Shown piece by piece: positions 1 to 62,148 of a DNA stretch of 62,148 nt. The notes under the pieces were generated by a model. It worked only from the letters and a program-made list of their open reading frames with translations, was not told the origin of the DNA and did no database searches. Both the position numbers and the translations under genes were made by a program. Origin of the DNA: a virus. Its lineage: Duplodnaviria; Caudoviricetes. The DNA is taken from positions 1-62,148 of the IMG/VR virus record IMGVR_UViG_3300037010_004533, one strand, 5' to 3'. Within the stretch, counting starts at the first letter, position 1; every line of letters starts with the position of its first letter.

Positions 1-951
1 TCATGCTCTCCTCCTCGTGAACCGATCCAGGTCATCAGCCAGCCCCTCGGCGAGGTGACCAGCTTGGTCCTGCCGGTGGTCGTCGTAAATCTGCGTCGTG
101 GCGATGCTCTTGTGGCCGGCGAACTTCTGCCCGGCCCTCATGTCGTTCGTCATGTCCAGGACGTGTGTGATGGCCGTGTGGCGCAGCCCGTGGGGCCACG
201 TCCGAACCCCGCAGGCGAGGCCAAGGCGGCGGACGACCATGTGGACGGCTCGCCCGGTGAGAGAGGCTTTGGCCTCGGCGCCGTCCAGGCGCACGAAGAG
301 GGGGCCGGCCGCTTCGCCCCGCCACTCGATCCAGTCCTCCAGGGCGGCGGCCGTAGCCCTGGGCAGGCTCAGGAGGGTCCGCTCGCTGTCGCCCTTTCGT
401 CGGATCCAGGCAGCCGGGCGGGCACCGCGTTCGATGTGCTTCAGCTCCAGGCCAGCCACCTCGCCCCGCCGGAGGCCCAGGTCGAAGAGGAGGCGAACGA
501 TGGCCCGGTCACGGGAGCCGAGCGGGCCCTTCTCCTTCGCGGCCTGCTCCAGGATGGCGGCGACGGCCTCCATGCCGGGGCCACGGGTGTCGCGGAGGGA
601 CTGGACGCGGGGCGCCTTGATCTCGATGCGCCAGGAGCACAGGCCCAGGATCCGGGCCTTGCCCACGAGCTGCTTGAGGCAAGCCAGCCGCCGGGCGCGG
701 GTCGCAGGGGACAGGCCCAGGGCCTCCTGGGCGTCCTGGAAGTGGAGCACCATGGCATTCCCGCGCAGGGGTCCGGCGGAGATGAGGGCTCGGGCGGCCA
801 CCTCGCTATCGGGGGCACCCAGCCAGAGGGCGAAGGCCTTCAGGTCGCGGCCGTAGTCCTCCCGGGTCTTCTCGGAGTGCTCAAGAAACAGGGCATCCAG
901 AAGCCGGGTGAAGTCGCCGCCTTGCGTCTCAAGGCCAAAGTGGGGTTCCAT
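1..951 (-). CDS. Tyrosine recombinase (XerC/D-like; probable plasmid-type resolvase)
   Basis: Catalytic motifs GLRRGE, HGLRHT and GHKSIATTQIY; N-terminal SAM-like domain. Confidence 0.9.
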   Translation of the reverse strand: MEPHFGLETQGGDFTRLLDALFLEHSEKTREDYGRDLKAFALWLGAPDSEVAARALISAGPLRGNAMVLHFQDAQEALGLSPATRARRLACLKQLVGKARILGLCSWRIEIKAPRVQSLRDTRGPGMEAVAAILEQAAKEKGPLGSRDRAIVRLLFDLGLRRGEVAGLELKHIERGARPAAWIRRKGDSERTLLSLPRATAAALEDWIEWRGEAAGPLFVRLDGAEAKASLTGRAVHMVVRRLGLACGVRTWPHGLRHTAITHVLDMTNDMRAGQKFAGHKSIATTQIYDDHRQDQAGHLAEGLADDLDRFTRRRA

Positions 952-1000
952 ACGCGAAAGTTTCGCCCTAAATGTACACGGTTTTCAACATCTTTCGCGG

Positions 1001-1040
1001 AAAAAGCGAAGGCCCCGGGTGGTGTCCCAGGGCCTTCGCT
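1001..1040 (-). terminator. Intrinsic terminator ending the tail/baseplate operon
   Basis: AGCGAAGGCCC...GGGCCTTCGCT stem followed by a T5 run on the minus strand, just after the tail fibre stop. Confidence 0.75.
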
Positions 1041-1076
1041 GTTCACGAATCATGAACAAGGGGGCAGGGTGAGCGC

Positions 1077-1979
1077 CTACCGGGTGGCGAGGATCATGTA
1101 GTTCGCGGAGCCCCAGCCGGTTCGATTGGCCCCGCCGCCGCCGGCCGTGATGACCACGCCGCAGGTGACGATCCGGTTCCCGTCATACCAGCAATACGGG
1201 GAGCGGTCGGTGGCCTCGGAGCCGGATCCATAGGTCGCGTCGTGCATCGAGACGATGATGCCGCGCACCTGATCGGCCGTCGCCACGGTGCCATCGGGGA
1301 ACTGCGGGAGGGGGATCTGGCCGCCGTGGGCGATGACACCGCACCGGATGGCGATCCGGTTGGGCAGGTTCAGGGCCGAGTCCAGGCCGGCCACGTCAGC
1401 GGTCGCGTGGCTGTGGCCCACGTTGCTCTTGCCCTGCAAGGTGACGACGAGCCCGGCGATCTGGTCCTGGCTGTGGCCGTGGGAGGAGGGAGCCTTGGAG
1501 TCGAGCGCGGCCTGGAGCCCGGTCACGTCGGCGATACCGTGGCCGTGGCCGTTCAGGCTGCGGGCGGCCAGGGCGTCGGAGAGCCCCGTCACCTGCCCGA
1601 TCCCGTGGATGTGGGAGATGGCCGCCTTGCTGTCCAGGGCGGACTGGAGGCCGGTGGTGTCGGCGATCTGGTGCTGGTGGCTGTAGGGGGCCTTCGCGTC
1701 GAGGGCAGCCTGGAGGCCAGTCGTGTCTCCGATCCCGTGGGCGTGCCCGAGCATGGAACGGTTGGCGAGGGCGTCCGCGAGCCCGGTCACGTCCGAGATG
1801 CCGTGGCTGTGGCCGAGCAAGGACCGCTTCTCCACCTCGGCCTTCAGGTAGCCCGTCCGGTTGGCGAGCTGGGTGAGCGCCCGGTTATCCGGGCCAGCGT
1901 CGCCGCCCAGCACGAAGTCCGAGGTTTCGAGCTGGGTGATGCTGGCGGCCCAGGTGGCGGTTTCGGTGATCGCGGTCAT
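1077..1979 (-). CDS. Tail fibre protein with seven ~22-aa HxH repeats
   Basis: N-terminal QLETSDFVLGG...QLANRTGYLK baseplate-attachment motif; repeats of HxHxIxDVTGLxxAL; follows gpI. Confidence 0.85.
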   Translation of the reverse strand: MTAITETATWAASITQLETSDFVLGGDAGPDNRALTQLANRTGYLKAEVEKRSLLGHSHGISDVTGLADALANRSMLGHAHGIGDTTGLQAALDAKAPYSHQHQIADTTGLQSALDSKAAISHIHGIGQVTGLSDALAARSLNGHGHGIADVTGLQAALDSKAPSSHGHSQDQIAGLVVTLQGKSNVGHSHATADVAGLDSALNLPNRIAIRCGVIAHGGQIPLPQFPDGTVATADQVRGIIVSMHDATYGSGSEATDRSPYCWYDGNRIVTCGVVITAGGGGANRTGWGSANYMILATR

Positions 1980-1989
1980 GAGGTGCTCC

Positions 1990-2802
1990 TTACACGATGT
2001 TCAGGGTCCAAACCACGTCCAGGCTCACGGCCGAGGTCTTGGTCACGGTGGGGGCGGAGGCCGCAGCAATCAGCGTGTCGGCGGCCGTGTGGATCGAGTA
2101 GGCGTCGATGTCCAGGCCGTTCGCCTGTCCCGTCGTCACCTTGAAGTGGATGATCTTCTGTGTCTGGAGGTGCTGTATGTCCGCGATGGGGATGAGCACC
2201 GAGGGCGTCGTGTGGCCGACCTTCAAGTGGTCGATGGTGTCCAGGACCAAGCCCTCGTATTTGATCGCGCCGTCGTGGTGATAGGTCCCATCGTGGCGCG
2301 GACCCTTGCCGGAGACGCTCGACTCGAAGGTGACGCCCAGCTCGATGCTGTCCAGGATGCAGCGGGCCGGCTTCCACGCCTCAATGGTGGGCAGGAGCAG
2401 GGCGAGGTCTGCGTCCGTCATCGGCTTGCCGCAGAGGGGCTGCGTCACCTTGAAGGACGCCCAGGTGCTCGTGCGCTCCTGGATGACGAGGCCGGGCCAG
2501 CCGACCACCTCCAGGGCTCGCTTCAGGGCCCAGGGGGTGCCCCGGAGCTTCTGGAGGGCGATGGCGTTCTGGACCAGCCGGCGCCGGGCGGCCGGCGTCG
2601 CAGCGAGCACCCATTCCATGTCGTAGACGCCGAGCTGCCGAGCCAGGAAGGGGAGCGCCCCCTCCTGGCACACGGTCGGGTCGTAGAGCTGATCCAGGGC
2701 CGACATCGGCACGTCGTCGAGCCGGTCGATGACCGAGGCGAGGCCCACGTTCCGTTCGTCGAGGATTCCCCGAGGGATCAGCGAGGCGGTGACGCTATCC
2801 AT
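1990..2802 (-). CDS. Phage tail/baseplate protein I (P2 gpI-like)
   Basis: ALPFLARQLGV...RRLVQNAIALQKLRGTPWALKRAL and WKPARC motifs; lies after gpJ. Confidence 0.85.
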   Translation of the reverse strand: MDSVTASLIPRGILDERNVGLASVIDRLDDVPMSALDQLYDPTVCQEGALPFLARQLGVYDMEWVLAATPAARRRLVQNAIALQKLRGTPWALKRALEVVGWPGLVIQERTSTWASFKVTQPLCGKPMTDADLALLLPTIEAWKPARCILDSIELGVTFESSVSGKGPRHDGTYHHDGAIKYEGLVLDTIDHLKVGHTTPSVLIPIADIQHLQTQKIIHFKVTTGQANGLDIDAYSIHTAADTLIAAASAPTVTKTSAVSLDVVWTLNIV

Positions 2803-3895
2803 TCTGGCTCCCGGAGAAGTGGATGGACACGGTGCCGTCCGCCCAGGCGTTCGAGGCCAGCACCCGGTCGGTCCAGTTCAAGAGCTGGACGCTGTAGACG
2901 CCCTCGACCGACAGCGCCTTGATGGCCTGGGAGCCAACGAGGTCCCGGCCCAGACCGGCAGCGCGGTCCTTGCAGTAGGCCAGGGCGGCGGCGTTCACGG
3001 CGTCCAGCACCTTGTCGGTCAGGGCGCTCGCATAGGTCGTGACGTTCGCCTCCAGGGTGTAGGCCACGCGGGTCGGGTCGCTCACGTCCACGATGTCGCA
3101 GAGGGGGCGCACCGTCTCGGCGGACAGGGCGTCCGTCACAGCGTTCTTGACCGCCGTGGAGGGCAGACCATCATCGCAGAGCGGGTAGACGCCGACCATG
3201 CCCGACCCCAGGTTGAGCACGGCCACGTCGATGATCGAGCTGTGGGCGCTCATCGCGTGGAACTTGTAGGCGCCCTCGGAGCCGGCCACGGAGAACCCGA
3301 AGGGGGCCAGGAGGATCCGACCCCGGAGCTGGTCATCCGTCTCGGCGTCGGACCCGCCGCTGGAAATGCTGGCGGACGTGATCGTGGCCGTGCCGGACAG
3401 GGGGGAGAAGGAAGACCCGCTCGGGATCCCGTTGCCCACGTCGCCAGGGACGAGAGCCTGGGCCATAACGGCGGCCGAGAGCTGGCCGGCGGGGATCACC
3501 ACGTCAGCGGTGGTCTGCCAGATCGAGCCGTTCTGCGCGGCAGCCCGGAAGCCCTTGGCGAAGGTCGTGGCGACGGTATCGACCGTCTGGAGGGTGATCG
3601 TCCAGGTGGTCGAGGCGGCCACGGCGGGAAGCCGGCCGTTCACGCCCACGAGGCGGCCCAGGGCCTCGAGGCGGTCGCCGTTAGCGAAGTCCACGAGGTT
3701 CTGCTCGGCGCTCCGCTGGATAGCCTGCCGGACGAGGCTCTCTCGGTAGGCGAGGAAGTCCACCAGCAGGCGCTCGATCTGCGCCGGGTAGAGGGTCTTC
3801 CCGGTCACGGTCTGGTAGAGCTGGACGAGCTGCTCGACCAGGAGGCCGGGGCTCGTCTCAACGAAGGCGGGAGGGGTCAGGGTATTCACGCTCAT
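2795..3895 (-). CDS. Baseplate J-like protein
   Basis: GGSDAETDDQLRGRILLAPFGFSVAGSEGAYKFHA motif; VRPLCD motif. Confidence 0.92.
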   Translation of the reverse strand: MSVNTLTPPAFVETSPGLLVEQLVQLYQTVTGKTLYPAQIERLLVDFLAYRESLVRQAIQRSAEQNLVDFANGDRLEALGRLVGVNGRLPAVAASTTWTITLQTVDTVATTFAKGFRAAAQNGSIWQTTADVVIPAGQLSAAVMAQALVPGDVGNGIPSGSSFSPLSGTATITSASISSGGSDAETDDQLRGRILLAPFGFSVAGSEGAYKFHAMSAHSSIIDVAVLNLGSGMVGVYPLCDDGLPSTAVKNAVTDALSAETVRPLCDIVDVSDPTRVAYTLEANVTTYASALTDKVLDAVNAAALAYCKDRAAGLGRDLVGSQAIKALSVEGVYSVQLLNWTDRVLASNAWADGTVSIHFSGSQNG

Positions 3896-3907
3896 GTGAG
3901 GTCCTCA

Positions 3908-5332
3908 CTACTCAGGGGATCCAGCGTTGGAAGAGGTTGCGAGGTCGTTCATGTTGGCCGACAGCCCGGCCCAGGCGAGCCCCACGATGGTCACGAGTGG
4001 GAAGGGGATGGTTTGGGCCTCGCGGTAGGGGGAGCCCATGACCTTCTCCCAGCGGGGGCCGGCCAGCTTGCCGGCAAGGCAGTCTTCGAGGAGCTGGACC
4101 TTGAACAAGGCGAACATGAGGGCACAGGTGTCCTCCCCGCTGTCCCGCTTGATCGGGCATCCCCCGGCGCAATGCCAGCGGGCGGGGCAGGCAGCGCAAC
4201 GCTCCTGCGAGAAGACCGTGGCCGATTCGCGCAGCGCGAGGACCTTCTCCTGGTCAATGCGGAACTCCTTCCGCACCGGGTCGAAGAATCCGAAGATATA
4301 CCCGGCCGTGTAGTCGGTTTGGTCCAGCCTGGACGCCCTGGTGCAGGCCGTGATGAGGCCGGTGGGCGTGAAGCTCACGCTGGGCAGGAAGGTGGCGCAG
4401 AAGGCATTCCGGAACTGGATGCCCCCGAACCATCCGGAGGACCGCAGGGCGATCCCGTGCTCCTTCGCCACGGCCACGGCCTCAAGGAACGGCGCGACGA
4501 AGGCCTCATCGCTCGCGGATTCGTCCGTCCGTCCGCACCGGCCCACGGCCTCGAGCATCAGGTATCTGGTGGAGGGGGAATAGAGGGCCACGTCCCGCAC
4601 CATTTCGGGCATTCGGTGGGCCGCCTCCCCGGTGATGGTGGACCGGATGGTCGGGATGATGCCGGCCTCCTCCAGCATCCGCAGGCCGGCGCGGACGGCC
4701 GGGAGGGAGCTGGAGCCGTCCGCGTGGGGTCGGGTGTCCTCTCCAGGGTCATAGCTCACCTGGACGCTCATCCCGAGGCCGGCGAGGCGCCGGGCGCTCT
4801 CCGGAGTCAGGAGTGTCCCGTTGGTGACGAGACTCAGCCTGATCTCGGGGCACGACGCCCGCAGCCGATCACAGGCCGCGAAGAGCATGCCGGCGGCCAC
4901 CATGCTTTCCCCGTCCCCCATGAAGGTGACGGCGCATTTCCCGTGGCGCTGATAGGCCGCCTCGATGTGGCGCAAGATCCGGTCCAGGACCTCGGGCCTC
5001 ATGACAGCGGAGTGGTCCCCGCCGTCCGCGTAGCAGTAGGAGCATCGAAGATTGCAGGCGCTTGTGAGGCCGATACTGAAGCCAGAGCGGTCCTCGATGT
5101 CGAAGGGGGCTTGGCTGGGCTCCTCGGGGAAGGGGATGGTGGCGGGGCGGAAGAAGCCCTCGGCCGAGAGCGCAGCGCGGCATGCCTCGGGGTCCGCCGC
5201 CTCCTCCGGAGTCAGGAGCCGGGCCATGCTCAAGAGGGGCGCGAAGGCGATAACGCGCTCGGGGTCGTCCACCTGAACCAGGAAAACATTGTCACCGATT
5301 TGGGAAAAACCGCTTGGAATGTGCGTCATCAT
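3908..5332 (-). CDS. Radical SAM protein with C-terminal SPASM domain (putative peptide/protein maturase)
   Basis: CNLRCSYC (CxxxCxxC); FMGDGE and VTNGTLL motifs; 7-Cys SPASM pattern C-x12-G-x4-C ... CAAC-x5-C-x3-C ... C; ~80-aa N-terminal extension. Confidence 0.93.
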   Translation of the reverse strand: MMTHIPSGFSQIGDNVFLVQVDDPERVIAFAPLLSMARLLTPEEAADPEACRAALSAEGFFRPATIPFPEEPSQAPFDIEDRSGFSIGLTSACNLRCSYCYADGGDHSAVMRPEVLDRILRHIEAAYQRHGKCAVTFMGDGESMVAAGMLFAACDRLRASCPEIRLSLVTNGTLLTPESARRLAGLGMSVQVSYDPGEDTRPHADGSSSLPAVRAGLRMLEEAGIIPTIRSTITGEAAHRMPEMVRDVALYSPSTRYLMLEAVGRCGRTDESASDEAFVAPFLEAVAVAKEHGIALRSSGWFGGIQFRNAFCATFLPSVSFTPTGLITACTRASRLDQTDYTAGYIFGFFDPVRKEFRIDQEKVLALRESATVFSQERCAACPARWHCAGGCPIKRDSGEDTCALMFALFKVQLLEDCLAGKLAGPRWEKVMGSPYREAQTIPFPLVTIVGLAWAGLSANMNDLATSSNAGSPE

Positions 5333-5334
5333 GC

Positions 5335-5835
5335 CTACCTGTCAGATGATCCACAGTGGACTTCACACGACCAAGACGTGTATACGTAGCAAGTGCAGAC
5401 CTGGTTGCAGGTGCAGACCTGATTGCAGGTGCATTGCTGGTTGCAGGTGCAGACCTGATTACAGGTGCATTGCTGGTCGCAAGTGCAGACCTGATTACAG
5501 GTGCATTGGTTATCGCAGGCGCATACGGACTGGCATCCACAGACGGAAGCGCCACGGAACCAACAACCATTGGCGCCGTCCTGGGCGTAGGCGGCGGCGG
5601 CGGTCACGGTGGGGACACCGTAGGCGCCCGAAGTGCTGTTGAAGAAGGTGGAGCTGTTGACCGTCTTGGGCGCCTCGGCGGCTGGCGGCACATGGTCCTT
5701 GACCTCGACCATGTAGGGGGATGCCATGGTCGTCACCGGGCTCGGCCGCGTGATGGTCCAGGTGGGATTGCCCCAGGACTGGGCCCACGCGGGATTCCCC
5801 CAAGACTGCCCCATGGTGGTGGAGTAGGTGCTCAT
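5335..5835 (-). CDS. Cys-rich repeat protein, putative radical SAM substrate
   Basis: 166 aa with nine tandem CxCxxx units (mostly CTCNQV), 21 Cys, and two N-terminal QSWGNP repeats; 2-nt gaps to both neighbouring genes. Confidence 0.85.
   Translation of the reverse strand: MSTYSTTMGQSWGNPAWAQSWGNPTWTITRPSPVTTMASPYMVEVKDHVPPAAEAPKTVNSSTFFNSTSGAYGVPTVTAAAAYAQDGANGCWFRGASVCGCQSVCACDNQCTCNQVCTCDQQCTCNQVCTCNQQCTCNQVCTCNQVCTCYVYTSWSCEVHCGSSDR
5389..5541. repeat. 18-bp tandem repeat (~8.5 units) encoding the CxCxxx hexapeptide
   Basis: Units resembling GCAGGTGCAGACCTGATT, with synonymous variation. Confidence 0.9.
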
Positions 5836-5837
5836 GC

Positions 5838-6914
5838 CTACACCTGGACCATCTTGAGGTTGCCGCCGTCCACGTAGAGCTTGTAGCAGTTCCCATTGGT
5901 CAGGTCCTTCAGCACGATCCCGGTCCCGGCGCCCGTAGACTCGAAGCTGTCGGCGGTCATCTTCCCGGTGGTGGTGAAGGCGCCGGTCATGCCGGTGTCA
6001 CCGGCCCGGTTGACGGGGGTGTAGCCGAGCGCGGCCTGCTTGCCGTTGAAGGTGGCCCAGTCGGCGGCCGAGAGGAGGCCGGTCTGCATGTTGCTGGCGA
6101 TGAGCTTGCCGGTGATCTTGGTCCAGGCGATGCCGGTCAGGTCTGTATCGTCGTGGGAGTGGGCGCTGGGGGAGAAGGTGGAGGGCTTGCCAGTGACCTC
6201 GCTCCAGGCCACGAAGCCCCAGGCCGAAGAATTGGCCGTGGCCCCGGCCTTCAGGACGGCGCCGTCGTTCGTGGTCCCGGTGGCAGGGACATGACTGAGG
6301 CCGTCGCCGGAGGGGTGGACGTAGGGCGCGGCCACGGAGATCGTGCCGTCAGCCTGGATGGTGATGTTCGCCCCGATCTTGACGCCGCCCAGCGTAGAGC
6401 CGGTGGCGGCCGGCAGAACGTAGGCGTAGGAGACGAAGAGGGAGCCCTGCGCGTCGATGCTGAGGCCGGAGCCCACCTTCACGCCGCCGAGGGTGCTGGC
6501 CGAGGCCACGGGCGGGGGGAAGGTGCTCGGAACGCTGTCGAGCTGGCTCCAGGGGTGCCGGTGGCTGATCGGGGCGAAGGCGGCCGTGAAGTCGTGGGTG
6601 TGCCCGACGTTGCTCTTGGAATCCAGGGCCGACTGGAGGCCCGTCACGTCGCTGATGGGGTGGCCGTGGGCCGTGGCCGGATAGCTCGCGGGCTTGCCGG
6701 TGATCTTGTCCCAGCCGATAGCCTGGAGGTCGGAGTCGGGGTGGGTATGGGCCTTGCCGACCACGAGGCGGGGGATGCCGTCACGGTCGCCGATGGCGAG
6801 CTGGGGGTTCAGGGGGTCGTCCCACACGGCGGCAGGCTCTCCAGGGCGGAGGGCAACGGCCAGGAGACGGGCCCACAGGCCGCGCTTCAGGCGGAGGTCA
6901 CGAAGGACGCTCAT
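5838..6914 (-). CDS. Second tail-fibre/spike-like protein
   Basis: N-terminus (LKRG..W....L.PGE...IGD) resembles the Mtd-type N-terminal domain; HxH...W..ITGKP repeats; two TLGGVK(V/I)G repeats. Confidence 0.75.
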   Translation of the reverse strand: MSVLRDLRLKRGLWARLLAVALRPGEPAAVWDDPLNPQLAIGDRDGIPRLVVGKAHTHPDSDLQAIGWDKITGKPASYPATAHGHPISDVTGLQSALDSKSNVGHTHDFTAAFAPISHRHPWSQLDSVPSTFPPPVASASTLGGVKVGSGLSIDAQGSLFVSYAYVLPAATGSTLGGVKIGANITIQADGTISVAAPYVHPSGDGLSHVPATGTTNDGAVLKAGATANSSAWGFVAWSEVTGKPSTFSPSAHSHDDTDLTGIAWTKITGKLIASNMQTGLLSAADWATFNGKQAALGYTPVNRAGDTGMTGAFTTTGKMTADSFESTGAGTGIVLKDLTNGNCYKLYVDGGNLKMVQV

Positions 6915-7093
6915 ACGATCTCACCTCCGTCGATGAGGGTGGGGATGTCCACCTGGGCCTGCCTCGTAACGACCTGGGGCAGATTCTTGATCTGGACCAG
7001 GGAGGCCGCATCAAGGGGGGCCACGCCGCCGGGGACGCCGAGCTGGCTGGTGGGGATGTAGTCGGTGCTGGTGCTGGTGCCGGTTTCGCTCAC
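6911..7093 (-). CDS. Small virion protein paralogous to the C-terminal extension of gpW
   Basis: GVPGGVAPLD...NLP...IDGGEIV matches gpW tail GAPGGAAPLD...NLP...ADGGEIK; 4-nt overlaps on both sides. Confidence 0.7.
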   Translation of the reverse strand: MSETGTSTSTDYIPTSQLGVPGGVAPLDAASLVQIKNLPQVVTRQAQVDIPTLIDGGEIV

Positions 7094-7599
7094 TTGATCT
7101 CGCCTCCATCTGCCGACGCAGGAACGTCGATGGTCTTGCCCGCCAGAACCACGCCCGGAAGGTTCGTCGTGGGGATGATTCCGCTCTCGTCGAGCGGCGC
7201 AGCTCCACCAGGGGCGCCTTCCATGTCGGTCGTCAGGTAGACCAGCTCGGTGGACTGCTTCGTGCCGTCCGTGGTGCCCTTCGGATACCAGTAGACGCGG
7301 AGCGTTGATGCGCCATAGGTTGAAGAATCCACTTCGACGCTGGACACCTTGACCCGGGGCTCCCAGGTTTCGATGGCGTCGGTGACGAGCCGGACGATCT
7401 TGGCGGTCATGCCCACCTGCGGGTTATCCACAAGCCCAAGCAAGTCGCAGCCGAACTCCGGGCGATGGGGGATGGTTCCCTTGGGGGTGCTCAGGATGAT
7501 CTTGATGGCCTGCGAAAGCTCGTCGATGCCGGTGACAACGGCACCAGACACGCCGAGCGCAGGCTGCCAGTAGGGGACTGCCGGGAGGTCGTAGGCCAT
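7090..7599 (-). CDS. Baseplate wedge protein GPW/gp25 family, with C-terminal extension
   Basis: IILSTPKGTIPHRPEFGCDL...AIETWEPRV signature. Confidence 0.92.
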   Translation of the reverse strand: MAYDLPAVPYWQPALGVSGAVVTGIDELSQAIKIILSTPKGTIPHRPEFGCDLLGLVDNPQVGMTAKIVRLVTDAIETWEPRVKVSSVEVDSSTYGASTLRVYWYPKGTTDGTKQSTELVYLTTDMEGAPGGAAPLDESGIIPTTNLPGVVLAGKTIDVPASADGGEIK

Positions 7600-7630
7600 G
7601 TTTCCAGCGTGGAAGAGGGGCCCAGGGTTC

Positions 7631-7652
7631 TCTATTTGCCCTGGTGAAAACG
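7631..7652 (-). promoter_or_regulatory. Late-promoter box upstream of the gpW-fibre-Cys-rSAM-J-I operon
   Basis: TTTTCACCAGGGCAAATAGA, with a -10-like CACGCT 23 nt after GGGCAAA; one of five copies. Confidence 0.7.
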
Positions 7653-7679
7653 AAAGGCCCGGGAGCGGATCCGGGCCTC
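7652..7679 (-). terminator. Putative terminator after gpV
   Basis: AGGCCCGG stem followed by TTTCGTTTT on the minus strand. Confidence 0.6.
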
Positions 7680-7701
7680 GTGACGTGCGGAGTGGTGCGC
7701 C

Positions 7702-8421
7702 CTAATTCGGGACGGTGGTGACGGCGTTGCTCCCCTGGGCCGTGTGGGTGTGGGCGTTGAAGCTCCGGCCAACGGAGAGCAGGTCGGTGTCGCTCTTGAT
7801 GGTCCCCTGGACGCGGAGCTTGCCGGGAACCGAGCCGTTCGAGTCGAGGGCTTCGTTCCCTACACCGATCCCCCCATTGGCGAGCAGGGGCCCGTCTACC
7901 TGGAGCAGGCCCGAGACGCGGGTGATCGGGGCCTTGAGGTCCACACGACCGGAGGCCTGGACCTGGGCTGTGGCACAGGTGGCGTTGATGTGGCCCGTGG
8001 CGGTGGCGTCGATGTTCTGCCCGGCGGTGGCCGTGATGGAGCGCCCGGCGTGAACCGTCACATCCCCGGGGGTGTCGATGAGCACGGTGGAGGCCGTGGG
8101 GTCCACCTTGATCTTCGTGCCGTCCTCAGTCTCCACGTAGAACAGCTTCGGGTCGGAGACGGGGGCGGGATCTGGGGTCGAATATAGGGCGCCGAGAACG
8201 ATTCCGTCCTCGCCGTTCTCGTCCAGGAGGACGACCACCTGGCTACTCACCCTGGGGAGCCAGTAGACCTTGGCGCCGAGGGCGAAGGGGACGGCCATCG
8301 GGAGCCAGTCTGTGATGATGTTGTCCTCGTCGGGGAGCCGGACGCGGAGCTTGGCCTTGGCCCCGTCTACCGCGATGACGATGCCGCGCCTCCAGGCGGG
8401 CTTGGGTTCAGCTTGCGACAT
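7702..8421 (-). CDS. Baseplate spike protein V
   Basis: OB-fold N-terminus (TDWLP...WLPRVSSQVVVL...GIVLGALYS); C-terminal HTH (HxH) metal-binding tip. Confidence 0.9.
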   Translation of the reverse strand: MSQAEPKPAWRRGIVIAVDGAKAKLRVRLPDEDNIITDWLPMAVPFALGAKVYWLPRVSSQVVVLLDENGEDGIVLGALYSTPDPAPVSDPKLFYVETEDGTKIKVDPTASTVLIDTPGDVTVHAGRSITATAGQNIDATATGHINATCATAQVQASGRVDLKAPITRVSGLLQVDGPLLANGGIGVGNEALDSNGSVPGKLRVQGTIKSDTDLLSVGRSFNAHTHTAQGSNAVTTVPN

Positions 8422-9388
8422 GCCTGACCTCCAGTTCGGTCCTGTAGCCTTCCCCCCGGGTGATGCTGTGCCGGGCTGCGCGGATCAGCCATAGGCCATC
8501 CAGGACGCCGAACTTCGTCAGCTCCAGGTTGCAGCCGGCGACGAGCTGGGGATTCCCGGGCAGGGTCAGGGTTGCGTCCCTCTCCCAGGACTTCTTGACG
8601 TGCATGGCGGCCTGGGCGAGCCGCTGGGTGTGGGCCTTACTCTCGGTGCGGCGCCGAACCTTGTGGCGGTCGGGGTGCGGATTTTCGGGCATCGTGGCCG
8701 TCGTGGAGCGAAGCTCCTTTGTGGTGCCGTCGAAGTAGCTGGCCTCGGTGGCGCTCACGACGACCTTCTCGCGGAAGCGGTAGCTCGTCATGTCGGCCGG
8801 GGTGAGGGAGAGGACCTTGGGGAGCTTCTCCAGGGCAAAGAGGTCATGGAACACGAGCTTATCGCCCTTCACGCTGAAGACGATGCCGTGCTCGGCTCCG
8901 ATCCGGTTCAGGAAGCCGAGGTCCGTCTCCCGGTGCTGGGTGGCCCGGGACCATCGGACATCGGGCACCTCCCCGACGAGGGTGAGGCTGTGGTAGGAGG
9001 CCACCTCGTAGGCGATGGACCGGAGGCTCTTGCCCTCGAAGGCCCGGGACTTGGAGGTGCGGAGCGCCGTCATGTTGCCCGCGCCTAGGGCTCGGATGGT
9101 CACGACATCGGGCGGGCCATCCAGCTCGATCTCATCGACTTGGCAGACGCCGGTAGAGAGGAGGGGGCGGCCTTCGTAGCCGAGCGCAGCTTCGATGGAG
9201 GTCCCCTTCACGGGATACCACTGGTTCATCCAGCGGCCCTCGGAATTGTCGAGCTTGACCTCCAGACCGTCGCTCTCGCCCTCCAGGTGGTCCTGGTAGG
9301 CGATCTCGATCAGCCAGGGGTCGAAATACCCGGTCGCGTCCCGGTGGTTCACGAGGAGCTGGGCGATGGGCTTGTCGATCAGCTCCAT
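8408..9388 (-). CDS. Phage late control D / baseplate hub protein
   Basis: YQDHLEGESD, LGYEG and QHRETDLGFLNRI motifs. Confidence 0.9.
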   Translation of the reverse strand: MELIDKPIAQLLVNHRDATGYFDPWLIEIAYQDHLEGESDGLEVKLDNSEGRWMNQWYPVKGTSIEAALGYEGRPLLSTGVCQVDEIELDGPPDVVTIRALGAGNMTALRTSKSRAFEGKSLRSIAYEVASYHSLTLVGEVPDVRWSRATQHRETDLGFLNRIGAEHGIVFSVKGDKLVFHDLFALEKLPKVLSLTPADMTSYRFREKVVVSATEASYFDGTTKELRSTTATMPENPHPDRHKVRRRTESKAHTQRLAQAAMHVKKSWERDATLTLPGNPQLVAGCNLELTKFGVLDGLWLIRAARHSITRGEGYRTELEVRHVAS

Positions 9389-9630
9389 TCCAGGCTCCCC
9401 GCCTTAATCGTGGTCTTCGTGCCGCAGAGGGGGCACTTGATCGCAGGCGTGACCGTGGGGGCGTTCGCGTGGCCGTCCACCTTGAGGCCGGGCAGGCCGA
9501 TGAGCTTGCGGCAGCCGACGCAGCGGTGCAGCCACTTCTCGCCCATGCCGTATTTGATCTCACCGGGCGCCAGCATCTCCTTGGGGCCAGCGATGCGGCA
9601 GCGGAAGGTGGCCGGGTTGGTCTTCGCCAT
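9379..9630 (-). CDS. Small Zn-ribbon hypothetical protein
   Basis: CVGC...PTVTPAIKCPLC; fills the gap between X and D with overlapping ends. Confidence 0.6.
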   Translation of the reverse strand: MAKTNPATFRCRIAGPKEMLAPGEIKYGMGEKWLHRCVGCRKLIGLPGLKVDGHANAPTVTPAIKCPLCGTKTTIKAGSLEWS

Positions 9631-9857
9631 CAGGAAATCCTCCAGGGGGGCAGGGGCGAGGCGTCGGTGGTCGTCTCCTCCTCCAGGATGGGGATGCGGA
9701 CCTTGACGTTCGCGGGCAGGATCGCGGGGAAGCCCAGGTTCAGATTCTCCCGGGCGATAGGCTCGTAGCGTGTCGGGTCGCCGTAGTAGAGATCCGCCAG
9801 GGAGTCCCAGCGGTCAGCCGGGCCGGTCGTGTGGATCAAGTATTCCTTCGCGCTCAC
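9630..9857 (-). CDS. Tail protein X (LysM-like)
   Basis: DRWDSLADLYYGDP...LPPWR signature. Confidence 0.88.
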   Translation of the reverse strand: MSAKEYLIHTTGPADRWDSLADLYYGDPTRYEPIARENLNLGFPAILPANVKVRIPILEEETTTDASPLPPWRIS

Positions 9858-10387
9858 TTCCCGACCTCCGTGACGCTCACGCCGTCCTTGTTCGTGACGA
9901 TCTTCGACTGGACCGCAGGCGACAGGCCCTTCCCTGCCCCGGTCTTCGACTTGATGCCCGTGGGCGGGGTCTTCCGACTGGAGACGACGAGATCAGGGGG
10001 CTTCACCCATTCCCTGAGCCGGATCGTGGCCGTGGCGTGGCGGATCTTGCCATTCGGCCACTGTTCGGCCCTCTGGTGGTCGATCCCCGCCAGGACATAC
10101 TTCCCGGCGTAGACGCCGGAATCATGGCGGCCGAGCACCAGGTCTAGGACCTCGCCAGACTCCATGCAGGCCTTCAGGTAGAGCAAATCCGCCTCGGGAG
10201 ACTCCGTGGTGGAGGTATGGAGCGTGATCTGGAGGGTGATCTCCTCGGGCTTCAGGCCCGTGAGCTGGAGCCGGGTCTTGCCCCCGACGACGGGGTGCTC
10301 CGCCAGCTCCACCTCCTGCTTGTCCTGGAAGTCCGTGGGACCGGCCATGAGGCCGAAGGTCAGGTTTCCGATGCTGCCCCAGCTCAC
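9854..10387 (-). CDS. Tail protein U (P2 GpU-like)
   Basis: MSWGSIGNLTF, AEHPVVGGKTRLQLTG motifs; follows the tape measure gene. Confidence 0.85.
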   Translation of the reverse strand: MSWGSIGNLTFGLMAGPTDFQDKQEVELAEHPVVGGKTRLQLTGLKPEEITLQITLHTSTTESPEADLLYLKACMESGEVLDLVLGRHDSGVYAGKYVLAGIDHQRAEQWPNGKIRHATATIRLREWVKPPDLVVSSRKTPPTGIKSKTGAGKGLSPAVQSKIVTNKDGVSVTEVGK

Positions 10388-12732
10388 TAGAACCTCCTGC
10401 GGGAGTCGCTGCCGCTCGCCCGCTCCAGCTCTCGCTTAATGAGGGGAACGGCCTTGAGGATGGCCTTCTCGACGTTCAGCTCGACGCCGGGGGCCGAGCC
10501 ACGGGCATCGACATGGATGACGACTTGCATCCCGCCCCGGGCGCCGGTGGCCGCCATGGCGAGGCCGCCGCCCGCAGCGAGGCCGCCGCCGATGATCCTG
10601 GGGGCGAGGCCGCGCACCATGGAGGCCGCGCTCGCCATTCGTTCGACGAGGGCTCGTGGATTCATCGACTCGGCGATGGTTTCAAAGAGGCGCAGCTTGT
10701 GGATGTCCGACAGCGGGCCCTCCTTGGCCGGGCTGAAGGGAAGGAAGCGCCGGAGCTTCGTCACGACCGACTTGACCGCCTCGACGGGCTTCATGGCGAC
10801 GGAGACGATGCCCTTGGTGAAGGCCTCCAGGAGCCCCACGCCGGCCTTGAAGGACGGGCCAAAGAAGGCCGTGAAGAAACTGAGGATCTTGCCGACCGCT
10901 CCGATGGCGATGTTCGCCCACTGGACGATCTGGGTGAGCACCTTCACGAAGACGAACAGGCCGGCCACGGCGGCGATCACGGGGAGCAGGAGCGCCCCGA
11001 TCACGATCTTGAGCTGGACCAGGACGAAGGGCTTGGCGATCTCCCACAGCTTCGCAAAGAGGGGCACGAGGGGCTGGATGGCCTTCCACAGGGCGGCGAA
11101 GGCCGCCTTTCCCTGCTCCCAGAGGGTAGAGAGGAGCGGCTTGAGGGTGTTCCAGAACTGGGCACAGGCCGCCTTCATCTGTGCCCAGGCCTCGCCGAAG
11201 GCAGCCGAGACGCCCGGGAAGGTCTTCTTGAACCACGCGGCGATCCGGTCCCAGTTCTTCCAGAGCACGATGCCGACGACGATGAGGGCCACGATGGCAG
11301 CCGTGATCCAGCCGATAGGGGTGGACATGAAGGCCGCACCCAGTGCCCAAACCGCCTTCCCGCAGGACACGAGGGCGGGCCAGAGGCCGGTGGACAGGAA
11401 GGTGCCCAGCCAGGAGAGGGCCGGGGCGAGGCTCGTGATGAGGCTGAAAACCTTCCCGAAGAAGAGGATGAAGCCCCCGCCCACGGCCAGGAGCATCCCG
11501 AAGCCCGTAATGATGGAGACGAGGCCGGCCGCGATCTTGGGGTTCGCCTTCTGCCAGTCGTCAAAGCGTTCCAGCAGTTCGTTCGCCCGGTTCAGGACCT
11601 TCTTCAGGCCCTCGGCCACCGGGGCGAAGAACCGGCCGGCGACGTTCGAGAAGGTGCCCCAGGTGTTCTCCAGGCGCCCGGCGAGGGTCTGAGTCTCGCG
11701 CTTGACCTGCTCGTTTAGGTGCTCGCGCTGGAGCTGGAGCTTGGCCTGCTGATTGAACTCGGAAGTGCCAACCAGGGCCAGCCGGGAGCCTTCGGCGCCG
11801 AAGAGGGTGGTGCCGACGAGGAGCCGCTGCTCCTTGGTCAGGCCCTTGAGCTTCTCGAGCTGGGCGACCATGCGGGGGATGCTCATCTCCCCCTTCTCGT
11901 CGAAGAAGTCCAGGGAGATGCCCTTCGAGCGCAGGAGGTCCCCGGCCTCGCCCCACAGAGCCCCTCGGCTCGCGGAGAGGCGAGTCTTGATCCGGGCGAT
12001 GTGCTCGACGCCCTGACTGATGGCCGTGCCGACCTGAGAGGGGTCGATGCCGGTCTTCGAGAGGGCACCCATGACCGTAGACATCTGCGTAGCGGTGTCC
12101 AGGCCCTCCCAGCCCAGCATCCGGGCGGAGCTGCCGGCATACTTCATCGCCTCGAAGAGGCCTGGCACACTGAGCCGGGAGCTGTTCGCCGTCCGGTTCA
12201 GGATGTCGGCAAACTTGATGGCCTCCTGGCCCGTCAGGTGGAAGGCGTTGGCCGTGGTCGCCATGCCCTCGCCCGCGATCTCGGAGGTGAGGCGCTGGAC
12301 GACCTTCAGGTTCGCGGTGGCCTCCAGGAGCCCGCCGTCGATGACCCCCGCCTCCTGGCCGCCCTTACGGAGGGCCACGATCAGGTCGTAGAAGTCCTTC
12401 GTGCTGCCGGGCAGCGTGTTCCCGAGCTTGAGGGCCTTCTGGCTCAAGCTGTCGAAGTGCTTGTCCATGCCGTCCACGGTGCCCAGGACATTCTTCAGGG
12501 ACACCTCGGACTGCTCGAGATCGCTGAAGGCCTTCACACCCAGGCCCACGCCAGCCAGGAGGCCGGCGCCGGCGGTGAAGAGGCTTCGACCAGCCGCGTT
12601 GAGCTTCTCGGAAGCGTTACGCAGCCGGTCGAACTTCTTCTCGAGCTGGCCCATGGCCTCGCCCGCCCGCCCGGCTGCCTTCGACAGCTCCTCCCGGGCG
12701 GCAATCAACATCTGGAACTTGAAGTCGGTCAT
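10387..12732 (-). CDS. Tail tape measure protein
   Basis: LGNTLPGST core, amphipathic W/F repeats, LPFSPAKEGPLSD C-terminal motif. Confidence 0.92.
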   Translation of the reverse strand: MTDFKFQMLIAAREELSKAAGRAGEAMGQLEKKFDRLRNASEKLNAAGRSLFTAGAGLLAGVGLGVKAFSDLEQSEVSLKNVLGTVDGMDKHFDSLSQKALKLGNTLPGSTKDFYDLIVALRKGGQEAGVIDGGLLEATANLKVVQRLTSEIAGEGMATTANAFHLTGQEAIKFADILNRTANSSRLSVPGLFEAMKYAGSSARMLGWEGLDTATQMSTVMGALSKTGIDPSQVGTAISQGVEHIARIKTRLSASRGALWGEAGDLLRSKGISLDFFDEKGEMSIPRMVAQLEKLKGLTKEQRLLVGTTLFGAEGSRLALVGTSEFNQQAKLQLQREHLNEQVKRETQTLAGRLENTWGTFSNVAGRFFAPVAEGLKKVLNRANELLERFDDWQKANPKIAAGLVSIITGFGMLLAVGGGFILFFGKVFSLITSLAPALSWLGTFLSTGLWPALVSCGKAVWALGAAFMSTPIGWITAAIVALIVVGIVLWKNWDRIAAWFKKTFPGVSAAFGEAWAQMKAACAQFWNTLKPLLSTLWEQGKAAFAALWKAIQPLVPLFAKLWEIAKPFVLVQLKIVIGALLLPVIAAVAGLFVFVKVLTQIVQWANIAIGAVGKILSFFTAFFGPSFKAGVGLLEAFTKGIVSVAMKPVEAVKSVVTKLRRFLPFSPAKEGPLSDIHKLRLFETIAESMNPRALVERMASAASMVRGLAPRIIGGGLAAGGGLAMAATGARGGMQVVIHVDARGSAPGVELNVEKAILKAVPLIKRELERASGSDSRRRF

Positions 12733-12893
12733 TCGGTCGCTGCCTCTTGGGATTCTCGTTCTGCGATGTCGGCGGCGATCTCAAGCCAGTAGGCCGCCTC
12801 GTCAAGGTCGAGGTCCATGACCTCGCGGTAAGTCCAGCCCGCCCACCTCGAGAGCTGAATCAGCCCTTCAGGGTGGACGTAGGGGAGTTTCCC
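12729..12893 (-). CDS. -1 frameshift extension of the tail chaperone (gpE'-like)
   Basis: Slippery G GGA AAC at 12887-12893; the -1 frame reads LPYVHPEGLIQLSRWAGWTYREVMDLDLDEAAYWLE...ATE*, with its stop overlapping the tape measure ATG. Confidence 0.8.
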   Translation of the reverse strand, partial: GKLPYVHPEGLIQLSRWAGWTYREVMDLDLDEAAYWLEIAADIAERESQEAATE

Positions 12894-13207
12894 TGGCCTT
12901 TCTCCATCACGAGGAGCAGGTCCTCCAGCTCCAGGTCCAGCAGGTCCTCGTAGACGGCGGGCTTGCCGTCGATCTGGACCACGGGGGCGATCAGGGCGAT
13001 GCCACGCTCCGATTCGGGTGCCCCCTTCCCCGCCACCCGGTCGGCGCTCACGATGTCCCGGCCCTTCAGGGACCGGGTGATGCGGGCGCTCTTGCCGCTC
13101 ACGGGCAGGGTGAACTCGATGGGATAGGTCCTGGCGGCGGCGACAGCGGCGGCCGTGGTGGTGGGGTCGATGGTGATGGGTTCGGTGCTCATCGGTTCCT
13201 TCCTCAT
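12860..13207 (-). CDS. Tail assembly chaperone (gpE/FluMu gp41-like)
   Basis: Position between tube and tape measure; KGRD...EDLLDLELEDL; slippery site near the 3' end. Confidence 0.82.
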   Translation of the reverse strand: MRKEPMSTEPITIDPTTTAAAVAAARTYPIEFTLPVSGKSARITRSLKGRDIVSADRVAGKGAPESERGIALIAPVVQIDGKPAVYEDLLDLELEDLLLVMEKGQGNSPTSTLKG

Positions 13208-13267
13208 GGGGATCGTGTGGAAGAGGCCCGCCCAGGACGACCCCGGGCGGGCGTTTCAGGGCTCGGC

Positions 13268-13789
13268 CTAGCTGATGCCGAGGTTGGCGCGGAAGGCCGC
13301 GAGGATGTCCTCGCCGCCGACGCGGTGGATGCTGTTCTCGATGTCCACTTCCTCGACATCGGCGGAGTTGACCACGAGGCGGTAGTAAGTCACCTCCATC
13401 GTGTATTCGGGGTTGGAGCCCTCACTGGACTTCAGCTCGCCGACCTTGCGGCCAGAGAACCAGCCGCGCAGGTAGACCGCCACGGGCTCGTCGGTCGTGT
13501 TGCCGTAGCCGTCCCTGGACTTCTGGTTCGCCCGGACCATCAGGCTCACCGTCTTGTTCGGGTTGGCCGTCAGGGCGTGGAAGTCCTCATACATGCCGTT
13601 CATCTTGATGACGGCGGTGAGAGGCTCCATCGCGCCGGGGAGCTTGGGGGTGCCGATCAGGTCGCCCGCCTTGTGCTCGATGGCCTTGTGCTTCACGTCG
13701 GGCAGCGTGATAGAGGCCATGGCCCCCAGGTAGCTCCCGCCGGCGGCGTAGAGGTTGCAGTTCGTGAGCTGCTTAACGCGGATCGCCAT
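13268..13789 (-). CDS. Major tail tube protein (FII-like)
   Basis: YLG...ITLPDV and VTYYRL...EVDIENSIHRVGGED motifs. Confidence 0.9.
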   Translation of the reverse strand: MAIRVKQLTNCNLYAAGGSYLGAMASITLPDVKHKAIEHKAGDLIGTPKLPGAMEPLTAVIKMNGMYEDFHALTANPNKTVSLMVRANQKSRDGYGNTTDEPVAVYLRGWFSGRKVGELKSSEGSNPEYTMEVTYYRLVVNSADVEEVDIENSIHRVGGEDILAAFRANLGIS

Positions 13790-13798
13790 GGCTTCTCC

Positions 13799-15028
13799 TT
13801 ACTTAATCGCGTTGCTGTAGAGGTTCACGTCGAGGTAGGCCTCGAACGTCAGGCGCTCCAGCGGGGCCGGAGGCATGAACCGATAGCCGAGGGTCAGGTG
13901 GCCACCGGCGAGCTGGCTCGAGGGGTTCTTCGCGGCGTCGAAGAAGGCCTTGCCATCGACCACGGCTCCGCGACCGATCAGGACGCGCAGGAAGGCGTTC
14001 GCGTCGTCGAGGATCTGGTCCACGAGCGCCTGGGTGATCGGGGCATCGACATACTGGAAGCAGGCCAGCTCCAGGCTCTCCTCGATCACGTCGGCGGTGC
14101 GCCGGACGGCCATGAAGGTGTCGGGGTCGGAGCTGCCGGGGTAGGCGGCGGAGCGGTTGCCCCACACGCGGTAGCCGGTGCCGTAGCCGGAGTAGGTGGT
14201 CATGATGCCTGCCGCGTTCAGCAGATTCAGGTCCGCATTGATGTCCTGGAAGCTGCCGTCGATGGGGCGCTCCAGGCCGACGACGCCCTTCATCTCGGTG
14301 TTCGAGGGGGACCACCAGTAGCCCTTCTCGATGTCCTTGGCGGCGCAGGCACCGGCCACGAACTGAGACATCGGGCGGAGCACGGTGTTCCCGCTGCCGT
14401 CCACAGCCTTCACAGCCGGGTAGCAGATCATGATGCGCTTGCTGGAGGTGTTCAGGGTGGTGGAGCGGGCGGCGATGGCCTGGGCCGGGGAGAGGCCGGT
14501 CGCGGCATCGACGTAGGCGATGGCCCTGAGCTTGGTGGCGATGGAGTCGAGCTGGCCCATCACGCCGGTCAGGCCGGTGTAACCCGGGGCGATGAGCTGC
14601 TTCGGGGCGAAGCCATAGGTCGGCTTCACGTCCAGCATCGCCATGAGGCCGGTGCGGGTGCCGTCGCCCTTGGTGGTGCCGATGATGTCGGCCGCGCCCA
14701 CCTTGGACGGATCGGGGTTGCCCGTGGTCTGGTGGGCGGGGCTGGAGGGATCGAAGACGTTCACGACCACGATGGGGCCGGCGCCCTGGGCCAGGATGGC
14801 GGCGATGGCGGCAGGGATCGTGTATCCGGTGGTGTCGGGCCCGAAGAACGCGGCGGCGTCCTTGTCATTGGTGATGAGCACCGGCGCGTTCACGGTCTTC
14901 TTGCTCGCGTCGGCGAGGAGATGGATGGGGGCCGAACCGATCAGGCCGATGACGGCGGTGGCGATGGTTTCCACCTTCCGGGGGCCGGTCTGGTATTCGA
15001 TGGTTTCAACGCCGTGCAAAAAGCTCAT
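13799..15028 (-). CDS. Tail sheath protein (FI-like)
   Basis: FLHGVET, GYWWSPSN, VWGNRS and VRRTADVI motifs. Confidence 0.95.
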   Translation of the reverse strand: MSFLHGVETIEYQTGPRKVETIATAVIGLIGSAPIHLLADASKKTVNAPVLITNDKDAAAFFGPDTTGYTIPAAIAAILAQGAGPIVVVNVFDPSSPAHQTTGNPDPSKVGAADIIGTTKGDGTRTGLMAMLDVKPTYGFAPKQLIAPGYTGLTGVMGQLDSIATKLRAIAYVDAATGLSPAQAIAARSTTLNTSSKRIMICYPAVKAVDGSGNTVLRPMSQFVAGACAAKDIEKGYWWSPSNTEMKGVVGLERPIDGSFQDINADLNLLNAAGIMTTYSGYGTGYRVWGNRSAAYPGSSDPDTFMAVRRTADVIEESLELACFQYVDAPITQALVDQILDDANAFLRVLIGRGAVVDGKAFFDAAKNPSSQLAGGHLTLGYRFMPPAPLERLTFEAYLDVNLYSNAIK

Positions 15029-15031
15029 GGC

Positions 15032-15235
15032 TTACTCCTGAGTGGTGGCCGCTTTGCGGTTGGTCTTGGGGGCGGGGGCGGGGGCGGCCTCGGGCACGAG
15101 CTGGCCCACGTAGACGAGCCGCTGGGCAAGCTCGCCGTCAGGGATCTCGACGACGCCCGGGACGAGCACGTAGTCCGTGCCGTCAATAGAGGCCGACTGG
15201 ATCGGGCCGGTGTAGGTGCCCTTGAGGGTGCTCAT
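15032..15235 (-). CDS. Small tail-associated hypothetical protein
   Basis: MSTLKGTYTGP...; coupled between gp37-like and sheath genes; start re-called. Confidence 0.6.
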   Translation of the reverse strand: MSTLKGTYTGPIQSASIDGTDYVLVPGVVEIPDGELAQRLVYVGQLVPEAAPAPAPKTNRKAATTQE

Positions 15236-15756
15236 TTCGGGAACTCCGGGTAGAAGGTGGTGTCCTTGAGGCGACCGCCGATCACAGGCATGGCGCCCTC
15301 TATCTCGCCGCCGCCGAGGATCGGGGCGTCGGTGGTGGGGGGCTCGGCCTGCACGGAGACGGTCGGGATGCAGATGTGCGAGGCGAACTCCCAAACGCCG
15401 TTCTCTTCCGTCGAGAATCCTTCCCTGATGATGTAAGCGCCGCTGGAGGCGCCCGGGGCGACCCAGCCAGTGAGAGCCTTGCGGATCTCGTCCAGCACTT
15501 CGTAGCCGCCGGAGTGGTCCCGAAGGTTGCGGACCAGGAGGTGCAGCTCGAACTCGAGATCCCGCTCCTGAGCCACCACGTCGGCCGAGAACGGCTTTCC
15601 GTAGCGGGAACCCTTGTAGGCGACCAGGACGGCGCCGGTGGGGCTGGTGAAGCGGTATTCAGAGATGCGCTCCGGCCATGCCTCCACGGCGAAGTCGGCG
15701 AGGGCAGGCCACGACAGGAGGCGCGTCACGATGGCGGCTTCGAGGGCACGGATCAC
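15232..15756 (-). CDS. Mu Gp37-like tail completion protein
   Basis: GAVLVAYKGSRY...QER...LDEIRKALTGW motifs. Confidence 0.8.
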   Translation of the reverse strand: MIRALEAAIVTRLLSWPALADFAVEAWPERISEYRFTSPTGAVLVAYKGSRYGKPFSADVVAQERDLEFELHLLVRNLRDHSGGYEVLDEIRKALTGWVAPGASSGAYIIREGFSTEENGVWEFASHICIPTVSVQAEPPTTDAPILGGGEIEGAMPVIGGRLKDTTFYPEFPK

Positions 15757-16214
15757 AGCGTCGTCCCCTCGAAGGTGGTTTCACGGAGCATCCGGCCGCT
15801 GTAGCGGTCGAGCAGCTCGTCGGTGAACAGCGGATCCGGGCCAGAGCGTCGGACGCTGGGGGCCGCAGGAGCGCCCGCGAGCGTCTCCTTCCGGGCGGCG
15901 AGCCGCTCCAGCCGCTTCAGGGCGTCCTTGTAGCGGTCCCGCGAGGGGTCCGTGTCGCCCTGGGGCCGGAGCGCGTGGAGCTTGTAGATGGCGATGTCGC
16001 AGACGATGCCCTTGAGGCTGGGCGGCACGTCGGTCAGGGGAAGGGGATAGCGGGCTGCCAGGAAGTCATCCACCTCGTTGCAGGCGTCGTCCAGGGCGAC
16101 CTGGAGCTTCACCGCGTCGATGGCATCGCCGCGACCAGAGCCGGTGAGCTGGGCCACCAGCCGCTCGTCGTAGCGGGCCGTCACGTCGTCGATGGTTGCG
16201 TAGCTGGCAGCCAC
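15753..16214 (-). CDS. Mu gp36/DUF1320 head-tail connector
   Basis: YATIDD...VDDFLAARYPLPL...CDIAIYKL...RYKDALKRL. Confidence 0.88.
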   Translation of the reverse strand: MAASYATIDDVTARYDERLVAQLTGSGRGDAIDAVKLQVALDDACNEVDDFLAARYPLPLTDVPPSLKGIVCDIAIYKLHALRPQGDTDPSRDRYKDALKRLERLAARKETLAGAPAAPSVRRSGPDPLFTDELLDRYSGRMLRETTFEGTTL

Positions 16215-16217
16215 TTC

Positions 16218-16685
16218 TTACTCCTGAGCCTTGGGCGCCTCGGCGGCGACGGGATTGGAGGCAGCAGCAGCGGAATCAGCGGCGGTAGCGGCCTCTTCCT
16301 GGGCCTTCTGCACGTAGAGCTGCTTCTTGGCCTCGAAGATCAGGCCGATCACCTCGGCGCGAAGGTTCTTCACCTTGGCCTTGGGGCTGGGGTCCAGCTC
16401 GGCGCCGAAGGTCACGGAAGCGTAGGAGCGCAACTCCCGGGCATCCATCGCCTTCAGCGCGTCGGCGGAGGCGAACTTCGCCTCGATCTCGGGGTCCGGG
16501 GTGGAGCAGGCGGCCGGAATCTCTTCCGTGCCGCCCTTCTCTTCCTCGGAGTCCGCCTCGCGGTCTTCGACCACGAGGTTCAGGGCGATCAGCTCCTCCA
16601 CCTCGGACGGCTCCCCGAAGAGGAAGCCGTCCAGGGGGTTGAGGACGCCCTTGAAGTAGTGGGGCTCGGTCACTCGGTAGCGCAT
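16218..16685 (-). CDS. Hypothetical head-associated protein
   Basis: Acidic/Ala-rich ORF coupled between capsid and gp36-like genes. Confidence 0.6.
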   Translation of the reverse strand: MRYRVTEPHYFKGVLNPLDGFLFGEPSEVEELIALNLVVEDREADSEEEKGGTEEIPAACSTPDPEIEAKFASADALKAMDARELRSYASVTFGAELDPSPKAKVKNLRAEVIGLIFEAKKQLYVQKAQEEAATAADSAAAASNPVAAEAPKAQE

Positions 16686-16687
16686 GA

Positions 16688-17626
16688 CTAGCTGACCACC
16701 GTGCTGTAGAGGAAGCCGGCGTCGGCGCCCGCGATGTAGAGGCCGTGCTCGTAGATGTATTCGCCCTCGAAGCTGCGGTTGCTCCGGTTGAACTCGGGCG
16801 CCGTCACGACGGGCATGTTCTCCAGCTCGTAGTTGTAGCCGTAGCTGGGGGTCCGGCGGCTCTTGGAGCCGGTGCTCACGTAGGCGAGCACGGCGAAGGT
16901 GCCCCAGATGTCGCTGAAGGTGTCGGTGTCGTCGGCGACGACGGCCTCACCGGACACGACCTTCTCGAGCTGGAAGAGGCGGGCGAGGTCCTCCAGGCTG
17001 GGGATCTGGCTGGAGGTATACTTCAGCCGGTCCAGGATCTTCGCGTTCTTCTGGAGCGCGGTGAGCACCTTGGGGCCGATGACCAAGGTGTTCGGCCGGA
17101 CGCCGACCTTCTGGCGGATCGCGTCCTTGCCGGTGGCGAGCTGGCCGAACACGTCGCCGGTGTCGGTGTCCCAGCGGTCGGTGGAAGTCACCGTCGCCTT
17201 GTTGCTCGCGCTGTAGTTCGCGGCGTTGGTGGCGAGCACGGCGGCCTCGTTCTCGATCTCCAGCCGGACGTTCTGGCTGATGGTCTGGAGGCTCTCGTCG
17301 AACAGCTCGACATCGGCCACGACGCGAGCCTCTTCGGTCGTCTCCACGGGGACGGAGACGCCGAGAGCGTGCTGCTCGAGGGCGTAGGCCGCAGTCCCGT
17401 AGGAGATGTTGACGCGGGGGATCTGCTCGCCAGGGCCGCGCTTGGTGTTGCGGATCCTGAAGGCATCCTTCCCGAACTGGAGGAGCTGGCCCTTGCGGGA
17501 GCGCACGGGCACCCGGGGGAACAGCCAGTCGGCGATCAGGGGGGCCTGCATGTAGCCCCGCGCCACGTCGGTCAGCAGGGGATTCAGGACTCGGGCCTGA
17601 TCCAGGTTCATGAGGTTGGTGGGCAT
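16688..17626 (-). CDS. Major capsid protein
   Basis: LTDVARGY...LFPRVPV, GVRPNTLVIG and PSYGYNY motifs; position after protease and cement genes. Confidence 0.9.
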   Translation of the reverse strand: MPTNLMNLDQARVLNPLLTDVARGYMQAPLIADWLFPRVPVRSRKGQLLQFGKDAFRIRNTKRGPGEQIPRVNISYGTAAYALEQHALGVSVPVETTEEARVVADVELFDESLQTISQNVRLEIENEAAVLATNAANYSASNKATVTSTDRWDTDTGDVFGQLATGKDAIRQKVGVRPNTLVIGPKVLTALQKNAKILDRLKYTSSQIPSLEDLARLFQLEKVVSGEAVVADDTDTFSDIWGTFAVLAYVSTGSKSRRTPSYGYNYELENMPVVTAPEFNRSNRSFEGEYIYEHGLYIAGADAGFLYSTVVS

Positions 17627-17665
17627 GTGAAGCTCCTAAAAGATGGCGGTTGCGATGGGTTCGGC

Positions 17666-18007
17666 TCAGTAGGCGTAGAGGAGGACCTCGATCACCTTCC
17701 CGGCGCCGGACGCGGCTTCCAGGGCCTTGCCACGGGCCTTGCCGGAGGCCTTGGGCGTGATCCGGCCATCGGCCAGGACCTCGACCTCCGCGCCGGCCGT
17801 GATGGCAGCGCCAGCCTCGACGGCGGCGGTGCCCATCACGTCCACGAGGACGCGATCACCGGAGGCCAGGGCCGGGGTGCGGGTGACGCCCAGGGTGTCG
17901 GCGCCGGCCGCAGGATAGGCGCCGGCAGGGGTGATGAAGCGGCAGGCCGCCAGGGCGCCGCCGGCGATCACGCCGAGGGAGAGGATGGGGCGGAACTGGT
18001 TGGACAT
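17666..18007 (-). CDS. Capsid cement/decoration protein (DUF2190-like)
   Basis: Gly/Ala-rich; GTAAVEAGAAI...ALEAASGAGKVIEVLL. Confidence 0.8.
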   Translation of the reverse strand: MSNQFRPILSLGVIAGGALAACRFITPAGAYPAAGADTLGVTRTPALASGDRVLVDVMGTAAVEAGAAITAGAEVEVLADGRITPKASGKARGKALEAASGAGKVIEVLLYAY

Positions 18008-18009
18008 GG

Positions 18010-19272
18010 TTACTTACCTCCGTTTTCCTTGAGGCGGGCGACGGCCTGGATCAGGGAGCAGCCGTGCTTTTCCGCGTAGTCCTTGGCGAGGGCCAGCTCC
18101 TCCAGGCCTTCGGGGTCAACCTCGAAGCCGGGGGCGGCAGCGAACTCGACGGGGGCGGGCCCGTCCGCCGGGGGCTTCGTGCCACCGGACACGTCGCCGA
18201 AGCTGACCACCTTGGGCAGCCCGGTGACGAAGCTCTTGAAGTAGTCGAGCGAGGTGGGCGTCTGCTTCTCGTCGCCCTCGCCGAACTCCAGGGTCGAGGG
18301 GGCCTGATGCAGGCACTCCATGAACTCGACCATGCCGGGGACCAGCGCGGGGATGAGGCGGCCTTCGTTGACCTGGGCCTCGCAGAAGGAGGCGAAGTCA
18401 GCCTTGCGCTGCTTCGTCTCGGCGGCGGTGATGCGAGCTTCGCGGTCGCGCAGCTCCGCATCCTTAGCCTCAAGGGCGGCCTGCTTCTCGGCGAAGTCGG
18501 CCTGCGCCTTGGGGTCGATGGCGGTGGTCGTCATCGCATTCTCCTTCGGTGGAACGACCTCGCCGAACGCGGGGTCGGGGTTGACAGGGGGCGCCTCCAC
18601 GGGCTTCTCCGTGGAGGCGGGGGGATCGTTCTTGGCGGGCTCGCCGAAGCCGGGGGTGGCGACGACGGCCTCGGAATCCAGGTCAGGGCGGGCAGCGGCT
18701 CGCTCCACGTCCTCGACGAGGTAGCTGGGCAGAGCCTTGTCGGCCTCTTCCTTGTTCCATTTGCCGAGCACCCACTCGCGCAGGCCGCGCAGGGCGCGGG
18801 CCAGGGAGCCGACCTCCCAGGTGTTCAGCTCGCCGAACTCGACGGTCACGGAGCCATCCTCGGCAGCGGCGAAGCTGGCGGTCTTCAGGCCCTTCACGGC
18901 GGGGGCGGCAGCGCCCAGGAAACCGACGTGACGCAGGTAGTGCGTCCCGGGCTTGGGATTCGCCGGGGCATCGGGAAGATAGATGCTCGCGCTGATCTTC
19001 TTGAAGGCGCCCTGCTTCACCAGCTCGGCGAAGTCGGGGTTAACCTGCTCGGGCTCGGCCTCCAGGATGCCCTTCTCGTTGAAGGCGAGGCTCTTGACCC
19101 AGCCGTAAGCAGGATCATCGAGCTTGGGGTGGCCGACCACGAGGGGGGCCTGGAAGATCGACGGATCGTAGGAGTCCGCGATCTCCTTGACCGCGCTCTC
19201 GCCGAACTCGATGGTCACGCCACTGACTGCGGTGTGCTTGCCGGTCTTGAATATCTCCAGTCGCTTACTCAC
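18010..19272 (-). CDS. Prohead protease/scaffold (Mu gpI-like)
   Basis: APLVVGHP..PAYGWV, FKKISAS and LRHVGFLGAAAPAVKGL; GTG start after GGAGG re-called. Confidence 0.88.
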   Translation of the reverse strand: MSKRLEIFKTGKHTAVSGVTIEFGESAVKEIADSYDPSIFQAPLVVGHPKLDDPAYGWVKSLAFNEKGILEAEPEQVNPDFAELVKQGAFKKISASIYLPDAPANPKPGTHYLRHVGFLGAAAPAVKGLKTASFAAAEDGSVTVEFGELNTWEVGSLARALRGLREWVLGKWNKEEADKALPSYLVEDVERAAARPDLDSEAVVATPGFGEPAKNDPPASTEKPVEAPPVNPDPAFGEVVPPKENAMTTTAIDPKAQADFAEKQAALEAKDAELRDREARITAAETKQRKADFASFCEAQVNEGRLIPALVPGMVEFMECLHQAPSTLEFGEGDEKQTPTSLDYFKSFVTGLPKVVSFGDVSGGTKPPADGPAPVEFAAAPGFEVDPEGLEELALAKDYAEKHGCSLIQAVARLKENGGK

Positions 19273-19336
19273 GCAAGGCCTCCTGGCTACGGGAACTGCG
19301 TCGTAGCCTTCAGCCTGCGGGGGGGGCACCTGGTTG

Positions 19337-19358
19337 TCTGTTTGCCCAGGTGAAAACG
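19337..19358 (-). promoter_or_regulatory. Late-promoter box upstream of protease/capsid
   Basis: TTTTCACCTGGGCAAACAGA, with CAGGCT 23 nt after GGGCAAA. Confidence 0.7.
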
Positions 19359-19365
19359 TGAAGAC

Positions 19366-19818
19366 TCAGGCCTGCTCTAGCACTTTCCGCAGCTCGCCCT
19401 TGATGACCGTGCCGATGCTCTGCCGGTCGCTCTGGCTGATGCCGAGGAAGGGCCGCAGCCGGAGCGGATTCTCGGGGTCCTGGTGATGCTTCGCGTATTC
19501 GGCAGCAGTCCCGATTGCCACGGTGTCCTCGCCGATGAGCTGCCAGTTCAAGGTCTGCCGCATGTAGCCGGTGCGCTGGAGGATCTTCGTGATGAAGCCC
19601 TTCTTCCTCTTCCACTCCTTGTAATCCTCGTTGAGCGGCCTCCAGGCGTTGCCTTCAGGGTCGATCTCCCGCGCCCATCGCTCGTCGGTGTGCCGCTTCA
19701 CCTTCTCGCCGATCCGGCTCAGGATCGGAGGGAGCCACACGCCAGCCTTGGCGAGGAGCTGGAGGCCGTGCTCTACCTTTCGCTTGTCATCGCCTTCCCA
19801 GGTGACGGTGACTTCCAT
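19366..19818 (-). CDS. Virion morphogenesis protein (Mu gpG-like)
   Basis: DPEGNAWRPL, ILQRTG, YAKHHQ and RPFLGIS motifs. Confidence 0.88.
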   Translation of the reverse strand: MEVTVTWEGDDKRKVEHGLQLLAKAGVWLPPILSRIGEKVKRHTDERWAREIDPEGNAWRPLNEDYKEWKRKKGFITKILQRTGYMRQTLNWQLIGEDTVAIGTAAEYAKHHQDPENPLRLRPFLGISQSDRQSIGTVIKGELRKVLEQA

Positions 19819-19819
19819 C

Positions 19820-20578
19820 TCAGTCCTCCGCGAGGTATGCCTGGATTTCCTTCCGCAGGCTGTCCGAGATCGGCTTAGAGTAGCCGCGCATCTTCTCCTT
19901 GATGACGGGGCGCATTCGCTCCACGGACGTCTTGCCGGGGGTGTAGTCGAAGCCTATGTCCACGCCAGGCATGGCCTCCCCGGGGCGAGTGGGCATGAGG
20001 GGGTTTGGGGCCTTGTCCAGCACCTTGAGCCCCTTCTCGGCCAAGTCGTTCGCATCCATGGCGAAGACCGTGCATTTGCAGCCCCAGCCGCAGGGCGGGT
20101 AGTGGTCGCTCCAGAAGGTGTCGCTCGCGGCGAGCACCATGCCGTCCCAGGCGAGATGCTGGGGGCGGGGATGCACCGAGTCGCCGTGGCGCCACATCCA
20201 GTAGGGCATCGCCTTCAGGAAGCTCGGCTCGGTCATCTGCGCGTAGCGGCCGGCGCTGTAGGAGGTCAGATAGTTCGTCTCCCAAATCACCCGGGCCCGC
20301 CAGGAGGGCGTTCCATAGTGGACCCAGCCGTGCTTCGAGACAATCTCCTCGAAATTCTTCTGGAACCACTCCAGGCCCTTGCCCTCGGCGATGGCCTGCT
20401 CCACGGCGTTGCGAAGGTCCTGGAGGAGATCCGCCTTCATCGCGCCCGCGACCATGAAGGCGTGGTCGTGCTCGTCCCTCATCACGTCGCGCCAGGACTT
20501 CGTGGGCTTGTTGATCTTGCCCCGAAGGAAGCGGAGCTGCTCGCGGAACGGGAGCCGCAGGGGGAGGTCGATGCTCAT
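19820..20578 (-). CDS. Head morphogenesis/minor head protein (Mu gpF-like)
   Basis: AFMVAGA, RARVIWETN...SYSAGR, HLAWDG and PPCGWGCKC motifs; start re-called at MSIDLP. Confidence 0.9.
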   Translation of the reverse strand: MSIDLPLRLPFREQLRFLRGKINKPTKSWRDVMRDEHDHAFMVAGAMKADLLQDLRNAVEQAIAEGKGLEWFQKNFEEIVSKHGWVHYGTPSWRARVIWETNYLTSYSAGRYAQMTEPSFLKAMPYWMWRHGDSVHPRPQHLAWDGMVLAASDTFWSDHYPPCGWGCKCTVFAMDANDLAEKGLKVLDKAPNPLMPTRPGEAMPGVDIGFDYTPGKTSVERMRPVIKEKMRGYSKPISDSLRKEIQAYLAED

Positions 20579-20895
20579 GCGCCCTTCCTCACACTCTGCC
20601 GGACGCCCTGGACCAGGATCCGGCCGGCGCTCGTCGTGATCCTGGCGAGGTGGAGGTAGAGGCCGCCGTGGACCCCGCCCTTCACCCACTGGCTCACGTC
20701 GGTCCCTTCGACGGCGGCGTTCCCTTGAAGCATCGTTGCCGTGTCCTCGGTGGTGCCCTGGCGCTCGATGGTCCAAGTCGCGCTCTGGATCGTCTCATTG
20801 GGGGCCAGGAGCGACGCGAAGCCGACCGTCAGCTTGATCGTCTCGCCCGGGTCCTTGGCGCTGAAGTTTAGGGCAGCGTTTTCAATCAGACTCAT
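20575..20895 (-). CDS. Putative fibre/appendage adaptor protein
   Basis: KDPGE...FASLL...ETIQSATW...ITTSAGR pattern seen in small virion adaptor proteins. Confidence 0.55.
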   Translation of the reverse strand: MSLIENAALNFSAKDPGETIKLTVGFASLLAPNETIQSATWTIERQGTTEDTATMLQGNAAVEGTDVSQWVKGGVHGGLYLHLARITTSAGRILVQGVRQSVRKGA

Positions 20896-22571
20896 GCCGA
20901 CACCTCATAGATTCGGGGTTCAACCTCAACCCGGTGGCCCCGCTCCGGCACCTCCAGGCGGTATTGGCGGGCCCTGGCGATGGCTCCGTGCTGTCTCTCG
21001 GGCAGCTCCACCCGATAGAGCCGGGCGGAAGCCTCGACGCGCTGGGACTCGGCAAGGCCGAAGCCGGAAGCCTCGATCTCGGCGAGGGCGAACAGGATGG
21101 AGACAGGAGAGGCCACCGCTCTAGCCCCGCCCCGGGCTCCGACCCGGGACACGGAATGGGACACGAGCAAGGGCGCAGCACCGACCCGAGCCGCGCCACG
21201 AGCGGATCCAGCAGGGACATGGAACGGGACAACGACCGGAACAGCACCGACCCGTGCGCCGCCCCGCGCTGTGACCGCGCCCCTGGTGTGCGCGAGCGTC
21301 ACGGGGGTCAGGCCCACCTTGGCGCCGGCCTTCAGCCCCAGGGGGGCGACGGAGGCCGTGATCTGCACGGAGGCAGCCGAGACGCGGGCCCCGCCCTTGG
21401 CCGTCACGGCTCCCCGGGCGTGGGTCAGGGTGACGGGAGAGGCGCCCACGGTGGCGGGGACCTTTGCGGCGCCGGCGTAGGCCAGGACGGGCCCCTGGAC
21501 GTGGGCCAGGATGACGGCCGCCGCGCCCACCTTGGCCCCGCCCTTGGCAGAGGCGGACGCGCTCACGGAGGCCTGGACAGGCGAGGCGCCGGCCTTGGCC
21601 CCGCCCTTGGCCGCTACGGAGCCCTGGACATGGGGTGCCTGGACAGGGGCGGCCGAGGTCCGGGCCCCACCCTTGGCTCCGGCGGAGGCGGTGACGGCCA
21701 CCTGAACGGCACTCGCCGAGGACCTGGCCCCGCCCTTGGCGCTGGCGGCGCAGGAGAAGGAGGCGAGGCACCCGTCAGCCCCTACGCTCACGCTCCCGGA
21801 GAGGCCCGGATCAGCCTTGAAGGAGATCAGGACGCTCCCGACCTTCATGTTATAGGTGGAGGCCACCGTCTCGGAGTAGGAGCCGGCCGTTGGCGCCGTC
21901 TTGGAGAACAGGGCCAGCGAGGGGTAGGCGCCGGCCATCTCGTATTGCTTGGCGAAGCCGGTCCCCGATTCCATGAGCATCGGGGCAGAGCTGTAGTTCT
22001 GGCCCCACACACCGATGAGGATAGACCCAGGGGCGCTCGTAGCGACGGCCGCGCTCGCGTGAGAGGAGGAGCTGGAAGCCTCGTCTGCGTCCCACACGAA
22101 GGCATCGAGCACCGCGTCCAGGGTCTTCGCGCAACCGGCGATGACGGTGACGATCAAGCCCTTGTTCGCCCCGGTGCTGCCGAAGGAAACGGCGATGTTT
22201 CCGCTCTCCTTCGCCACGGCATAGAACAGGTGCATGTCGGCGTCGCACCCGCCGGCATAGGAGTAGCCCGATCCGGCCTCGCGGTAGGTGTTCCCGCCCC
22301 CACTGGCCGAGTCTGAACAGGTGGTCGCCAGGAGGGTCGCGGAGGACGTGATGGTGGCAACCACGATCAGGTCCCCGGCCTGCACGTCGAGGCTCGGGAC
22401 AGAGGAGCCCCGAGCGCCGGCGGTGCAGCGGACGAACGGCGGAGTAGGGGCGGGCCCCTGGCTGGACGCAGGCCAGAACCCGGCCCCCGCCACCAGCTCG
22501 GCAGGCGTGGTGCCGTCGAAGGTGGCGAGGAGTGGGCGGGTCGCCCGGATGTTCCAGACGGGCTCGGCCAT
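20892..22571 (-). CDS. Ala/Gly/Val/Ser-rich repeat virion protein (putative head fibre)
   Basis: Beta-rich N-terminal domain followed by ~10 repeats of AKGGA(R/K)VGAxPV. Confidence 0.65.
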   Translation of the reverse strand: MAEPVWNIRATRPLLATFDGTTPAELVAGAGFWPASSQGPAPTPPFVRCTAGARGSSVPSLDVQAGDLIVVATITSSATLLATTCSDSASGGGNTYREAGSGYSYAGGCDADMHLFYAVAKESGNIAVSFGSTGANKGLIVTVIAGCAKTLDAVLDAFVWDADEASSSSSHASAAVATSAPGSILIGVWGQNYSSAPMLMESGTGFAKQYEMAGAYPSLALFSKTAPTAGSYSETVASTYNMKVGSVLISFKADPGLSGSVSVGADGCLASFSCAASAKGGARSSASAVQVAVTASAGAKGGARTSAAPVQAPHVQGSVAAKGGAKAGASPVQASVSASASAKGGAKVGAAAVILAHVQGPVLAYAGAAKVPATVGASPVTLTHARGAVTAKGGARVSAASVQITASVAPLGLKAGAKVGLTPVTLAHTRGAVTARGGARVGAVPVVVPFHVPAGSARGAARVGAAPLLVSHSVSRVGARGGARAVASPVSILFALAEIEASGFGLAESQRVEASARLYRVELPERQHGAIARARQYRLEVPERGHRVEVEPRIYEVSA

Positions 22572-22575
22572 GATG

Positions 22576-23400
22576 CTACGCGGCGCCGATCACGAAGGTT
22601 CCCAGGACCGTCCCGATGGAGCCGGTCACACACAGATGGAACGGGCAGATGCAGGCGTTCGTCGGAACCTTCGGCATTCCGAGGTAGGCCCAGTCCGACT
22701 TGTCCGTGAAGTTCGCGGACGGAACGGAATTGGAGGCAAGCCGCTTGAACGCGGTCACACCAAAGGATCCGGCGCTCCCCGTGCTGGCCGAGAGGGTGAC
22801 GCTGGAGATGGCCTTGATCCACTTCCCGTTAGTCGGAAGGATCGACATGAGGCGGCTGCCCACGACGCTCGCGGGGATGCTCACGGAGATGTTGCCGGTG
22901 GAATCGTCATGGTAGGTCACGGCCACGGTGGCGGTAACGGCGGTGCTGCCCAGGCCGGAGTAAACCTCCAGGAACCATTGCACGTCGGATCCGTCCGCAG
23001 CACAGCGGCCATCCGACACGGCGCCGGTCAGGGTGGCGCCCACAGTCTGCGCGGTGGTCAAGGTCCCGTTCAGGCCGCCCATGTGGCCGATTCGATCCGC
23101 CCAGATAAAATTCTGGCCGGCATTCGAGAGGGTCACTTCCGTCAAGAGGAGGCGGTTCGTCTTGGTTCCGCCCGCCACGAGGAAGGGAGCCCAGCTCCCA
23201 GGCGTGGAGGCCGTGGGATGGCTCCAGGCTCCAGGGGCGGAGCCGGCGCCGGGGAAGCCGGATTGGATCCAGCCGGAATGGTAGACGCCAGCCGAGGCGC
23301 TCAGGGAGTTCTTGTTGAAGTCCTGCCGGCAACCAGGGCCGCCGGCGCCAGCCGCCGCCATGGCGGCAACAATATCCGCAGGCGTAGCAAAGTCGCTCAC
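22576..23400 (-). CDS. Putative virion structural protein
   Basis: Gly/Thr/Ser-rich beta protein, coupled within the portal-gpF insertion. Confidence 0.6.
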   Translation of the reverse strand: MSDFATPADIVAAMAAAGAGGPGCRQDFNKNSLSASAGVYHSGWIQSGFPGAGSAPGAWSHPTASTPGSWAPFLVAGGTKTNRLLLTEVTLSNAGQNFIWADRIGHMGGLNGTLTTAQTVGATLTGAVSDGRCAADGSDVQWFLEVYSGLGSTAVTATVAVTYHDDSTGNISVSIPASVVGSRLMSILPTNGKWIKAISSVTLSASTGSAGSFGVTAFKRLASNSVPSANFTDKSDWAYLGMPKVPTNACICPFHLCVTGSIGTVLGTFVIGAA

Positions 23401-23561
23401 TGGGTCACCTCAAGGAAACAGGGGGAGAAGGCAGACTCCACCCCCACCAAGAACACGACGGTCTGCCCATCCGAGGCTGTGCCCACCTCGCGCACCGTGA
23501 AGGTGCCGGGGAAGGCGTCCGCGAAGGGCGGGAGGATGTGGACAGAGGCGCCGGGCTGCAT
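23397..23561 (-). CDS. 54-aa hypothetical protein
   Basis: MQPGASVHILPPFADAFPG...; fills the gap exactly, with its stop overlapping the next GTG (not in ORF track). Confidence 0.55.
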   Translation of the reverse strand: MQPGASVHILPPFADAFPGTFTVREVGTASDGQTVVFLVGVESAFSPCFLEVTQ

Positions 23562-23564
23562 AGG

Positions 23565-23981
23565 TTAGCCCAGCCGCACGAGGCCCACGCCGGAGCTGGG
23601 GATGTTCACCGTGAAGTCGCCGCCGTTCGAGGTGATGGTCGCGCCGAAGTCGATAACCTCCAGGACCTTCCCGGTGGTGGAGTCGTAGAGCACAGCCCCG
23701 TCCGCCGAGATGTTGGAGGTGGGCCAGACGGCATCGGCGAAGTCCACGCTCGCCACGCCGTCAGTCGAAGCGGCCGTGTAGCCAGAGAGGGCGATGCCTC
23801 CGGCGGTGTAGCCGTTGCCGGCGGCGACCTCATTGGCGCCGAGGGCCGAATAGGTGTCGATCTTCCCCACGGTGGCGCCGACCTTGATGAGCGCCAGCTT
23901 GTAGGTATCGCCCGGAGGCATGATGGCAGCCAGGGCCTCGCTCTTGCGGTTGTCCGGCATCCCGGCGGTGATGTTGGTCAT
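23565..23981 (-). CDS. Putative virion appendage base protein
   Basis: YKLAL...EV.AGNGYTAGG.AL...DFAD...GAVLYD...IDFG...GDFTV pattern of phage structural proteins. Confidence 0.7.
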   Translation of the reverse strand: MTNITAGMPDNRKSEALAAIMPPGDTYKLALIKVGATVGKIDTYSALGANEVAAGNGYTAGGIALSGYTAASTDGVASVDFADAVWPTSNISADGAVLYDSTTGKVLEVIDFGATITSNGGDFTVNIPSSGVGLVRLG

Positions 23982-24007
23982 GGTGGGACTCCTTCAGGTG
24001 GGGGGGG

Positions 24008-25483
24008 TTACTTGCGGGCGGACTCCTGGAGCACGTCATAGCGCCCCATGAAGGCCGCCACCTGGAAGGCCTCGGCCATCTTTTCCATGAAGGCCGTGGC
24101 ATCCAGCTCGGAGTAGGCGTGATCCAGCTTGTCGCGGAGGTCCTCCAGACTCCGGGCGTCCTTGACGATCTTCCGCAGCGGGTCAATCACGCCGGAGAGG
24201 TCCGTCTCGGCCATGGCGCGGTCTACCTGCCGGTCCACATTGCTCGACGGCGAGGAGTGCTCTGCGAAGGCCGGGGCCTTCTCGCCGGGCTTGCCTGGGG
24301 GAACGGGAGGCGGCTCCTGGACCTTCTCGTAATCGGTCCCGTAGACGCGCTCGATGCGCTCGGGGGTGGGCTGATAGCCGACCGCCTTGAGGGCCTGGTC
24401 TTTCTCGGCCTCGGCCTTCAGATCGGCGGGCACCTCGACCTTGCGGACCATCTTGGGCGGCTCGGCCCCCGGGCAATTCAGCTCGACGATCCAGCGCACG
24501 ATAGTCCTGTTCAGCGTCTCACAGATCAGCTCGGCATCGCTCTGAGCAAGCTCCAGGCGCACCTCGTTGTGAGTCTGTGAGGCCGCATAGCTGCCCACCT
24601 GCCCCATGGTCGTCGTGAGCGTTTCGCCGAGGACCGTCTTGCTCATCTCCTCGTCGAAGTAGCGCACGGCCCGCTCGTAGGGGTCGCCCGTGGTGCCCTG
24701 GGTGAGGGCCGTGATCTTCTGGCCCGCCGGGACGGCGATGGCTCCGATCCGGCCCGCCTTCTGGAGGTTCTCCAGGTAGACATTGATCTCGTCGTTGGAG
24801 AACCCGGCGGGATACTCCCCGGCGATCATGGGCGAGGCGAACCGCTCCGTATGCTGGAGCCAATAGCGCATGAGGGCCCGCTTGAAGTAGGCGGCCCAGT
24901 AGAGCTTCTGGCCGAGCCCGATGCCGTAGGGGTTGCCGTCTCGGCTGCCGAAGGTGAAGACGATGAACTTTCGCTCGGGGACCTCGATCCCCGTGAGGGG
25001 CTCCTCGTAGGTCAGAAGGCGCAGCTCCCAGCCACCGGGACGCTTCAGGTTCTCCAGGAAGCGGAAGCGGCGCTGGTCCACGGCCCGGAACTCCTTGGGC
25101 AGGATCTTCTTGTCGCTGGTGCGCTCCCACATCACCTCGACCACGGCAAAGCCCTTCAGGAGGCCGTCCGCGAGCGAGAGCCAGAGCCCGTCGAGGTCCT
25201 TGTCGAGGGACTCCTTGACGAACTCGGCGGCGGCCGTGTCCGTGCTGGACTCGCTCCCCGGCGCATATTCGACGGGGTGGGACAGCGGCGCCATCTTCCG
25301 CTTGTTCAGGACCGAGTAGGCATGGGAGTCGCGCTCGATCTCGTTGTAAATATCGAGCCCGCGCACTCCGGCCTTGCTACGCAGAATCTCATCCTTCGTG
25401 ACGAGCAGGCCCATGTAAACCCGCGTCAGGATGTCGTTCTGGTTGGTTGCAATCGTCTCAAGCAAACTGCTCAGGTTCGGCAT
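24008..25483 (-). CDS. Portal protein (DUF935/Mu gp29-like)
   Basis: GFAVVEVMW, NPYGIGL, MSKTVLGETLTT and GSYAASQTHNEVR motifs. Confidence 0.92.
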   Translation of the reverse strand: MPNLSSLLETIATNQNDILTRVYMGLLVTKDEILRSKAGVRGLDIYNEIERDSHAYSVLNKRKMAPLSHPVEYAPGSESSTDTAAAEFVKESLDKDLDGLWLSLADGLLKGFAVVEVMWERTSDKKILPKEFRAVDQRRFRFLENLKRPGGWELRLLTYEEPLTGIEVPERKFIVFTFGSRDGNPYGIGLGQKLYWAAYFKRALMRYWLQHTERFASPMIAGEYPAGFSNDEINVYLENLQKAGRIGAIAVPAGQKITALTQGTTGDPYERAVRYFDEEMSKTVLGETLTTTMGQVGSYAASQTHNEVRLELAQSDAELICETLNRTIVRWIVELNCPGAEPPKMVRKVEVPADLKAEAEKDQALKAVGYQPTPERIERVYGTDYEKVQEPPPVPPGKPGEKAPAFAEHSSPSSNVDRQVDRAMAETDLSGVIDPLRKIVKDARSLEDLRDKLDHAYSELDATAFMEKMAEAFQVAAFMGRYDVLQESARK

Positions 25484-25491
25484 AGGGGTCC

Positions 25492-27042
25492 TCAGAAGTC
25501 GAGGGAAGCGGATTCAAGCTCTCTTCCCAATCTCAGCCCTGAAGACCCGGAATTTATATTTGCCCAGGTAAGGAACTGAGTCGTGGAATCCACGTCGTCG
25601 TCGTGGGCAGCCGCCGGGAAGAGGCAGATGGAATCCAGGTAGTCGGCCACCCAGGGTTCGCCCTCGGGCAGCATGACGAGGCCGGCCTCGACCAGAGGGG
25701 ATACGCTGTTCGCTCGGGCCACCTTGTCCGTGAGCGGCTTCACCGGGACGAAGGGGATCCGGGTGTCGCGCCGGAGGGTCTGGAGGGCCTCGGTCCCGGC
25801 GCTCGTATCTTCCACTAGGACGACCGAAGGGGACCATTTTGAGGCAAGGAATTTGATCTGGTTCCGCAGTTCCGGGGACTCGACCTTCTCCTTCCAGACG
25901 TGGAGCAGGTAGTAGGCATTCTTCGTGATGCCCCAGGTCGTGCAAACCGTGTAGTCGTTCTCCTGGCCGGTCTTCTGCGCCGTGTCCCAGCTCTGCACGA
26001 TCCGGTCAACGTGCTGCCGCTGGATGTCCGGGTGGAGCCGATAGGTCTTGAACCACGCCCGGCGGAAGATGTTGCCCTCGGCGGCGGCCGGGCGCTGCTG
26101 GTGTTGGCCGGCGTAGCCCGCCGAGCCCTTGAGCCGCTTCTCGGCCAGGACCACATCCATCGGGAACCGGGCCGGGAAGAACAGCTCGCCGGGCTCCCGG
26201 CGGGGGTCCTTCCAGCCCTGGAGGGTGTAGCCCGTCTTCGCCTCGCGCTCGGTGAGCCTCTTCGGGTCCACCGGCTTCAGGCTCGTCGGCTTGGTGTCCG
26301 GGTCCTTCTCCTGGGGGATCTCGTATTCCTGGCGGATCACGAGCACGTCCCAATCCTCGCGGTCCTTCTTCAGGATGTGCCCGGTCAGGTCCTCCTCATG
26401 GAGACGCTGCTGGATCAGGCACCGGACGCCCTTGCTCATATCCGTCAGGCGGTTGTAGGCCGCGTTGTCCCACCAGGAATTGACGGCCATCCGGTCGGCC
26501 TTGCCGCCCTCGGCGTCGTTCGGGTCGTCAACGAAGATCGCATCGGCCCGCTTGCCGGTGATCCGGGCGCCAACGCTGATCGCCTGCCGGAAGCCGGTCT
26601 TGGTGTTCCGGTAGTGGCCCTTCGCGTTCTGATCCTTCGAGAGGCTCCAGTCGGGCCTGAAGGTCTGCTGGTACCACTGGCTCTCGATGATGTCCCGGCA
26701 CTTCATCGAGTCGCGGAGCGCCACCCCGTCGTCGCCGGAGATGAAGAGGGCTCGCCAGGACGGCTTCCTGAGCCACATCCAGGCTGGGGCGCAGACGCTC
26801 AGGATCGTCGATTTGCAGCTCCCGGGCGGGACGTTGATGATGAGGTTCCGCTTATCGAGGCGCCCCTCAAGAAGGGCCTGGATGTGATCGCAGATGGCAT
26901 CCAGCGGCCAGTCCCATAGGATCGTCGTCGTGGGCTCGATCACGCTCCAGGCATGACGAACGAACTGCGCCAGGGATCGCCGGCACAGGTTGGCCTCGGC
27001 CTCACGGGACAGCCCCGTGAGTTTGAGGCTATTCTCCACCAT
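25492..27042 (-). CDS. terL: Terminase large subunit
   Basis: INVPPGSCKST, FVDDP, QSWDTA and HDDDVDSTTQ motifs. Confidence 0.95.
   Translation of the reverse strand: MVENSLKLTGLSREAEANLCRRSLAQFVRHAWSVIEPTTTILWDWPLDAICDHIQALLEGRLDKRNLIINVPPGSCKSTILSVCAPAWMWLRKPSWRALFISGDDGVALRDSMKCRDIIESQWYQQTFRPDWSLSKDQNAKGHYRNTKTGFRQAISVGARITGKRADAIFVDDPNDAEGGKADRMAVNSWWDNAAYNRLTDMSKGVRCLIQQRLHEEDLTGHILKKDREDWDVLVIRQEYEIPQEKDPDTKPTSLKPVDPKRLTEREAKTGYTLQGWKDPRREPGELFFPARFPMDVVLAEKRLKGSAGYAGQHQQRPAAAEGNIFRRAWFKTYRLHPDIQRQHVDRIVQSWDTAQKTGQENDYTVCTTWGITKNAYYLLHVWKEKVESPELRNQIKFLASKWSPSVVLVEDTSAGTEALQTLRRDTRIPFVPVKPLTDKVARANSVSPLVEAGLVMLPEGEPWVADYLDSICLFPAAAHDDDVDSTTQFLTWANINSGSSGLRLGRELESASLDF
25555..25573 (-). 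promoter_or_regulatory. Late-promoter box inside the terL 3' end, upstream of portal
   Basis: TTACCTGGGCAAATATA matches the five-copy motif. Confidence 0.62.
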
Positions 27043-27526
27043 CGTCAGCCTTGCGCTTCCTGGCCTTCGTCAGGAGAGCTTGGAGCTGCACCACCTCCTC
27101 AACGGTGAGCAGGTCGAGGTCGTATTCCTCCTCCGAAACCTGGATCGGGCCGCCGCCGGGGCCGGTCAGCTCATTCTTCAGCATGGTCGGCATGTCCAGA
27201 CCTGCCAGCTTGGCTCGGCGCTCGGAAATCTTCAGGAGTTTGTCGATGGCCCCCAGGTCGCCCTCGGTGCCCTTCTTCCAGATGGCGAAGAGGAGGTCGT
27301 CCAGGCGGGCCAGCTCGAGCTTCCGCAGCTCCTCCGCCGGCTCGGTCACGAGCCCCTTCATCGCCCTCTCCCAGGCCCGATAGGCGCCCGACTTGTCCTT
27401 GTAGCCCACGCGATCCGCGATCACCTCGAACGGGACGCCGGCCTTCCGCATCGTGAGGACGCGGTTCATTCGCTCGGCTGCCGCCGTGCGCCGGGGGCTC
27501 GTCTTAGATTCTCCTTGTCCTGGCAT
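27029..27526 (-). CDS. Terminase small subunit
   Basis: N-terminal HTH (FEVIADRVGY), RRAKLAGLD and ELTGPGGGPIQ; immediately upstream of terL. Confidence 0.8.
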   Translation of the reverse strand: MPGQGESKTSPRRTAAAERMNRVLTMRKAGVPFEVIADRVGYKDKSGAYRAWERAMKGLVTEPAEELRKLELARLDDLLFAIWKKGTEGDLGAIDKLLKISERRAKLAGLDMPTMLKNELTGPGGGPIQVSEEEYDLDLLTVEEVVQLQALLTKARKRKADDGGE

Positions 27527-28446
27527 CAGGCCTCCGCGAGGTAATTGGCCGCCGCGATCTCAAGGAATCGCCAGCGGGTTTCCTTGGTCACGTCGGAGCT
27601 ACTCACGGCCTTCTCCAGGGCCTTGATGACGACATGGGCGACCTCAACCGGGATCTCGGTGGACCCGAAGACCGAGGCGATGGGCACCCATCGCTTCTGT
27701 TTGACGGCCGCCGCGCTCGGGGCGTCCCCGCCCGGCTCAAGGTAGCCCTCTTGCAGCTCGTCCAGGTGCCGGTAGAACACCGACAGGATGAGGTTCAGGG
27801 CCGTCGCCTTGTTCCCGATGCCGTGAGAGTCGCCGATCATCGAGAGGGCGTCCTGGAACCGCTCATATTCCCGCATCGGGACAACCCAATGCTCGCCCTT
27901 GGCGACCGCTTCTGCCTTGGCGAAGGCCTCCTTGATGGCCTCCAGCTCCTCCGGCAGGAAGCTCATGGTGAGGTGGGACCACTCGAGCACCTGGAAGGGG
28001 GTCGAGTCGGCCTGGACCTCCTCCAGGAGCTTCAGCGTCTTGTCGTCCAGGCCCGCGTATTCCTTGTAATCCAGGCCCTCGATCTCCTCGTAGAGCATCT
28101 TAAGCGTGGCCGGGTCGTCCTCGCCGTTGATCGCGTTGTGACTGATCTGGATGCCGAGGATCTGGTCACGGCTCAGGTTGTCGTCCGTCACCATCACGTC
28201 GATCTCTTCGAGCCCCGCCTGCTTGGCGGCCATCGTCCGATGGTTGCCCGAGATGATCTTGTAGCGGCCCGTCTCCCGGCTGAGCACCCCGAAGGGGATG
28301 GAGGTGAGCCCGCCGTCGCGCTTGACGTTCTTCACGAGCTGCTGGAACTGCTCGTGACGCATGAAGCGGGCGTTCACCTCGAGAAGCTCCAGGTCCTTCA
28401 CCGGGATCCGCTTGATGGTCGTCTTGATCTTCTCCATGGCCTGCAT
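27526..28446 (-). CDS. ParB/Sulfiredoxin N-terminal domain protein
   Basis: NARFM...LVKNV..DG and IISGNHRTMAA motifs; start re-called at MQAMEK. Confidence 0.8.
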   Translation of the reverse strand: MQAMEKIKTTIKRIPVKDLELLEVNARFMRHEQFQQLVKNVKRDGGLTSIPFGVLSRETGRYKIISGNHRTMAAKQAGLEEIDVMVTDDNLSRDQILGIQISHNAINGEDDPATLKMLYEEIEGLDYKEYAGLDDKTLKLLEEVQADSTPFQVLEWSHLTMSFLPEELEAIKEAFAKAEAVAKGEHWVVPMREYERFQDALSMIGDSHGIGNKATALNLILSVFYRHLDELQEGYLEPGGDAPSAAAVKQKRWVPIASVFGSTEIPVEVAHVVIKALEKAVSSSDVTKETRWRFLEIAAANYLAEA

Positions 28447-29840
28447 TAGTCCGCCTCCGGGCGAGTGCCCTTGACCGAGTGCTTTTCGCACCAAATCCGC
28501 AAGGCCTCTTTGAGGGTCCACTTACCCATCTCAAGGCCGTAGTTCAGCTTGTAGGGGCGGCCGTTCACGTCGCTCTTGTCGCCCTCTTCCTTCCTGGAGA
28601 TCAGTTCCAGGACGCCGCGATACTTCATGCTCACGGGCTTCTTGCAGAAGGCCGTCGTAACCACGCCGCTGATCTTCTTCTGGAACTGCTGGCGGGCCAG
28701 GGTTCGGCTCTCCAGCGAGGCCGCAGCGAGCACGATGAGCTTGGCGAGCCGCTTGTATTGCGTCGGCTCCACCGGGAAGTCCGAGAGCTGATAGACGGCC
28801 GGGAGCGGAATCTTGCCCCGGAAGGCGCCCTGCACCTGGGAGTCTCCCTCGGCAAAGGCGAAGGACCCGGCCACCTTCCCATCCACCAGGACGACGTATC
28901 CGCTGGAGGCGGCGGCCGGCTTGATGTTCCGGTTCAGGTATTGGCTGCGGAGGGCCTGGAACTCCCCGCCCGTGATCGGCCGGATGGCGATAGTGCTCTC
29001 CGGCGTGATCTCGTCCGTGGGCGCAAGCCTTGGCACGAGGTAGGGTATGATCTCCTGGTGGGGCGTCACGAGGCGCGGGGCGTTCTCGTGGCGACCGGCG
29101 TAGACCCAGCTCACGGCGCCCCGGTTCGTCGTCTGCGCCCGTCCAACCAGGCACTCCTCCAGGCCAGCGATCTCCTCCCCGAAGGTGATGAGCGCCCAGC
29201 GGTCGGTCTTGGCCCGCATGGCGTCCACGGCTTCGATAAGCTGGGGTTTCTTCCAAGGCTGGGGATCCACGTCCCACCCGAAGAGGTCCTGCACGTTCCG
29301 GTCGAGGCCGAGCGGCTGGGGCGGGATCAGGATGAGCCCGTGCTCGGTAGGCGCCGCATGGATCGCGTCCATGACCGAGGCCCGGGAGAAACCCGCCAGC
29401 TTGAACTCCGTGCCCTCCAGGCGGATCACCTGCTTCCCGTGGAGTGCGGGGAACTGCTTCCGGTAGGCGTCCGCGATCCTGGCGTAGAACGGGTTGGCCC
29501 CCCGCTTGAGCCAGCTCAGGGCGAGGTCCTTGAACAGCATGACCGTCGCCAGCCGAGCCACCGGCGTCTCCATGAAGGGGGCGAGCCAGTCCAGTTCCTC
29601 GGCGTAGGCCGGGGACACGCCGACCTCGACCTTGCCTCCCGAGTAGTAGTCGCCGATGCAGCACGGGATCAGGTCCAGGTCCGACCCGTAGACCTTCAGG
29701 GGTGTCGCCGCTGCCAGGGCCCGCTCAACGGGAAAGAGCCCGGAAGCCGTCACCGTGACGGCCCCCGGGCCCCACTTCTTCACTTCTTGCACCAGGACAG
29801 ACTTCGTAGCGCCCGGGATCTTGAAACCCCCCAGCGGCAT
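28446..29840 (-). CDS. Putative DNA-modification (antirestriction) protein: degenerate adenine-MTase-like N-terminal half plus GNAT/Mom-like C-terminal half
   Basis: ASGLFPVER/GSDLD and IPPQP (PP motif lacking the aromatic residue); C-terminal VLVDGKVAGSFAF, YQLSDF, RLAKL, TTAF...SMKYRG; context with ParB and terminase. Family recognised from memory only. Confidence 0.6.
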   Translation of the reverse strand: MPLGGFKIPGATKSVLVQEVKKWGPGAVTVTASGLFPVERALAAATPLKVYGSDLDLIPCCIGDYYSGGKVEVGVSPAYAEELDWLAPFMETPVARLATVMLFKDLALSWLKRGANPFYARIADAYRKQFPALHGKQVIRLEGTEFKLAGFSRASVMDAIHAAPTEHGLILIPPQPLGLDRNVQDLFGWDVDPQPWKKPQLIEAVDAMRAKTDRWALITFGEEIAGLEECLVGRAQTTNRGAVSWVYAGRHENAPRLVTPHQEIIPYLVPRLAPTDEITPESTIAIRPITGGEFQALRSQYLNRNIKPAAASSGYVVLVDGKVAGSFAFAEGDSQVQGAFRGKIPLPAVYQLSDFPVEPTQYKRLAKLIVLAAASLESRTLARQQFQKKISGVVTTAFCKKPVSMKYRGVLELISRKEEGDKSDVNGRPYKLNYGLEMGKWTLKEALRIWCEKHSVKGTRPEAD

Positions 29841-29859
29841 TAGGTTCCCCCTCCGTGAT

Positions 29860-29929
29860 TGGAGCGGGCCCCAGGACTTGAACCTGGATCATGCGCGGGG
29901 AGCGCCGGTCTTACTTAAACGAGGCCCGC
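29860..29929 (-). tRNA. Non-canonical tRNA-Gly(CCC), 70 nt
   Basis: GCGGGCC TC GTTT AAGTA AGAC C GGCG CTCCCCG CGCA TGAT CCAGG TTCAAGT CCTGG GGCCCGC T CCA: perfect acceptor and T arms, U73 and encoded CCA; short D loop without GG; shortened anticodon stem. Confidence 0.85.
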
Positions 29930-29972
29930 TTGGCTCTCGATTCCCCAGCATGGAGCGGGCCACCCTGGGCTG

Positions 29973-29993
29973 TATATTTGCCCAGGTAAAGAA
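29973..29993 (-). promoter_or_regulatory. Late-promoter box upstream of tRNA/modification/terminase operon
   Basis: TTTACCTGGGCAAATATA, with CATGCT 24 nt after GGGCAAA. Confidence 0.7.
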
Positions 29994-29995
29994 AT

Positions 29996-30520
29996 TCAGC
30001 ATCCGAAGAGGTCCGCCTCGGCGAAGAGGGACGGCTGGAGATTCGCAGCCGCCTTGACTTCCTTCTTGGTCGCAGGCTTCACGGCCGTAGCCGGCGTGGG
30101 CGCGGGCTTCGCGGACACCTTCGGGGCCTGGATGATCTCCAGCTCCTCGACGAGCTGGCCGGTCTTCTTCATCCACCACTCGCCGAACATGGTCCGGTGG
30201 CACCACTCGCCTTTTCGCAGGTCCTCGAAGCAGAGGAGGATGAGGCCCTTCGCGCCGTAGGACTTGGCGAGCTTGTCGAGCACCGACTGGATCTTCTCGA
30301 CTCCGTAGCTGTCGAGGCGGGCCAGATACTCCGGCTCATACTGCGGCCGGGCCTTGTGGAGCATCTCCCGGCTCGGCATCAGCAGGTAGGCCTCGCCCTT
30401 GATCTGGTAGCGAGTGGCGAAGCGAGGAGCGCCGAGGCTGATCCGCACGGGGATGAAGCCCTTGCTCATCGCCTGGAGGATGCCCTCCTGGTTCGAGTAG
30501 AAGCTGGTGAAAATTTCCAT
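29996..30520 (-). CDS. DUF488-family protein
   Basis: IFTSFY...ISLGAP...LMPS...LLCFE...WCHR signature. Confidence 0.8.
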   Translation of the reverse strand: MEIFTSFYSNQEGILQAMSKGFIPVRISLGAPRFATRYQIKGEAYLLMPSREMLHKARPQYEPEYLARLDSYGVEKIQSVLDKLAKSYGAKGLILLCFEDLRKGEWCHRTMFGEWWMKKTGQLVEELEIIQAPKVSAKPAPTPATAVKPATKKEVKAAANLQPSLFAEADLFGC

Positions 30521-30537
30521 GCTGTCTCCTATGGTTT

Positions 30538-30566
30538 ATTATAGGGCATTATGCCCCTAGCCGCCA
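30538..30566 (-). promoter_or_regulatory. Sigma70-type promoter with GGGCA-N3-TGCCC operator upstream of DUF488
   Basis: TGGCGG-17 nt containing GGGCATAATGCCC-TATAAT, then AGGAG RBS. Confidence 0.72.
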
Positions 30567-30585
30567 CAGGAAATAGCCTTATTTT

Positions 30586-30867
30586 TCAATCCTTTTCGAG
30601 GTGCCTGTCCAGTCGTGCCACGAACTCGGCTATCTGCGTCCCAAGGGTCGAGATCGCAGCCTTCAAACCCTTCAGCTCGCCGCGCAGCGCCTCGAAGGCG
30701 GCCCTACTCTCGCCGTGGCCGTCCTTCAGCTCGGCGATGTCCTTGCCGTGCTCCTTGAGCTGCTCGTCGTGGACCTTCTGGCGCTCCAGGACGCGGCCCA
30801 TGGTCACGAGGATCCCGGCCAGGGTGACGAGGCCGATGGCTGCTTCAATGGCGTTCTCGAGGGTCAT
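30586..30867 (-). CDS. Membrane-anchored coiled-coil protein (lysis cassette end)
   Basis: N-terminal TM segment (AAIGLVTLAGILVTMG) plus coiled coil; start re-called. Confidence 0.65.
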   Translation of the reverse strand: MTLENAIEAAIGLVTLAGILVTMGRVLERQKVHDEQLKEHGKDIAELKDGHGESRAAFEALRGELKGLKAAISTLGTQIAEFVARLDRHLEKD

Positions 30868-31163
30868 TTCAGGGCCTCCGTAGGCTTCGCGGGGGTCGGA
30901 CGGTAGCCGTCGAGGATCTTCTCCAGCTCGAGCGCGTAGGCGATCCAATCGGAGAGGTCCTTGACGAGGGCCTGGGCTTTCGCCTGGGGCGTGGCCTCGG
31001 CCGGAAGGGTGGGGCAGATGGGGGCAGGGCGAGGGACAACCGGGGGAGCCGGGCACGGCACCGGCACCGGCACCTCGACGCGCTCGACGCGGACCTGCGG
31101 CTCCTTGATGCAGGCAGTCGAGAGGAGCATTGCGGCGATGGGGGGGAGCAAGAGCCTTCTCAC
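30864..31163 (-). CDS. Outer-membrane spanin lipoprotein (Rz1-like)
   Basis: Lipobox LSTA-C, Pro-rich VEVPVPVPCPAPP; start re-called. Confidence 0.75.
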   Translation of the reverse strand: MRRLLLPPIAAMLLSTACIKEPQVRVERVEVPVPVPCPAPPVVPRPAPICPTLPAEATPQAKAQALVKDLSDWIAYALELEKILDGYRPTPAKPTEALK

Positions 31164-31588
31164 TTCACGGCCCCCTGGATGGCGCCCGCCTCGCTGAACG
31201 CCCATTCCAGGGCCCCGGCGGGGTCGCTGGGCGGGGGGTTGAGCGTGAGCCTTGCGACGATGGCCTGGAACTCCTCCCGGGCCTTCCTGGCGTTCTCGAC
31301 AGCCTCTTTGGCCCTGGCCTTCTCCATCTCCCCGGCCGACCTGTATGCGTTGACGGCCTGCTCCAGCGTGAAGGCCCGGGCCTGCGTCGCCTTCAGGGTG
31401 AGCAGGTCTTGCGCCTTCTCAGCCTTCAGGTCGGCGATCTCCTGCCTGGCACCCTCGAGCTGGTGTCGGGAATACCAGAGCGCACCAGACAGCACCAGAA
31501 GAACGACGGCGACGGCGGCGATCACATACATCTCGATCTCCTTGAACATGGCCTCAATGGCGCCGCTGGCGATGCTAGGGATGAACAT
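31160..31588 (-). CDS. Inner-membrane spanin (Rz-like)
   Basis: Single TM plus long coiled coil, between endolysin and lipoprotein. Confidence 0.75.
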   Translation of the reverse strand: MFIPSIASGAIEAMFKEIEMYVIAAVAVVLLVLSGALWYSRHQLEGARQEIADLKAEKAQDLLTLKATQARAFTLEQAVNAYRSAGEMEKARAKEAVENARKAREEFQAIVARLTLNPPPSDPAGALEWAFSEAGAIQGAVK

Positions 31589-32135
31589 TGGAGACCTTCC
31601 TGATCTCGTCGCGGTAGCGGTAACAGTTCTTCACGTAGCCCTGGGTTTCCTTCGCGTGGGCTCCGGTCACAAGCGGGAGGGCCCGCAGCCATGCGTCTTC
31701 GCCCTGGAGACTCAGGCGTTCGGCTTGGCCTTGGGCCCTCTGTATGCTGAGGAGGCCCGCGTTATACGCGCCCAGGGCGCGGTCCCACCTCCCCGCCGTG
31801 CGGGCCTCCAGCCAGCCCATGTAGGCATGGTTGGCTCGGATTGCGGCGTCAGGATTGTCGGGGACATCGTTGGGCCCGACCCAGCCCATCTTCTTCGCGG
31901 TGGCCCAGGTCGGAGCCGTGAACTGTGCGAGGCCCCGGGCACACGGCACCCGGACCCCGTTCTTGACGATGTAGCTCTGCGCGTGGGGATTGAACCCGCT
32001 CTCGGCCTTGATCTGCGCGGCCCGGTCAGGCCAGCGACTACCCGCCACGGACTCGAAGAGGGGCTGGAAGGGGATGGCGGCGACGGCCGCGCTGGTCATG
32101 ACGGCGAACAGGGGGGCGATCAGGTGGCGGAGCAT
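31575..32135 (-). CDS. Endolysin, SLT lytic transglycosylase with N-terminal signal/SAR
   Basis: AESGFNP, GLAQF, AYNAG and ETQGYV motifs. Confidence 0.92.
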   Translation of the reverse strand: MLRHLIAPLFAVMTSAAVAAIPFQPLFESVAGSRWPDRAAQIKAESGFNPHAQSYIVKNGVRVPCARGLAQFTAPTWATAKKMGWVGPNDVPDNPDAAIRANHAYMGWLEARTAGRWDRALGAYNAGLLSIQRAQGQAERLSLQGEDAWLRALPLVTGAHAKETQGYVKNCYRYRDEIRKVSNVHP

Positions 32136-32329
32136 CAGAGCTTGGCCCTCACGAAGGCGTCCTTGGCCTCCAGCAGCTTCCGTAGGCCGGCCGACTTCTC
32201 GGGGCCGTCAGGCAGCTCCTCGTCCAGCTTCCGGGCCAGCTCGCCGATGGGCTCAGAGACGAGGCGCAGCGTGGCCGGCAGGTGGTCGTAGGCGAAGAAC
32301 TTCAGGATCGGGGAGGCGGACTTGCTCAC
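32135..32329 (-). CDS. 64-aa helical-hairpin protein, possibly Acb2/Tad1-like
   Basis: ILKFFAYDHLP...LPDGPEKSAGLRKLLEAKDAFVRA; start re-called to GTG overlapping the holin stop. Confidence 0.55.
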   Translation of the reverse strand: MSKSASPILKFFAYDHLPATLRLVSEPIGELARKLDEELPDGPEKSAGLRKLLEAKDAFVRAKL

Positions 32330-32793
32330 CGGATCACCTGGGCGAGCATGATGAAGATGCCGAGCAGGAGCGCGGCGAAGATCAGCCCGGCGTTCGCCGT
32401 CTTGGCGGCCTCGCTGCCCTCGGTATCCTTCGGGCGCCACTCCATGAGGTGCTCGCCGGTCTTGGTGCGGTCGATGACCTTGAACAGGAAGAGGGCCAGG
32501 AACACAGCCAGGGGGATCAGGACCATCGCCACCGTGCCTCGACCCAGGGCCGCGATGGCGAACAGGAGGCGCTCGCCGTCCTGCACCGAGTCGGTCGCAG
32601 GGCTCACGCTCGTCCAGGCCTGGATGACGTGGTAGACGCTCCAGGCGAGCAGGCCCACCGCGAGGGTCACGATGGCGAGCACCACGCGCCGGGAGGCCGG
32701 GGTCTGCTTGAAGCCGGGCTCCGTCACCGTGTTAGCGGCGTGAGAGAACCATCCCTTGATGGTCTGGATCGCGGTTCTGAGTGTCTCGAACAT
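32326..32793 (-). CDS. Putative holin
   Basis: Three hydrophobic segments; first gene of the lysis cassette. Confidence 0.65.
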   Translation of the reverse strand: MFETLRTAIQTIKGWFSHAANTVTEPGFKQTPASRRVVLAIVTLAVGLLAWSVYHVIQAWTSVSPATDSVQDGERLLFAIAALGRGTVAMVLIPLAVFLALFLFKVIDRTKTGEHLMEWRPKDTEGSEAAKTANAGLIFAALLLGIFIMLAQVIR

Positions 32794-32933
32794 CTGTCCT
32801 CCTAGTGGGAGGCCCGGAAGCTCAGAGGAGGAAGGGTGAGCCCCGGGCCAAGAGCACCGTCCCTCTCCTGGGGAACCGGCCGGGAGGAGACTTGCTGTGC
32901 TCCCGTTCAGCTTCGTCCTGGGGTCCGAGGGCG

Positions 32934-32955
32934 TCTATTTGCCCTGGTAAAGAAA
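32934..32955 (-). promoter_or_regulatory. Late-promoter box upstream of the lysis cassette
   Basis: TTTACCAGGGCAAATAGA, with GAAGCT 23 nt after GGGCAAA; immediately after the Mor stop. Confidence 0.7.
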
Positions 32956-32956
32956 A

Positions 32957-33448
32957 TCAGCCGGCCCGGTATTTCGACCTGTTCCCCTTCGCGTTCCGCT
33001 CCTCGTAGACGTATTTGTAAAGCTCCTTCTGCGTGATGCGGAAGCGCCGGCAGCAGTCCACGACGTTGTGCCCGTTGAACATCTTGGACAGCTCGGCCCG
33101 GAAACTCCAGCGGTCCACGGGCAGGTAGAGGACGCAGCCGCCGTAGTGGGAGCGGAACATGGCGGCGACCTCTTCGGCGGCCGTGGCCGCCTCCTCGTCC
33201 TCCATGCCGAGGGCGCCCAGCAGCTCGGTCGTCCAGATGGCGATCTCCGTGCAGATGCGCGGCGTGACGCTCGACTCCACGGGGGTCACGTAGGCCTGGA
33301 GGCCGCCCCAGTGGCGGAGGATCTGCCCCGTGAGCTGGCGAGCTGCAAGCATCGGATCCGTGGCCCCGACCTTCTCGAAGGCATCCCGCAGGAGCATCAA
33401 GGTCGTGGTGACGATCTCGGGCAGTTCGTGGCGCTCAGGGTCGATCAT
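32957..33448 (-). CDS. Mor/C-family late transcription activator
   Basis: HWGGLQAYV and HYGGCVLYLP (duplicated Mor motif); FNGHNV...RFRIT HTH. Confidence 0.85.
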   Translation of the reverse strand: MIDPERHELPEIVTTTLMLLRDAFEKVGATDPMLAARQLTGQILRHWGGLQAYVTPVESSVTPRICTEIAIWTTELLGALGMEDEEAATAAEEVAAMFRSHYGGCVLYLPVDRWSFRAELSKMFNGHNVVDCCRRFRITQKELYKYVYEERNAKGNRSKYRAG

Positions 33449-33457
33449 TCAGGGCTC

Positions 33458-34798
33458 CTAGTGTTCGTGGTAGGGCTTCTCGTCGGCGGTGACGGTGGCC
33501 TCGCCCTCCTGGACCTGGAACCGCTGGCACCAGCCCTCGAAGGACAGGGCCCTCTTCCAGTCGAGCGAGCCGTCGCGGTTCTTGCGAAGCGCGGCGTGGA
33601 TCTGGTTCTTGGCGTCGCGCCAGAGCATGAGGCTTACGGCGGCGTCCCGGGCGGGGCGGTCAGAGTCGGCCACGTCGCCATCGAACGGCTCCCTGCCGGC
33701 CGAATCCTGCTTGAGCTGGCCGAGGAGCACCACCCCCATCTCCGGCGCGACATCCTTGGCGAAGCTCGTGATGGCCTCCGACACCTTGGCGTAGCTGTAG
33801 GCTTCGCTCGAGCCCTTGGCGACGGCCGGGCGGCCGACGTGAGAGAACTGGTCGATCACCACGAGGTCCGTGCCGTGGCGCTCCCTGGCCTCCAGGATGG
33901 TCGCCTCGATCTCGGCCCAGGGGGTGCCCTGCCGAGGACTGATGATGCCGCCGTTGGCAAGGGTGGCAGCCCTGGACCGGAGGGCCTCAACCACGTTCGC
34001 GTCGTAGCGGCCTTCCTTCAGGAGCCTGGTGCTCACCTTGGCGTAATAGCTGGCGATGCGGGCCTGCGCGACCTTCTTGGGAAGCTCCAGGCTCACGAAG
34101 AGGGGCTTCTTGCCGCGCATGGCGGACTCGCACACAATCTGCGTCCCGAGGGCGGTCTTACCGACGCCGGGCCGGGCAAACACGCCCGTCACCTGCCCGG
34201 CTGGGATGGGAGCCACCAAATCGAGCGATTCGATGCCCCAAAATCCCCCGATGGATGCAGAGCCCTCGCGGAAGGCCTCGCCCTGCCCTGCCATCTCGAG
34301 GATCTCCAGCCACGAGCTGTAGGCTTCGCCCCGGCCCTCGCGCTGGATGTTGCCGAGCTGGGTCATCATGTTCCCGATGAGGGTGGCGATGTCCTCCTCG
34401 TCCTCGGCCGCGAGGCGCACCAGGGAGGCGCCCAGGCGGATCGCCTGCCGGCGCTTCAGGAGCAGGGTGAGCCGGTCGGTGAGCACCTGGGGGCGGCCCA
34501 CCTCCTCCGCGCCCAGCAGCTCGATCAGGCCAGGGAAGCCACCGACCCGGCCCAGGTTCTTCTGGCGCTCCAGCTCCACCTTCAGGTTCAGGGCGCCGAA
34601 CTCCTCGAACCGCTGGTCGATCAGGCCCACCAGGGCCTCGAAGACCGCCCGGTGGGCGGGGTGAACGAAGTGCTCAGGGGTGAGGCGCCCCGCCTCGCGC
34701 CGGGCGATCTTCTCGGCGCCCGGGGAGCAGAGGGTCGCCAGCAGGACCCGCTCGGCGTCGATGTCCTCGGGGAGCTTCTCGGGGAGCCACTCAGCCAT
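33458..34798 (-). CDS. dnaB: Replicative DNA helicase
   Basis: Walker A ARPGVGKT, FVSLE, VVIDQF, LGQL and KNRDG motifs; N-terminal AE..LL...F..PAHR..F. Confidence 0.92.
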   Translation of the reverse strand: MAEWLPEKLPEDIDAERVLLATLCSPGAEKIARREAGRLTPEHFVHPAHRAVFEALVGLIDQRFEEFGALNLKVELERQKNLGRVGGFPGLIELLGAEEVGRPQVLTDRLTLLLKRRQAIRLGASLVRLAAEDEEDIATLIGNMMTQLGNIQREGRGEAYSSWLEILEMAGQGEAFREGSASIGGFWGIESLDLVAPIPAGQVTGVFARPGVGKTALGTQIVCESAMRGKKPLFVSLELPKKVAQARIASYYAKVSTRLLKEGRYDANVVEALRSRAATLANGGIISPRQGTPWAEIEATILEARERHGTDLVVIDQFSHVGRPAVAKGSSEAYSYAKVSEAITSFAKDVAPEMGVVLLGQLKQDSAGREPFDGDVADSDRPARDAAVSLMLWRDAKNQIHAALRKNRDGSLDWKRALSFEGWCQRFQVQEGEATVTADEKPYHEH

Positions 34799-34910
34799 GG
34801 AGCACCTCCCGACAATCGCTCAGGAGCACCAGGGCGGCGCCCAGGCCGGCGGGGATCCCGAGGATCAGCCAGAGGTTGTCCAGGAACCAGTTCACGAAAC
34901 GCTCGATCAT
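34791..34910 (-). CDS. Small membrane protein
   Basis: MIERFVNWFLDNLWLILGIPAGLGAALVLL; overlaps both neighbours. Confidence 0.5.
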   Translation of the reverse strand: MIERFVNWFLDNLWLILGIPAGLGAALVLLSDCREVLHG

Positions 34911-35671
34911 GCCCGCTTCTCCGCCTGACGCCGGAGGAACCGGACGGCCTCGAGCCAGAGGCCCTTCTTGGGGCCGAAGAAGGTGGCGACCTGGGACGGG
35001 TAGCCGTTCTTCACGTTCTCGTGCTGCGCGAGGTAGAGCGTGGCGGCCTGCTCCAGCTCCGCCACCGTCGCCATCCGAGCGTCGAGGAGCTTCTGGAAGG
35101 CCTTCTCCGCCTCGACCCGGTGCCCCTTGGCCTTCTGGCCGTCCGCCCGTGCGATGGGCCAGGAGGACCATACCCGCTCGAAGGCGTCCCGACCCTCCTG
35201 GGCCTTGATGACCTCCAGGCTTGCCAGCTTCATCGGCTTCGGCGGCTCCGCAGGAGCCAAGGATTCTTCCTTCCCTTCCCTTCCTTTCCCTTCCTTTCCG
35301 GCGGCGACGGATTCCCGAAGGTTCGTCGATCCTTCGTCGAGGAAGTAACCCCTCAGTTTGGAGGGGTTGGGCCTGTCCACCTTCTGATGCTCGGTGAAGT
35401 GGACCACGCGGCCGATGGGCCCGTGGGTGGGGTGCTCGACCACCTCGATCCAGCCCGACTCGACCAGGGCGGCCAGCGCCCACCGCGTCCTCGACGAATC
35501 ATCGTCGAATGGCCGACAGTTACTCCGCACAAGGTTCGGGTCGGCGAGGAAAAACCCCTCGTCATCGGCGAAGTTGAGCAGAGCGAGCGCGAGGAGCTGG
35601 GCCTCGGGCGCCAGCCTGCCCATGATGGGGTGGCTCCAGAACTCAGGCTTCACGGTCCTGATCCTTGGCAT
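34907..35671 (-). CDS. Phage replication initiator (O-like)
   Basis: MPRIRTVKPEFW...ADDEG...HQK N-terminus; upstream of dnaB. Confidence 0.82.
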   Translation of the reverse strand: MPRIRTVKPEFWSHPIMGRLAPEAQLLALALLNFADDEGFFLADPNLVRSNCRPFDDDSSRTRWALAALVESGWIEVVEHPTHGPIGRVVHFTEHQKVDRPNPSKLRGYFLDEGSTNLRESVAAGKEGKGREGKEESLAPAEPPKPMKLASLEVIKAQEGRDAFERVWSSWPIARADGQKAKGHRVEAEKAFQKLLDARMATVAELEQAATLYLAQHENVKNGYPSQVATFFGPKKGLWLEAVRFLRRQAEKRA

Positions 35672-36206
35672 TGGTTCCTCCTCCAGCCGCCCGGTTCATG
35701 GCGGCCTCTACGAGCTGGACGGCCTCGCGGGACGACCAGACCACGCCCACAACGCAGCCGGCCGCGCTCGCACGGTCCAGGAAGGCGAGCTGCTCGGGCT
35801 CCGGCTTTCCAGCGCGGCGCTCCTGGAGCTTCGTCTTCGGGTTCAATTTCTCCGGGGCCTTGACCTCCAGGAAGAGGGCGCGGCCGTCCGGCAAGTATCC
35901 GGTGAGGTCCGGGTGGCCCTCGGGTAGGAAGCCCTTGACGGCCGCCAGGATGGTCTTGATGAAGCCCCTGGGGATGGGGAGCGCGTGGAGCACCTTCTGG
36001 AGCGCAGCGCGGACCTTCTTGCCGCCCGCGTCGGTTTCCCACACCTGAATCCGCATTGCCCGGAGCGCCTGGATGATGGCCTCCTGGACCTGGGCCTCGG
36101 TGAGCCCGCTGAAGAGATACAGGTCCGAGTGGTTCGCTCGGTCCCAAGCATGAGGGAAGGGGCGCGAAGCCCCCTCCCTTGCGTTCTCCCTGGCCTTCCC
36201 AACCAT
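35643..36206 (-). CDS. VRR-NUC domain nuclease
   Basis: EAQVQ..I, GHPDL, FLEVK and EQLAFL motifs. Confidence 0.85.
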   Translation of the reverse strand: MVGKARENAREGASRPFPHAWDRANHSDLYLFSGLTEAQVQEAIIQALRAMRIQVWETDAGGKKVRAALQKVLHALPIPRGFIKTILAAVKGFLPEGHPDLTGYLPDGRALFLEVKAPEKLNPKTKLQERRAGKPEPEQLAFLDRASAAGCVVGVVWSSREAVQLVEAAMNRAAGGGTNAKDQDREA

Positions 36207-36241
36207 GGGCTTCCCTCAACCATTCGAGGGTATCCTCGGAT

Positions 36242-36277
36242 TTGCACAATCGCAAGTTTTGACCTGCGAATTTGCAA
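36242..36277. promoter_or_regulatory. Tandem TTGC-N6-GCAA operators
   Basis: TTGCACAATCGCAA (36242-55) and CTGCGAATTTGCAA (36264-77) in an AT-rich gap upstream of the replication genes. Confidence 0.55.
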
Positions 36278-36718
36278 CTAGAAGGGAATGTCGTCGTCCG
36301 GGTAGGAGCTGCCGCTGCCGTGGCCGGGGGCACCTGCGGGCTCCTCGGGGCCCTGGTCGTAGCCGCCGCCGGAGCCGGAGCCGTCCATCTTCCCGAGCAT
36401 CACGAAGTTGTCACACCTGATGTCGCAGGCGGTCTTCTTCACGCCGGCCTGATCGATGTATTCCCGATACTGGATCCGGCCCTCGACCATGATCTGCTTG
36501 CCCTTCCGCAGGAACTTCTCGGCGATCTCGGCCTGCTTGCCCCAGACGACGACGTTGTGCCATTCGGTCTTGGTCTGCTTCTCGCCCTGGGGGTTCTTCC
36601 AGGTTTCGGTGGTGGCGAGGGAGAAGCGGGCCAGGGCGGTCCCGGCCGGCGTCATCTTCAGCTCGGGGTCGCGCCCCAAATTGCCGATCAGGATGACCTT
36701 GTTCAGACTGCCGCTCAT
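36278..36718 (-). CDS. ssb: Single-stranded DNA-binding protein
   Basis: SLNKVILIGNLGRDPE...TEWH...DDDIPF. Confidence 0.97.
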   Translation of the reverse strand: MSGSLNKVILIGNLGRDPELKMTPAGTALARFSLATTETWKNPQGEKQTKTEWHNVVVWGKQAEIAEKFLRKGKQIMVEGRIQYREYIDQAGVKKTACDIRCDNFVMLGKMDGSGSGGGYDQGPEEPAGAPGHGSGSSYPDDDIPF

Positions 36719-37029
36719 GCGGTAGCTCCTTCAGAATGCCCTCCCGCCTGGGAGGGAGTGGGGGTGGTGGCCGCGTCCTGGACTTCCAGGCGGGCCTTGA
36801 GGTCGTCCACCGCGAGGCGGGCGATGTTGTGCGCCTTGCGCCGGATGAAGCCGGCCAGGGCGTCGTCGTAGGCGGCCTTCGCCGCCTGCTCGATGGCGTC
36901 CTGGACCTTCACCCAACGGGCGGCCATTTTCCTATCGCTCAGAATCTCGTTGTAAGCGATGGTCAGGGCTGAAGAATGGGCAGCCGCCGCCATCATCCAT
37001 GCGATTTCAGCGCTGTCCATGTGCTCCAT
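36715..37029 (-). CDS. Hypothetical protein
   Basis: MEHMDSAEIAW...; coupled to ssb. Confidence 0.55.
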   Translation of the reverse strand: MEHMDSAEIAWMMAAAAHSSALTIAYNEILSDRKMAARWVKVQDAIEQAAKAAYDDALAGFIRRKAHNIARLAVDDLKARLEVQDAATTPTPSQAGGHSEGATA

Positions 37030-37036
37030 TGGCAGA

Positions 37037-37447
37037 TCAGACGGCTTTATTGAGAGGTAGGACAAAGATGCTCTCCTGTTCTCGCTTCCGGCGCAGGCGC
37101 TCGCGCACCTTCGCCACCAGGTCTTTTTCTGTCCCGTAGCGGGCGATGAACCGCGTGGGCTCCTTGTGAATGGCGATCTTCGTGGTGTCCACCTCGCCCT
37201 GGTGGTGCCCCTCGCAGAGGGGGATACCCTCTTCGTGCGGGGCCCGGACACTGGCGCCGATGCCGTTGCCGTTCTCGTCGCGTCGCGGGTGGTGGATGGC
37301 GGCCGGGGTGCCGGGGTGCCCATCCATCTCGCAGGCGATGCACCCCAGCTCGGCCACCTCGTTCAGGTGGGCGTCCTCGGCGGCCGTGTGCCGTGGCTTG
37401 CCCTTGCGCTTCATCGGCGAGCGCCGGAGGGGGGTGTGGAGCTTCAC
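37037..37447 (-). CDS. Ref-family HNH nuclease
   Basis: VAELGCIAC...IHH...IPLCEGHH...AIH...F...YGTE. Confidence 0.8.
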   Translation of the reverse strand: MKLHTPLRRSPMKRKGKPRHTAAEDAHLNEVAELGCIACEMDGHPGTPAAIHHPRRDENGNGIGASVRAPHEEGIPLCEGHHQGEVDTTKIAIHKEPTRFIARYGTEKDLVAKVRERLRRKREQESIFVLPLNKAV

Positions 37448-37641
37448 TTCCCTGCCCTCCTCACGCCCTTGAGCACCTCGCACATCTGGCTCACGGGGAG
37501 GTCCCGGCTGTGGTTGTGCCATGAGATCGTGAAGATTCCCGGGACACCGGCCTTCCGGTAGATCCGGTGTCCGCCCTTACCGAAGCGCTCGGCGACGTAG
37601 CCCGCCCCCACAAGGAGTCGGTCGGCTTCTCGGGGGCTCAT
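37444..37641 (-). CDS. hicA: HicA-like mRNA interferase
   Basis: MSPREADRLL..AGY...KGGHRIYR...HSRDLP; no adjacent hicB seen. Confidence 0.7.
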   Translation of the reverse strand: MSPREADRLLVGAGYVAERFGKGGHRIYRKAGVPGIFTISWHNHSRDLPVSQMCEVLKGVRRAGK

Positions 37642-37886
37642 GCGGCGCCCTCCTCGGGAGGCTGGATGGCCTGGAGAGCCGCGTCGAGGCGCTGTCCAGC
37701 CTTGCCTCCGTGGTGCTTGCGCAGGTTGAAGGCCGCGTCCAGCACCTCGACGAAGGCCAGCGGATCGTGGCGGATCCAGGTCGTGAGCCACTGGATGAGC
37801 TTCTGATTCGCCTTCCACTTGCCGGCCGTCTTCCCCATCGACTCCTCGATGAGGGCTCGCAGATCCTTCACGTCGTCGTGGGTCAT
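37638..37886 (-). CDS. Hypothetical protein
   Basis: Coupled ORF (MTHDDVK...). Confidence 0.5.
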   Translation of the reverse strand: MTHDDVKDLRALIEESMGKTAGKWKANQKLIQWLTTWIRHDPLAFVEVLDAAFNLRKHHGGKAGQRLDAALQAIQPPEEGAA

Positions 37887-38107
37887 CCGGCCAGCTCCAC
37901 GGCCAGGAGGATCTCTTCCAGCCTCTTCAGGTCGGCTTCCTTGACGGCTCGCTGGATCCGGCCGCGCAGCCGGCGCATCTTGGCTTCGTGTTCGCGGCGC
38001 TCCTTGTTGCGAGCGGCATGGACGGCGAGCTTGAGACGAATACTGTTCGGCCATTTCATGAGCAGGCGCTCAAGGCGCGGAAGAGGGGTGTCTTGATCGA
38101 ATGCCAT
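37883..38107 (-). CDS. Hypothetical protein
   Basis: Coupled ORF with RBS. Confidence 0.5.
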   Translation of the reverse strand: MAFDQDTPLPRLERLLMKWPNSIRLKLAVHAARNKERREHEAKMRRLRGRIQRAVKEADLKRLEEILLAVELAG

Positions 38108-38114
38108 TCCCGCC

Positions 38115-38486
38115 TCACTTGTCAGAGAGCCACTTCTTCGGGCTCGAAAGGTGCTGAATGGAGGAGAGCTTCACCAGCGCGTCGGCGTTCTCGCGGCGCT
38201 GGTCTTCGGTGAGGGCCTCATGTCGGATCCGGGTTCCGTTCTTCTGGAGCTTGCCGCCCTCGATCACACAGGCGTCGAGCCAGATGCCGGGCAAGTAGGG
38301 CCCCAGGTCGGGATCGTGATAGATGCCGCCCTCGAACTCGATGTCGGCGATCTCCGCATAGTTTTCGTCCGTCTTCTTTCGGACGCTCGTGAGCGCCTTC
38401 ATGCGCTTGGCGATCTCGTCCATCGGGTTCCGGACGTTGTGCATCAGCAGCGCGTCGCCCTTGATGCGAATGGTGATGGTTTCCAT
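38115..38486 (-). CDS. Hypothetical protein, possibly a deletion-fusion remnant
   Basis: Strong AAGGAGG RBS; IKGDALLMHN...KKTD...EFEGGIY...GPYLP N-terminus. Confidence 0.6.
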   Translation of the reverse strand: METITIRIKGDALLMHNVRNPMDEIAKRMKALTSVRKKTDENYAEIADIEFEGGIYHDPDLGPYLPGIWLDACVIEGGKLQKNGTRIRHEALTEDQRRENADALVKLSSIQHLSSPKKWLSDK

Positions 38487-38507
38487 GGGTTCCTCCTTCA
38501 GGTTTGG

Positions 38508-39458
38508 CTATGAAGCCTGTTCAACAATTTCGGCCTGCATCTCGATCACGTAGGCGGCGGGCAGGTGCCAGCCGTCGCGGACGCGCCGCCGCTGGGTGCC
38601 GACGATCAGGTAGCGGTCGCGGATCGAGGTGTCCACGGTCCCGTCCGAGGGGCACTTCTTGAAGACGCCCGGGAAGAGGGCCTCCACCGAGGAGCCCGCC
38701 GGAATGTAGCCGTTGACGATGCCCTCCTGGTCCCGGTGGTTGCCGGCGCCCTTGGCCGTCCAGCGCACATGCGTCCCGGCCGGAAGCGGCGTCCAGAGGC
38801 GCTCGATCTTGGGCAGCCCATCGTGGATGGTGATGAGGTTGCCCTCCACCTCGGAGGCGAAGGGAAGCACGATGACGGGGTGCGCGAGGTCGTCCAGACC
38901 TGGGGTGGCAACGGTGTAGCGCGGGAAGCGGCAGGGGGCGACGGTGGCCCGGGTCTTCTTGGTGTGGCAGCCCTCGGGGATCACGGGGACGACGCCGACC
39001 GGGACGTGGGCGAGCACCTGCCCCACCATCTCCTTCCCGCCTCGGGACTTCCAGGTGATCCAGGAGCCGACCGGGAGAGAGAACTGCGCCTTGGAGGCGC
39101 TGCACGTCCGGCCGCGCTTCTTCCGCACTGGGGCTTCGCGCAGGCCCAGCTCAACCTCCCGGACGACCCTGGCCTTCCAGGCGGCCTTCTGCTCACGGGC
39201 GCGGCGCTTGCGCTCCTCCTCGCTCAGGACGGGGCCACGGGGGCGGCCCACCTTCTTCGGCTTCGGCTCGCTGGCCGGGCGGGGTTCACGGGGAGGTTTC
39301 GGGGGCTTGTGGAACTTCCGGCCCTTGGGGCGCTTGATCTCCCAGCCGGACGCATTCAGCGCCTCCAGGCGCTCCAGGAAGACCACGCGGCGAACGGCCA
39401 GGGCCTCCTCGGACATGCCATTTCCGATCTCGACTCCACCCAGGACCAGGGGGCTCAT
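38508..39458 (-). CDS. Basic protein with two duplicated SH3/KOW-like domains
   Basis: LPVGSWITWKS...GQVLAHVPVG versus LPAGTHVRWTA...GIVNGYIPAG; AT-hook-like GRPRGP. Confidence 0.55.
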   Translation of the reverse strand: MSPLVLGGVEIGNGMSEEALAVRRVVFLERLEALNASGWEIKRPKGRKFHKPPKPPREPRPASEPKPKKVGRPRGPVLSEEERKRRAREQKAAWKARVVREVELGLREAPVRKKRGRTCSASKAQFSLPVGSWITWKSRGGKEMVGQVLAHVPVGVVPVIPEGCHTKKTRATVAPCRFPRYTVATPGLDDLAHPVIVLPFASEVEGNLITIHDGLPKIERLWTPLPAGTHVRWTAKGAGNHRDQEGIVNGYIPAGSSVEALFPGVFKKCPSDGTVDTSIRDRYLIVGTQRRRVRDGWHLPAAYVIEMQAEIVEQAS

Positions 39459-39565
39459 GCCAGGCCTCCGCAGAAGACGTAGACGCCGATGGCGATGACG
39501 ACGACGAGCACGATGGCGGCGATTCCGCAGCCTGGGGTGGGTTCTTCCTTGGGCCAGAAGCTCAT
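39455..39565 (-). CDS. Small membrane protein
   Basis: MSFWPKEEPTPGCGIAAIVLVVVIAIGVYVF; overlaps both neighbours. Confidence 0.45.
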   Translation of the reverse strand: MSFWPKEEPTPGCGIAAIVLVVVIAIGVYVFCGGLA

Positions 39566-39753
39566 CGGACACCTCCCCGAGGGGCGCAGAACTGGCACCG
39601 GCTCTGCACGTCCAGGATCACCTTGCGCGGCGTCTCGTATTCCTGGGGCTGCTGGTGGTAGAGGTTCAGGCTGGTGGTCCAGTCCTTCGAGCCGGACCCG
39701 CGCTTGCGGGTGATGAACTTGCCGGCCGGGGCTTCACATTCGCAACACTTCAT
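39562..39753 (-). CDS. Small Zn-finger protein
   Basis: CCEC...CQFC; GAGG RBS. Confidence 0.55.
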   Translation of the reverse strand: MKCCECEAPAGKFITRKRGSGSKDWTTSLNLYHQQPQEYETPRKVILDVQSRCQFCAPRGGVR

Positions 39754-39956
39754 TGCATTCCTCAAGAAAAGAGTCCCGCCCAGGAACCGCCGACTACTGC
39801 CGGCGGGTCGTCGCCACGATCCGATCCGACACAACCCCAACGGATGAGGAGTGATTCGTCGCGGCTGTTTCCCATGGGGCCGTGGCTTCCGGGCCGAGGC
39901 TTCCACGGGCTTCCTGCCCCCCGGATCGCCGGGGGCCTGACAGGCGGGAGGATGGG

Positions 39957-40328
39957 TTAAGCAAGGCAAACCCTCACACGGGCCACGCCCGCCGAGAGGA
40001 TCCCGAGCGCCTCGGCGGCTGCGCGGGAGAGGTCCAGGTCGCGGCCCTTCACGTAGGGGCCACGGTCGTTGACGCGGACGATGATCCAGCGGCCGTTGAA
40101 CTCGACCCGGAGCAGCGTCCCGAGGGGGAGCGTCCGGTGCGCGGCTGTGAGCTGGGAGGGGTCGAACCGCTCGCCGGAGGCCGTGGGACGGCCCGCGAAG
40201 CCGGGGCCATACCAGGAGGCCACGAGGGACTCACTGGCACGCTCCACGACCACCGGGAGGACCGGAAGGGGGGCCTTCCCCACCTGGACCAGGAAGCCGA
40301 TCAGGACGGCGCAGACCCGGCGAATCAC
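39957..40328 (-). CDS. rlpA: RlpA-like double-psi beta-barrel lytic transglycosylase
   Basis: ASWYG...TASGE...[11 protein letters not shown]...VNDRGP...DLS signature; start re-called. Confidence 0.9.
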
Positions 40329-41320
40329 TGGGCCCCCGAACGGGGCTGATCGTAGACATCCATGCCCTCGCTGGAGAACAGTGCCTCGAAGTCGCACTCC
40401 AGCGCGTTGCCGGACTCGCGGCGCAGGAACTCGGTCAGCTCGTGGGCCAGGGAAGCCTCGAAGCCGGAGATGAAGGCCAGCCGGTTCGCCAGCTTCCAGT
40501 CCACGGCGGGGACCTGGGAATCCTCGGGCTGCTCGGCCTTCAGGACCTCCTCGGGGAAGGTGATGGTCGTCTTGAAGGTGGCCGCGTCGAGCATGATGTT
40601 CGCCACCTCGCCGTCCAGGTTCCACATGAACTCGCAGCGGGCGACCTCCCAGCCGCGCTTGAGGTAGCTCTCGAGCTTGCCGCCGATGTTCTCCCCGGCG
40701 AAGCTCGCCGAGCTGGTGCCACCCGGCTCGCGGAAGGTCACGGAGCCCATCGGGAAAACCAGCTCGGTGGACCGCTTCGGACTCAGGGCGCCGCGCCAGA
40801 TCATCCAGGCCAGGAACTTCCGATTCTCGGGCATGTCCTGGTAGAGCGGGCGGAAGCCGATCAGGTCCAGGAGGATCGCCTGGGCGCCGCTCGGGCCGTC
40901 CATGTAGAAGAGGCCCCGGCTCGTGTCTCCCACCAGGACGCCGTGGGACGGCTTGGGCTTGGCCTCGCGGTCCAGGCGGAGCTTCACGGCCTCCTTGATC
41001 TCCTTCTGCCGCTTCTTCGACAGGGGGCCAAGCACGGCCGCGTCATATAGCTCGCGGGCGAGGGTCGCCTGGACGAGCTGGGCCGGGGCCTTCTTCTTGT
41101 CCAGCCGCAGGCCGAGCAGGTGGAACTCGGAGCCGTTCACGAGGCCCGAGTCAATCGGGCCGTCCAGAAGGTTTCTGTAAGAGCAGCCGCCGAAGGACTC
41201 GGTGTAGTCATCGCCGGCCGTGATCTCGCTGAAGTGGCCGATCTTCCCGAGCACTTCCGTCGCAGGCACATCGGCCACGTATCGGCCATAGGTCACGCTC
41301 TTGCCGCGCAGGATGCTCAT
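40325..41320 (-). CDS. RdgC-like recombination-associated protein
   Basis: LRLDKKKAP...KEIKEAV..RL...A.P and FLAWM motifs. Confidence 0.65.
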
Positions 41321-41478
41321 GCCGGCACCTCGATGTTCCACGCCCGGCAGAGCGCGACGACCATCCTCTCGAGGCGGGCGATCCGGTCGGGTTCCTGGGG
41401 GATCTCGAGCGGGAGGGCCTCCATCGCCTTGCTCTTGCAGAGGTTGGCGTAGGCCAGCGTTCCTTTTGCTTCGGTCAT
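41317..41478 (-). CDS. Hypothetical protein
   Basis: Coupled small ORF with GGAG RBS. Confidence 0.45.
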   Translation of the reverse strand: MTEAKGTLAYANLCKSKAMEALPLEIPQEPDRIARLERMVVALCRAWNIEVPA

Positions 41479-41870
41479 TCTATTTCTCCAAGGCTGAAGA
41501 GGGGCTGCGCTCCCTGGCTCAGGGCGAGGCGCTCCTCGAGATGGCTGATGAGTTTGCGGGTGGCCGTCAGGCCGGCGAGGTCCTTGAAGGGCTGACTGGT
41601 TTCCATCGCGGCCTCCAGGTTGTCCAGGAAGGTCATGACGGCGGCGCGGGGCGGGCACTCAGTCACGAGAGCCCACCTCACGGCGTTGCCACGGGCGCCC
41701 AGGTGAAGGACTCGGCGGGTCAGGCCCTCGGCCTCCAGGACCCGGAGGTGCTCGCGGATCACGGAGGCGTTCATGCCCGCCTGCTGTGCGATCTCGTGGG
41801 TCGAGAGGGGACCGGAGGCCCCGCGCAGGGAGCGCAGGACCTCCTTCCGGGTCTTGGCGGCTCGGTTCAT
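41475..41870 (-). CDS. Winged-HTH DNA-binding protein
   Basis: LSTHEIAQQAGMNASVIREHLRVLEAEGL. Confidence 0.75.
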   Translation of the reverse strand: MNRAAKTRKEVLRSLRGASGPLSTHEIAQQAGMNASVIREHLRVLEAEGLTRRVLHLGARGNAVRWALVTECPPRAAVMTFLDNLEAAMETSQPFKDLAGLTATRKLISHLEERLALSQGAQPLFSLGEIE

Positions 41871-42871
41871 TCCGCAGCCTTGGGGACTTCGGGGGCGTCG
41901 GCAGGGAGCGCGGCGCGGACAGCCTGCACGTCGCCCTTCTTCAGGGCCTCGATGACAGTGGCGTGGAGGTCCTCGGCGGACACGTCCAGCTTGGCGATCC
42001 AGGCGTTGCACTCTTCCTCACCGATGCCCAGCTCGGCGCACTTCGCCCGGAACCAGTCCTTGCGCCGGTCGGTCCAGGAGGCCGGGGCCTTCTTCTCGGG
42101 CTCCTGGTGAGCGGCCTTGCGGCCCCTGACGGTGCTGCCGGCGGGGGCGCCACCCTTCTCGCTTGGGATCGCCGGGGGCTTGGTGCCGGTGCCCTCGCCG
42201 TTGTCCTGGATCTCGGCGGCCTCGTCGGGCGTAATCATGCCGCCGATGGTGGCCGGGCAGAAACTCCGGGCGCCCTGGCTCACGGCCCGGTAGAACAGCA
42301 TGGTCTTCGGATCCTTCTGGTAGCGGTCGTTGCCGGTCAGGCCCGCCCGCTTGGCGTCCTCGAAGGTGAAGGTTTCGGTGTGGGTCTGCCCGTTCGGCTT
42401 CGTGAACTTCACGACGGCCTTGGCGTCGGTCTTCTCGACGGCCTCGACGCGGATCCCGGCCTCCTCCATCAGGGCGATCATCTTCTTCGCCGCCATGGAG
42501 GTCTTCCCCTTCACGACGTAGATGTGATCCATCGCGTCGCAGGGGGCGAGGCCCAGCTCGTGCCCCTTCATCAGGACCACGAAAATCTGCTCGGGCTTCA
42601 GGTCGCCGAAGAGGCGGGAGGCCGCGAACTTGCTGGCGATCTCCGCGAAGGGCTCGAAGTGCTCCATCGTGTAGAGCTGCCGGTTGGACGCCTTCCGCTG
42701 CTCGATGGGGTGCATCGGGGCCTGGGGCTGCACGGTGGCCGGAAGCATCGACGGGTGCTGCTCGTGCTGGCCGGGCATCACCGGCCACATGCCCTTCGGC
42801 GGGTAGGGGTAGCCGGGATGCACGAGCCCGAACGGCTGGGGCGGGAGGGCTGGCTGGTCATTGGGGTTCAT
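41867..42871 (-). CDS. RecT/Redbeta-like ssDNA annealing protein
   Basis: GHELGL.P..AM..IYVVKG...FTFEDAKRAGL...YQKDPKTML..RA; paired with an exonuclease. Confidence 0.8.
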   Translation of the reverse strand: MNPNDQPALPPQPFGLVHPGYPYPPKGMWPVMPGQHEQHPSMLPATVQPQAPMHPIEQRKASNRQLYTMEHFEPFAEIASKFAASRLFGDLKPEQIFVVLMKGHELGLAPCDAMDHIYVVKGKTSMAAKKMIALMEEAGIRVEAVEKTDAKAVVKFTKPNGQTHTETFTFEDAKRAGLTGNDRYQKDPKTMLFYRAVSQGARSFCPATIGGMITPDEAAEIQDNGEGTGTKPPAIPSEKGGAPAGSTVRGRKAAHQEPEKKAPASWTDRRKDWFRAKCAELGIGEEECNAWIAKLDVSAEDLHATVIEALKKGDVQAVRAALPADAPEVPKAAE

Positions 42872-42896
42872 GGGTTTCTCCTTGCGTGGCCGCTGC

Positions 42897-43949
42897 TCAG
42901 ACGGCCTTAGACTTGGGGGTGAAGTAGAACGACGGCTTCGTGATCTTCTTGGCGAGATACTTCTTGAACAGCTCAGGCTCGGCCGCCTCGAAAGCCTTGG
43001 CGTCGAACTCCTGGCTCTCGCCGCCGCCGCGCAGCTCGGCCTTGACGGTCTCCAGGTCGGCCAGGGTCAGGCCGGCGTCTTCGATCAGCTTCCGAGCGGC
43101 CTCCTTGATGGCCCTCTCGCGCCTGCCGAGCACCTTGAGGTCGGCCTCGAACTCGGCGTATTCCTCGCCCAGCATCTCCAGCTCGATCCGCACGGAGGCC
43201 GGGATCGCAGCGTCGGCGGCGTCCTTCGAGGCCTGCCGGTAGTTCTTGAACTCGGCGCAGGCCTTCTTGTGCTTGCAGTAGGAGCACCAGCCACGATCCG
43301 GCTCACCAGCCGGGACGCAACCCTTGGCCTCCTGCTCCTTCAGCCAGATCGCCCGGGGAGGGAGCGCGGCGAAGCGGTCGGGGTTGAAGGGAATCACCCA
43401 CCAGACGATCTCGGAGAGCTTCTCGGCGTTCGCCACGACGAAGAGGCCCCATCCGAGCCCCTGGAGGCCCTGCTGGGTGAGGTTCTGGTCCACATACCAG
43501 AGCGGCAGGCCCTTCTCGGAATACTTGCGGAAGGCGTAGGCGCTGGCCGTCTTGACCTCCAGGGCGCCGTCGCCCTCGTAGACCACGCCCTCGTGCTCGA
43601 AGGGCCCGATCACACGGCCGTCTGGGTGGCAGATCAGCGGGGCCTCCGGGTGCTTCAACTCGGTCTGTTTGGTGCCCGTCTCGCGGATCCGGTTGCCCAG
43701 AGCGAGGCGCATCACCTGGATGACCTCGTTCTCGAGTGCGCGGCCAACGAGAAACTTTCCTGCGGTTCCAGGCTCAACCGGGGTAGGATTTAGGGCATCC
43801 AAGACGGTTGCACGGGCGCAATACCCGATCCTGGAAGCCCCTATATTTGCCTCGCGGTCGCCTAGACGATCCATGTTTCGGCCCAGGCGATCCATGATGG
43901 CCGTCTGGACATCCTCGGGCGATAGGCCAAAGGAACCCGATTTTTTCAT
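42897..43949 (-). CDS. PD-(D/E)xK exonuclease (YqaJ/Cas4-like, with 4 Cys)
   Basis: IGASRIGYCAR, HPDG, LEVKT, Q...Q and CSYC....C motifs. Confidence 0.85.
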   Translation of the reverse strand: MKKSGSFGLSPEDVQTAIMDRLGRNMDRLGDREANIGASRIGYCARATVLDALNPTPVEPGTAGKFLVGRALENEVIQVMRLALGNRIRETGTKQTELKHPEAPLICHPDGRVIGPFEHEGVVYEGDGALEVKTASAYAFRKYSEKGLPLWYVDQNLTQQGLQGLGWGLFVVANAEKLSEIVWWVIPFNPDRFAALPPRAIWLKEQEAKGCVPAGEPDRGWCSYCKHKKACAEFKNYRQASKDAADAAIPASVRIELEMLGEEYAEFEADLKVLGRRERAIKEAARKLIEDAGLTLADLETVKAELRGGGESQEFDAKAFEAAEPELFKKYLAKKITKPSFYFTPKSKAV

Positions 43950-43978
43950 TTTTTCTCCTTGCGTAGAGGTGGGATCAG

Positions 43979-44096
43979 TCGCATATTTGCAACAGGAACC
44001 CCAAATTCGGCATCGAACCAGTCGCACGACCGCCTTCTCACGGTTGGCGACTTGTGAATCTACAAATAAGTTTAAAGCTTGTTTGCTAATGTGCAA
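43979..44096. promoter_or_regulatory. Divergent early promoter/operator region
   Basis: AT-rich; minus-strand TTGCAC-16-TAAACT; TTGC-N6-GCAA at 44083-96 and TCGC-N6-GCAA at 43979-92. Confidence 0.65.
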
Positions 44097-44126
44097 GTGG
44101 GTGAACGAGATTTTTTTGGAGGGTCA

Positions 44127-44708
44127 ATGCCCCGGCGTAAAGTCAGCCTCGAGGATGGTTACGGTGATCGGCTCAAGCGGGCCAGGATGGCGCTCGGCAT
44201 GAAGCAAGCAGAGCTGGGGGCCATCGTGGACGTTCGGGAGTTCACCCTGAGTCGTTACGAGAATGAAGTCGCCGAGCCCGACCGCATTTTCCTCGCCGGG
44301 CTGGAATACCTCACGGGCATTCAACGGGCTTGGGTGGAGAAGGGCGCCGAGCCCATGATTAAGCCCCCGGCGCATAGCGCCGCCACCTCCCAGGCTCTCC
44401 TTGACCGCCTGGAGCAGGAGCTAGGCGGCCCGGATCTCAAGGTCGTCCCCTACCCTCCCGCCGCCGGAATGCTCGGTATGGGGCTCGACGACAAACTAAT
44501 ACTCCAGGGCGGGAAAGTGCCCCTGCGCGAGGGGAAGATTTTCCTGGTCGAGGAAGGCCTCACTGTCACCGCCGGGACCGCCCGGAAGACTGTCCGGGGT
44601 TGGCACCTCTACCATGAGCAGGACGCCGAGGATCCAGGGACTTTCCCCTCTACGCCCGTCGAGGGCACCGGAATCCTCGTCGCCGGCCGCATAAAATGGC
44701 ATGATTGA
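44127..44708 (+). CDS. XRE/CI-like repressor
   Basis: RLKRARMALGMKQAELGAIV...TLSRYEN HTH; divergent from the lytic operon; GGAGG RBS. Confidence 0.85.
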   Translation: MPRRKVSLEDGYGDRLKRARMALGMKQAELGAIVDVREFTLSRYENEVAEPDRIFLAGLEYLTGIQRAWVEKGAEPMIKPPAHSAATSQALLDRLEQELGGPDLKVVPYPPAAGMLGMGLDDKLILQGGKVPLREGKIFLVEEGLTVTAGTARKTVRGWHLYHEQDAEDPGTFPSTPVEGTGILVAGRIKWHD

Positions 44709-44856
44709 CATATTGTTAAAGTGAAGATTTTGTAAATCCTGTGACCCTCGACACTCTCCGGTTACTCCAGAATGGCTCCAATTCCAGCCCTGGGGCGGCA
44801 AAGCGGTATGGGTTGCTTTCCCTGGCTACCTAATGAACCAGTTATCTGATTGAGCC

Positions 44857-45444
44857 ATGAGCATCGAACTTATGCCGGCCGAGTGGAATGTCGTACGCAA
44901 TCTTGCGCTCGGCCCCCTTCTGGCAAACAGCGGGAGGATGAGGGACTCTCTCACAAGCCCTCGCCATCGCACACTTCTCGCCGAGGTGACGTGGCTCATC
45001 GGCCGAGGCCTCGAGTCCTGCGGGTCCATGGAGGACCTGCGAAAGTCCTGGCTCCGGCTCCAGGAGGCTGCTTGGTCGGTAGCCCTGGAGAACCGGCCGC
45101 ACCCCCTGCACCTCCAGGTGCTTGAGGATGCGAATATCAGGCCCGAGGAGCTTGCCTTTGTGCTGCCCGAGCTGGAGAGGATGGTGGCCGAGCGCCGGAA
45201 AATCATCGCGCCGGCCACGCCATCCCTGCTCCTCCGGCTCCTCAAGGATGGCTACCACCTGATCGTCAAGCCCATGCGGGAACCGGAGATGGAGCTGCTG
45301 GAAGATACGAGGCCGCTTCTGAACGGCTCCATGGGCACGGGGGTCATCGCCTCATGGGTGCGCGGGCCCTGGACGGTCGAGGACCTTAGCCGGGCCACCA
45401 TCCAGCTCGAGATGGAGCGGTCGGGCATCATCCTCTCGGCCTAG
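44857..45444 (+). CDS. Hypothetical protein
   Basis: 195-aa ORF after an AT-rich promoter-like region (TTGACA at ~44705). Confidence 0.6.
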   Translation: MSIELMPAEWNVVRNLALGPLLANSGRMRDSLTSPRHRTLLAEVTWLIGRGLESCGSMEDLRKSWLRLQEAAWSVALENRPHPLHLQVLEDANIRPEELAFVLPELERMVAERRKIIAPATPSLLLRLLKDGYHLIVKPMREPEMELLEDTRPLLNGSMGTGVIASWVRGPWTVEDLSRATIQLEMERSGIILSA

Positions 45445-46451
45445 AGCCACAGTCCCGCCGCCTCCATCACCGCCCTGCCCCAGGCCCGATCAAGAGCCAG
45501 ATCCCACACCCTGTCCCCGGGCTTCAAGCCGGAGGCCTGGAGACTGGCTTCGACCTTGCGCCGTGCGGGAAGGCTTTCCCCAAGGGCGCCTTCAGCCAGG
45601 GATACCGCTCGCCGTTCCAGACGCCGCAGCTCGTCCAGGTGCTCAAGGAAGCCTGGGGCGTCGGGGTCCACCTTCCTCGCCCGGAGGTTCTGGAGCTGGG
45701 CCAGGATCTCCCTGACGGCCACCATCGGGTCGGCCACCTGGTTCTCCACCTGGTTCTCCTTTGCCAGCTTCCGGCGCGGCTTCTTGAGGTAGACGACGAC
45801 CCTCTTCCACTCCTCGGTGAGGATCCAGGAGGCCAGCCCCTTCGGGTCCTTACCCTTCCCTTGTTTGGCAAGCTCGTGGGCAGCTTCCACCGCTCCCTGG
45901 AGGAAGTCCTGCTGGATCTTCCTGGCCGTGCTCCAAGCCCCGCTCTTGGACCATCCGGCGGCCACCATCGCCTTCGCCCACAGGGCAGCATTGGAGGGCT
46001 TTCGAGCCGCCCGCTCACCGCAAGGGGCCTTCGAGGGGTTTACAGGGGAAGGAACTTCCCCTTTATCTGGTGCCGAAATTCGGCAGGGGGCCTTCTTCGC
46101 TTCGGGGGCCTGCACCTTCAGGCTCCAGCCCTTCGAGGAGCGGACCACGAGGCCGCACTCCTCCAGGGCGCGGAGGCCATCCTGAACGGTCGCCCGGGGG
46201 ATCTCACCATGGGACAGCCGGACGATGCCGAGCTGGGAGGCCGGGCCCAGGTTCAGGGCGGCGGCGCCGCGCAGGATCTCCAGGACGCGCCGGGCGGACC
46301 CTGGGAGACGGCGGCCGTCAGGCCTGCGGGTGCGCTCCAAGGCAGAGGCCCAAGGGATCTCCATCCCGTAGGCCCGGTGGACGTGCTTCGGTGTGAAAGA
46401 AGGAACAGCCGCGCCCTTGCGGGGCGCCCGCCTGCGATCTACACTGGTCAT
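45441..46451 (-). CDS. Winged-helix Rep-like protein (putative plasmid-mode initiator)
   Basis: ARRVLEIL...RATVQDGLRALEECGLV wHTH; adjacent to the par locus. Confidence 0.5.
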   Translation of the reverse strand: MTSVDRRRAPRKGAAVPSFTPKHVHRAYGMEIPWASALERTRRPDGRRLPGSARRVLEILRGAAALNLGPASQLGIVRLSHGEIPRATVQDGLRALEECGLVVRSSKGWSLKVQAPEAKKAPCRISAPDKGEVPSPVNPSKAPCGERAARKPSNAALWAKAMVAAGWSKSGAWSTARKIQQDFLQGAVEAAHELAKQGKGKDPKGLASWILTEEWKRVVVYLKKPRRKLAKENQVENQVADPMVAVREILAQLQNLRARKVDPDAPGFLEHLDELRRLERRAVSLAEGALGESLPARRKVEASLQASGLKPGDRVWDLALDRAWGRAVMEAAGLWL

Positions 46452-46699
46452 GTTCGGGTTTCTTTCAAAAAAAGGGCGACTTAGCGGGGTGCCAGCCCCA
46501 GCCGCATGTTATGGATGGATCGGGTTATGAGCTTGATCTTCCATCGGTGGCGACTTGGTTGCAGTCCTTGGAAGATTCCTCCTTGCGTAGGCCCCCGGAA
46601 GGGGGCCTTTTCAATGCTACCTCAGAAGGGTAGAGCCGTGCTTGCTGTCGCGCAAGATGCAAGTGCGGAAAATACCCAGCTTGTAGCAGTATGGCCGGA

Positions 46700-46800
46700 C
46701 ATGCAGACGGTCATACGGCCAGCCGTCCAGCCGGGCATACAGCCAGCCGGACATACGGCCCGCCATACGGCCAGCCAGCCATACAGACGGCCATACAGTC
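46700..46800. repeat. Centromere-like array of CATACRGHC repeats on a 4-bp lattice
   Basis: CAT(A/G)C at 46700, 46712, 46736, 46752, 46764, 46780 and 46792 (spacings 12/24/16/12/16/12), filled with CAGC/CGGC tetramers. Confidence 0.7.
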
Positions 46801-46828
46801 AAAAAAATGGGGCGGTGGGTCCGCCCCT
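46801..46828 (-). terminator. Terminator of the par operon
   Basis: GGGGCGG stem followed by T7. Confidence 0.7.
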
Positions 46829-46829
46829 G

Positions 46830-47273
46830 CTACTGAAAATTCGCCCGAACGCGCTTCAGGAGCGCCTCCGTCTCGGAGGTCCGGGCCTTCGGGTCAACGA
46901 TCAGGCCGAGCGCCATGTTCTGAAGCTCGGCGAAGTGGATGCCAAGGTCGTCGGCGAGGTCCTGGGCGGCCTTCAGCATCCGGGGGTCATACTTGTGCGT
47001 CCCGTTGATCCAGCCGCGTTTGGTCAAGCTCTTGCGCTGGGGCCGGGGCTCCTCGAAGGAGTAGTTCTCGGCCTCCGCCGGGGGAGTGTAGGGCTCCTCC
47101 ATGGGCTCCTCGTCCTGCCGCTGGGGAGGGGGAGGGGGAGGAGGGGCGACGACGACAGGGGCGGGGGCGGGAGCCGGCCGCCGGGTCTGCTCCTGAAAAT
47201 CGACGGCGCCAGCAGTCACCTGGGCCAGGAGCCGCCGGCGCTTCTCCTCGGGGGTTTCCTTCCGGCTAGGCAT
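46830..47273 (-). CDS. Small partition partner (ParG/RHH-like centromere-binding protein)
   Basis: Overlaps parA; disordered Pro-rich N-terminus and a short C-terminal beta-alpha-alpha-like domain. Confidence 0.6.
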   Translation of the reverse strand: MPSRKETPEEKRRRLLAQVTAGAVDFQEQTRRPAPAPAPVVVAPPPPPPPQRQDEEPMEEPYTPPAEAENYSFEEPRPQRKSLTKRGWINGTHKYDPRMLKAAQDLADDLGIHFAELQNMALGLIVDPKARTSETEALLKRVRANFQ

Positions 47274-47943
47274 TGGCGGCCCTCTTCGTCTCGGCCTGCT
47301 TGGCGTCGAGCGCCCGGCTAAGGAAGGCCACGAGGTTCCTCATCTCGGTCGCGCCCGTGCTCTCCGGGGCGAACTCCCACACCGGCAGGCCGTTGTCGAT
47401 GGCCTCGGCGTATTCCTTCCGCTCCCACAGCTTCCCGATGAAAGTGCCGTCCGCAGAGCCCTGGAGCATCATGCAGTAGGTCTTGGCGATCTCCGTGTTC
47501 CGGTAGAAATTGCAGAGGTAGAAGAGGGGGATCGGCCCCCGGACGGCCGCAGCCTCGCGCACGACGGTCGTGATCCGGCCGAGGGCGAAGACATCATGGG
47601 GGCCGGGCCGGGTGGGGCAGAGCACTACGTCGGCGGTCAGGATCGCCAGCTTGGTCAGGTCGGAGATGCCGGGCGGGCAGTCCAGCACGACGTTCTTCCC
47701 TTCGTTCTTCAGGCGCTCCACGAGGTCGTAAAGCTCGGCTGCCGTCGCGTTGTGCATCCGGTAGGTTTCCAGGCCGTAGCGGGTCGAGAAACGCGAGCTG
47801 TCGCCGTTCATGTCCAAGTCGATCAGGACCGCCTTCTCGCTACAGGCCAGATGAAGGGCGGCCGTGCTCTTTCCCACGCCACCCTTGTAGTTCGCCACGG
47901 CCGTCACGCGGCCGATGGTCTTCTTCAGAGTCTTGGTTCCCAT
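47266..47943 (-). CDS. parA: ParA family partition ATPase (short type Ib/ParF-like)
   Basis: KGGVGKST, LIDLD and VLDCPP motifs. Confidence 0.92.
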   Translation of the reverse strand: MGTKTLKKTIGRVTAVANYKGGVGKSTAALHLACSEKAVLIDLDMNGDSSRFSTRYGLETYRMHNATAAELYDLVERLKNEGKNVVLDCPPGISDLTKLAILTADVVLCPTRPGPHDVFALGRITTVVREAAAVRGPIPLFYLCNFYRNTEIAKTYCMMLQGSADGTFIGKLWERKEYAEAIDNGLPVWEFAPESTGATEMRNLVAFLSRALDAKQAETKRAANA

Positions 47944-48026
47944 GATTCCTCCAGATGTATTTCCAGCTTCATGTGTTTCCGTATGGCCAGCAATACGTAT
48001 TTTTGTAAAGCTGGCAATTTAGGGCA

Positions 48027-48245
48027 TCAATTCTGTCGCTTCCAGACAGCCATCGCCCAGGCGCCCGCGATCATCCCGTAGACCACGGAGGCCAGGACCA
48101 CAGCCTCGAGCTGGGGCAAGGTGAGGGTCAGCACTTCAGCCCCGCCTCGAAATGCGTCTCGAATTAGAGAGCCGAACAGCCAGCCGGCTCCGATCAGGGT
48201 CTTCGCCCCAATCACGACCGCGATGATCTTGACGTAGAGCGGCAT
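48027..48245 (-). CDS. Small two-TM membrane protein
   Basis: Two hydrophobic segments. Confidence 0.45.
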   Translation of the reverse strand: MPLYVKIIAVVIGAKTLIGAGWLFGSLIRDAFRGGAEVLTLTLPQLEAVVLASVVYGMIAGAWAMAVWKRQN

Positions 48246-48495
48246 GGGATGAGGGTGGGCGATCATGGACAAGATCAAAGCCGGTTGGGGTTCGAGCACC
48301 AGTGGCAGGTATCGCAGTCCCAGGAGCCAGGAAATTCTTCGGGTTCCGTCACGCGCCCGCCTCCGCACTTCTCACACGGGTAGGACGGCTTGTAGTCTTC
48401 AGGGATGTCATCGAATGGCATGGGTGTCCCTCCTGGACAGCCTCAGCGCCTCGGCTGGGCCGGATGGTTCGTGATAGTGGAAAACCCTGGAAGCA

Positions 48496-48822
48496 TCAGA
48501 AGGCCTTCCCGTGCTTGTGGGGCCGCGTGAAGTTGAACTCGTGCTTGGCGATGATCGCCTCACCCAGGCGCAGGCCCCGGCCGGCGCAGAAGTCCATGAC
48601 ACGGATCACTACGTCGGCCATCTCTTCCTCGACTGCACTGAAGGCCGGGATGTGCTCGCTGGGAGGGTTCCCGTGGCGGAGCGCCTCCAGAGCCTCGGAC
48701 AGCTCGGAGTGCATAAGGGCGATGGCCTCCGCATCGTTGCGCTCGCCGTCCCAAAAGCCCTTGGCGCGGGCGTTTGCGTGGACGGTGGCCGCGGCGTCGT
48801 TGATGGCTTCGATCAAGATCAT
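48496..48822 (-). CDS. MazG-like NTP pyrophosphohydrolase
   Basis: LMHSELSEALEA...EEEMADVVIR...K...N..R motifs. Confidence 0.85.
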   Translation of the reverse strand: MILIEAINDAAATVHANARAKGFWDGERNDAEAIALMHSELSEALEALRHGNPPSEHIPAFSAVEEEMADVVIRVMDFCAGRGLRLGEAIIAKHEFNFTRPHKHGKAF

Positions 48823-49145
48823 GCTTTGTCCTTTCGATTGGTCCCCAGCTTCAGGCGGGGGTGAACTCCGCCGCGCGGGATCGGGCCAGAGGCGTTCAGG
48901 AAGGCTTCCACGCCATCCGTGACACCGTGCTTCTTGAAGAGGTCGGCCAGCAGGATCTTCAGCGGGTTCGAGCCCACGCGGCCGTCGTGGGCCCAGCGAT
49001 AGATGGTCTTCTCGTCAACGCCGGTCGCGGCGGCCATCTTGTCGCGCCCGCCCATCTCACGGGCCAGGGATCCGATGGGGCCGGGCAGGCTCAGGGGCCG
49101 ACCACGGAAGACAGGTTCTGCGTCGTCCTTTTTCTTGCGGGGCAT
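48819..49145 (-). CDS. Small HTH regulator (candidate binder of GGGCA-N3-TGCCC)
   Basis: MAAATGVDEKTIYRWA HTH; its own promoter carries GGGCGAAATGCCC (49171-83). Confidence 0.7.
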   Translation of the reverse strand: MPRKKKDDAEPVFRGRPLSLPGPIGSLAREMGGRDKMAAATGVDEKTIYRWAHDGRVGSNPLKILLADLFKKHGVTDGVEAFLNASGPIPRGGVHPRLKLGTNRKDKA

Positions 49146-49200
49146 GGGATCTCCTCCATGCCTCATTATGGGGCGAAATGCCCGATTCACAACCTGCATC

Positions 49201-49611
49201 TCACTTCCTCCCGCACTCTGACAGGGCCACAGGGTTCCAGTAGAGGTCGCGTTCCAGCGGCATCTTGAAGGTCCGGCTGGAGGCGCTGCCACGCAGGGTC
49301 ACGGGGTAGAAGGTCGTGCAGAGCTGCTCGGCGCTCACGTAGCCCAGCTCGGGCTCGTTGTTCCCCAGCTTGAAGAGGCCGAAGAACTCGCCCGCCTCCG
49401 GGTTGAACTCGGAGGCCCAAAAGTCCACCGGGCCGCCGAAGAAGTGGACGATGGCCTTGGCCTCGAGGCCCTGGCCCTCGGTCGCCTTGATCGCGGGGAG
49501 CTTCTTCAGCTCGGCCTTCGTGAGGAGGGCCTGGGTCCAGTTCAGCTTGATCTTCGTCCAGCGCAGCGTGGGATCCGCCAGGGCCTTCAGGGTTGCGATG
49601 CTGTGGGTCAT
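49201..49611 (-). CDS. DUF2958-family protein
   Basis: VHFF...W.SE...FFGL...ELGYVS...ERDLYW. Confidence 0.75.
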   Translation of the reverse strand: MTHSIATLKALADPTLRWTKIKLNWTQALLTKAELKKLPAIKATEGQGLEAKAIVHFFGGPVDFWASEFNPEAGEFFGLFKLGNNEPELGYVSAEQLCTTFYPVTLRGSASSRTFKMPLERDLYWNPVALSECGRK

Positions 49612-49627
49612 GGTTTGTTCTCCTTGA

Positions 49628-49904
49628 TTATATTATAGGGCATTTTGCCCTAATAACAAGAGGGCAGACCTCGCTGCCGAGGTAGTCCTTTCCGAGGTCG
49701 CCCAGCGCGGCCACGAGGCACCCTTCCGCGACGCGCAGGGCCTCCAGCAGCTCGGGGGCAGCGGCGATCAGCCGGATGTCCGCCGGGTTCACCCTCGTCT
49801 CGGGGGCGCCCTCAACCTTGAGGATCCGCTTCCCCCTCGGCGTTCTTGATGCTGCCGGGTCCAAGGTGCCAGGGGCCGGGGGCGTGGACGCGAACGGCGC
49901 TCAC
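49628..49904 (-). pseudogene. Frameshifted, truncated paralog of the HTPGPW...LIAAAP family
   Basis: VHAPGPW lies in one frame and ADIRLIAAAPELLEAL in another; the shift is at a G5 run (~49832); the 3' end runs into a promoter repeat. Confidence 0.6.
49632..49659 (-). promoter_or_regulatory. Repeated early promoter-operator
   Basis: TTGTTA-TTAGGGCAAAATGCCC-TATAAT. Confidence 0.8.
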
Positions 49905-50146
49905 GGCACCACCACCACGAGGTTCACCGTCTCGGGGGCCACCGTGCGGTCGTCCCAATCCTGCTTATCCTCGTCCCAGACGCACTCGACCACCTCGATC
50001 CGGCGGCCCTCCCGGTGAAGAATGACGTTGAACTCCTCGTCGAGGCCCAGCCGAGTCCACTCCACTCGCTCCTCGCTGATGGAGGCCGGAAGTTCGTTGG
50101 CCTTGTAGGTGACTCCCTGCTTCGCTCGCTTGATCGTGACGGCCAT
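49901..50146 (-). CDS. Hypothetical acidic protein
   Basis: AAGGAG RBS; first gene after a repeated promoter. Confidence 0.65.
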   Translation of the reverse strand: MAVTIKRAKQGVTYKANELPASISEERVEWTRLGLDEEFNVILHREGRRIEVVECVWDEDKQDWDDRTVAPETVNLVVVVP

Positions 50147-50169
50147 GGTGGCTCCTTGTTCTATACTAT

Positions 50170-50198
50170 ATTATAGGGCATAATGCCCTATAAGCCAT
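50170..50198 (-). promoter_or_regulatory. Repeated early promoter-operator
   Basis: Perfect TTATAGGGCA-TAA-TGCCCTATAA palindrome overlapping TATAAT. Confidence 0.8.
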
Positions 50199-50207
50199 GG
50201 TGTAGAC

Positions 50208-50236
50208 AAAAAAAAAGGGGGCCGAGGCCCCCTTTG
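50208..50236 (-). terminator. Intrinsic terminator
   Basis: AAAGGGGCC stem followed by a long T run on the minus strand. Confidence 0.75.
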
Positions 50237-50255
50237 TGCCAGTGGTCACAGCCGC

Positions 50256-50546
50256 CTACCCAAACATCTCCGCCAGTTCCACCTCCGCCTCGCACGAGTC
50301 AATGGGGGCCTCGGTGGACCCGCCCAGGGGGAAGAGATCCACGCGGACGCCGCGCTCGGTCGGCTGCACGTAGACGCTCACGCCGTTCACCGTGATCCAG
50401 AAGCTCTCCTGGTCCTGGAGCACGAGGTCGCGGTTCTCTGGCTCGCCCTCGACGTGAAGGAATGTAGGCCAGGGATACTTCACCCTGGGGGCCCGGAGCG
50501 AGGCCTCGACGAGGCCCCGGGCGACTTGATCGGTGCTCTGGTTCAT
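50256..50546 (-). CDS. Hypothetical protein
   Basis: MNQSTDQ...; coupled ORF. Confidence 0.55.
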   Translation of the reverse strand: MNQSTDQVARGLVEASLRAPRVKYPWPTFLHVEGEPENRDLVLQDQESFWITVNGVSVYVQPTERGVRVDLFPLGGSTEAPIDSCEAEVELAEMFG

Positions 50547-50848
50547 GCGTTCTCCATCTTCGGGCCCCAGCCCGAGATTCGCTTGACGACCTTCAGGCGG
50601 TAGCCGATGCGCTCCAGCTCCGCCTTGAGAGATGCCGCCTCGGCGTCCGTGGCCCGGCGGGTGCGGCGCATCCAGTTCCGACAGCAGGAGCCGTGCTGCC
50701 CGATGTGCGCGTAGCAGGTCATGAGGTCCGGGTCGATACAGGACGCCGGGAGCCTCGGGAATACGGCCGTGATAATAGTGCCGAAGCGCAGCCGCTCGGC
50801 CCGGAAGGTGACTTCGACGACGGGGTTCTCGCTCATGGCTGAACTCAT
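50543..50848 (-). CDS. Conserved phage hypothetical protein
   Basis: AVFP...CYAHIGQHGSC...ELERIGY pattern. Confidence 0.65.
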   Translation of the reverse strand: MSSAMSENPVVEVTFRAERLRFGTIITAVFPRLPASCIDPDLMTCYAHIGQHGSCCRNWMRRTRRATDAEAASLKAELERIGYRLKVVKRISGWGPKMENA

Positions 50849-51162
50849 GGATAGGTGTAGCCCAGGCCCTTCCTGGCCCGGCGCAGCAGGGTCGCGTAAC
50901 GACGGGAGCCGCGCTCGAGCCCGAGCGTGGCCTCCGGGTATCCGTATTCATAGCAGGCCTGGGCGGCGCTGCACGGGTCGCCGATATTCACCGTGGCGAT
51001 CAGGTCGGTGGTTCCGCCCTCGTAGACCTTGAGCACCATCTGGACGCCCTTGCCGGGCACGTCCTCGGTGCGGAACTCGACGCGCTGCCCGGGGCTGCCC
51101 AGGTGGACGACCTTGCGCGGGATGCGCTGGGGAGGGGGGAGGACATCGGACATCTTGCTCAT
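50845..51162 (-). CDS. Hypothetical protein
   Basis: AAGGAG RBS; coupled ORF. Confidence 0.55.
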   Translation of the reverse strand: MSKMSDVLPPPQRIPRKVVHLGSPGQRVEFRTEDVPGKGVQMVLKVYEGGTTDLIATVNIGDPCSAAQACYEYGYPEATLGLERGSRRYATLLRRARKGLGYTYP

Positions 51163-51164
51163 GG

Positions 51165-51470
51165 TCAGCTCCTTTCCAGCCAGGACAGGGAATCGCCCCA
51201 GCAGCCGATGAACCAGCTCCCCCTGTCGATCCGCATGACGGTCGCGGTGTAGGGGTCGCCGGGGTTGAAGTATTCAATCTCGTGCCGGGGCGTCTCGCAG
51301 CGGTCGAAGCAGCCCTCGGGGACGCAGATGGATTCCACGCCCCAGGTTTCCAGCAGGCGGTTCACCGCCTTGTGCTCCCCGTTCCAGAGGGCGTCGCGGA
51401 TCTCCTCGGCCTTCTTCCGTGTGTCGGCGAGGCCGTGTGCGATCAGGGCCTTGACGCTCGGGAGCCTCAC
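51165..51470 (-). CDS. Hypothetical protein
   Basis: GVESI...YFNPGDPYTATV...IGCWGD pattern; GGAGG RBS. Confidence 0.6.
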   Translation of the reverse strand: MRLPSVKALIAHGLADTRKKAEEIRDALWNGEHKAVNRLLETWGVESICVPEGCFDRCETPRHEIEYFNPGDPYTATVMRIDRGSWFIGCWGDSLSWLERS

Positions 51471-52198
51471 AGGACACCTCCCGCGCTCAGGGCCCCGGCC
51501 GCCTCACGAGGGGCGATGGACTGGCCCGGGGCCTTCATGCCGAGCCCGGCCCTGACGCCCGCCTTGAAGGCCTCGCGGTCCAGGATCGGGGCGCCGATCT
51601 CCCGGGGCTTCTTCGTGGTGAGCTGTTCGTCACGGAAGGCCTCCAGCTCGGCTTGGCGTCGTGCCACGGTCATGAGGCCGAAGGTCTGCCCGGCGGAGCG
51701 GGCCTCCTCCACAACCTTCGCCCGGGTGGTCGCCAGGGCTCGCTCGAAGCCCAGGACGCAGCCATGGAGCCAGCTCGTCCGGTAGACGCCCTCCTGGCCG
51801 ACGCAGGCCCGCAGGGCGAGGCGCGTGATCTTCAGCTCGGCCCAGGCGTAGAGGGACCGGCACAGCTCGATGTCCTGCTCGGTGCCCACCGGGGAGACGG
51901 CGCTCCAGCCGTTCTTCCTGGAATGCCGGATGACCGTGCAGCCGCAGGCGTCCGCTACCGTCACGGCCAGGAGCGCCTTCCACTTCCGAAGGTTCATCCC
52001 CTGGCAAAGCGCCTCCGAGCTGCACATGAACGGGGCGTCGGGGCTCTCGGGATCGGCGGCCTCGGCCTCGGTGATCTTGTGGCGGGCCATCAACTCTTGG
52101 GCGCGGCCCAGGGCGATCTCCGCCTCGTGCTTGGTGCCGCCCTTCGCCATGGCGAGGAGCTTGCGGACGCGGGCCAGGACGCTCTCGCGCTCGGTCAC
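51467..52198 (-). CDS. DUF2786-domain protein
   Basis: VLARVRKLLAMA...EAEIAL.RAQELMARH. Confidence 0.82.
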   Translation of the reverse strand: MTERESVLARVRKLLAMAKGGTKHEAEIALGRAQELMARHKITEAEAADPESPDAPFMCSSEALCQGMNLRKWKALLAVTVADACGCTVIRHSRKNGWSAVSPVGTEQDIELCRSLYAWAELKITRLALRACVGQEGVYRTSWLHGCVLGFERALATTRAKVVEEARSAGQTFGLMTVARRQAELEAFRDEQLTTKKPREIGAPILDREAFKAGVRAGLGMKAPGQSIAPREAAGALSAGGVL

Positions 52199-52647
52199 AG
52201 GACACCTCCCGCCTGGAGGCCGAGGAGGGGGGCCCAGCGCCGGGCGCCAGCCATCGGGTTGCCGCCGGTCTGGATGATGAGCCAGTCGCTCCAGACCTCG
52301 AGCATGTCCTGGACGAAGCGGGCCTCCTCGCGGCTCACGGTCATCTTGGTGCCGAGGATGACGCCCACGCCGTCGCGCTCGAGCTGCCCGTCGAGGTCGA
52401 ACTCGATGGTGCAGGGCATACAGGGGTCCGCGCCGTTGTGGAACCGGGCCCAGCGCCAGATATAGGCGAACACACCGTCCTTGGGCTTGCTCGCCCGGAT
52501 CTTGCCCTGGTTCGTGCAGGCTCGCAGGACCGTCTCCCGCGTCACCTTGGCGCTCAGGTACGCCGCGATCTTTTGGAAGCCCTCACTGTGGGCCTGGGGG
52601 GCGTCGAAGGCCTGCATGGCGGCCTGCTGCCTCGTGGTGATTGCCAT
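52195..52647 (-). CDS. Hypothetical protein
   Basis: AAGGAG RBS; YIWRWARF...PCT. Confidence 0.6.
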   Translation of the reverse strand: MAITTRQQAAMQAFDAPQAHSEGFQKIAAYLSAKVTRETVLRACTNQGKIRASKPKDGVFAYIWRWARFHNGADPCMPCTIEFDLDGQLERDGVGVILGTKMTVSREEARFVQDMLEVWSDWLIIQTGGNPMAGARRWAPLLGLQAGGVL

Positions 52648-52709
52648 TGGGTTCTCCTTGCGGAAGGCCCGGGGCGGGTGCCAGCCCTACCCCGGGCGGG
52701 GTTCGTGGT

Positions 52710-52964
52710 CTAGTTCTCGGCGTCCGGGGGGAGCTGCCAGCGGTCGCCGGAGAGCTTCAGGGTGATCCCGTCGTCGTAGGAGTCCTGATAGATCGAGGTC
52801 ACGACGACCTCGGGGATCTCCAGGAAGGACGCGACCTCGGCGGAAGTGGCGACGCCCAGCTCGCCGAGGGTTTCCATGACGAGGTGCCGCAGGTTCTCGA
52901 AGGCCTCCTGGGCGGCGACGGCCATCCGGGGGTCGATGTCGAAGGTCTTGGGGGTCTGGGCCAT
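52710..52964 (-). CDS. Hypothetical acidic protein
   Basis: GAGGAG RBS after a repeated promoter. Confidence 0.6.
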   Translation of the reverse strand: MAQTPKTFDIDPRMAVAAQEAFENLRHLVMETLGELGVATSAEVASFLEIPEVVVTSIYQDSYDDGITLKLSGDRWQLPPDAEN

Positions 52965-53053
52965 TTCGTTCTCCTCAATATAATAATAGGGCATAGTGCC
53001 CTATTAACAAGGGGAAAACGCCTGAAAAATTGCGTTAGTGCAATTCATCACAC
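52961..53053 (-). promoter_or_regulatory. Repeated early promoter-operator unit (near-identical to 61558-61648)
   Basis: AATAGGGCATAGTGCCCTATT plus TTGC-N6-GCAA and TCACAC. Confidence 0.82.
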
Positions 53054-53068
53054 GGGACCTGGTGCCCC

Positions 53069-53302
53069 TCATCCCTCCAGGACCTCGACGATGGCCGCGA
53101 ACGGAGGCCGGGTCGCGGGGTTCTTGTAGTGCCGGCAGCAGCCCCAGGCGCCGAACTTGCTGTCGAACGGCCGGAATCCGAAGTAGATGAAGCCGCCCCG
53201 GTCCTCCGCCCAGCTCACGCGGGCCTCGAAGACCTCCGTGGGTCGGCTCTTGAGCGGCTGGGTGATGCGAACGCGGGCGCCCCTCTCGATCTCGGCCATC
53301 AC
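53069..53302 (-). CDS. Hypothetical protein
   Basis: Coupled ORF. Confidence 0.5.
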   Translation of the reverse strand: MMAEIERGARVRITQPLKSRPTEVFEARVSWAEDRGGFIYFGFRPFDSKFGAWGCCRHYKNPATRPPFAAIVEVLEG

Positions 53303-53589
53303 ACCCTCCCCTCAGCCTTGGCGATGGCGGCCAGGGCCATCCGGCAGACCTCAGCCTCGGTTTCGGTGAGGTCCACCTTCACGAAAAGCTGGTTCATCTG
53401 GATCAGCGCGGCCAGCAGGTCCGGCGCGGCCGCGATGATGGAGGCGTTTGCCATCTCTTCGCCGTGCGCGAATGGGGCGTGTTTGCTCACCACGGGGACC
53501 TCGGCCACCTTCTTGGAGTAGAAGGGGTCAGCGAAGATTTCGCCGAAGTCGTTGCAGCGCCAGGGCCCGGGGGTGTGGGTCATGTTCAT
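53299..53589 (-). CDS. HTPGPW...IIAAAP family phage protein
   Basis: HTPGPW, ANASIIAAAPDLLAAL and AAIAKAEG. Confidence 0.7.
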   Translation of the reverse strand: MNMTHTPGPWRCNDFGEIFADPFYSKKVAEVPVVSKHAPFAHGEEMANASIIAAAPDLLAALIQMNQLFVKVDLTETEAEVCRMALAAIAKAEGRV

Positions 53590-53654
53590 CGGGATCTCCG
53601 TGGAAGGGGCTGGGAGGCCCGTAGGCCTCCCGAAGGTTTCAGGGGTGAGGAAGG

Positions 53655-53939
53655 TTAGGCGGCCTCGGTGGTGTCGATCTCGCCCATCGCGTTGCAGAGG
53701 ATCCAGCACTTCCCGAAGGTGGAGGGCTCGCCGTCGCCCACCCACTCGATCCGGCCGCGCAGCCACCAACCGCCGTTGTAGAGGGAGGGCACCTTGCCGG
53801 TCACGGTCACGTTGCAGGCGATGGCGCGATCCTTCCGCCAGGACGGGATCGGGTTCGGGTAGCGGAACCCAGCGGCGTCCCAATCGGTGCAGGGGAAGAG
53901 GGCCTCGGCTACCGACTTGCCTTCGAGCTTGACGATCAT
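53655..53939 (-). CDS. Hypothetical protein
   Basis: AAGGAG RBS after a repeated promoter. Confidence 0.6.
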   Translation of the reverse strand: MIVKLEGKSVAEALFPCTDWDAAGFRYPNPIPSWRKDRAIACNVTVTGKVPSLYNGGWWLRGRIEWVGDGEPSTFGKCWILCNAMGEIDTTEAA

Positions 53940-53964
53940 GGTGGGCTCCTTGTTCTCGATACTA

Positions 53965-54036
53965 TATTATAAGGCATAATGCCCTATAATGCAAGAGGGG
54001 CCACAAATTTTCTTGCTGAAGTGCAATTCGTCACAC
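53965..54036 (-). promoter_or_regulatory. Repeated early promoter-operator unit
   Basis: TTGCAT-17 nt containing GGGCATTATGCCT-TATAAT; TTGC-N6-GCAA at 54013-26. Confidence 0.8.
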
Positions 54037-54136
54037 CGTCAAAGCTCGAGCCCCGCCGTGCCGGATGGGGCAGGCGGGGCTCTCGGGGACGGTTCCTATA
54101 ACAGTGGTTAAGGGAAACGGGATGCCCTAAGAATGG

Positions 54137-54643
54137 TCAGACCGCAGCGGTCGCGTGTAGGCGGAGACCAAGGGCCTTCAGGACCTTGATGACGGTGCTC
54201 ATCTCGGGGTTGCCGTCCTGGGACAGCGCCCGGTAGAGCGATTCCCGGTTCAGGCCAGTCTCGCGGGCAAGGTCCGTCATGCCCTTCGCTCGGGCGATGT
54301 TTCCGAGGGCCATGGCGATGCCCCGGGGGTCGCCCTCTTGAAGCGCGGCCTCAAGGTAGGCGGCCATGCCCTTCTCGGTCTTCAGGTAGCGGGCGGGGTC
54401 GTGCGGGGTGGTCTTCGCCCGGATCCGCGCAACCAGGTCGGGAGAGACGAGGGCGGACGCATCGGTGACGACAGCAACGCCACCGTGGGCTCGGAGCGCG
54501 GCCATGGCGGCGCCGGCGCGGCGCCGAAGGTGGACGACGACCTGGGCAGCGGCAGCGCCGTTCAGGGCAGTTCGACGAGCGGGCTTCTTCTCGACGAGCT
54601 TGGCGACCGTGGCAGCCTTGGGATTCTTGGTGATGGTGGTCAT
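54137..54643 (-). CDS. Addiction module antitoxin (HigA-like HTH)
   Basis: YLEAALQEGDP...IARAKGMTDLARETGLNRESLYRALS..GNP. Confidence 0.9.
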   Translation of the reverse strand: MTTITKNPKAATVAKLVEKKPARRTALNGAAAAQVVVHLRRRAGAAMAALRAHGGVAVVTDASALVSPDLVARIRAKTTPHDPARYLKTEKGMAAYLEAALQEGDPRGIAMALGNIARAKGMTDLARETGLNRESLYRALSQDGNPEMSTVIKVLKALGLRLHATAAV

Positions 54644-54654
54644 GGTTCCCTCTA

Positions 54655-54951
54655 TCAGAGAGCTTTCGAGAGCTTCTTGGCGAGCCGGATGTCGGCCTGC
54701 TGGGTATCTTTGATTCCGCCGGCCAGGAGCACGATGATGATGTTCCCCTCCTGCCGGTAATAGACCCGGAAGCCGGGCCCGTGGTGGATCCTCAACTCGG
54801 AGACGCCTTCACCAACGGGGCCAGCGTCCCCAGCGAATCCGTCGCTCAGGCGGTTGAGCCGATATTCGATCACGGCCTGCGCCTCTGGATCCCTCCTCCC
54901 CAGGTTTTCAAACCATCGCGTGAACTCGTGGGTTTCAACCGTTTCGATCAT
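54655..54951 (-). CDS. Addiction module toxin (HigB/RelE-like)
   Basis: F..W...L...I..RL.RL..G..GD...VGEGVSELRIH.GPGFRVYY...LLAGG.K..Q..DI. Confidence 0.92.
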   Translation of the reverse strand: MIETVETHEFTRWFENLGRRDPEAQAVIEYRLNRLSDGFAGDAGPVGEGVSELRIHHGPGFRVYYRQEGNIIIVLLAGGIKDTQQADIRLAKKLSKAL

Positions 54952-54959
54952 ACTATAAT

Positions 54960-54978
54960 TGTAGTTTATGGGCTACGA
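54960..54978. promoter_or_regulatory. Putative TA operator
   Basis: Imperfect palindrome TGTAG...CTACG in the toxin promoter. Confidence 0.45.
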
Positions 54979-54996
54979 AATGCAAGGGGTGAAACG

Positions 54997-55026
54997 AAAA
55001 AAAGCCCTGAAAAATCAGGGCTTTCT
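54997..55026. terminator. Terminator hairpin
   Basis: A7-GCCCTGA-AAAA-TCAGGGC-TTT. Confidence 0.75.
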
Positions 55027-55045
55027 CTTGATTCGTGGCGGCGGG

Positions 55046-55417
55046 CTAGTAGGAGTGGAAGGGCGCCAGCGTCTCGTCCTGGAAAACCCTGTTGGGCTCA
55101 AAGGCGGGATCCTGCGCCCCCTTCAGGGCGGCCCTGGCGACGATCAGGCTCATCTTCAGGTGCTCGATCTGGCGTTCCTTGCGCCGGATGAGCGACTCCC
55201 GGGCCAGCTCCACCGTGGGGTAGGCGAACCGCTTCCCGTCGCCGTCCAGCACGAAGCGGAGCTTCTCGGCCTTCGGCTGCCACTGGCCCATGGGGCGGCG
55301 CTCGACCCAGGCGCCCTTCGAGGTGCGCCGGACGACCCGGTATTCCTCGAGCCGGATCACCATGGAGCTGTCGTCATAGAGCGGCTCCTCTACGAGGCGA
55401 ATGAGGACTTCAGGCAT
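55046..55417 (-). CDS. Hypothetical protein
   Basis: YRVVRRTSKGAWV...KRFAYPT...A.ES..RRK..Q; GGAGGAG RBS. Confidence 0.65.
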   Translation of the reverse strand: MPEVLIRLVEEPLYDDSSMVIRLEEYRVVRRTSKGAWVERRPMGQWQPKAEKLRFVLDGDGKRFAYPTVELARESLIRRKERQIEHLKMSLIVARAALKGAQDPAFEPNRVFQDETLAPFHSY

Positions 55418-55452
55418 AGGGCTCCTCCCCAAAGAGGTCGAACAGGGACGGG

Positions 55453-56211
55453 TCAGGCATGGGCGCCCTCCAGCCCGTGAATCTTCTCCTGGGCGTTTCG
55501 GAGCAAGGACCGGGACTCGTGGGCCTCCGCCTCCATGCGCCGCATCTTCTGGATCATCTCCTCCATGAGGGCGTCCTTGACGGCCACGGAACGCTCCAGC
55601 TCCTCGCAGGCGGCCCGGAGCTTCTCCAGGTCCCCGCGCAGGGCGTTCTCCCGGATCTCGGAGTCCTCCGCCCGGCGCATGTGGAACTGCGCGTCGGCGG
55701 TGAAGCGGTTCCGCTCGGCGATGAGCTGCTCCACGGCGCCCTCGAAGGTGACGGCCGGATCCGCGCCCATCTTCTCGCGCAGGTCCTGCCGAGTCTCATA
55801 CTCCAGCTCCAGGTCGGTCTTCGCCCTGCGCCCGTTCTGGAGCTGGATCCTGATCGCCTCCACACAGTCGCCCATGTTCCAGTCCTTCGCATGGTCGCCC
55901 AGCATGTCGCGGAGGTCGGCCAGCACCGCCTCCATCGGGGCGGCGTGAGCATAGGTCGAGGGGTCGCCCTTCAGCGGCGGCAGCTCCCCGACGCCCAGCG
56001 CCCACGTCTCGTAGACGCGAGGCTCGAAGGCCTCTTCCAGCTTCACGACCAGCACGGAGAACGGGGTCCAGCGGACCATGAAGAACTCCCCGGCCTTCGG
56101 ATCCTCGCTCTGCGATTCAGTGTAGGCGCGGTCGCGCCCCTTGAAGGTTTCCCCAGCCTTCCGTGCCATCGCCAGCGCGGCGGCATCCTCGGTGATGTTC
56201 ACGAGCCTCAC
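55453..56211 (-). CDS. Coiled-coil hypothetical protein
   Basis: C-terminal heptads; GAGG RBS. Confidence 0.6.
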   Translation of the reverse strand: MRLVNITEDAAALAMARKAGETFKGRDRAYTESQSEDPKAGEFFMVRWTPFSVLVVKLEEAFEPRVYETWALGVGELPPLKGDPSTYAHAAPMEAVLADLRDMLGDHAKDWNMGDCVEAIRIQLQNGRRAKTDLELEYETRQDLREKMGADPAVTFEGAVEQLIAERNRFTADAQFHMRRAEDSEIRENALRGDLEKLRAACEELERSVAVKDALMEEMIQKMRRMEAEAHESRSLLRNAQEKIHGLEGAHA

Positions 56212-56636
56212 AGTTCCTCTCCCTTGATGGCCGCGATGAAGCGGCAGGCCGGGCAGTCCCGGCGGTTGGACTCTTTCAGGTGGCCGAGCTTGTGCTCGCC
56301 TCCCGGCTTGAAGACCTGCGGCAGCATGTCCTCGACGGCCTTCAGGCGCAGCTCGATGTCGAGCGCCCGGTTTCGCTCATCGCGGCGGGCTTCTTCGGCT
56401 TCCTGCACCCGGCGCATGGCCTCGGCGTGGTAGGTGTCACCCATGGCCTCGTGGAGCTTCTGGCGCAGCTCGTCGAGCCTCCACGGGGTCGAGTCCTCCG
56501 GGCTCCAGCCCGTAGCGATCAGCTCCACAAAGCTCGCCAGGAACTCGTGGTCGCCCATCGCCCAGGCCAGGAACTCCTTCTTCGCCTCGGGGTGTTCGGC
56601 GAAGACCTTCTCGGGGTCCAGCTTCAAGAGGATCAT
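56208..56636 (-). CDS. Hypothetical protein
   Basis: MILLKLDP...CPAC; coupled ORF. Confidence 0.55.
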   Translation of the reverse strand: MILLKLDPEKVFAEHPEAKKEFLAWAMGDHEFLASFVELIATGWSPEDSTPWRLDELRQKLHEAMGDTYHAEAMRRVQEAEEARRDERNRALDIELRLKAVEDMLPQVFKPGGEHKLGHLKESNRRDCPACRFIAAIKGEEL

Positions 56637-56896
56637 GCCGCCCCCTCGGTCTTCTCGGGCTCGGGCGCGGCGGGCGTGAGCGCGTCTGCGATGGTCCGCA
56701 TCGCCACGGCCTCCTCCTCGAAGGGGTCCAGCACCACGTTCTCGCGGTTCTTCTTCAGCAGGACCGCGTGGGTCCGCTTGTCCTGCCCCTTCCAGATGTG
56801 GGCGAGCTTGCGCCCCCCCTTGCCCTTGAACCACCAGCCCAGCGGGGCCTTGATCCAGGAGAACGGCGGCGCCGTGGGTTGCTTCCTTGCCATCAC
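56633..56896 (-). CDS. Hypothetical protein
   Basis: Coupled ORF. Confidence 0.55.
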   Translation of the reverse strand: MMARKQPTAPPFSWIKAPLGWWFKGKGGRKLAHIWKGQDKRTHAVLLKKNRENVVLDPFEEEAVAMRTIADALTPAAPEPEKTEGAA

Positions 56897-57528
56897 TTCC
56901 CTCCCCGGGCCTTGCGATTGCCCGTGATGTGCTGCTCTCGTAGCTCGTCCATCGCCACAATCCCGATCAGCTCCTCCATGTCCTCGGCGCGGAGGTGCTT
57001 CCAGTTCGGGGTGCCGTCGTTGATCGTCACGAGGTCGAAGTCGATGGCATCGCGCCCCGTGTCGTAGCTGTTTCCGTCGTAGTGCTCGACGAAGATGGCC
57101 TCCTTCAGGCCGAGGCGCCCGGACACCTGCTTCACGATGAACTCGGCCGCGTTCGTGACGCTCGGGCCCGGGTTACCCTGGACCTCGGACATCAGGACCA
57201 GCGGGCCCTTCGGGGTGTCGTAGACGCGGATCCGGCAGGCACCCTCCTTCGGGTATGCCGGCCGTGGGTTGAACGCACAGATGAAGTCCAGGCTCGCCTT
57301 CATGGTGATCTCCTCGATCTTCGGGCCCTCGCTCTCGGGGCCCTTGGTGGAATGGGAATAGGAGTGGCCGCGCCCGCCGCACACCGGCCCGATGCCGGCG
57401 GCGACGGATTCGGGATCAGACAGTGCCCGCCCGCAGATTGAACAGGTTCCCGTGCGCTTCTCGCGCTCGCCGCGCTGGACGACGGGCGGGACCTCTTCCT
57501 CGAATAGGGATGGCTGGATGGTGCTCAT
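56893..57528 (-). CDS. DUF6011 Zn-finger fusion protein
   Basis: CSICGRALSDPESVAAGIGPVC; C-terminal SVTNAAE...VEHY domain. Confidence 0.75.
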   Translation of the reverse strand: MSTIQPSLFEEEVPPVVQRGEREKRTGTCSICGRALSDPESVAAGIGPVCGGRGHSYSHSTKGPESEGPKIEEITMKASLDFICAFNPRPAYPKEGACRIRVYDTPKGPLVLMSEVQGNPGPSVTNAAEFIVKQVSGRLGLKEAIFVEHYDGNSYDTGRDAIDFDLVTINDGTPNWKHLRAEDMEELIGIVAMDELREQHITGNRKARGGK

Positions 57529-57535
57529 GGGCGCC

Positions 57536-57778
57536 TCAACAGAAGGAGACAACGGGCTGCACGGCCTCCTCGGAGAACGGATGAACGTCGTCCTCCTCGG
57601 AGTCGTCCGCGTCCATCCAAGGCCTTCGGCGGTTGGGGAATTTGCTGTTCAGCCTCTTCTCGCGGCGCTTCGCCGCGCAGGACTTCGAGCAGCACTTGGC
57701 CCAGCCCCGCCGAACGTCGGCCTCTCTCGCGTCGAACTTCTGGCCGCAGGTGGAGCAGGTGCGTTGAATCATCGCCAT
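57536..57778 (-). CDS. Zn-finger hypothetical protein
   Basis: CSTCG..F..R.AD.RRGW.K.CSKSCAA. Confidence 0.7.
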   Translation of the reverse strand: MAMIQRTCSTCGQKFDAREADVRRGWAKCCSKSCAAKRREKRLNSKFPNRRRPWMDADDSEEDDVHPFSEEAVQPVVSFC

Positions 57779-57787
57779 GGCGGGCTC

Positions 57788-57991
57788 CTATGCGATTTTC
57801 CTGTCTCGGATGTGGCCGAGCAGCGTGTCCAGGGTCATGGAGTCCGTGCCCTCGACCTTGCGGCCCTGCGGGTCCTTCAGCCAGTAGCGCCGGTTGCCGT
57901 TCACGCCGGTTTGCCCGACGTGGTGGCCGCTGCCTTCGAGGATCAGCTCCACCGATGCGGCCGTGTGCTTGCGGTTGCCGATGCGGCTCAT
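57788..57991 (-). CDS. Hypothetical protein
   Basis: MSRIGNRK...; GAGG RBS. Confidence 0.5.
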   Translation of the reverse strand: MSRIGNRKHTAASVELILEGSGHHVGQTGVNGNRRYWLKDPQGRKVEGTDSMTLDTLLGHIRDRKIA

Positions 57992-58209
57992 GGCTTCACC
58001 TCGACCTCGTGGAGAATCACCGCATCGCAGCGGCACTTCAGGCCGCACGAGGCGCGGCGGATCCGGTAGCTCTTGCCGGTGATCTCGTCGGTGACGGTGG
58101 AGCGTTCGCCGGATGGGGACGCGGCCCGCTTGCCGGTGACGCGCATGGGCTGGCGTTCTTCGGTGTAGGCGCTCTTGCGCGGGAAGTAGTTCGGCTCCTT
58201 GCTCATCAT
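57988..58209 (-). CDS. Hypothetical protein
   Basis: VTDEITGKSY...ASCGLKCRCDA; GGAGG RBS. Confidence 0.55.
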   Translation of the reverse strand: MMSKEPNYFPRKSAYTEERQPMRVTGKRAASPSGERSTVTDEITGKSYRIRRASCGLKCRCDAVILHEVEVKP

Positions 58210-58469
58210 TCGCCTCCGAGCTTGTGCCCGAGCGCCTGCTCGAGCGCGTGGATGGAACGGGCCTCGTCCTGCTGGGCCTGCTCCACGGCGGCCTTCACAG
58301 GGGCGTTGAGCCGGGCCTGCTCGACCTCGTAGTGGACGATCAGGGCCACCGGGAAGGCCAGGAGCGCAAGCCACGCCCCATAGGTCAGGAGCTTCGTCCA
58401 GGGGAGCCCGGCGACGTGGTGCCGCCGGGCATTCTTCAGGGACAGGGAGAGGGTGGCGGCGTGGTTCAC
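58206..58469 (-). CDS. Single-TM membrane protein
   Basis: LLTYGAWLALLAFPVALIV. Confidence 0.55.
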   Translation of the reverse strand: MNHAATLSLSLKNARRHHVAGLPWTKLLTYGAWLALLAFPVALIVHYEVEQARLNAPVKAAVEQAQQDEARSIHALEQALGHKLGGE

Positions 58470-58472
58470 GGC

Positions 58473-58805
58473 TCACCTCACGTAGAAGATCGCCACGTCG
58501 GTCGTGCCGGGCAGGTCCGCAGAGGTGAAGGTCGAGGACTCGTATCCCTTCCAGACCTTCTCCCAATCCACGTCGTCCCAGACGAGGGCGTTCCGCATGT
58601 CGTAGGCCAGCCGGGGATTCGCCTCTGCGAAGTGCTCCTCTGCGAAGTCGGCCGCGCTGCTGTAGATGCCCGCGAGGTCCTCCTCGAAGGCGCTCAGGAG
58701 CGAATCCCAATCCTGGCCCATGCACCAGACGGTGCCCACGTTGTCGATCCAGTCGCCGACCAGGGGGTTCGTCACGAAGCCGACGAAGATACGGGGGGTG
58801 TTCAT
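58473..58805 (-). CDS. Short acidic ArdA-like antirestriction protein (putative)
   Basis: TPRIFVG N-terminus; FEE...GIYSS..DFAEE; VDWE..W; strongly acidic. Confidence 0.55.
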   Translation of the reverse strand: MNTPRIFVGFVTNPLVGDWIDNVGTVWCMGQDWDSLLSAFEEDLAGIYSSAADFAEEHFAEANPRLAYDMRNALVWDDVDWEKVWKGYESSTFTSADLPGTTDVAIFYVR

Positions 58806-58869
58806 GGGGCTCTCCTTGCGTAGAGGAAGGGGCCCGAGAGGTGCCAGCCTCTCGAGCCCCGGTTTCGGT

Positions 58870-59091
58870 TTACCTTCCGCTCTTGATGATCGTGATCTGG
58901 AACTTCGAGCCGTCGCTCAGGGTGAGCACGAGGCCGGAGTCGGCGGTGAGGACGCCAGCATCCTCGAAGGAGCGGACGGAGTTGAAGGAGACTTCGCGGC
59001 CGGTCGCATCTTCCAGCTCCAGGTTCGCGTCGTCGTTGCAGGTGATGAGGGCCCGGAGGGTCTTCTCGATCTCGGCTGCCGTGGTGCTCAT
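58870..59091 (-). CDS. Conserved hypothetical protein
   Basis: VRSFEDAGVLT.DSGLVL.LSDGSKFQITI; AAGGAGG RBS. Confidence 0.7.
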   Translation of the reverse strand: MSTTAAEIEKTLRALITCNDDANLELEDATGREVSFNSVRSFEDAGVLTADSGLVLTLSDGSKFQITIIKSGR

Positions 59092-59114
59092 GGGGTGGTT
59101 CCTCCTTGTTCTAT

Positions 59115-59190
59115 GATATAGTTTAGGGCAATATGCCCTGTTGTGCAAGGGGGAAACGCAAAAAACTTGCTTAAGTGCAATCTATCACAC
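59115..59190 (-). promoter_or_regulatory. Repeated early promoter-operator unit
   Basis: AGGGCAATATGCCCT (59125-39), TTGC-N6-GCAA (59167-80) and TCACAC. Confidence 0.78.
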
Positions 59191-59207
59191 CCCTCAGACC
59201 TGGCGCT

Positions 59208-59807
59208 TCAGCCCGCCTTCTCGAAGTGACGGAGCTGGTCCTCGACCTGCTCCGTCACGTAGCCCAGGCCCAGGAAGCCCCAGCAGGAGTCCACCTCCTC
59301 GCCGGCCTCGTCCTCGATCACGTAGCCATAGCACTCGCCGCGCAGGTATCGGTCATACTCCTCGACCTCGTTCCGCAGGTAGCCCTCGACGCGCTCGCGG
59401 AGCTTCTTCGAGATTCGCTTCGCGCCGTATTCCTCGCGGATCCGCTTGGCCGAGACGAAGATGAGCCCCACCTGCCCGGAGTCCCAGGGGCAGGAGAACG
59501 GCCCAGTGCTCATCGTGATGCCGCTGTGGTCGTAGAGGTAGAGCGGCAGGATGATAGCGCCCGGGTGGTCGCGGAGGATGGCCTTCTCCATGTCGTCCCA
59601 GCCGTTGAAGTCGCCGGATCGGTAGCCGTGGTCCTTGTCGCCCAGCTCGTAGCGCCGGTGGAAGCAGACCATCGTGCCGATGTTGTCCCACTCGCGTGGG
59701 TTGCAGCCGTCCTCGTCGGAGAGGATCCGGCCTGTGTGCCCGCCCAGCAGCAGGGTCTTCACGGCGCCGTCACGGCCGCCGTCGTGGCTTTCGATCTTCT
59801 TGGTCAT
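59208..59807 (-). CDS. Conserved mobile-element hypothetical protein
   Basis: NPREWDNIG...HRRY.LGD...LPLYLYDHSG...WDSGQVG...DSCWGF. Confidence 0.75.
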   Translation of the reverse strand: MTKKIESHDGGRDGAVKTLLLGGHTGRILSDEDGCNPREWDNIGTMVCFHRRYELGDKDHGYRSGDFNGWDDMEKAILRDHPGAIILPLYLYDHSGITMSTGPFSCPWDSGQVGLIFVSAKRIREEYGAKRISKKLRERVEGYLRNEVEEYDRYLRGECYGYVIEDEAGEEVDSCWGFLGLGYVTEQVEDQLRHFEKAG

Positions 59808-59920
59808 GGTGTTCTCCTTGGTTCGGGTTTAGGGATGGGGTCAGGGCTCCGCAGAAAGGGGTCTGTGGACTGCCGAAGGGGAGAGAAGGGGGGAGAGGGT
59901 GCCAGCCCTCTCCCCCGCTC

Positions 59921-60019
59921 TCAGATCAAGGCCGGTAATGAGTCACGCGCAAGGTGGGACGCATGGGCGCGGGGCTTCATGCGGTGGGCGGCGTGACGGT
60001 TGCGGACAGCGAAGCTCAT
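59921..60019 (-). CDS. 32-aa basic leader-like peptide
   Basis: AAGGAGG RBS then MSFAVRNRHAAHRMKPRAHASHLARDSLPALI*. Confidence 0.4.
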   Translation of the reverse strand: MSFAVRNRHAAHRMKPRAHASHLARDSLPALI

Positions 60020-60057
60020 GGCTTCCTCCTTGCGCTGTAGTCGGGATTGACTACAGT

Positions 60058-60130
60058 TATAGTAAAGGGCAGAATGCCCTAAAAGCAAGGAAGAAGTGCA
60101 AGAATCTTGCTATTGTGCAATCAGTCACAC
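60058..60130 (-). promoter_or_regulatory. Repeated early promoter-operator unit
   Basis: AGGGCAGAATGCCCT (60066-80), TTGC-N6-GCAA (60107-20) and TCACAC. Confidence 0.78.
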
Positions 60131-60361
60131 CGCCGGGAGTAGCGCGGCCACCTGCTCCGGGGCGCGGGCCAGCAGAAGGTTCACACCCTTCCGGTGCGGC
60201 TCCTGGCTCCAGGCGTCGAGCTGCTGGAAGACCAGGGCCAGCTTCTCGGCCGGGCCCTCGATGTAGGTCTTTCGGATCCGCACGGAGCCGGGCATCTCGT
60301 GAGTCGCGGCCCAGGCCTCGACGGCGGCGGACATGGCGGCATTCAGGGCAATTCGTTCCAT
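60125..60361 (-). CDS. Hypothetical protein
   Basis: MERIALNAA...; GAGG RBS. Confidence 0.5.
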   Translation of the reverse strand: MERIALNAAMSAAVEAWAATHEMPGSVRIRKTYIEGPAEKLALVFQQLDAWSQEPHRKGVNLLLARAPEQVAALLPAV

Positions 60362-60365
60362 GAGT

Positions 60366-60737
60366 TCAGGTCCTCGAGTCGATGAAGTGCATGGCGGCAT
60401 CCTCAGCGGCCTCCGGCAGCGCCAAGGGCCCGAAGGCCTTCCCGAGCGTGTGGGCGACGTAGCCGCCCGGCACCTGTTCCAGGCGAATGAGAATGGACCG
60501 ATACACCAGGGGAGGCATCTGTCGCTCCGATTGGTCGATGGTCCGGGCCAAGCGCAGCAGGCCGGCCAGGGCCTCCATACTGTCCTCGTTGTGGAAGGCA
60601 ACGCCACGGCGCCGCAGCTCGCGCTTGATGACGCAGCGTTCGCGGGCGACCTCTGCGAGGATCAGCACCTCGCCCTGAGCGGCGACGAGGGAGATGCCCG
60701 GCAGGCTTGGGCCATGGGAGCGGTGGACGAAGCTCAT
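60366..60737 (-). CDS. Hypothetical protein
   Basis: Coupled ORF. Confidence 0.5.
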   Translation of the reverse strand: MSFVHRSHGPSLPGISLVAAQGEVLILAEVARERCVIKRELRRRGVAFHNEDSMEALAGLLRLARTIDQSERQMPPLVYRSILIRLEQVPGGYVAHTLGKAFGPLALPEAAEDAAMHFIDSRT

Positions 60738-61045
60738 GCGCCCCCCTTCGCCTTAGCGATGGCGGCGCTGGCGATGCCAGCAAGCCGACCGGCCATCGTG
60801 TCAGCCTTCGCCCATGGCGCTACGTTGCGGAGAATCTCCTCCAGGGCCTCCAGGAGAGCCGGCGCGGAAGCAATCAGCCGAGCATCGGCCATCACCAGCT
60901 CGTCGTCTTCGGGAATGCCGCCGAGGCCCCCGCAGTCGGCCACGAAGCGCTTCCGGTCCACCGTGTAGACGCAAACCGAATTGGACAGGATCCGCTCGTC
61001 CACGCGCCACGGGCCCGGCGTGTGCTTCAATTCGTTCATGGTCAT
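60734..61045 (-). CDS. HTPGPW...LIASAP family phage protein
   Basis: HTPGPW, ADARLIASAPALLEAL and AAIAKAKG. Confidence 0.7.
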   Translation of the reverse strand: MTMNELKHTPGPWRVDERILSNSVCVYTVDRKRFVADCGGLGGIPEDDELVMADARLIASAPALLEALEEILRNVAPWAKADTMAGRLAGIASAAIAKAKGGA

Positions 61046-61046
61046 G

Positions 61047-61277
61047 TCAGTCCTCCTCAGGAAGAAGTACGCCGCCGTCCGTCTCCCAGGACGCGGGGCT
61101 CAGGGTCAGGTCGCCGCCCTGGCCGGACCAGTCGCAGCCGTTGCAGTAGGCCTCGCTCGTTTCGTCCCATGTGATCGGCTCGGCGTCCTCGACGCCTTGC
61201 TCCGTGGGATGGGCGGCGGCCTTGCCGATCACCTTCACATCCTCGCTACCGCATTTGGGGCACTTGTAGGTCTGCAT
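61047..61277 (-). CDS. Acidic Zn-ribbon protein
   Basis: CPKCGS...CNGCDW. Confidence 0.65.
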   Translation of the reverse strand: MQTYKCPKCGSEDVKVIGKAAAHPTEQGVEDAEPITWDETSEAYCNGCDWSGQGGDLTLSPASWETDGGVLLPEED

Positions 61278-61278
61278 C

Positions 61279-61560
61279 TCAGTTCTCCTCGGCCTGGGCG
61301 GCTTCTTCGTTCCAGAAGCGCTCGGCGCTCATGATCGGGGCCATCGAGTAATTGCCGTGGGGGCGGACCTGCTCGACCGTTCCATCCATCACCGTGAAGA
61401 TGCGGAGCGTCTTGCCCTCGTCGGTCGTGATGGTCTTCGCGGTGCGCTTCACGACCGTCATCTCGAAGATCGTGTCGTAGTCGCACAGGCTCCGGCACCA
61501 GTAGGTCTTGCCGACTTCGAAGCGGGTGAAGCGGTCGAAGCTGACGATCTCGTGGTTCAT
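61279..61560 (-). CDS. Conserved hypothetical protein
   Basis: FEVGKTY..RS.CDYD.IF...V.KRTAKTIT...G.YSMAP. Confidence 0.7.
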   Translation of the reverse strand: MNHEIVSFDRFTRFEVGKTYWCRSLCDYDTIFEMTVVKRTAKTITTDEGKTLRIFTVMDGTVEQVRPHGNYSMAPIMSAERFWNEEAAQAEEN

Positions 61561-61648
61561 TTCGTTCTCCTCAATATAAATATAGGGCATGGTGCCCTAT
61601 AAACAAGGGGAAAACGCAAAAAACTTGCGATAGTGCAATCTGTCACAC
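61558..61648 (-). promoter_or_regulatory. Repeated early promoter-operator unit
   Basis: TATAGGGCATGGTGCCCTATA (61581-601), TTGC-N6-GCAA (61625-38) and TCACAC. Confidence 0.82.
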
Positions 61649-61851
61649 GTTTACGGGGTGACAAGAAAAGCGCCGAGCAGATGCTCGGCGCCGTCAGGGA
61701 CACTACCAACAAACGTGTAACGAGCCGCCATTTCTCCCGGACACGCGGCGCCGTTCCCGTGACTTTGATTCTGTGACGGGTTGCAAGACTCGAAATCGCC
61801 CGAATCGGGCTCACTTTTGGGGTGTCACGCAATCCCTCGTTTGTGGAACGT

Positions 61852-62142
61852 CTAGCGCTTCGCCCACTCCAGAAGAGCGAGCTGTGCCGCTGCATTGGGC
61901 GTGAGTCCTGCGGCCTTGGCCTTCGAGGCGAAATCGCGCCAGATGGAGGGCTTCACCCGGAGCGCGTGAACTTCCGCCGCTTCCACGACCTCCCCCTTCC
62001 TTGGCCTTCCCTGGGGTGTAAGGATGGCTGGAACCTGCGGCCCAAGCTCTGTCTCCACAGTCCGGACCTCTCGGGCATAGCCCGCTTGAACCGCGTCATG
62101 GGTGTGGCCGTCCTGCTTGGCCTTCTTTAGGGCTTCGGCCAA
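61852..62142 (-). CDS. RHH/antitoxin-like DNA-binding protein (may extend beyond the window)
   Basis: GRPRKG followed by an RHH-like segment (ALRVKPSIW..F..KA...GLT.NAA). Confidence 0.55.
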   Translation of the reverse strand: MAEALKKAKQDGHTHDAVQAGYAREVRTVETELGPQVPAILTPQGRPRKGEVVEAAEVHALRVKPSIWRDFASKAKAAGLTPNAAAQLALLEWAKR

Positions 62143-62148
62143 TGATGT

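Follow-up and report, generated by a model that had tools for sequence, protein, structure and literature searches.

Among the radical SAM (rSAM) enzymes with a SPASM domain, QhpD (QhpD/QhpC) acts on a protein subunit, and leader binding is the task of the RRE, a winged helix of three strands and three helices. A close counterpart of the locus described here is the CrpC/CrpA system of Methanococcus voltae (TIGR04463), in which an enzyme that combines an RRE with an rSAM core and a 7-Cys SPASM domain acts on an adjacent, whole Cys-rich repeat protein and, according to the accessible text, places ranthionine on the CrpA motif C-X-X-Q/D (PMC13692751, 2026). Thioether crosslinking of whole proteins was newly shown with this pair, and a term search of the accessible text returned no mention of phages (PMC13692751, 2026). 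Within repeated short motifs, PapB-family enzymes connect Cys with the Asp/Glu side-chain carbon (accessible part of PMC12373016). Phage SPASM rSAM genes usually end up in the categories of auxiliary metabolic or “antibiotic synthesis” genes (e.g., in the accessible part of PMC12801897). The pair analyzed here is of a known kind, found in an undescribed phage-tail context.

The window, i.e., the whole stretch of 62,148 nucleotides that was analyzed, belongs to a virus of the Caudoviricetes (IMG/VR record IMGVR_UViG_3300037010_004533), and the source of the locus is a prophage. By Pfam, the genes V, W, J, I and then a fibre follow one another on one strand, forming a P2/BcepMu-type baseplate module (Table 1). 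The order matches gp48–gp52 of BcepMu, the nearest named phage by gpJ (43% identity), save for a 3.2-kb insertion between W and J. In BcepMu, V-W-J-I-H are contiguous and W overlaps J, which bears out the sequence-only reading that gpW and gpJ are normally adjacent. Here, four minus-strand genes encoding a 60-aa ORF, a 358-aa PTR fibre, a 166-aa Cys-repeat protein and a 474-aa rSAM fill the interval. Coordinates and junction sequences agree with the tight spacing that had been reported for them: gpW and the 60-aa ORF overlap by 4 nt, as do the 60-aa ORF and the fibre, while gaps of 2 nt (fibre/Cys-repeat protein), 2 nt (Cys-repeat protein/rSAM) and 12 nt (rSAM/gpJ) separate the others. An SD-like AGG lies immediately 5' of every start codon. 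Judging from this layout, the 2-nt gaps and the absence of a promoter or terminator of its own suggest that the pair is expressed with the baseplate genes. A “late-promoter box” claimed at 7631–52 could not be confirmed; no TGT-N12-ACA element was seen in the sequence read around it, and the region holds a hairpin and an inverted repeat. As had been claimed, neither a transporter nor a protease is found in the gene set that runs from V to the integrase (ORF list and Pfam; positions 1–8421). With this gene content and a substrate of 166 aa, the locus does not classify as a classical RiPP cluster.

Table 1. Coordinates of the baseplate genes, the inserted genes and the upstream signals in the window.
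Feature	Position	Strand	Evidence or remark
gpV-type baseplate spike	7702–8421	-	Pfam Phage_base_V, 33.1 bits (cut-off 23.8); upstream neighbour
Terminator-like hairpin after gpV	7654–7679	-	Consensus scan: 9-bp stem, 7 GC pairs, T-rich tail; putative
Inverted repeat upstream of gpW	7622–7644	.	3 matches in the window vs. 0.12 expected
gpW/gp25 baseplate wedge	7090–7599	-	Pfam GPW_gp25, 56.3 bits (cut-off 27.2), residues 26–99 only
60-aa ORF, candidate fibre adaptor	6911–7093	-	Paralog of the gpW C-terminal extension
Accessory tail fibre, 358 aa	5838–6914	-	Pfam PTR, 33.6 bits
166-aa Cys-repeat protein, predicted rSAM substrate	5335–5835	-	Nine-hexad array
Hexad array, C-x-C-[N/D/Q]-x-x x9, residues 99–152	5380–5541	-	
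Radical SAM/SPASM maturase, 474 aa, RRE-like N-terminal domain	3908–5332	-	Pfam Radical_SAM
gpJ baseplate protein, downstream neighbour	2795–3895	-	Pfam Baseplate_J, 161 bits
gpI baseplate protein	1990–2802	-	Pfam Tail_P2_I, 77.7 bits
Main PTR tail fibre, gpH position	1077–1979	-	Pfam PTR, 133.9 bits, 4 stretches

The 474-aa enzyme is a member of the radical SAM superfamily (PF04055, 57.4 bits against a cut-off of 29.5). Its CX3CX2C motif (C93/C97/C100) and the seven SPASM cysteines (C312-x12-G325-x4-C330, C379-x2-C382-x5-C388-x3-C392, C403) are invariant in an alignment of 10 sequences, the enzyme and nine homologs, in line with the full 7-Cys SPASM domain previously recognized. Since the Pfam SPASM model PF13186 gave no match at E ≤ 0.01, assignment to the SPASM class is based on this motif together with the fold similarity to CteB and anSME. 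In an NCBIfam profile search that matched 55 families, of which the best 25 were considered, the top matches are all peptide maturases, including the thioether formers PapB and StsB. The best of them is the PapB family (NF047865; 71.3 bits over residues 83–239). Membership in NF047865, with its cut-off of 340 bits, was rejected, as was membership in the CrpC family TIGR04463 (40.7 bits, cut-off 525). The enzyme also matches phrog_1802 and, in the PDB, CteB (5wgg, E 6e-7). Its AF2 model (pLDDT 80) returns CteB as the top Foldseek matches, with a TM-score of 0.60–0.69 over 460–468 alignment columns. The N-terminal region (pLDDT 85–92) is modelled with strands at residues 9–11, 17–20, 27–31 and 36–39 and helices at 42–46 and 48–57; no family model matched this RRE-like part. 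Together, these data support a CteB/PapB-like SPASM peptide or protein maturase. It is very improbable that the enzyme instead has a task unrelated to its neighbour, for example maturing a sulfatase, modifying DNA or carrying out a viperin-like nucleotide reaction in antiviral defence or counter-defence, with the Cys-repeat ORF being incidental. Some phage rSAMs recovered by tblastn are indeed annotated as anaerobic sulfatase maturase, and weak NCBIfam matches exist to viperin (42.6 bits) and anSME (36.8 bits), but these scores lie far under the cut-offs of 180 and 349 and also under the peptide-maturase matches. Furthermore, the full two-cluster SPASM motif is present, adjacency to Cys-rich ORFs recurs across the rSAM lineage and no sulfatase occurs in the window region by ORF list and Pfam.

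In the 166-aa protein, the nine CxCxxx units noted earlier are indeed present as consecutive C-x-C-x-x-x hexads covering residues 99–152. All 21 Cys lie within residues 91–161, leaving the N-terminal part Cys-free. At hexad position 4, N/D/E/Q occurs in eight of the nine window units, in 59 of 73 units of the bacterial and metagenome loci and in 89 of 101 units of database proteins. At the DNA level, a tandem repeat spans 5401–5523 (period 36, 3.0–3.4 copies, 90–95% matches). The AF2 model of the protein has a mean pLDDT of 53 and shows a small beta-sheet at residues 55–95. The N-terminal part gives a loose alignment to leader regions of bacterial origin; in contrast to the bacterial forms, the protein has neither a signal peptide nor a twin-arginine motif. 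A single close homolog (P0034, 48% identity) was found among 1.84 billion representatives, and the C-terminal end of that homolog corresponds to a Hint-like domain below threshold (25.7 bits, cut-off 28.4). No match was obtained in Pfam, NCBIfam or PHROG, nor by tblastn in 50,697 phage records. Assignment to a structural family was rejected, there being no similarity to tail families in the three profile collections.

The link between enzyme and substrate is best judged from the relatives. In a tree of 268 rSAMs, built with FastTree only and containing many long branches, the window rSAM falls into one starred clade with P0001–P0003 (34–44% identity). The next clade, of 20–24 rows (including L002, L017, L021, and L022), has short Cys/Asp-rich ORFs directly downstream, and sister rows of the window clade carry short leader-plus-core peptides. 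Of the 17 genome rows that have a hexad-repeat ORF at most 3 kb away, 16 fall into a clade of 112–115 rows (support 59 at 112 rows and 91 at 115). Bacterial rSAM relatives (~30% identity) are adjoined by hexad-repeat or short Cys/Asp-rich ORFs, as in the operons of L006 and L013, which read PqqD-like protein, rSAM, hexad-repeat protein, TPR protein and B12-rSAM. Due to this conserved adjacency and the acceptor-like N/D/E/Q at hexad position 4, the 166-aa protein is well supported by sequence comparison as the most likely substrate, and the earlier proposal that the enzyme acts on its Cys-repeat neighbour is upheld. The nearest pairs with retrieved neighbourhoods, a set that leaves aside P0001–P0003 and P0034, sit outside tail modules in bacterial RiPP-like clusters with extra rSAMs, B12-rSAMs, U32 peptidases, and TPR proteins, and the 25 commonest Pfam families among their 131 flanking ORFs include no phage genes. 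Several of the bacterial repeat proteins bear twin-arginine signals and are therefore probably exported cell proteins rather than virion parts.

By comparison with relatives, the insertion site itself is a fibre slot. gpW carries a C-terminal extension of ~55 aa that is 46% identical to the 60-aa ORF (gpW residues 112–168, BLASTP E 1e-13), which also matches the minor tail protein phrog_1446 (E 9e-6). The accessory fibre has 16 PHROG matches, mostly to tail families, and its first 250 aa are 54% identical to the W-J-slot fibre of L238, with divergence beyond. In L238 and L239, whose gpJ proteins are 60–61% identical to that of the window, the slot holds a 558-aa PTR fibre with 178-aa and 72-aa ORFs in one relative and a 664-aa PTR/K1-lyase_C spike with a 78-aa ORF in the other. 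Sequence comparison thus supports a reading in which the pair takes the place that fibre accessory genes occupy in relatives. Both relatives lack the rSAM/Cys-repeat pair at this position and make this tail without it, which argues that the pair is not needed for assembly. H-x-H motifs, which bind metal in the fibres of T4 and P2, are abundant in the translated PTR fibres and spike of the window phage.

The absence of the pair from L238 and L239, the lack of a tail-family match for the 166-aa protein, the short leader-plus-core peptides in the sister rows and the bacterial clusters around the closest pairs of known context would also suit a captured RiPP-like cargo. Here, the rSAM would modify the 166-aa protein, and the product, set free by lysis or formed in the lysogen, would stay outside the virion and act on other cells or metals, as the bacterial relatives presumably do. 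Tail-fibre regions are known to house cargo genes such as lambda lom. This explanation is nevertheless considered less likely, as the pair has no promoter or terminator of its own and lies 2 nt from its neighbours, the 166-aa protein lacks the export signals of the bacterial forms, a protease and exporter are absent and distant viral pairs are predominantly tail-embedded. Among 76 viral loci picked by rSAM similarity alone, 66 have a Cys-repeat ORF (at least 8 Cys in 40 aa) near the rSAM on the same strand, with mostly tail or baseplate neighbours. Indeed, 16 of the 25 PHROG families matched by most of 146 viral flanking ORFs are tail, baseplate, or structural; the loci behind these two counts are partly redundant. 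A periodic repeat ORF lies within 3 kb of the rSAM for 45 of 60 non-redundant viral ORFs, as compared to 23 of 104 genome and 2 of 72 metagenome ORFs. Peptidase_S74, a fibre-chaperone domain, occurs in 4 of 49 non-redundant viral repeat proteins, some of which end in it, and in L260 two “tail protein” genes flank the rSAM and a C-x-C-type repeat protein, which are preceded by a tail sheath gene. The viral rSAMs are just 22–33% identical to the window rSAM over partial lengths and the viral repeats have other periods, and sequence comparison indicates a theme shared with the window pair, not orthology. The sequence-only reading had conceded that pairs found mainly outside tail modules would count against it; this holds for the nearest pairs, which are bacterial and RiPP-like, and fails for the distant viral ones.

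We propose, with a probability of roughly 45%, that a cassette of a CteB/PapB-like rSAM and its 166-aa substrate was inserted behind the accessory fibre, in the variable gpW-gpJ slot of a BcepMu/P2-type baseplate operon, and that the stapled protein joins the fibre. During late expression, the RRE-like N-terminal domain of the rSAM would bind the 166-aa protein at its Cys-free N-terminal part. The enzyme would then staple each hexad once, by a thioether that connects its first Cys with a side-chain carbon of the N/D/Q three positions further on (ranthionine type, cf. CrpC/CrpA). This would give up to eight staples, and the second Cys of every hexad would stay available for binding metal or for further links. 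As the stapled protein would be used in the cytoplasm, neither a leader protease nor an exporter would be needed. It may become a distal cap or adhesin of the accessory fibre, its gene being at the usual position of fibre-tip or fibre-assembly genes, and result in a redox- and protease-resistant fibre tip. We infer both the crosslink chemistry and the virion incorporation, and a virion role of the 166-aa protein is plausible but unproven. Of the original claim that the rSAM crosslinks a virion protein, the maturase-substrate link and the fibre-slot position are supported, whereas the tails of L238 and L239 and the bacterial nearest pairs weigh against the virion part. Improbable, yet in keeping with a gene directly after the fibre, is that the Cys-repeat protein assists fibre assembly or binds metal through thiolates, as a Cys counterpart of the HxH metal sites of fibres, while the rSAM performs another reaction (C-C link, epimerization, alpha-carbon sactionine) or helps metal loading. 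C-x-C is a classic thiolate-cluster motif, the PTR fibres and spike of this phage are rich in H-x-H and the SPASM enzymes of this neighbourhood, going by the names of the matched families, perform several chemistries. However, the conserved N/D/E/Q at hexad position 4 fits a side-chain acceptor, and the best family matches (PapB, StsB, and CteB) are thioether formers.

More tentatively than for the window itself, rSAM thioether stapling of Cys-repeat modules may be a widespread, undescribed maturation of phage tail fibres and accessory proteins, the covalent counterpart of H-x-H metal-stabilized cores, with the window representing a case in which an accessory fibre acquired a bacterial protein-modifying cassette for its distal end. 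Many viral contigs have related pairs beside tail genes. Should the product be part of the particle, it would constitute a new type of virion post-translational modification. If true, this would give protein-level RiPP chemistry a biological role in a hard, redox-proof fibre part, add a new class of compact stapled scaffolds evolving by repeat expansion and explain the SPASM rSAM genes in many phages.

Compared with known systems, tail-fibre tips that H-x-H metal sites stabilize and C-terminal Peptidase_S74 chaperones fold resemble the array in their short periodic ligand motifs by analogy only, and the 166-aa protein, unlike them, has neither S74 nor H-x-H. In the bacterial cassettes (e.g., L006 7411–12452, L013 7321–12891), C-x-C-[N/D/E/Q]-x-[V] hexads adjoin an rSAM that falls into the same large clade. 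They differ in their ~30% identity, reversed gene order, separate PqqD-like protein, TPR/B12-rSAM/U32 neighbours, many substrates with a twin-arginine signal and common C-terminal aromatic motif and lack of a phage context. A similar database-defined pairing is the CXXX-repeat system, in which a TIGR04115 SPASM rSAM accompanies the tandem Cys-repeat targets TIGR04114/TIGR04117; a literature search found no paper on its chemistry or role. It is abundant in viral contigs (in L103, the rSAM scores 290 bits to TIGR04115 and the repeat protein 26.1 to TIGR04114, cut-off 20), but TIGR04115 is absent from the best 25 of the 55 NCBIfam matches of the window rSAM, and repeat period and enzyme clade differ. 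The thermocellin sactisynthase CteB (PDB 5WGG/5WHY), the nearest solved structure by sequence and fold, has apparently the same three-domain layout at 15–17% identity; in contrast to the reaction proposed here, it ties Cys to an alpha carbon, and its substrate is a short peptide from a classical RiPP cluster. The predicted window acceptors are mostly Asn and Gln, as opposed to the Asp/Glu of the PapB family. According to the accessible text on CrpA, the window protein shares with it a Cys-free N-terminal part, C-terminal repeats, a putative N/D/E/Q acceptor (Q/D in CrpA) three residues after Cys and the lack of a known leader protease (PMC13692751). It departs from CrpA in its 6-residue C-x-C hexad, as opposed to a 17-residue unit, and in its setting within a phage baseplate operon (PMC13692751).

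The minus-strand module of the window is a P2/BcepMu-type baseplate operon, as judged from the ORF list and Pfam, in which a radical SAM enzyme and a Cys-repeat protein lie between gpW and gpJ. The genes from gpW to gpJ are joined by 4-nt overlaps or by gaps of 2, 2 and 12 nt, as the sequence-only reading had described, and every start codon is closely preceded by an SD-like AGG or GAGGA. The fibre/Cys-protein and Cys-protein/enzyme junctions (5833-5842 and 5330-5339) have an identical layout of stop, 2-nt spacer and start with an AGG before it, which is consistent with either translational coupling or modular insertion. A terminator-like hairpin lies 3' of gpV (7679-7654, minus strand), the scan of the minus strand from gpW to the distal fibre returned no terminator-like site, and the sigma-70 promoter scan gave no minus-strand match. 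A late-promoter box had been placed at 7631-52 by the same reading; this was not confirmed. No Ogr-type TGT-N12-ACA is seen in 7590-7720, and an inverted repeat occupies 7622-7644, just upstream of gpW. Inverted repeats with the same 6-base arms recur at 339-362 and 50469-50488, giving three in the window against 0.12 expected.

Genes of the minus-strand baseplate module, with the basis of each assignment
Feature	Coordinates	Strand	Basis
gpV spike	7702-8421	-	ORF list, Pfam
gpW	7090-7599	-	ORF list, Pfam
60-aa ORF	6911-7093	-	ORF list
PTR fibre, 358 aa	5838-6914	-	ORF list, Pfam
Cys-repeat protein, 166 aa	5335-5835	-	ORF list
Radical SAM enzyme, 474 aa	3908-5332	-	ORF list, Pfam
gpJ	2795-3895	-	ORF list, Pfam
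gpI	1990-2802	-	ORF list, Pfam
Second PTR fibre	1077-1979	-	ORF list, Pfam
Integrase	1-951	-	ORF list, Pfam

The nearest named phage by gpJ is BcepMu (43% identity), where the genes run V-W-J-I-H without interruption and W overlaps J, which upholds the earlier assumption that W and J are normally adjacent; the 3.2 kb between them in the window are thus an insertion relative to the BcepMu layout. Named gpJ homologues (Paracoccus, Lysobacter, Burkholderia and Herbaspirillum) are at most 47% identical. The window record, a 62,148-bp IMG/VR provirus, is far longer than a BcepMu-size genome and carries a single tRNA-Gly (CCC; 29860-29929, minus strand), which possibly marks a prophage boundary.

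In two phage relatives with gpJ proteins 60-61% identical to that of the window (L238 and L239), the W-J slot is filled and the enzyme/Cys-repeat pair is absent. In L238 a PTR fibre of 558 aa precedes ORFs of 178 and 72 aa; in L239 a PTR/K1-lyase_C spike of 664 aa precedes an ORF of 78 aa. Since it is occupied in these phages as well, the slot is a variable second receptor-binding module. Over its first 250 residues the fibre of the window slot shares 54% identity with that of L238, thereafter the two diverge, and the Cys protein takes the position of the post-fibre accessory ORFs of both relatives. Furthermore, gpW has a C-terminal extension of ~55 aa past its gp25 domain, with the 60-aa ORF, which matches a minor-tail PHROG, as a 46%-identical paralog; extension and ORF may represent a fibre-docking module. 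gpW is also long in L238 (185 aa) and L239 (174 aa). That both relatives lack the pair weighs against a place of its product in the tail; the filled slot, the fibre similarity, the position of the Cys protein and the 60-aa paralog weigh in favour of it. H-x-H, the motif of metal-binding fibre cores such as those of the T4 and P2 fibres, is abundant in both PTR fibres of the window and in the tip of the gpV spike.

The enzyme possesses the CX3CX2C motif (C93/C97/C100) and the full seven-Cys SPASM domain previously ascribed to it, both invariant in nine homologues. Its strongest NCBIfam matches are all peptide or protein maturases (PapB at 71.3 bits, StsB, geopeptide, YhhB, nif11, CbpB and QhpD-type), none of them near its curated cut-off, and the enzyme therefore falls into no curated family. 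CteB is the nearest solved structure by sequence as well as the best fold match of the AF2 model (pLDDT 80; TM 0.60-0.69), followed by TigE, ChlB and anSME. The first 60 residues are modelled as a small strand-plus-helix domain, tentatively RRE-like, at the place of the CteB recognition element. The family is rare: the best homologues among 5.8 billion clusters (P0001-P0003) share 44%, 39% and 34% identity, and the best loci of the metagenome scan reach at most 32% among the matches listed. Viral contigs scanned with the enzyme, with P0001 and with P0034, the sole close homologue of the Cys protein, yielded no closer relative, and a back-translated 8-residue SPASM motif had 0 matches against viral contigs.

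The Cys protein is free of Cys in residues 1-90 and has 21 Cys in residues 91-161, with nine C-x-C-x-x-x hexads forming residues 99-152. The DNA that encodes the array holds a tandem repeat of 36 nt (5401-5523; 3.0-3.4 copies, 90-95% matches), a pattern that suggests recent expansion or contraction of the hexad number. Among 1.84 billion representatives, 13 matches are found at E<=1e-3 and only one, P0034, at E<=1e-10, the weaker ones being bacterial hexad-repeat proteins. P0034 (255 aa, 48% identity) has the N-terminal region and the hexads in common with the Cys protein and continues into a Hint/intein-like domain, matched by three Hint-type Pfam models that are all sub-threshold (25.7 bits vs 28.4); this hints that the protein may cleave itself where the repeats end. 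The AF2 model of the Cys protein has a mean pLDDT of 53, with values below 50 in the repeat region, and a protein-atlas search gave no usable feature match, only the protein's own low-confidence model being matched. No tail family is matched in Pfam, NCBIfam or PHROG, nor is there a match in the phage records searched.

Comparison loci were collected by similarity to the enzyme alone; among the matches listed, 80 came from genomes, 76 from viruses and 80 from metagenomes. Of the 80 genome loci among the matches listed, 18 have an ORF with a strict run of at least three hexads, mostly immediately downstream of the radical SAM gene, and two loci (L006 and L013) share a conserved operon of PqqD-like protein, radical SAM enzyme, hexad-repeat protein, TPR protein and B12-radical SAM enzyme. 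In a FastTree analysis of 268 non-redundant enzymes among the matches listed, the window enzyme clusters with P0001-P0003 (support 100 and 99). This group next joins a clade of 20-24 rows (support 71 and 85), where short ORFs rich in Cys and Asp directly follow the enzyme gene in the locus members L002, L017, L021 and L022, and the enclosing clade (support 59 with 112 rows, 91 with 115 rows) holds 16 of the 17 hexad-repeat genome rows among the matches listed. Position 4 of the hexad is N, D, E or Q in 8 of the 9 window units; the corresponding figures are 59 of 73 for bacterial and metagenome loci and 89 of 101 for database proteins. The radical SAM/SPASM enzyme CrpC was shown in 2026 to install ranthionine on the Cys-rich repeat protein CrpA at C-X-X-Q/D motifs, with the Cys before the acceptor, which is exactly the spacing from the first Cys of the window hexad to position 4 (PMC13692751). 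Because of this spacing, the adjacency, the tree grouping and the position-4 residues, the Cys protein is very probably the substrate of the enzyme, and thioether chemistry is the somewhat favoured prediction for its modification. A fibre assembly or metal-thiolate protein accompanied by an enzyme performing another reaction is improbable, and an enzyme function unrelated to the Cys protein is barely credible.

Bacterial relatives are found in a different setting. Among the matches listed, the 131 ORFs flanking 17 bacterial or metagenome hexad cassettes most often match Radical_SAM (17), Peptidase_U32 (8), TPR_16 (8), B12-binding (7) and WD40 (5), and no phage family is among their 25 most frequent Pfam families. 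The hexad-repeat proteins adjoin genes for radical SAM and B12-radical SAM enzymes, U32 'peptidases' and TPR proteins; in many of them a leader-like N-terminus precedes a twin-arginine signal and the C-terminus bears a shared aromatic motif, and no NCBIfam model matches the family at its cut-off. Database proteins P0036 and P0038-P0050 belong to it, as do ORFs at 9206-9574 of L006 and 9187-9570 of L013. Such ancestry, together with the lack of structural-protein similarity in the Cys protein, would suit a cargo made by the same chemistry and either released at lysis or produced in the lysogen, like the exported bacterial relatives; however, the Cys protein has no signal peptide and is coupled to structural genes across 2 nt.

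The viral loci, which are partly redundant and whose enzymes are only distantly related to that of the window, have a same-strand ORF with at least 8 Cys in 40 residues in 66 of 76 cases among the matches listed, mostly adjacent. A periodic Cys-repeat ORF lies within 3 kb of 45 of 60 non-redundant viral radical SAM ORFs, against 23 of 104 such ORFs from genomes and 2 of 72 from metagenomes (all among the matches listed). The viral repeat proteins include a heptad class with three Cys per unit (~200 aa, often tandem copies beside three radical SAM enzymes, e.g., L110), a CXXX class from gut phage contigs (150-414 aa, targets passing TIGR04114 and enzymes approaching TIGR04115 at 290 bits), a CxxC class of ~850 aa and long proteins of 735-1505 aa with Cys-repeat runs (L086, 931 aa; L147, 1179-1505 aa; L148, 735 aa). 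Of 49 non-redundant viral repeat proteins among the matches listed, 4 carry Peptidase_S74, which typically serves trimeric fibres and spikes as a self-cleaving chaperone, and 1 carries a Hint module.

Two or three consecutive SPASM-type radical SAM genes precede one to four tandem ~200-aa paralogs in the viral contigs L110 (7989-14622), L087, L088, L092-L094, L113, L114, L118, L121, L122, L124 and L130. Each paralog closes with three-Cys heptad repeats and, after these, the beginning of a Peptidase_S74-like motif; in L110 the ORFs adjoin one another head to tail, and an additional ORF of 88 aa (14356-14622) weakly matches a tail-fibre C-terminal end. L113 and L087 have a fused S74 domain above the Pfam cut-off.

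For 146 flanking ORFs, among the matches listed, the 25 PHROG families most often hit comprise 16 with a tail, baseplate or structural assignment, among them baseplate wedge with 6 members and several families of tail fibres, and 3 radical SAM families; families for head, packaging or replication are absent from the 25. A C-x-C-[polar]-x-V DNA-pattern scan of viral contigs returned 28 stretches, of which 26 were rejected as simple DNA repeats or non-coding frames; the two true ORFs (L249 and L260) both lie beside radical SAM genes, in L260 in the order tail sheath, tail protein, 308-aa ORF, radical SAM enzyme, Cys-repeat protein, tail protein. The expectation that such pairs reside in tail modules thus largely holds for the distant viral loci and fails for the bacterial hexad cassettes, among the matches listed in each case. 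As read from these sequences, the viral pairs are a recurring theme rather than proof for the window locus. Their tail bias also speaks against the cargo reading, the main rival, which we regard as rather unlikely. A bolder and tentative proposal is that radical-SAM stapling might belong to tail-fibre maturation in general and have gone unrecognised so far.

The reading we prefer, at a probability of about 0.45, is that a protein-modification cassette was captured and placed behind an accessory fibre gene. The enzyme would staple each hexad from its first Cys to N, D or Q at position 4, and the stapled protein would join the fibre as a distal accessory.

The window pair belongs to no curated family and its two-Cys hexad repeat is uncharacterised. 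The literature searched contained no phage radical SAM enzyme paired with a Cys-repeat tail protein, and the supplement of PMC13692751, on RS-associated Cys-rich proteins from across the domains of life, may include relatives. 'Antibiotic synthesis genes' is the heading under which one cyanophage paper places an enzyme of this sort (PMC12801897). The general scheme, a SPASM radical SAM enzyme acting on an adjoining Cys-repeat protein, is of an already known kind. QhpD/QhpC is an instance of it, and the CXXX system shows the same pairing as a database entry only. CrpC/CrpA likewise combines a SPASM radical SAM enzyme with an adjoining Cys-repeat protein (PMC13692751).
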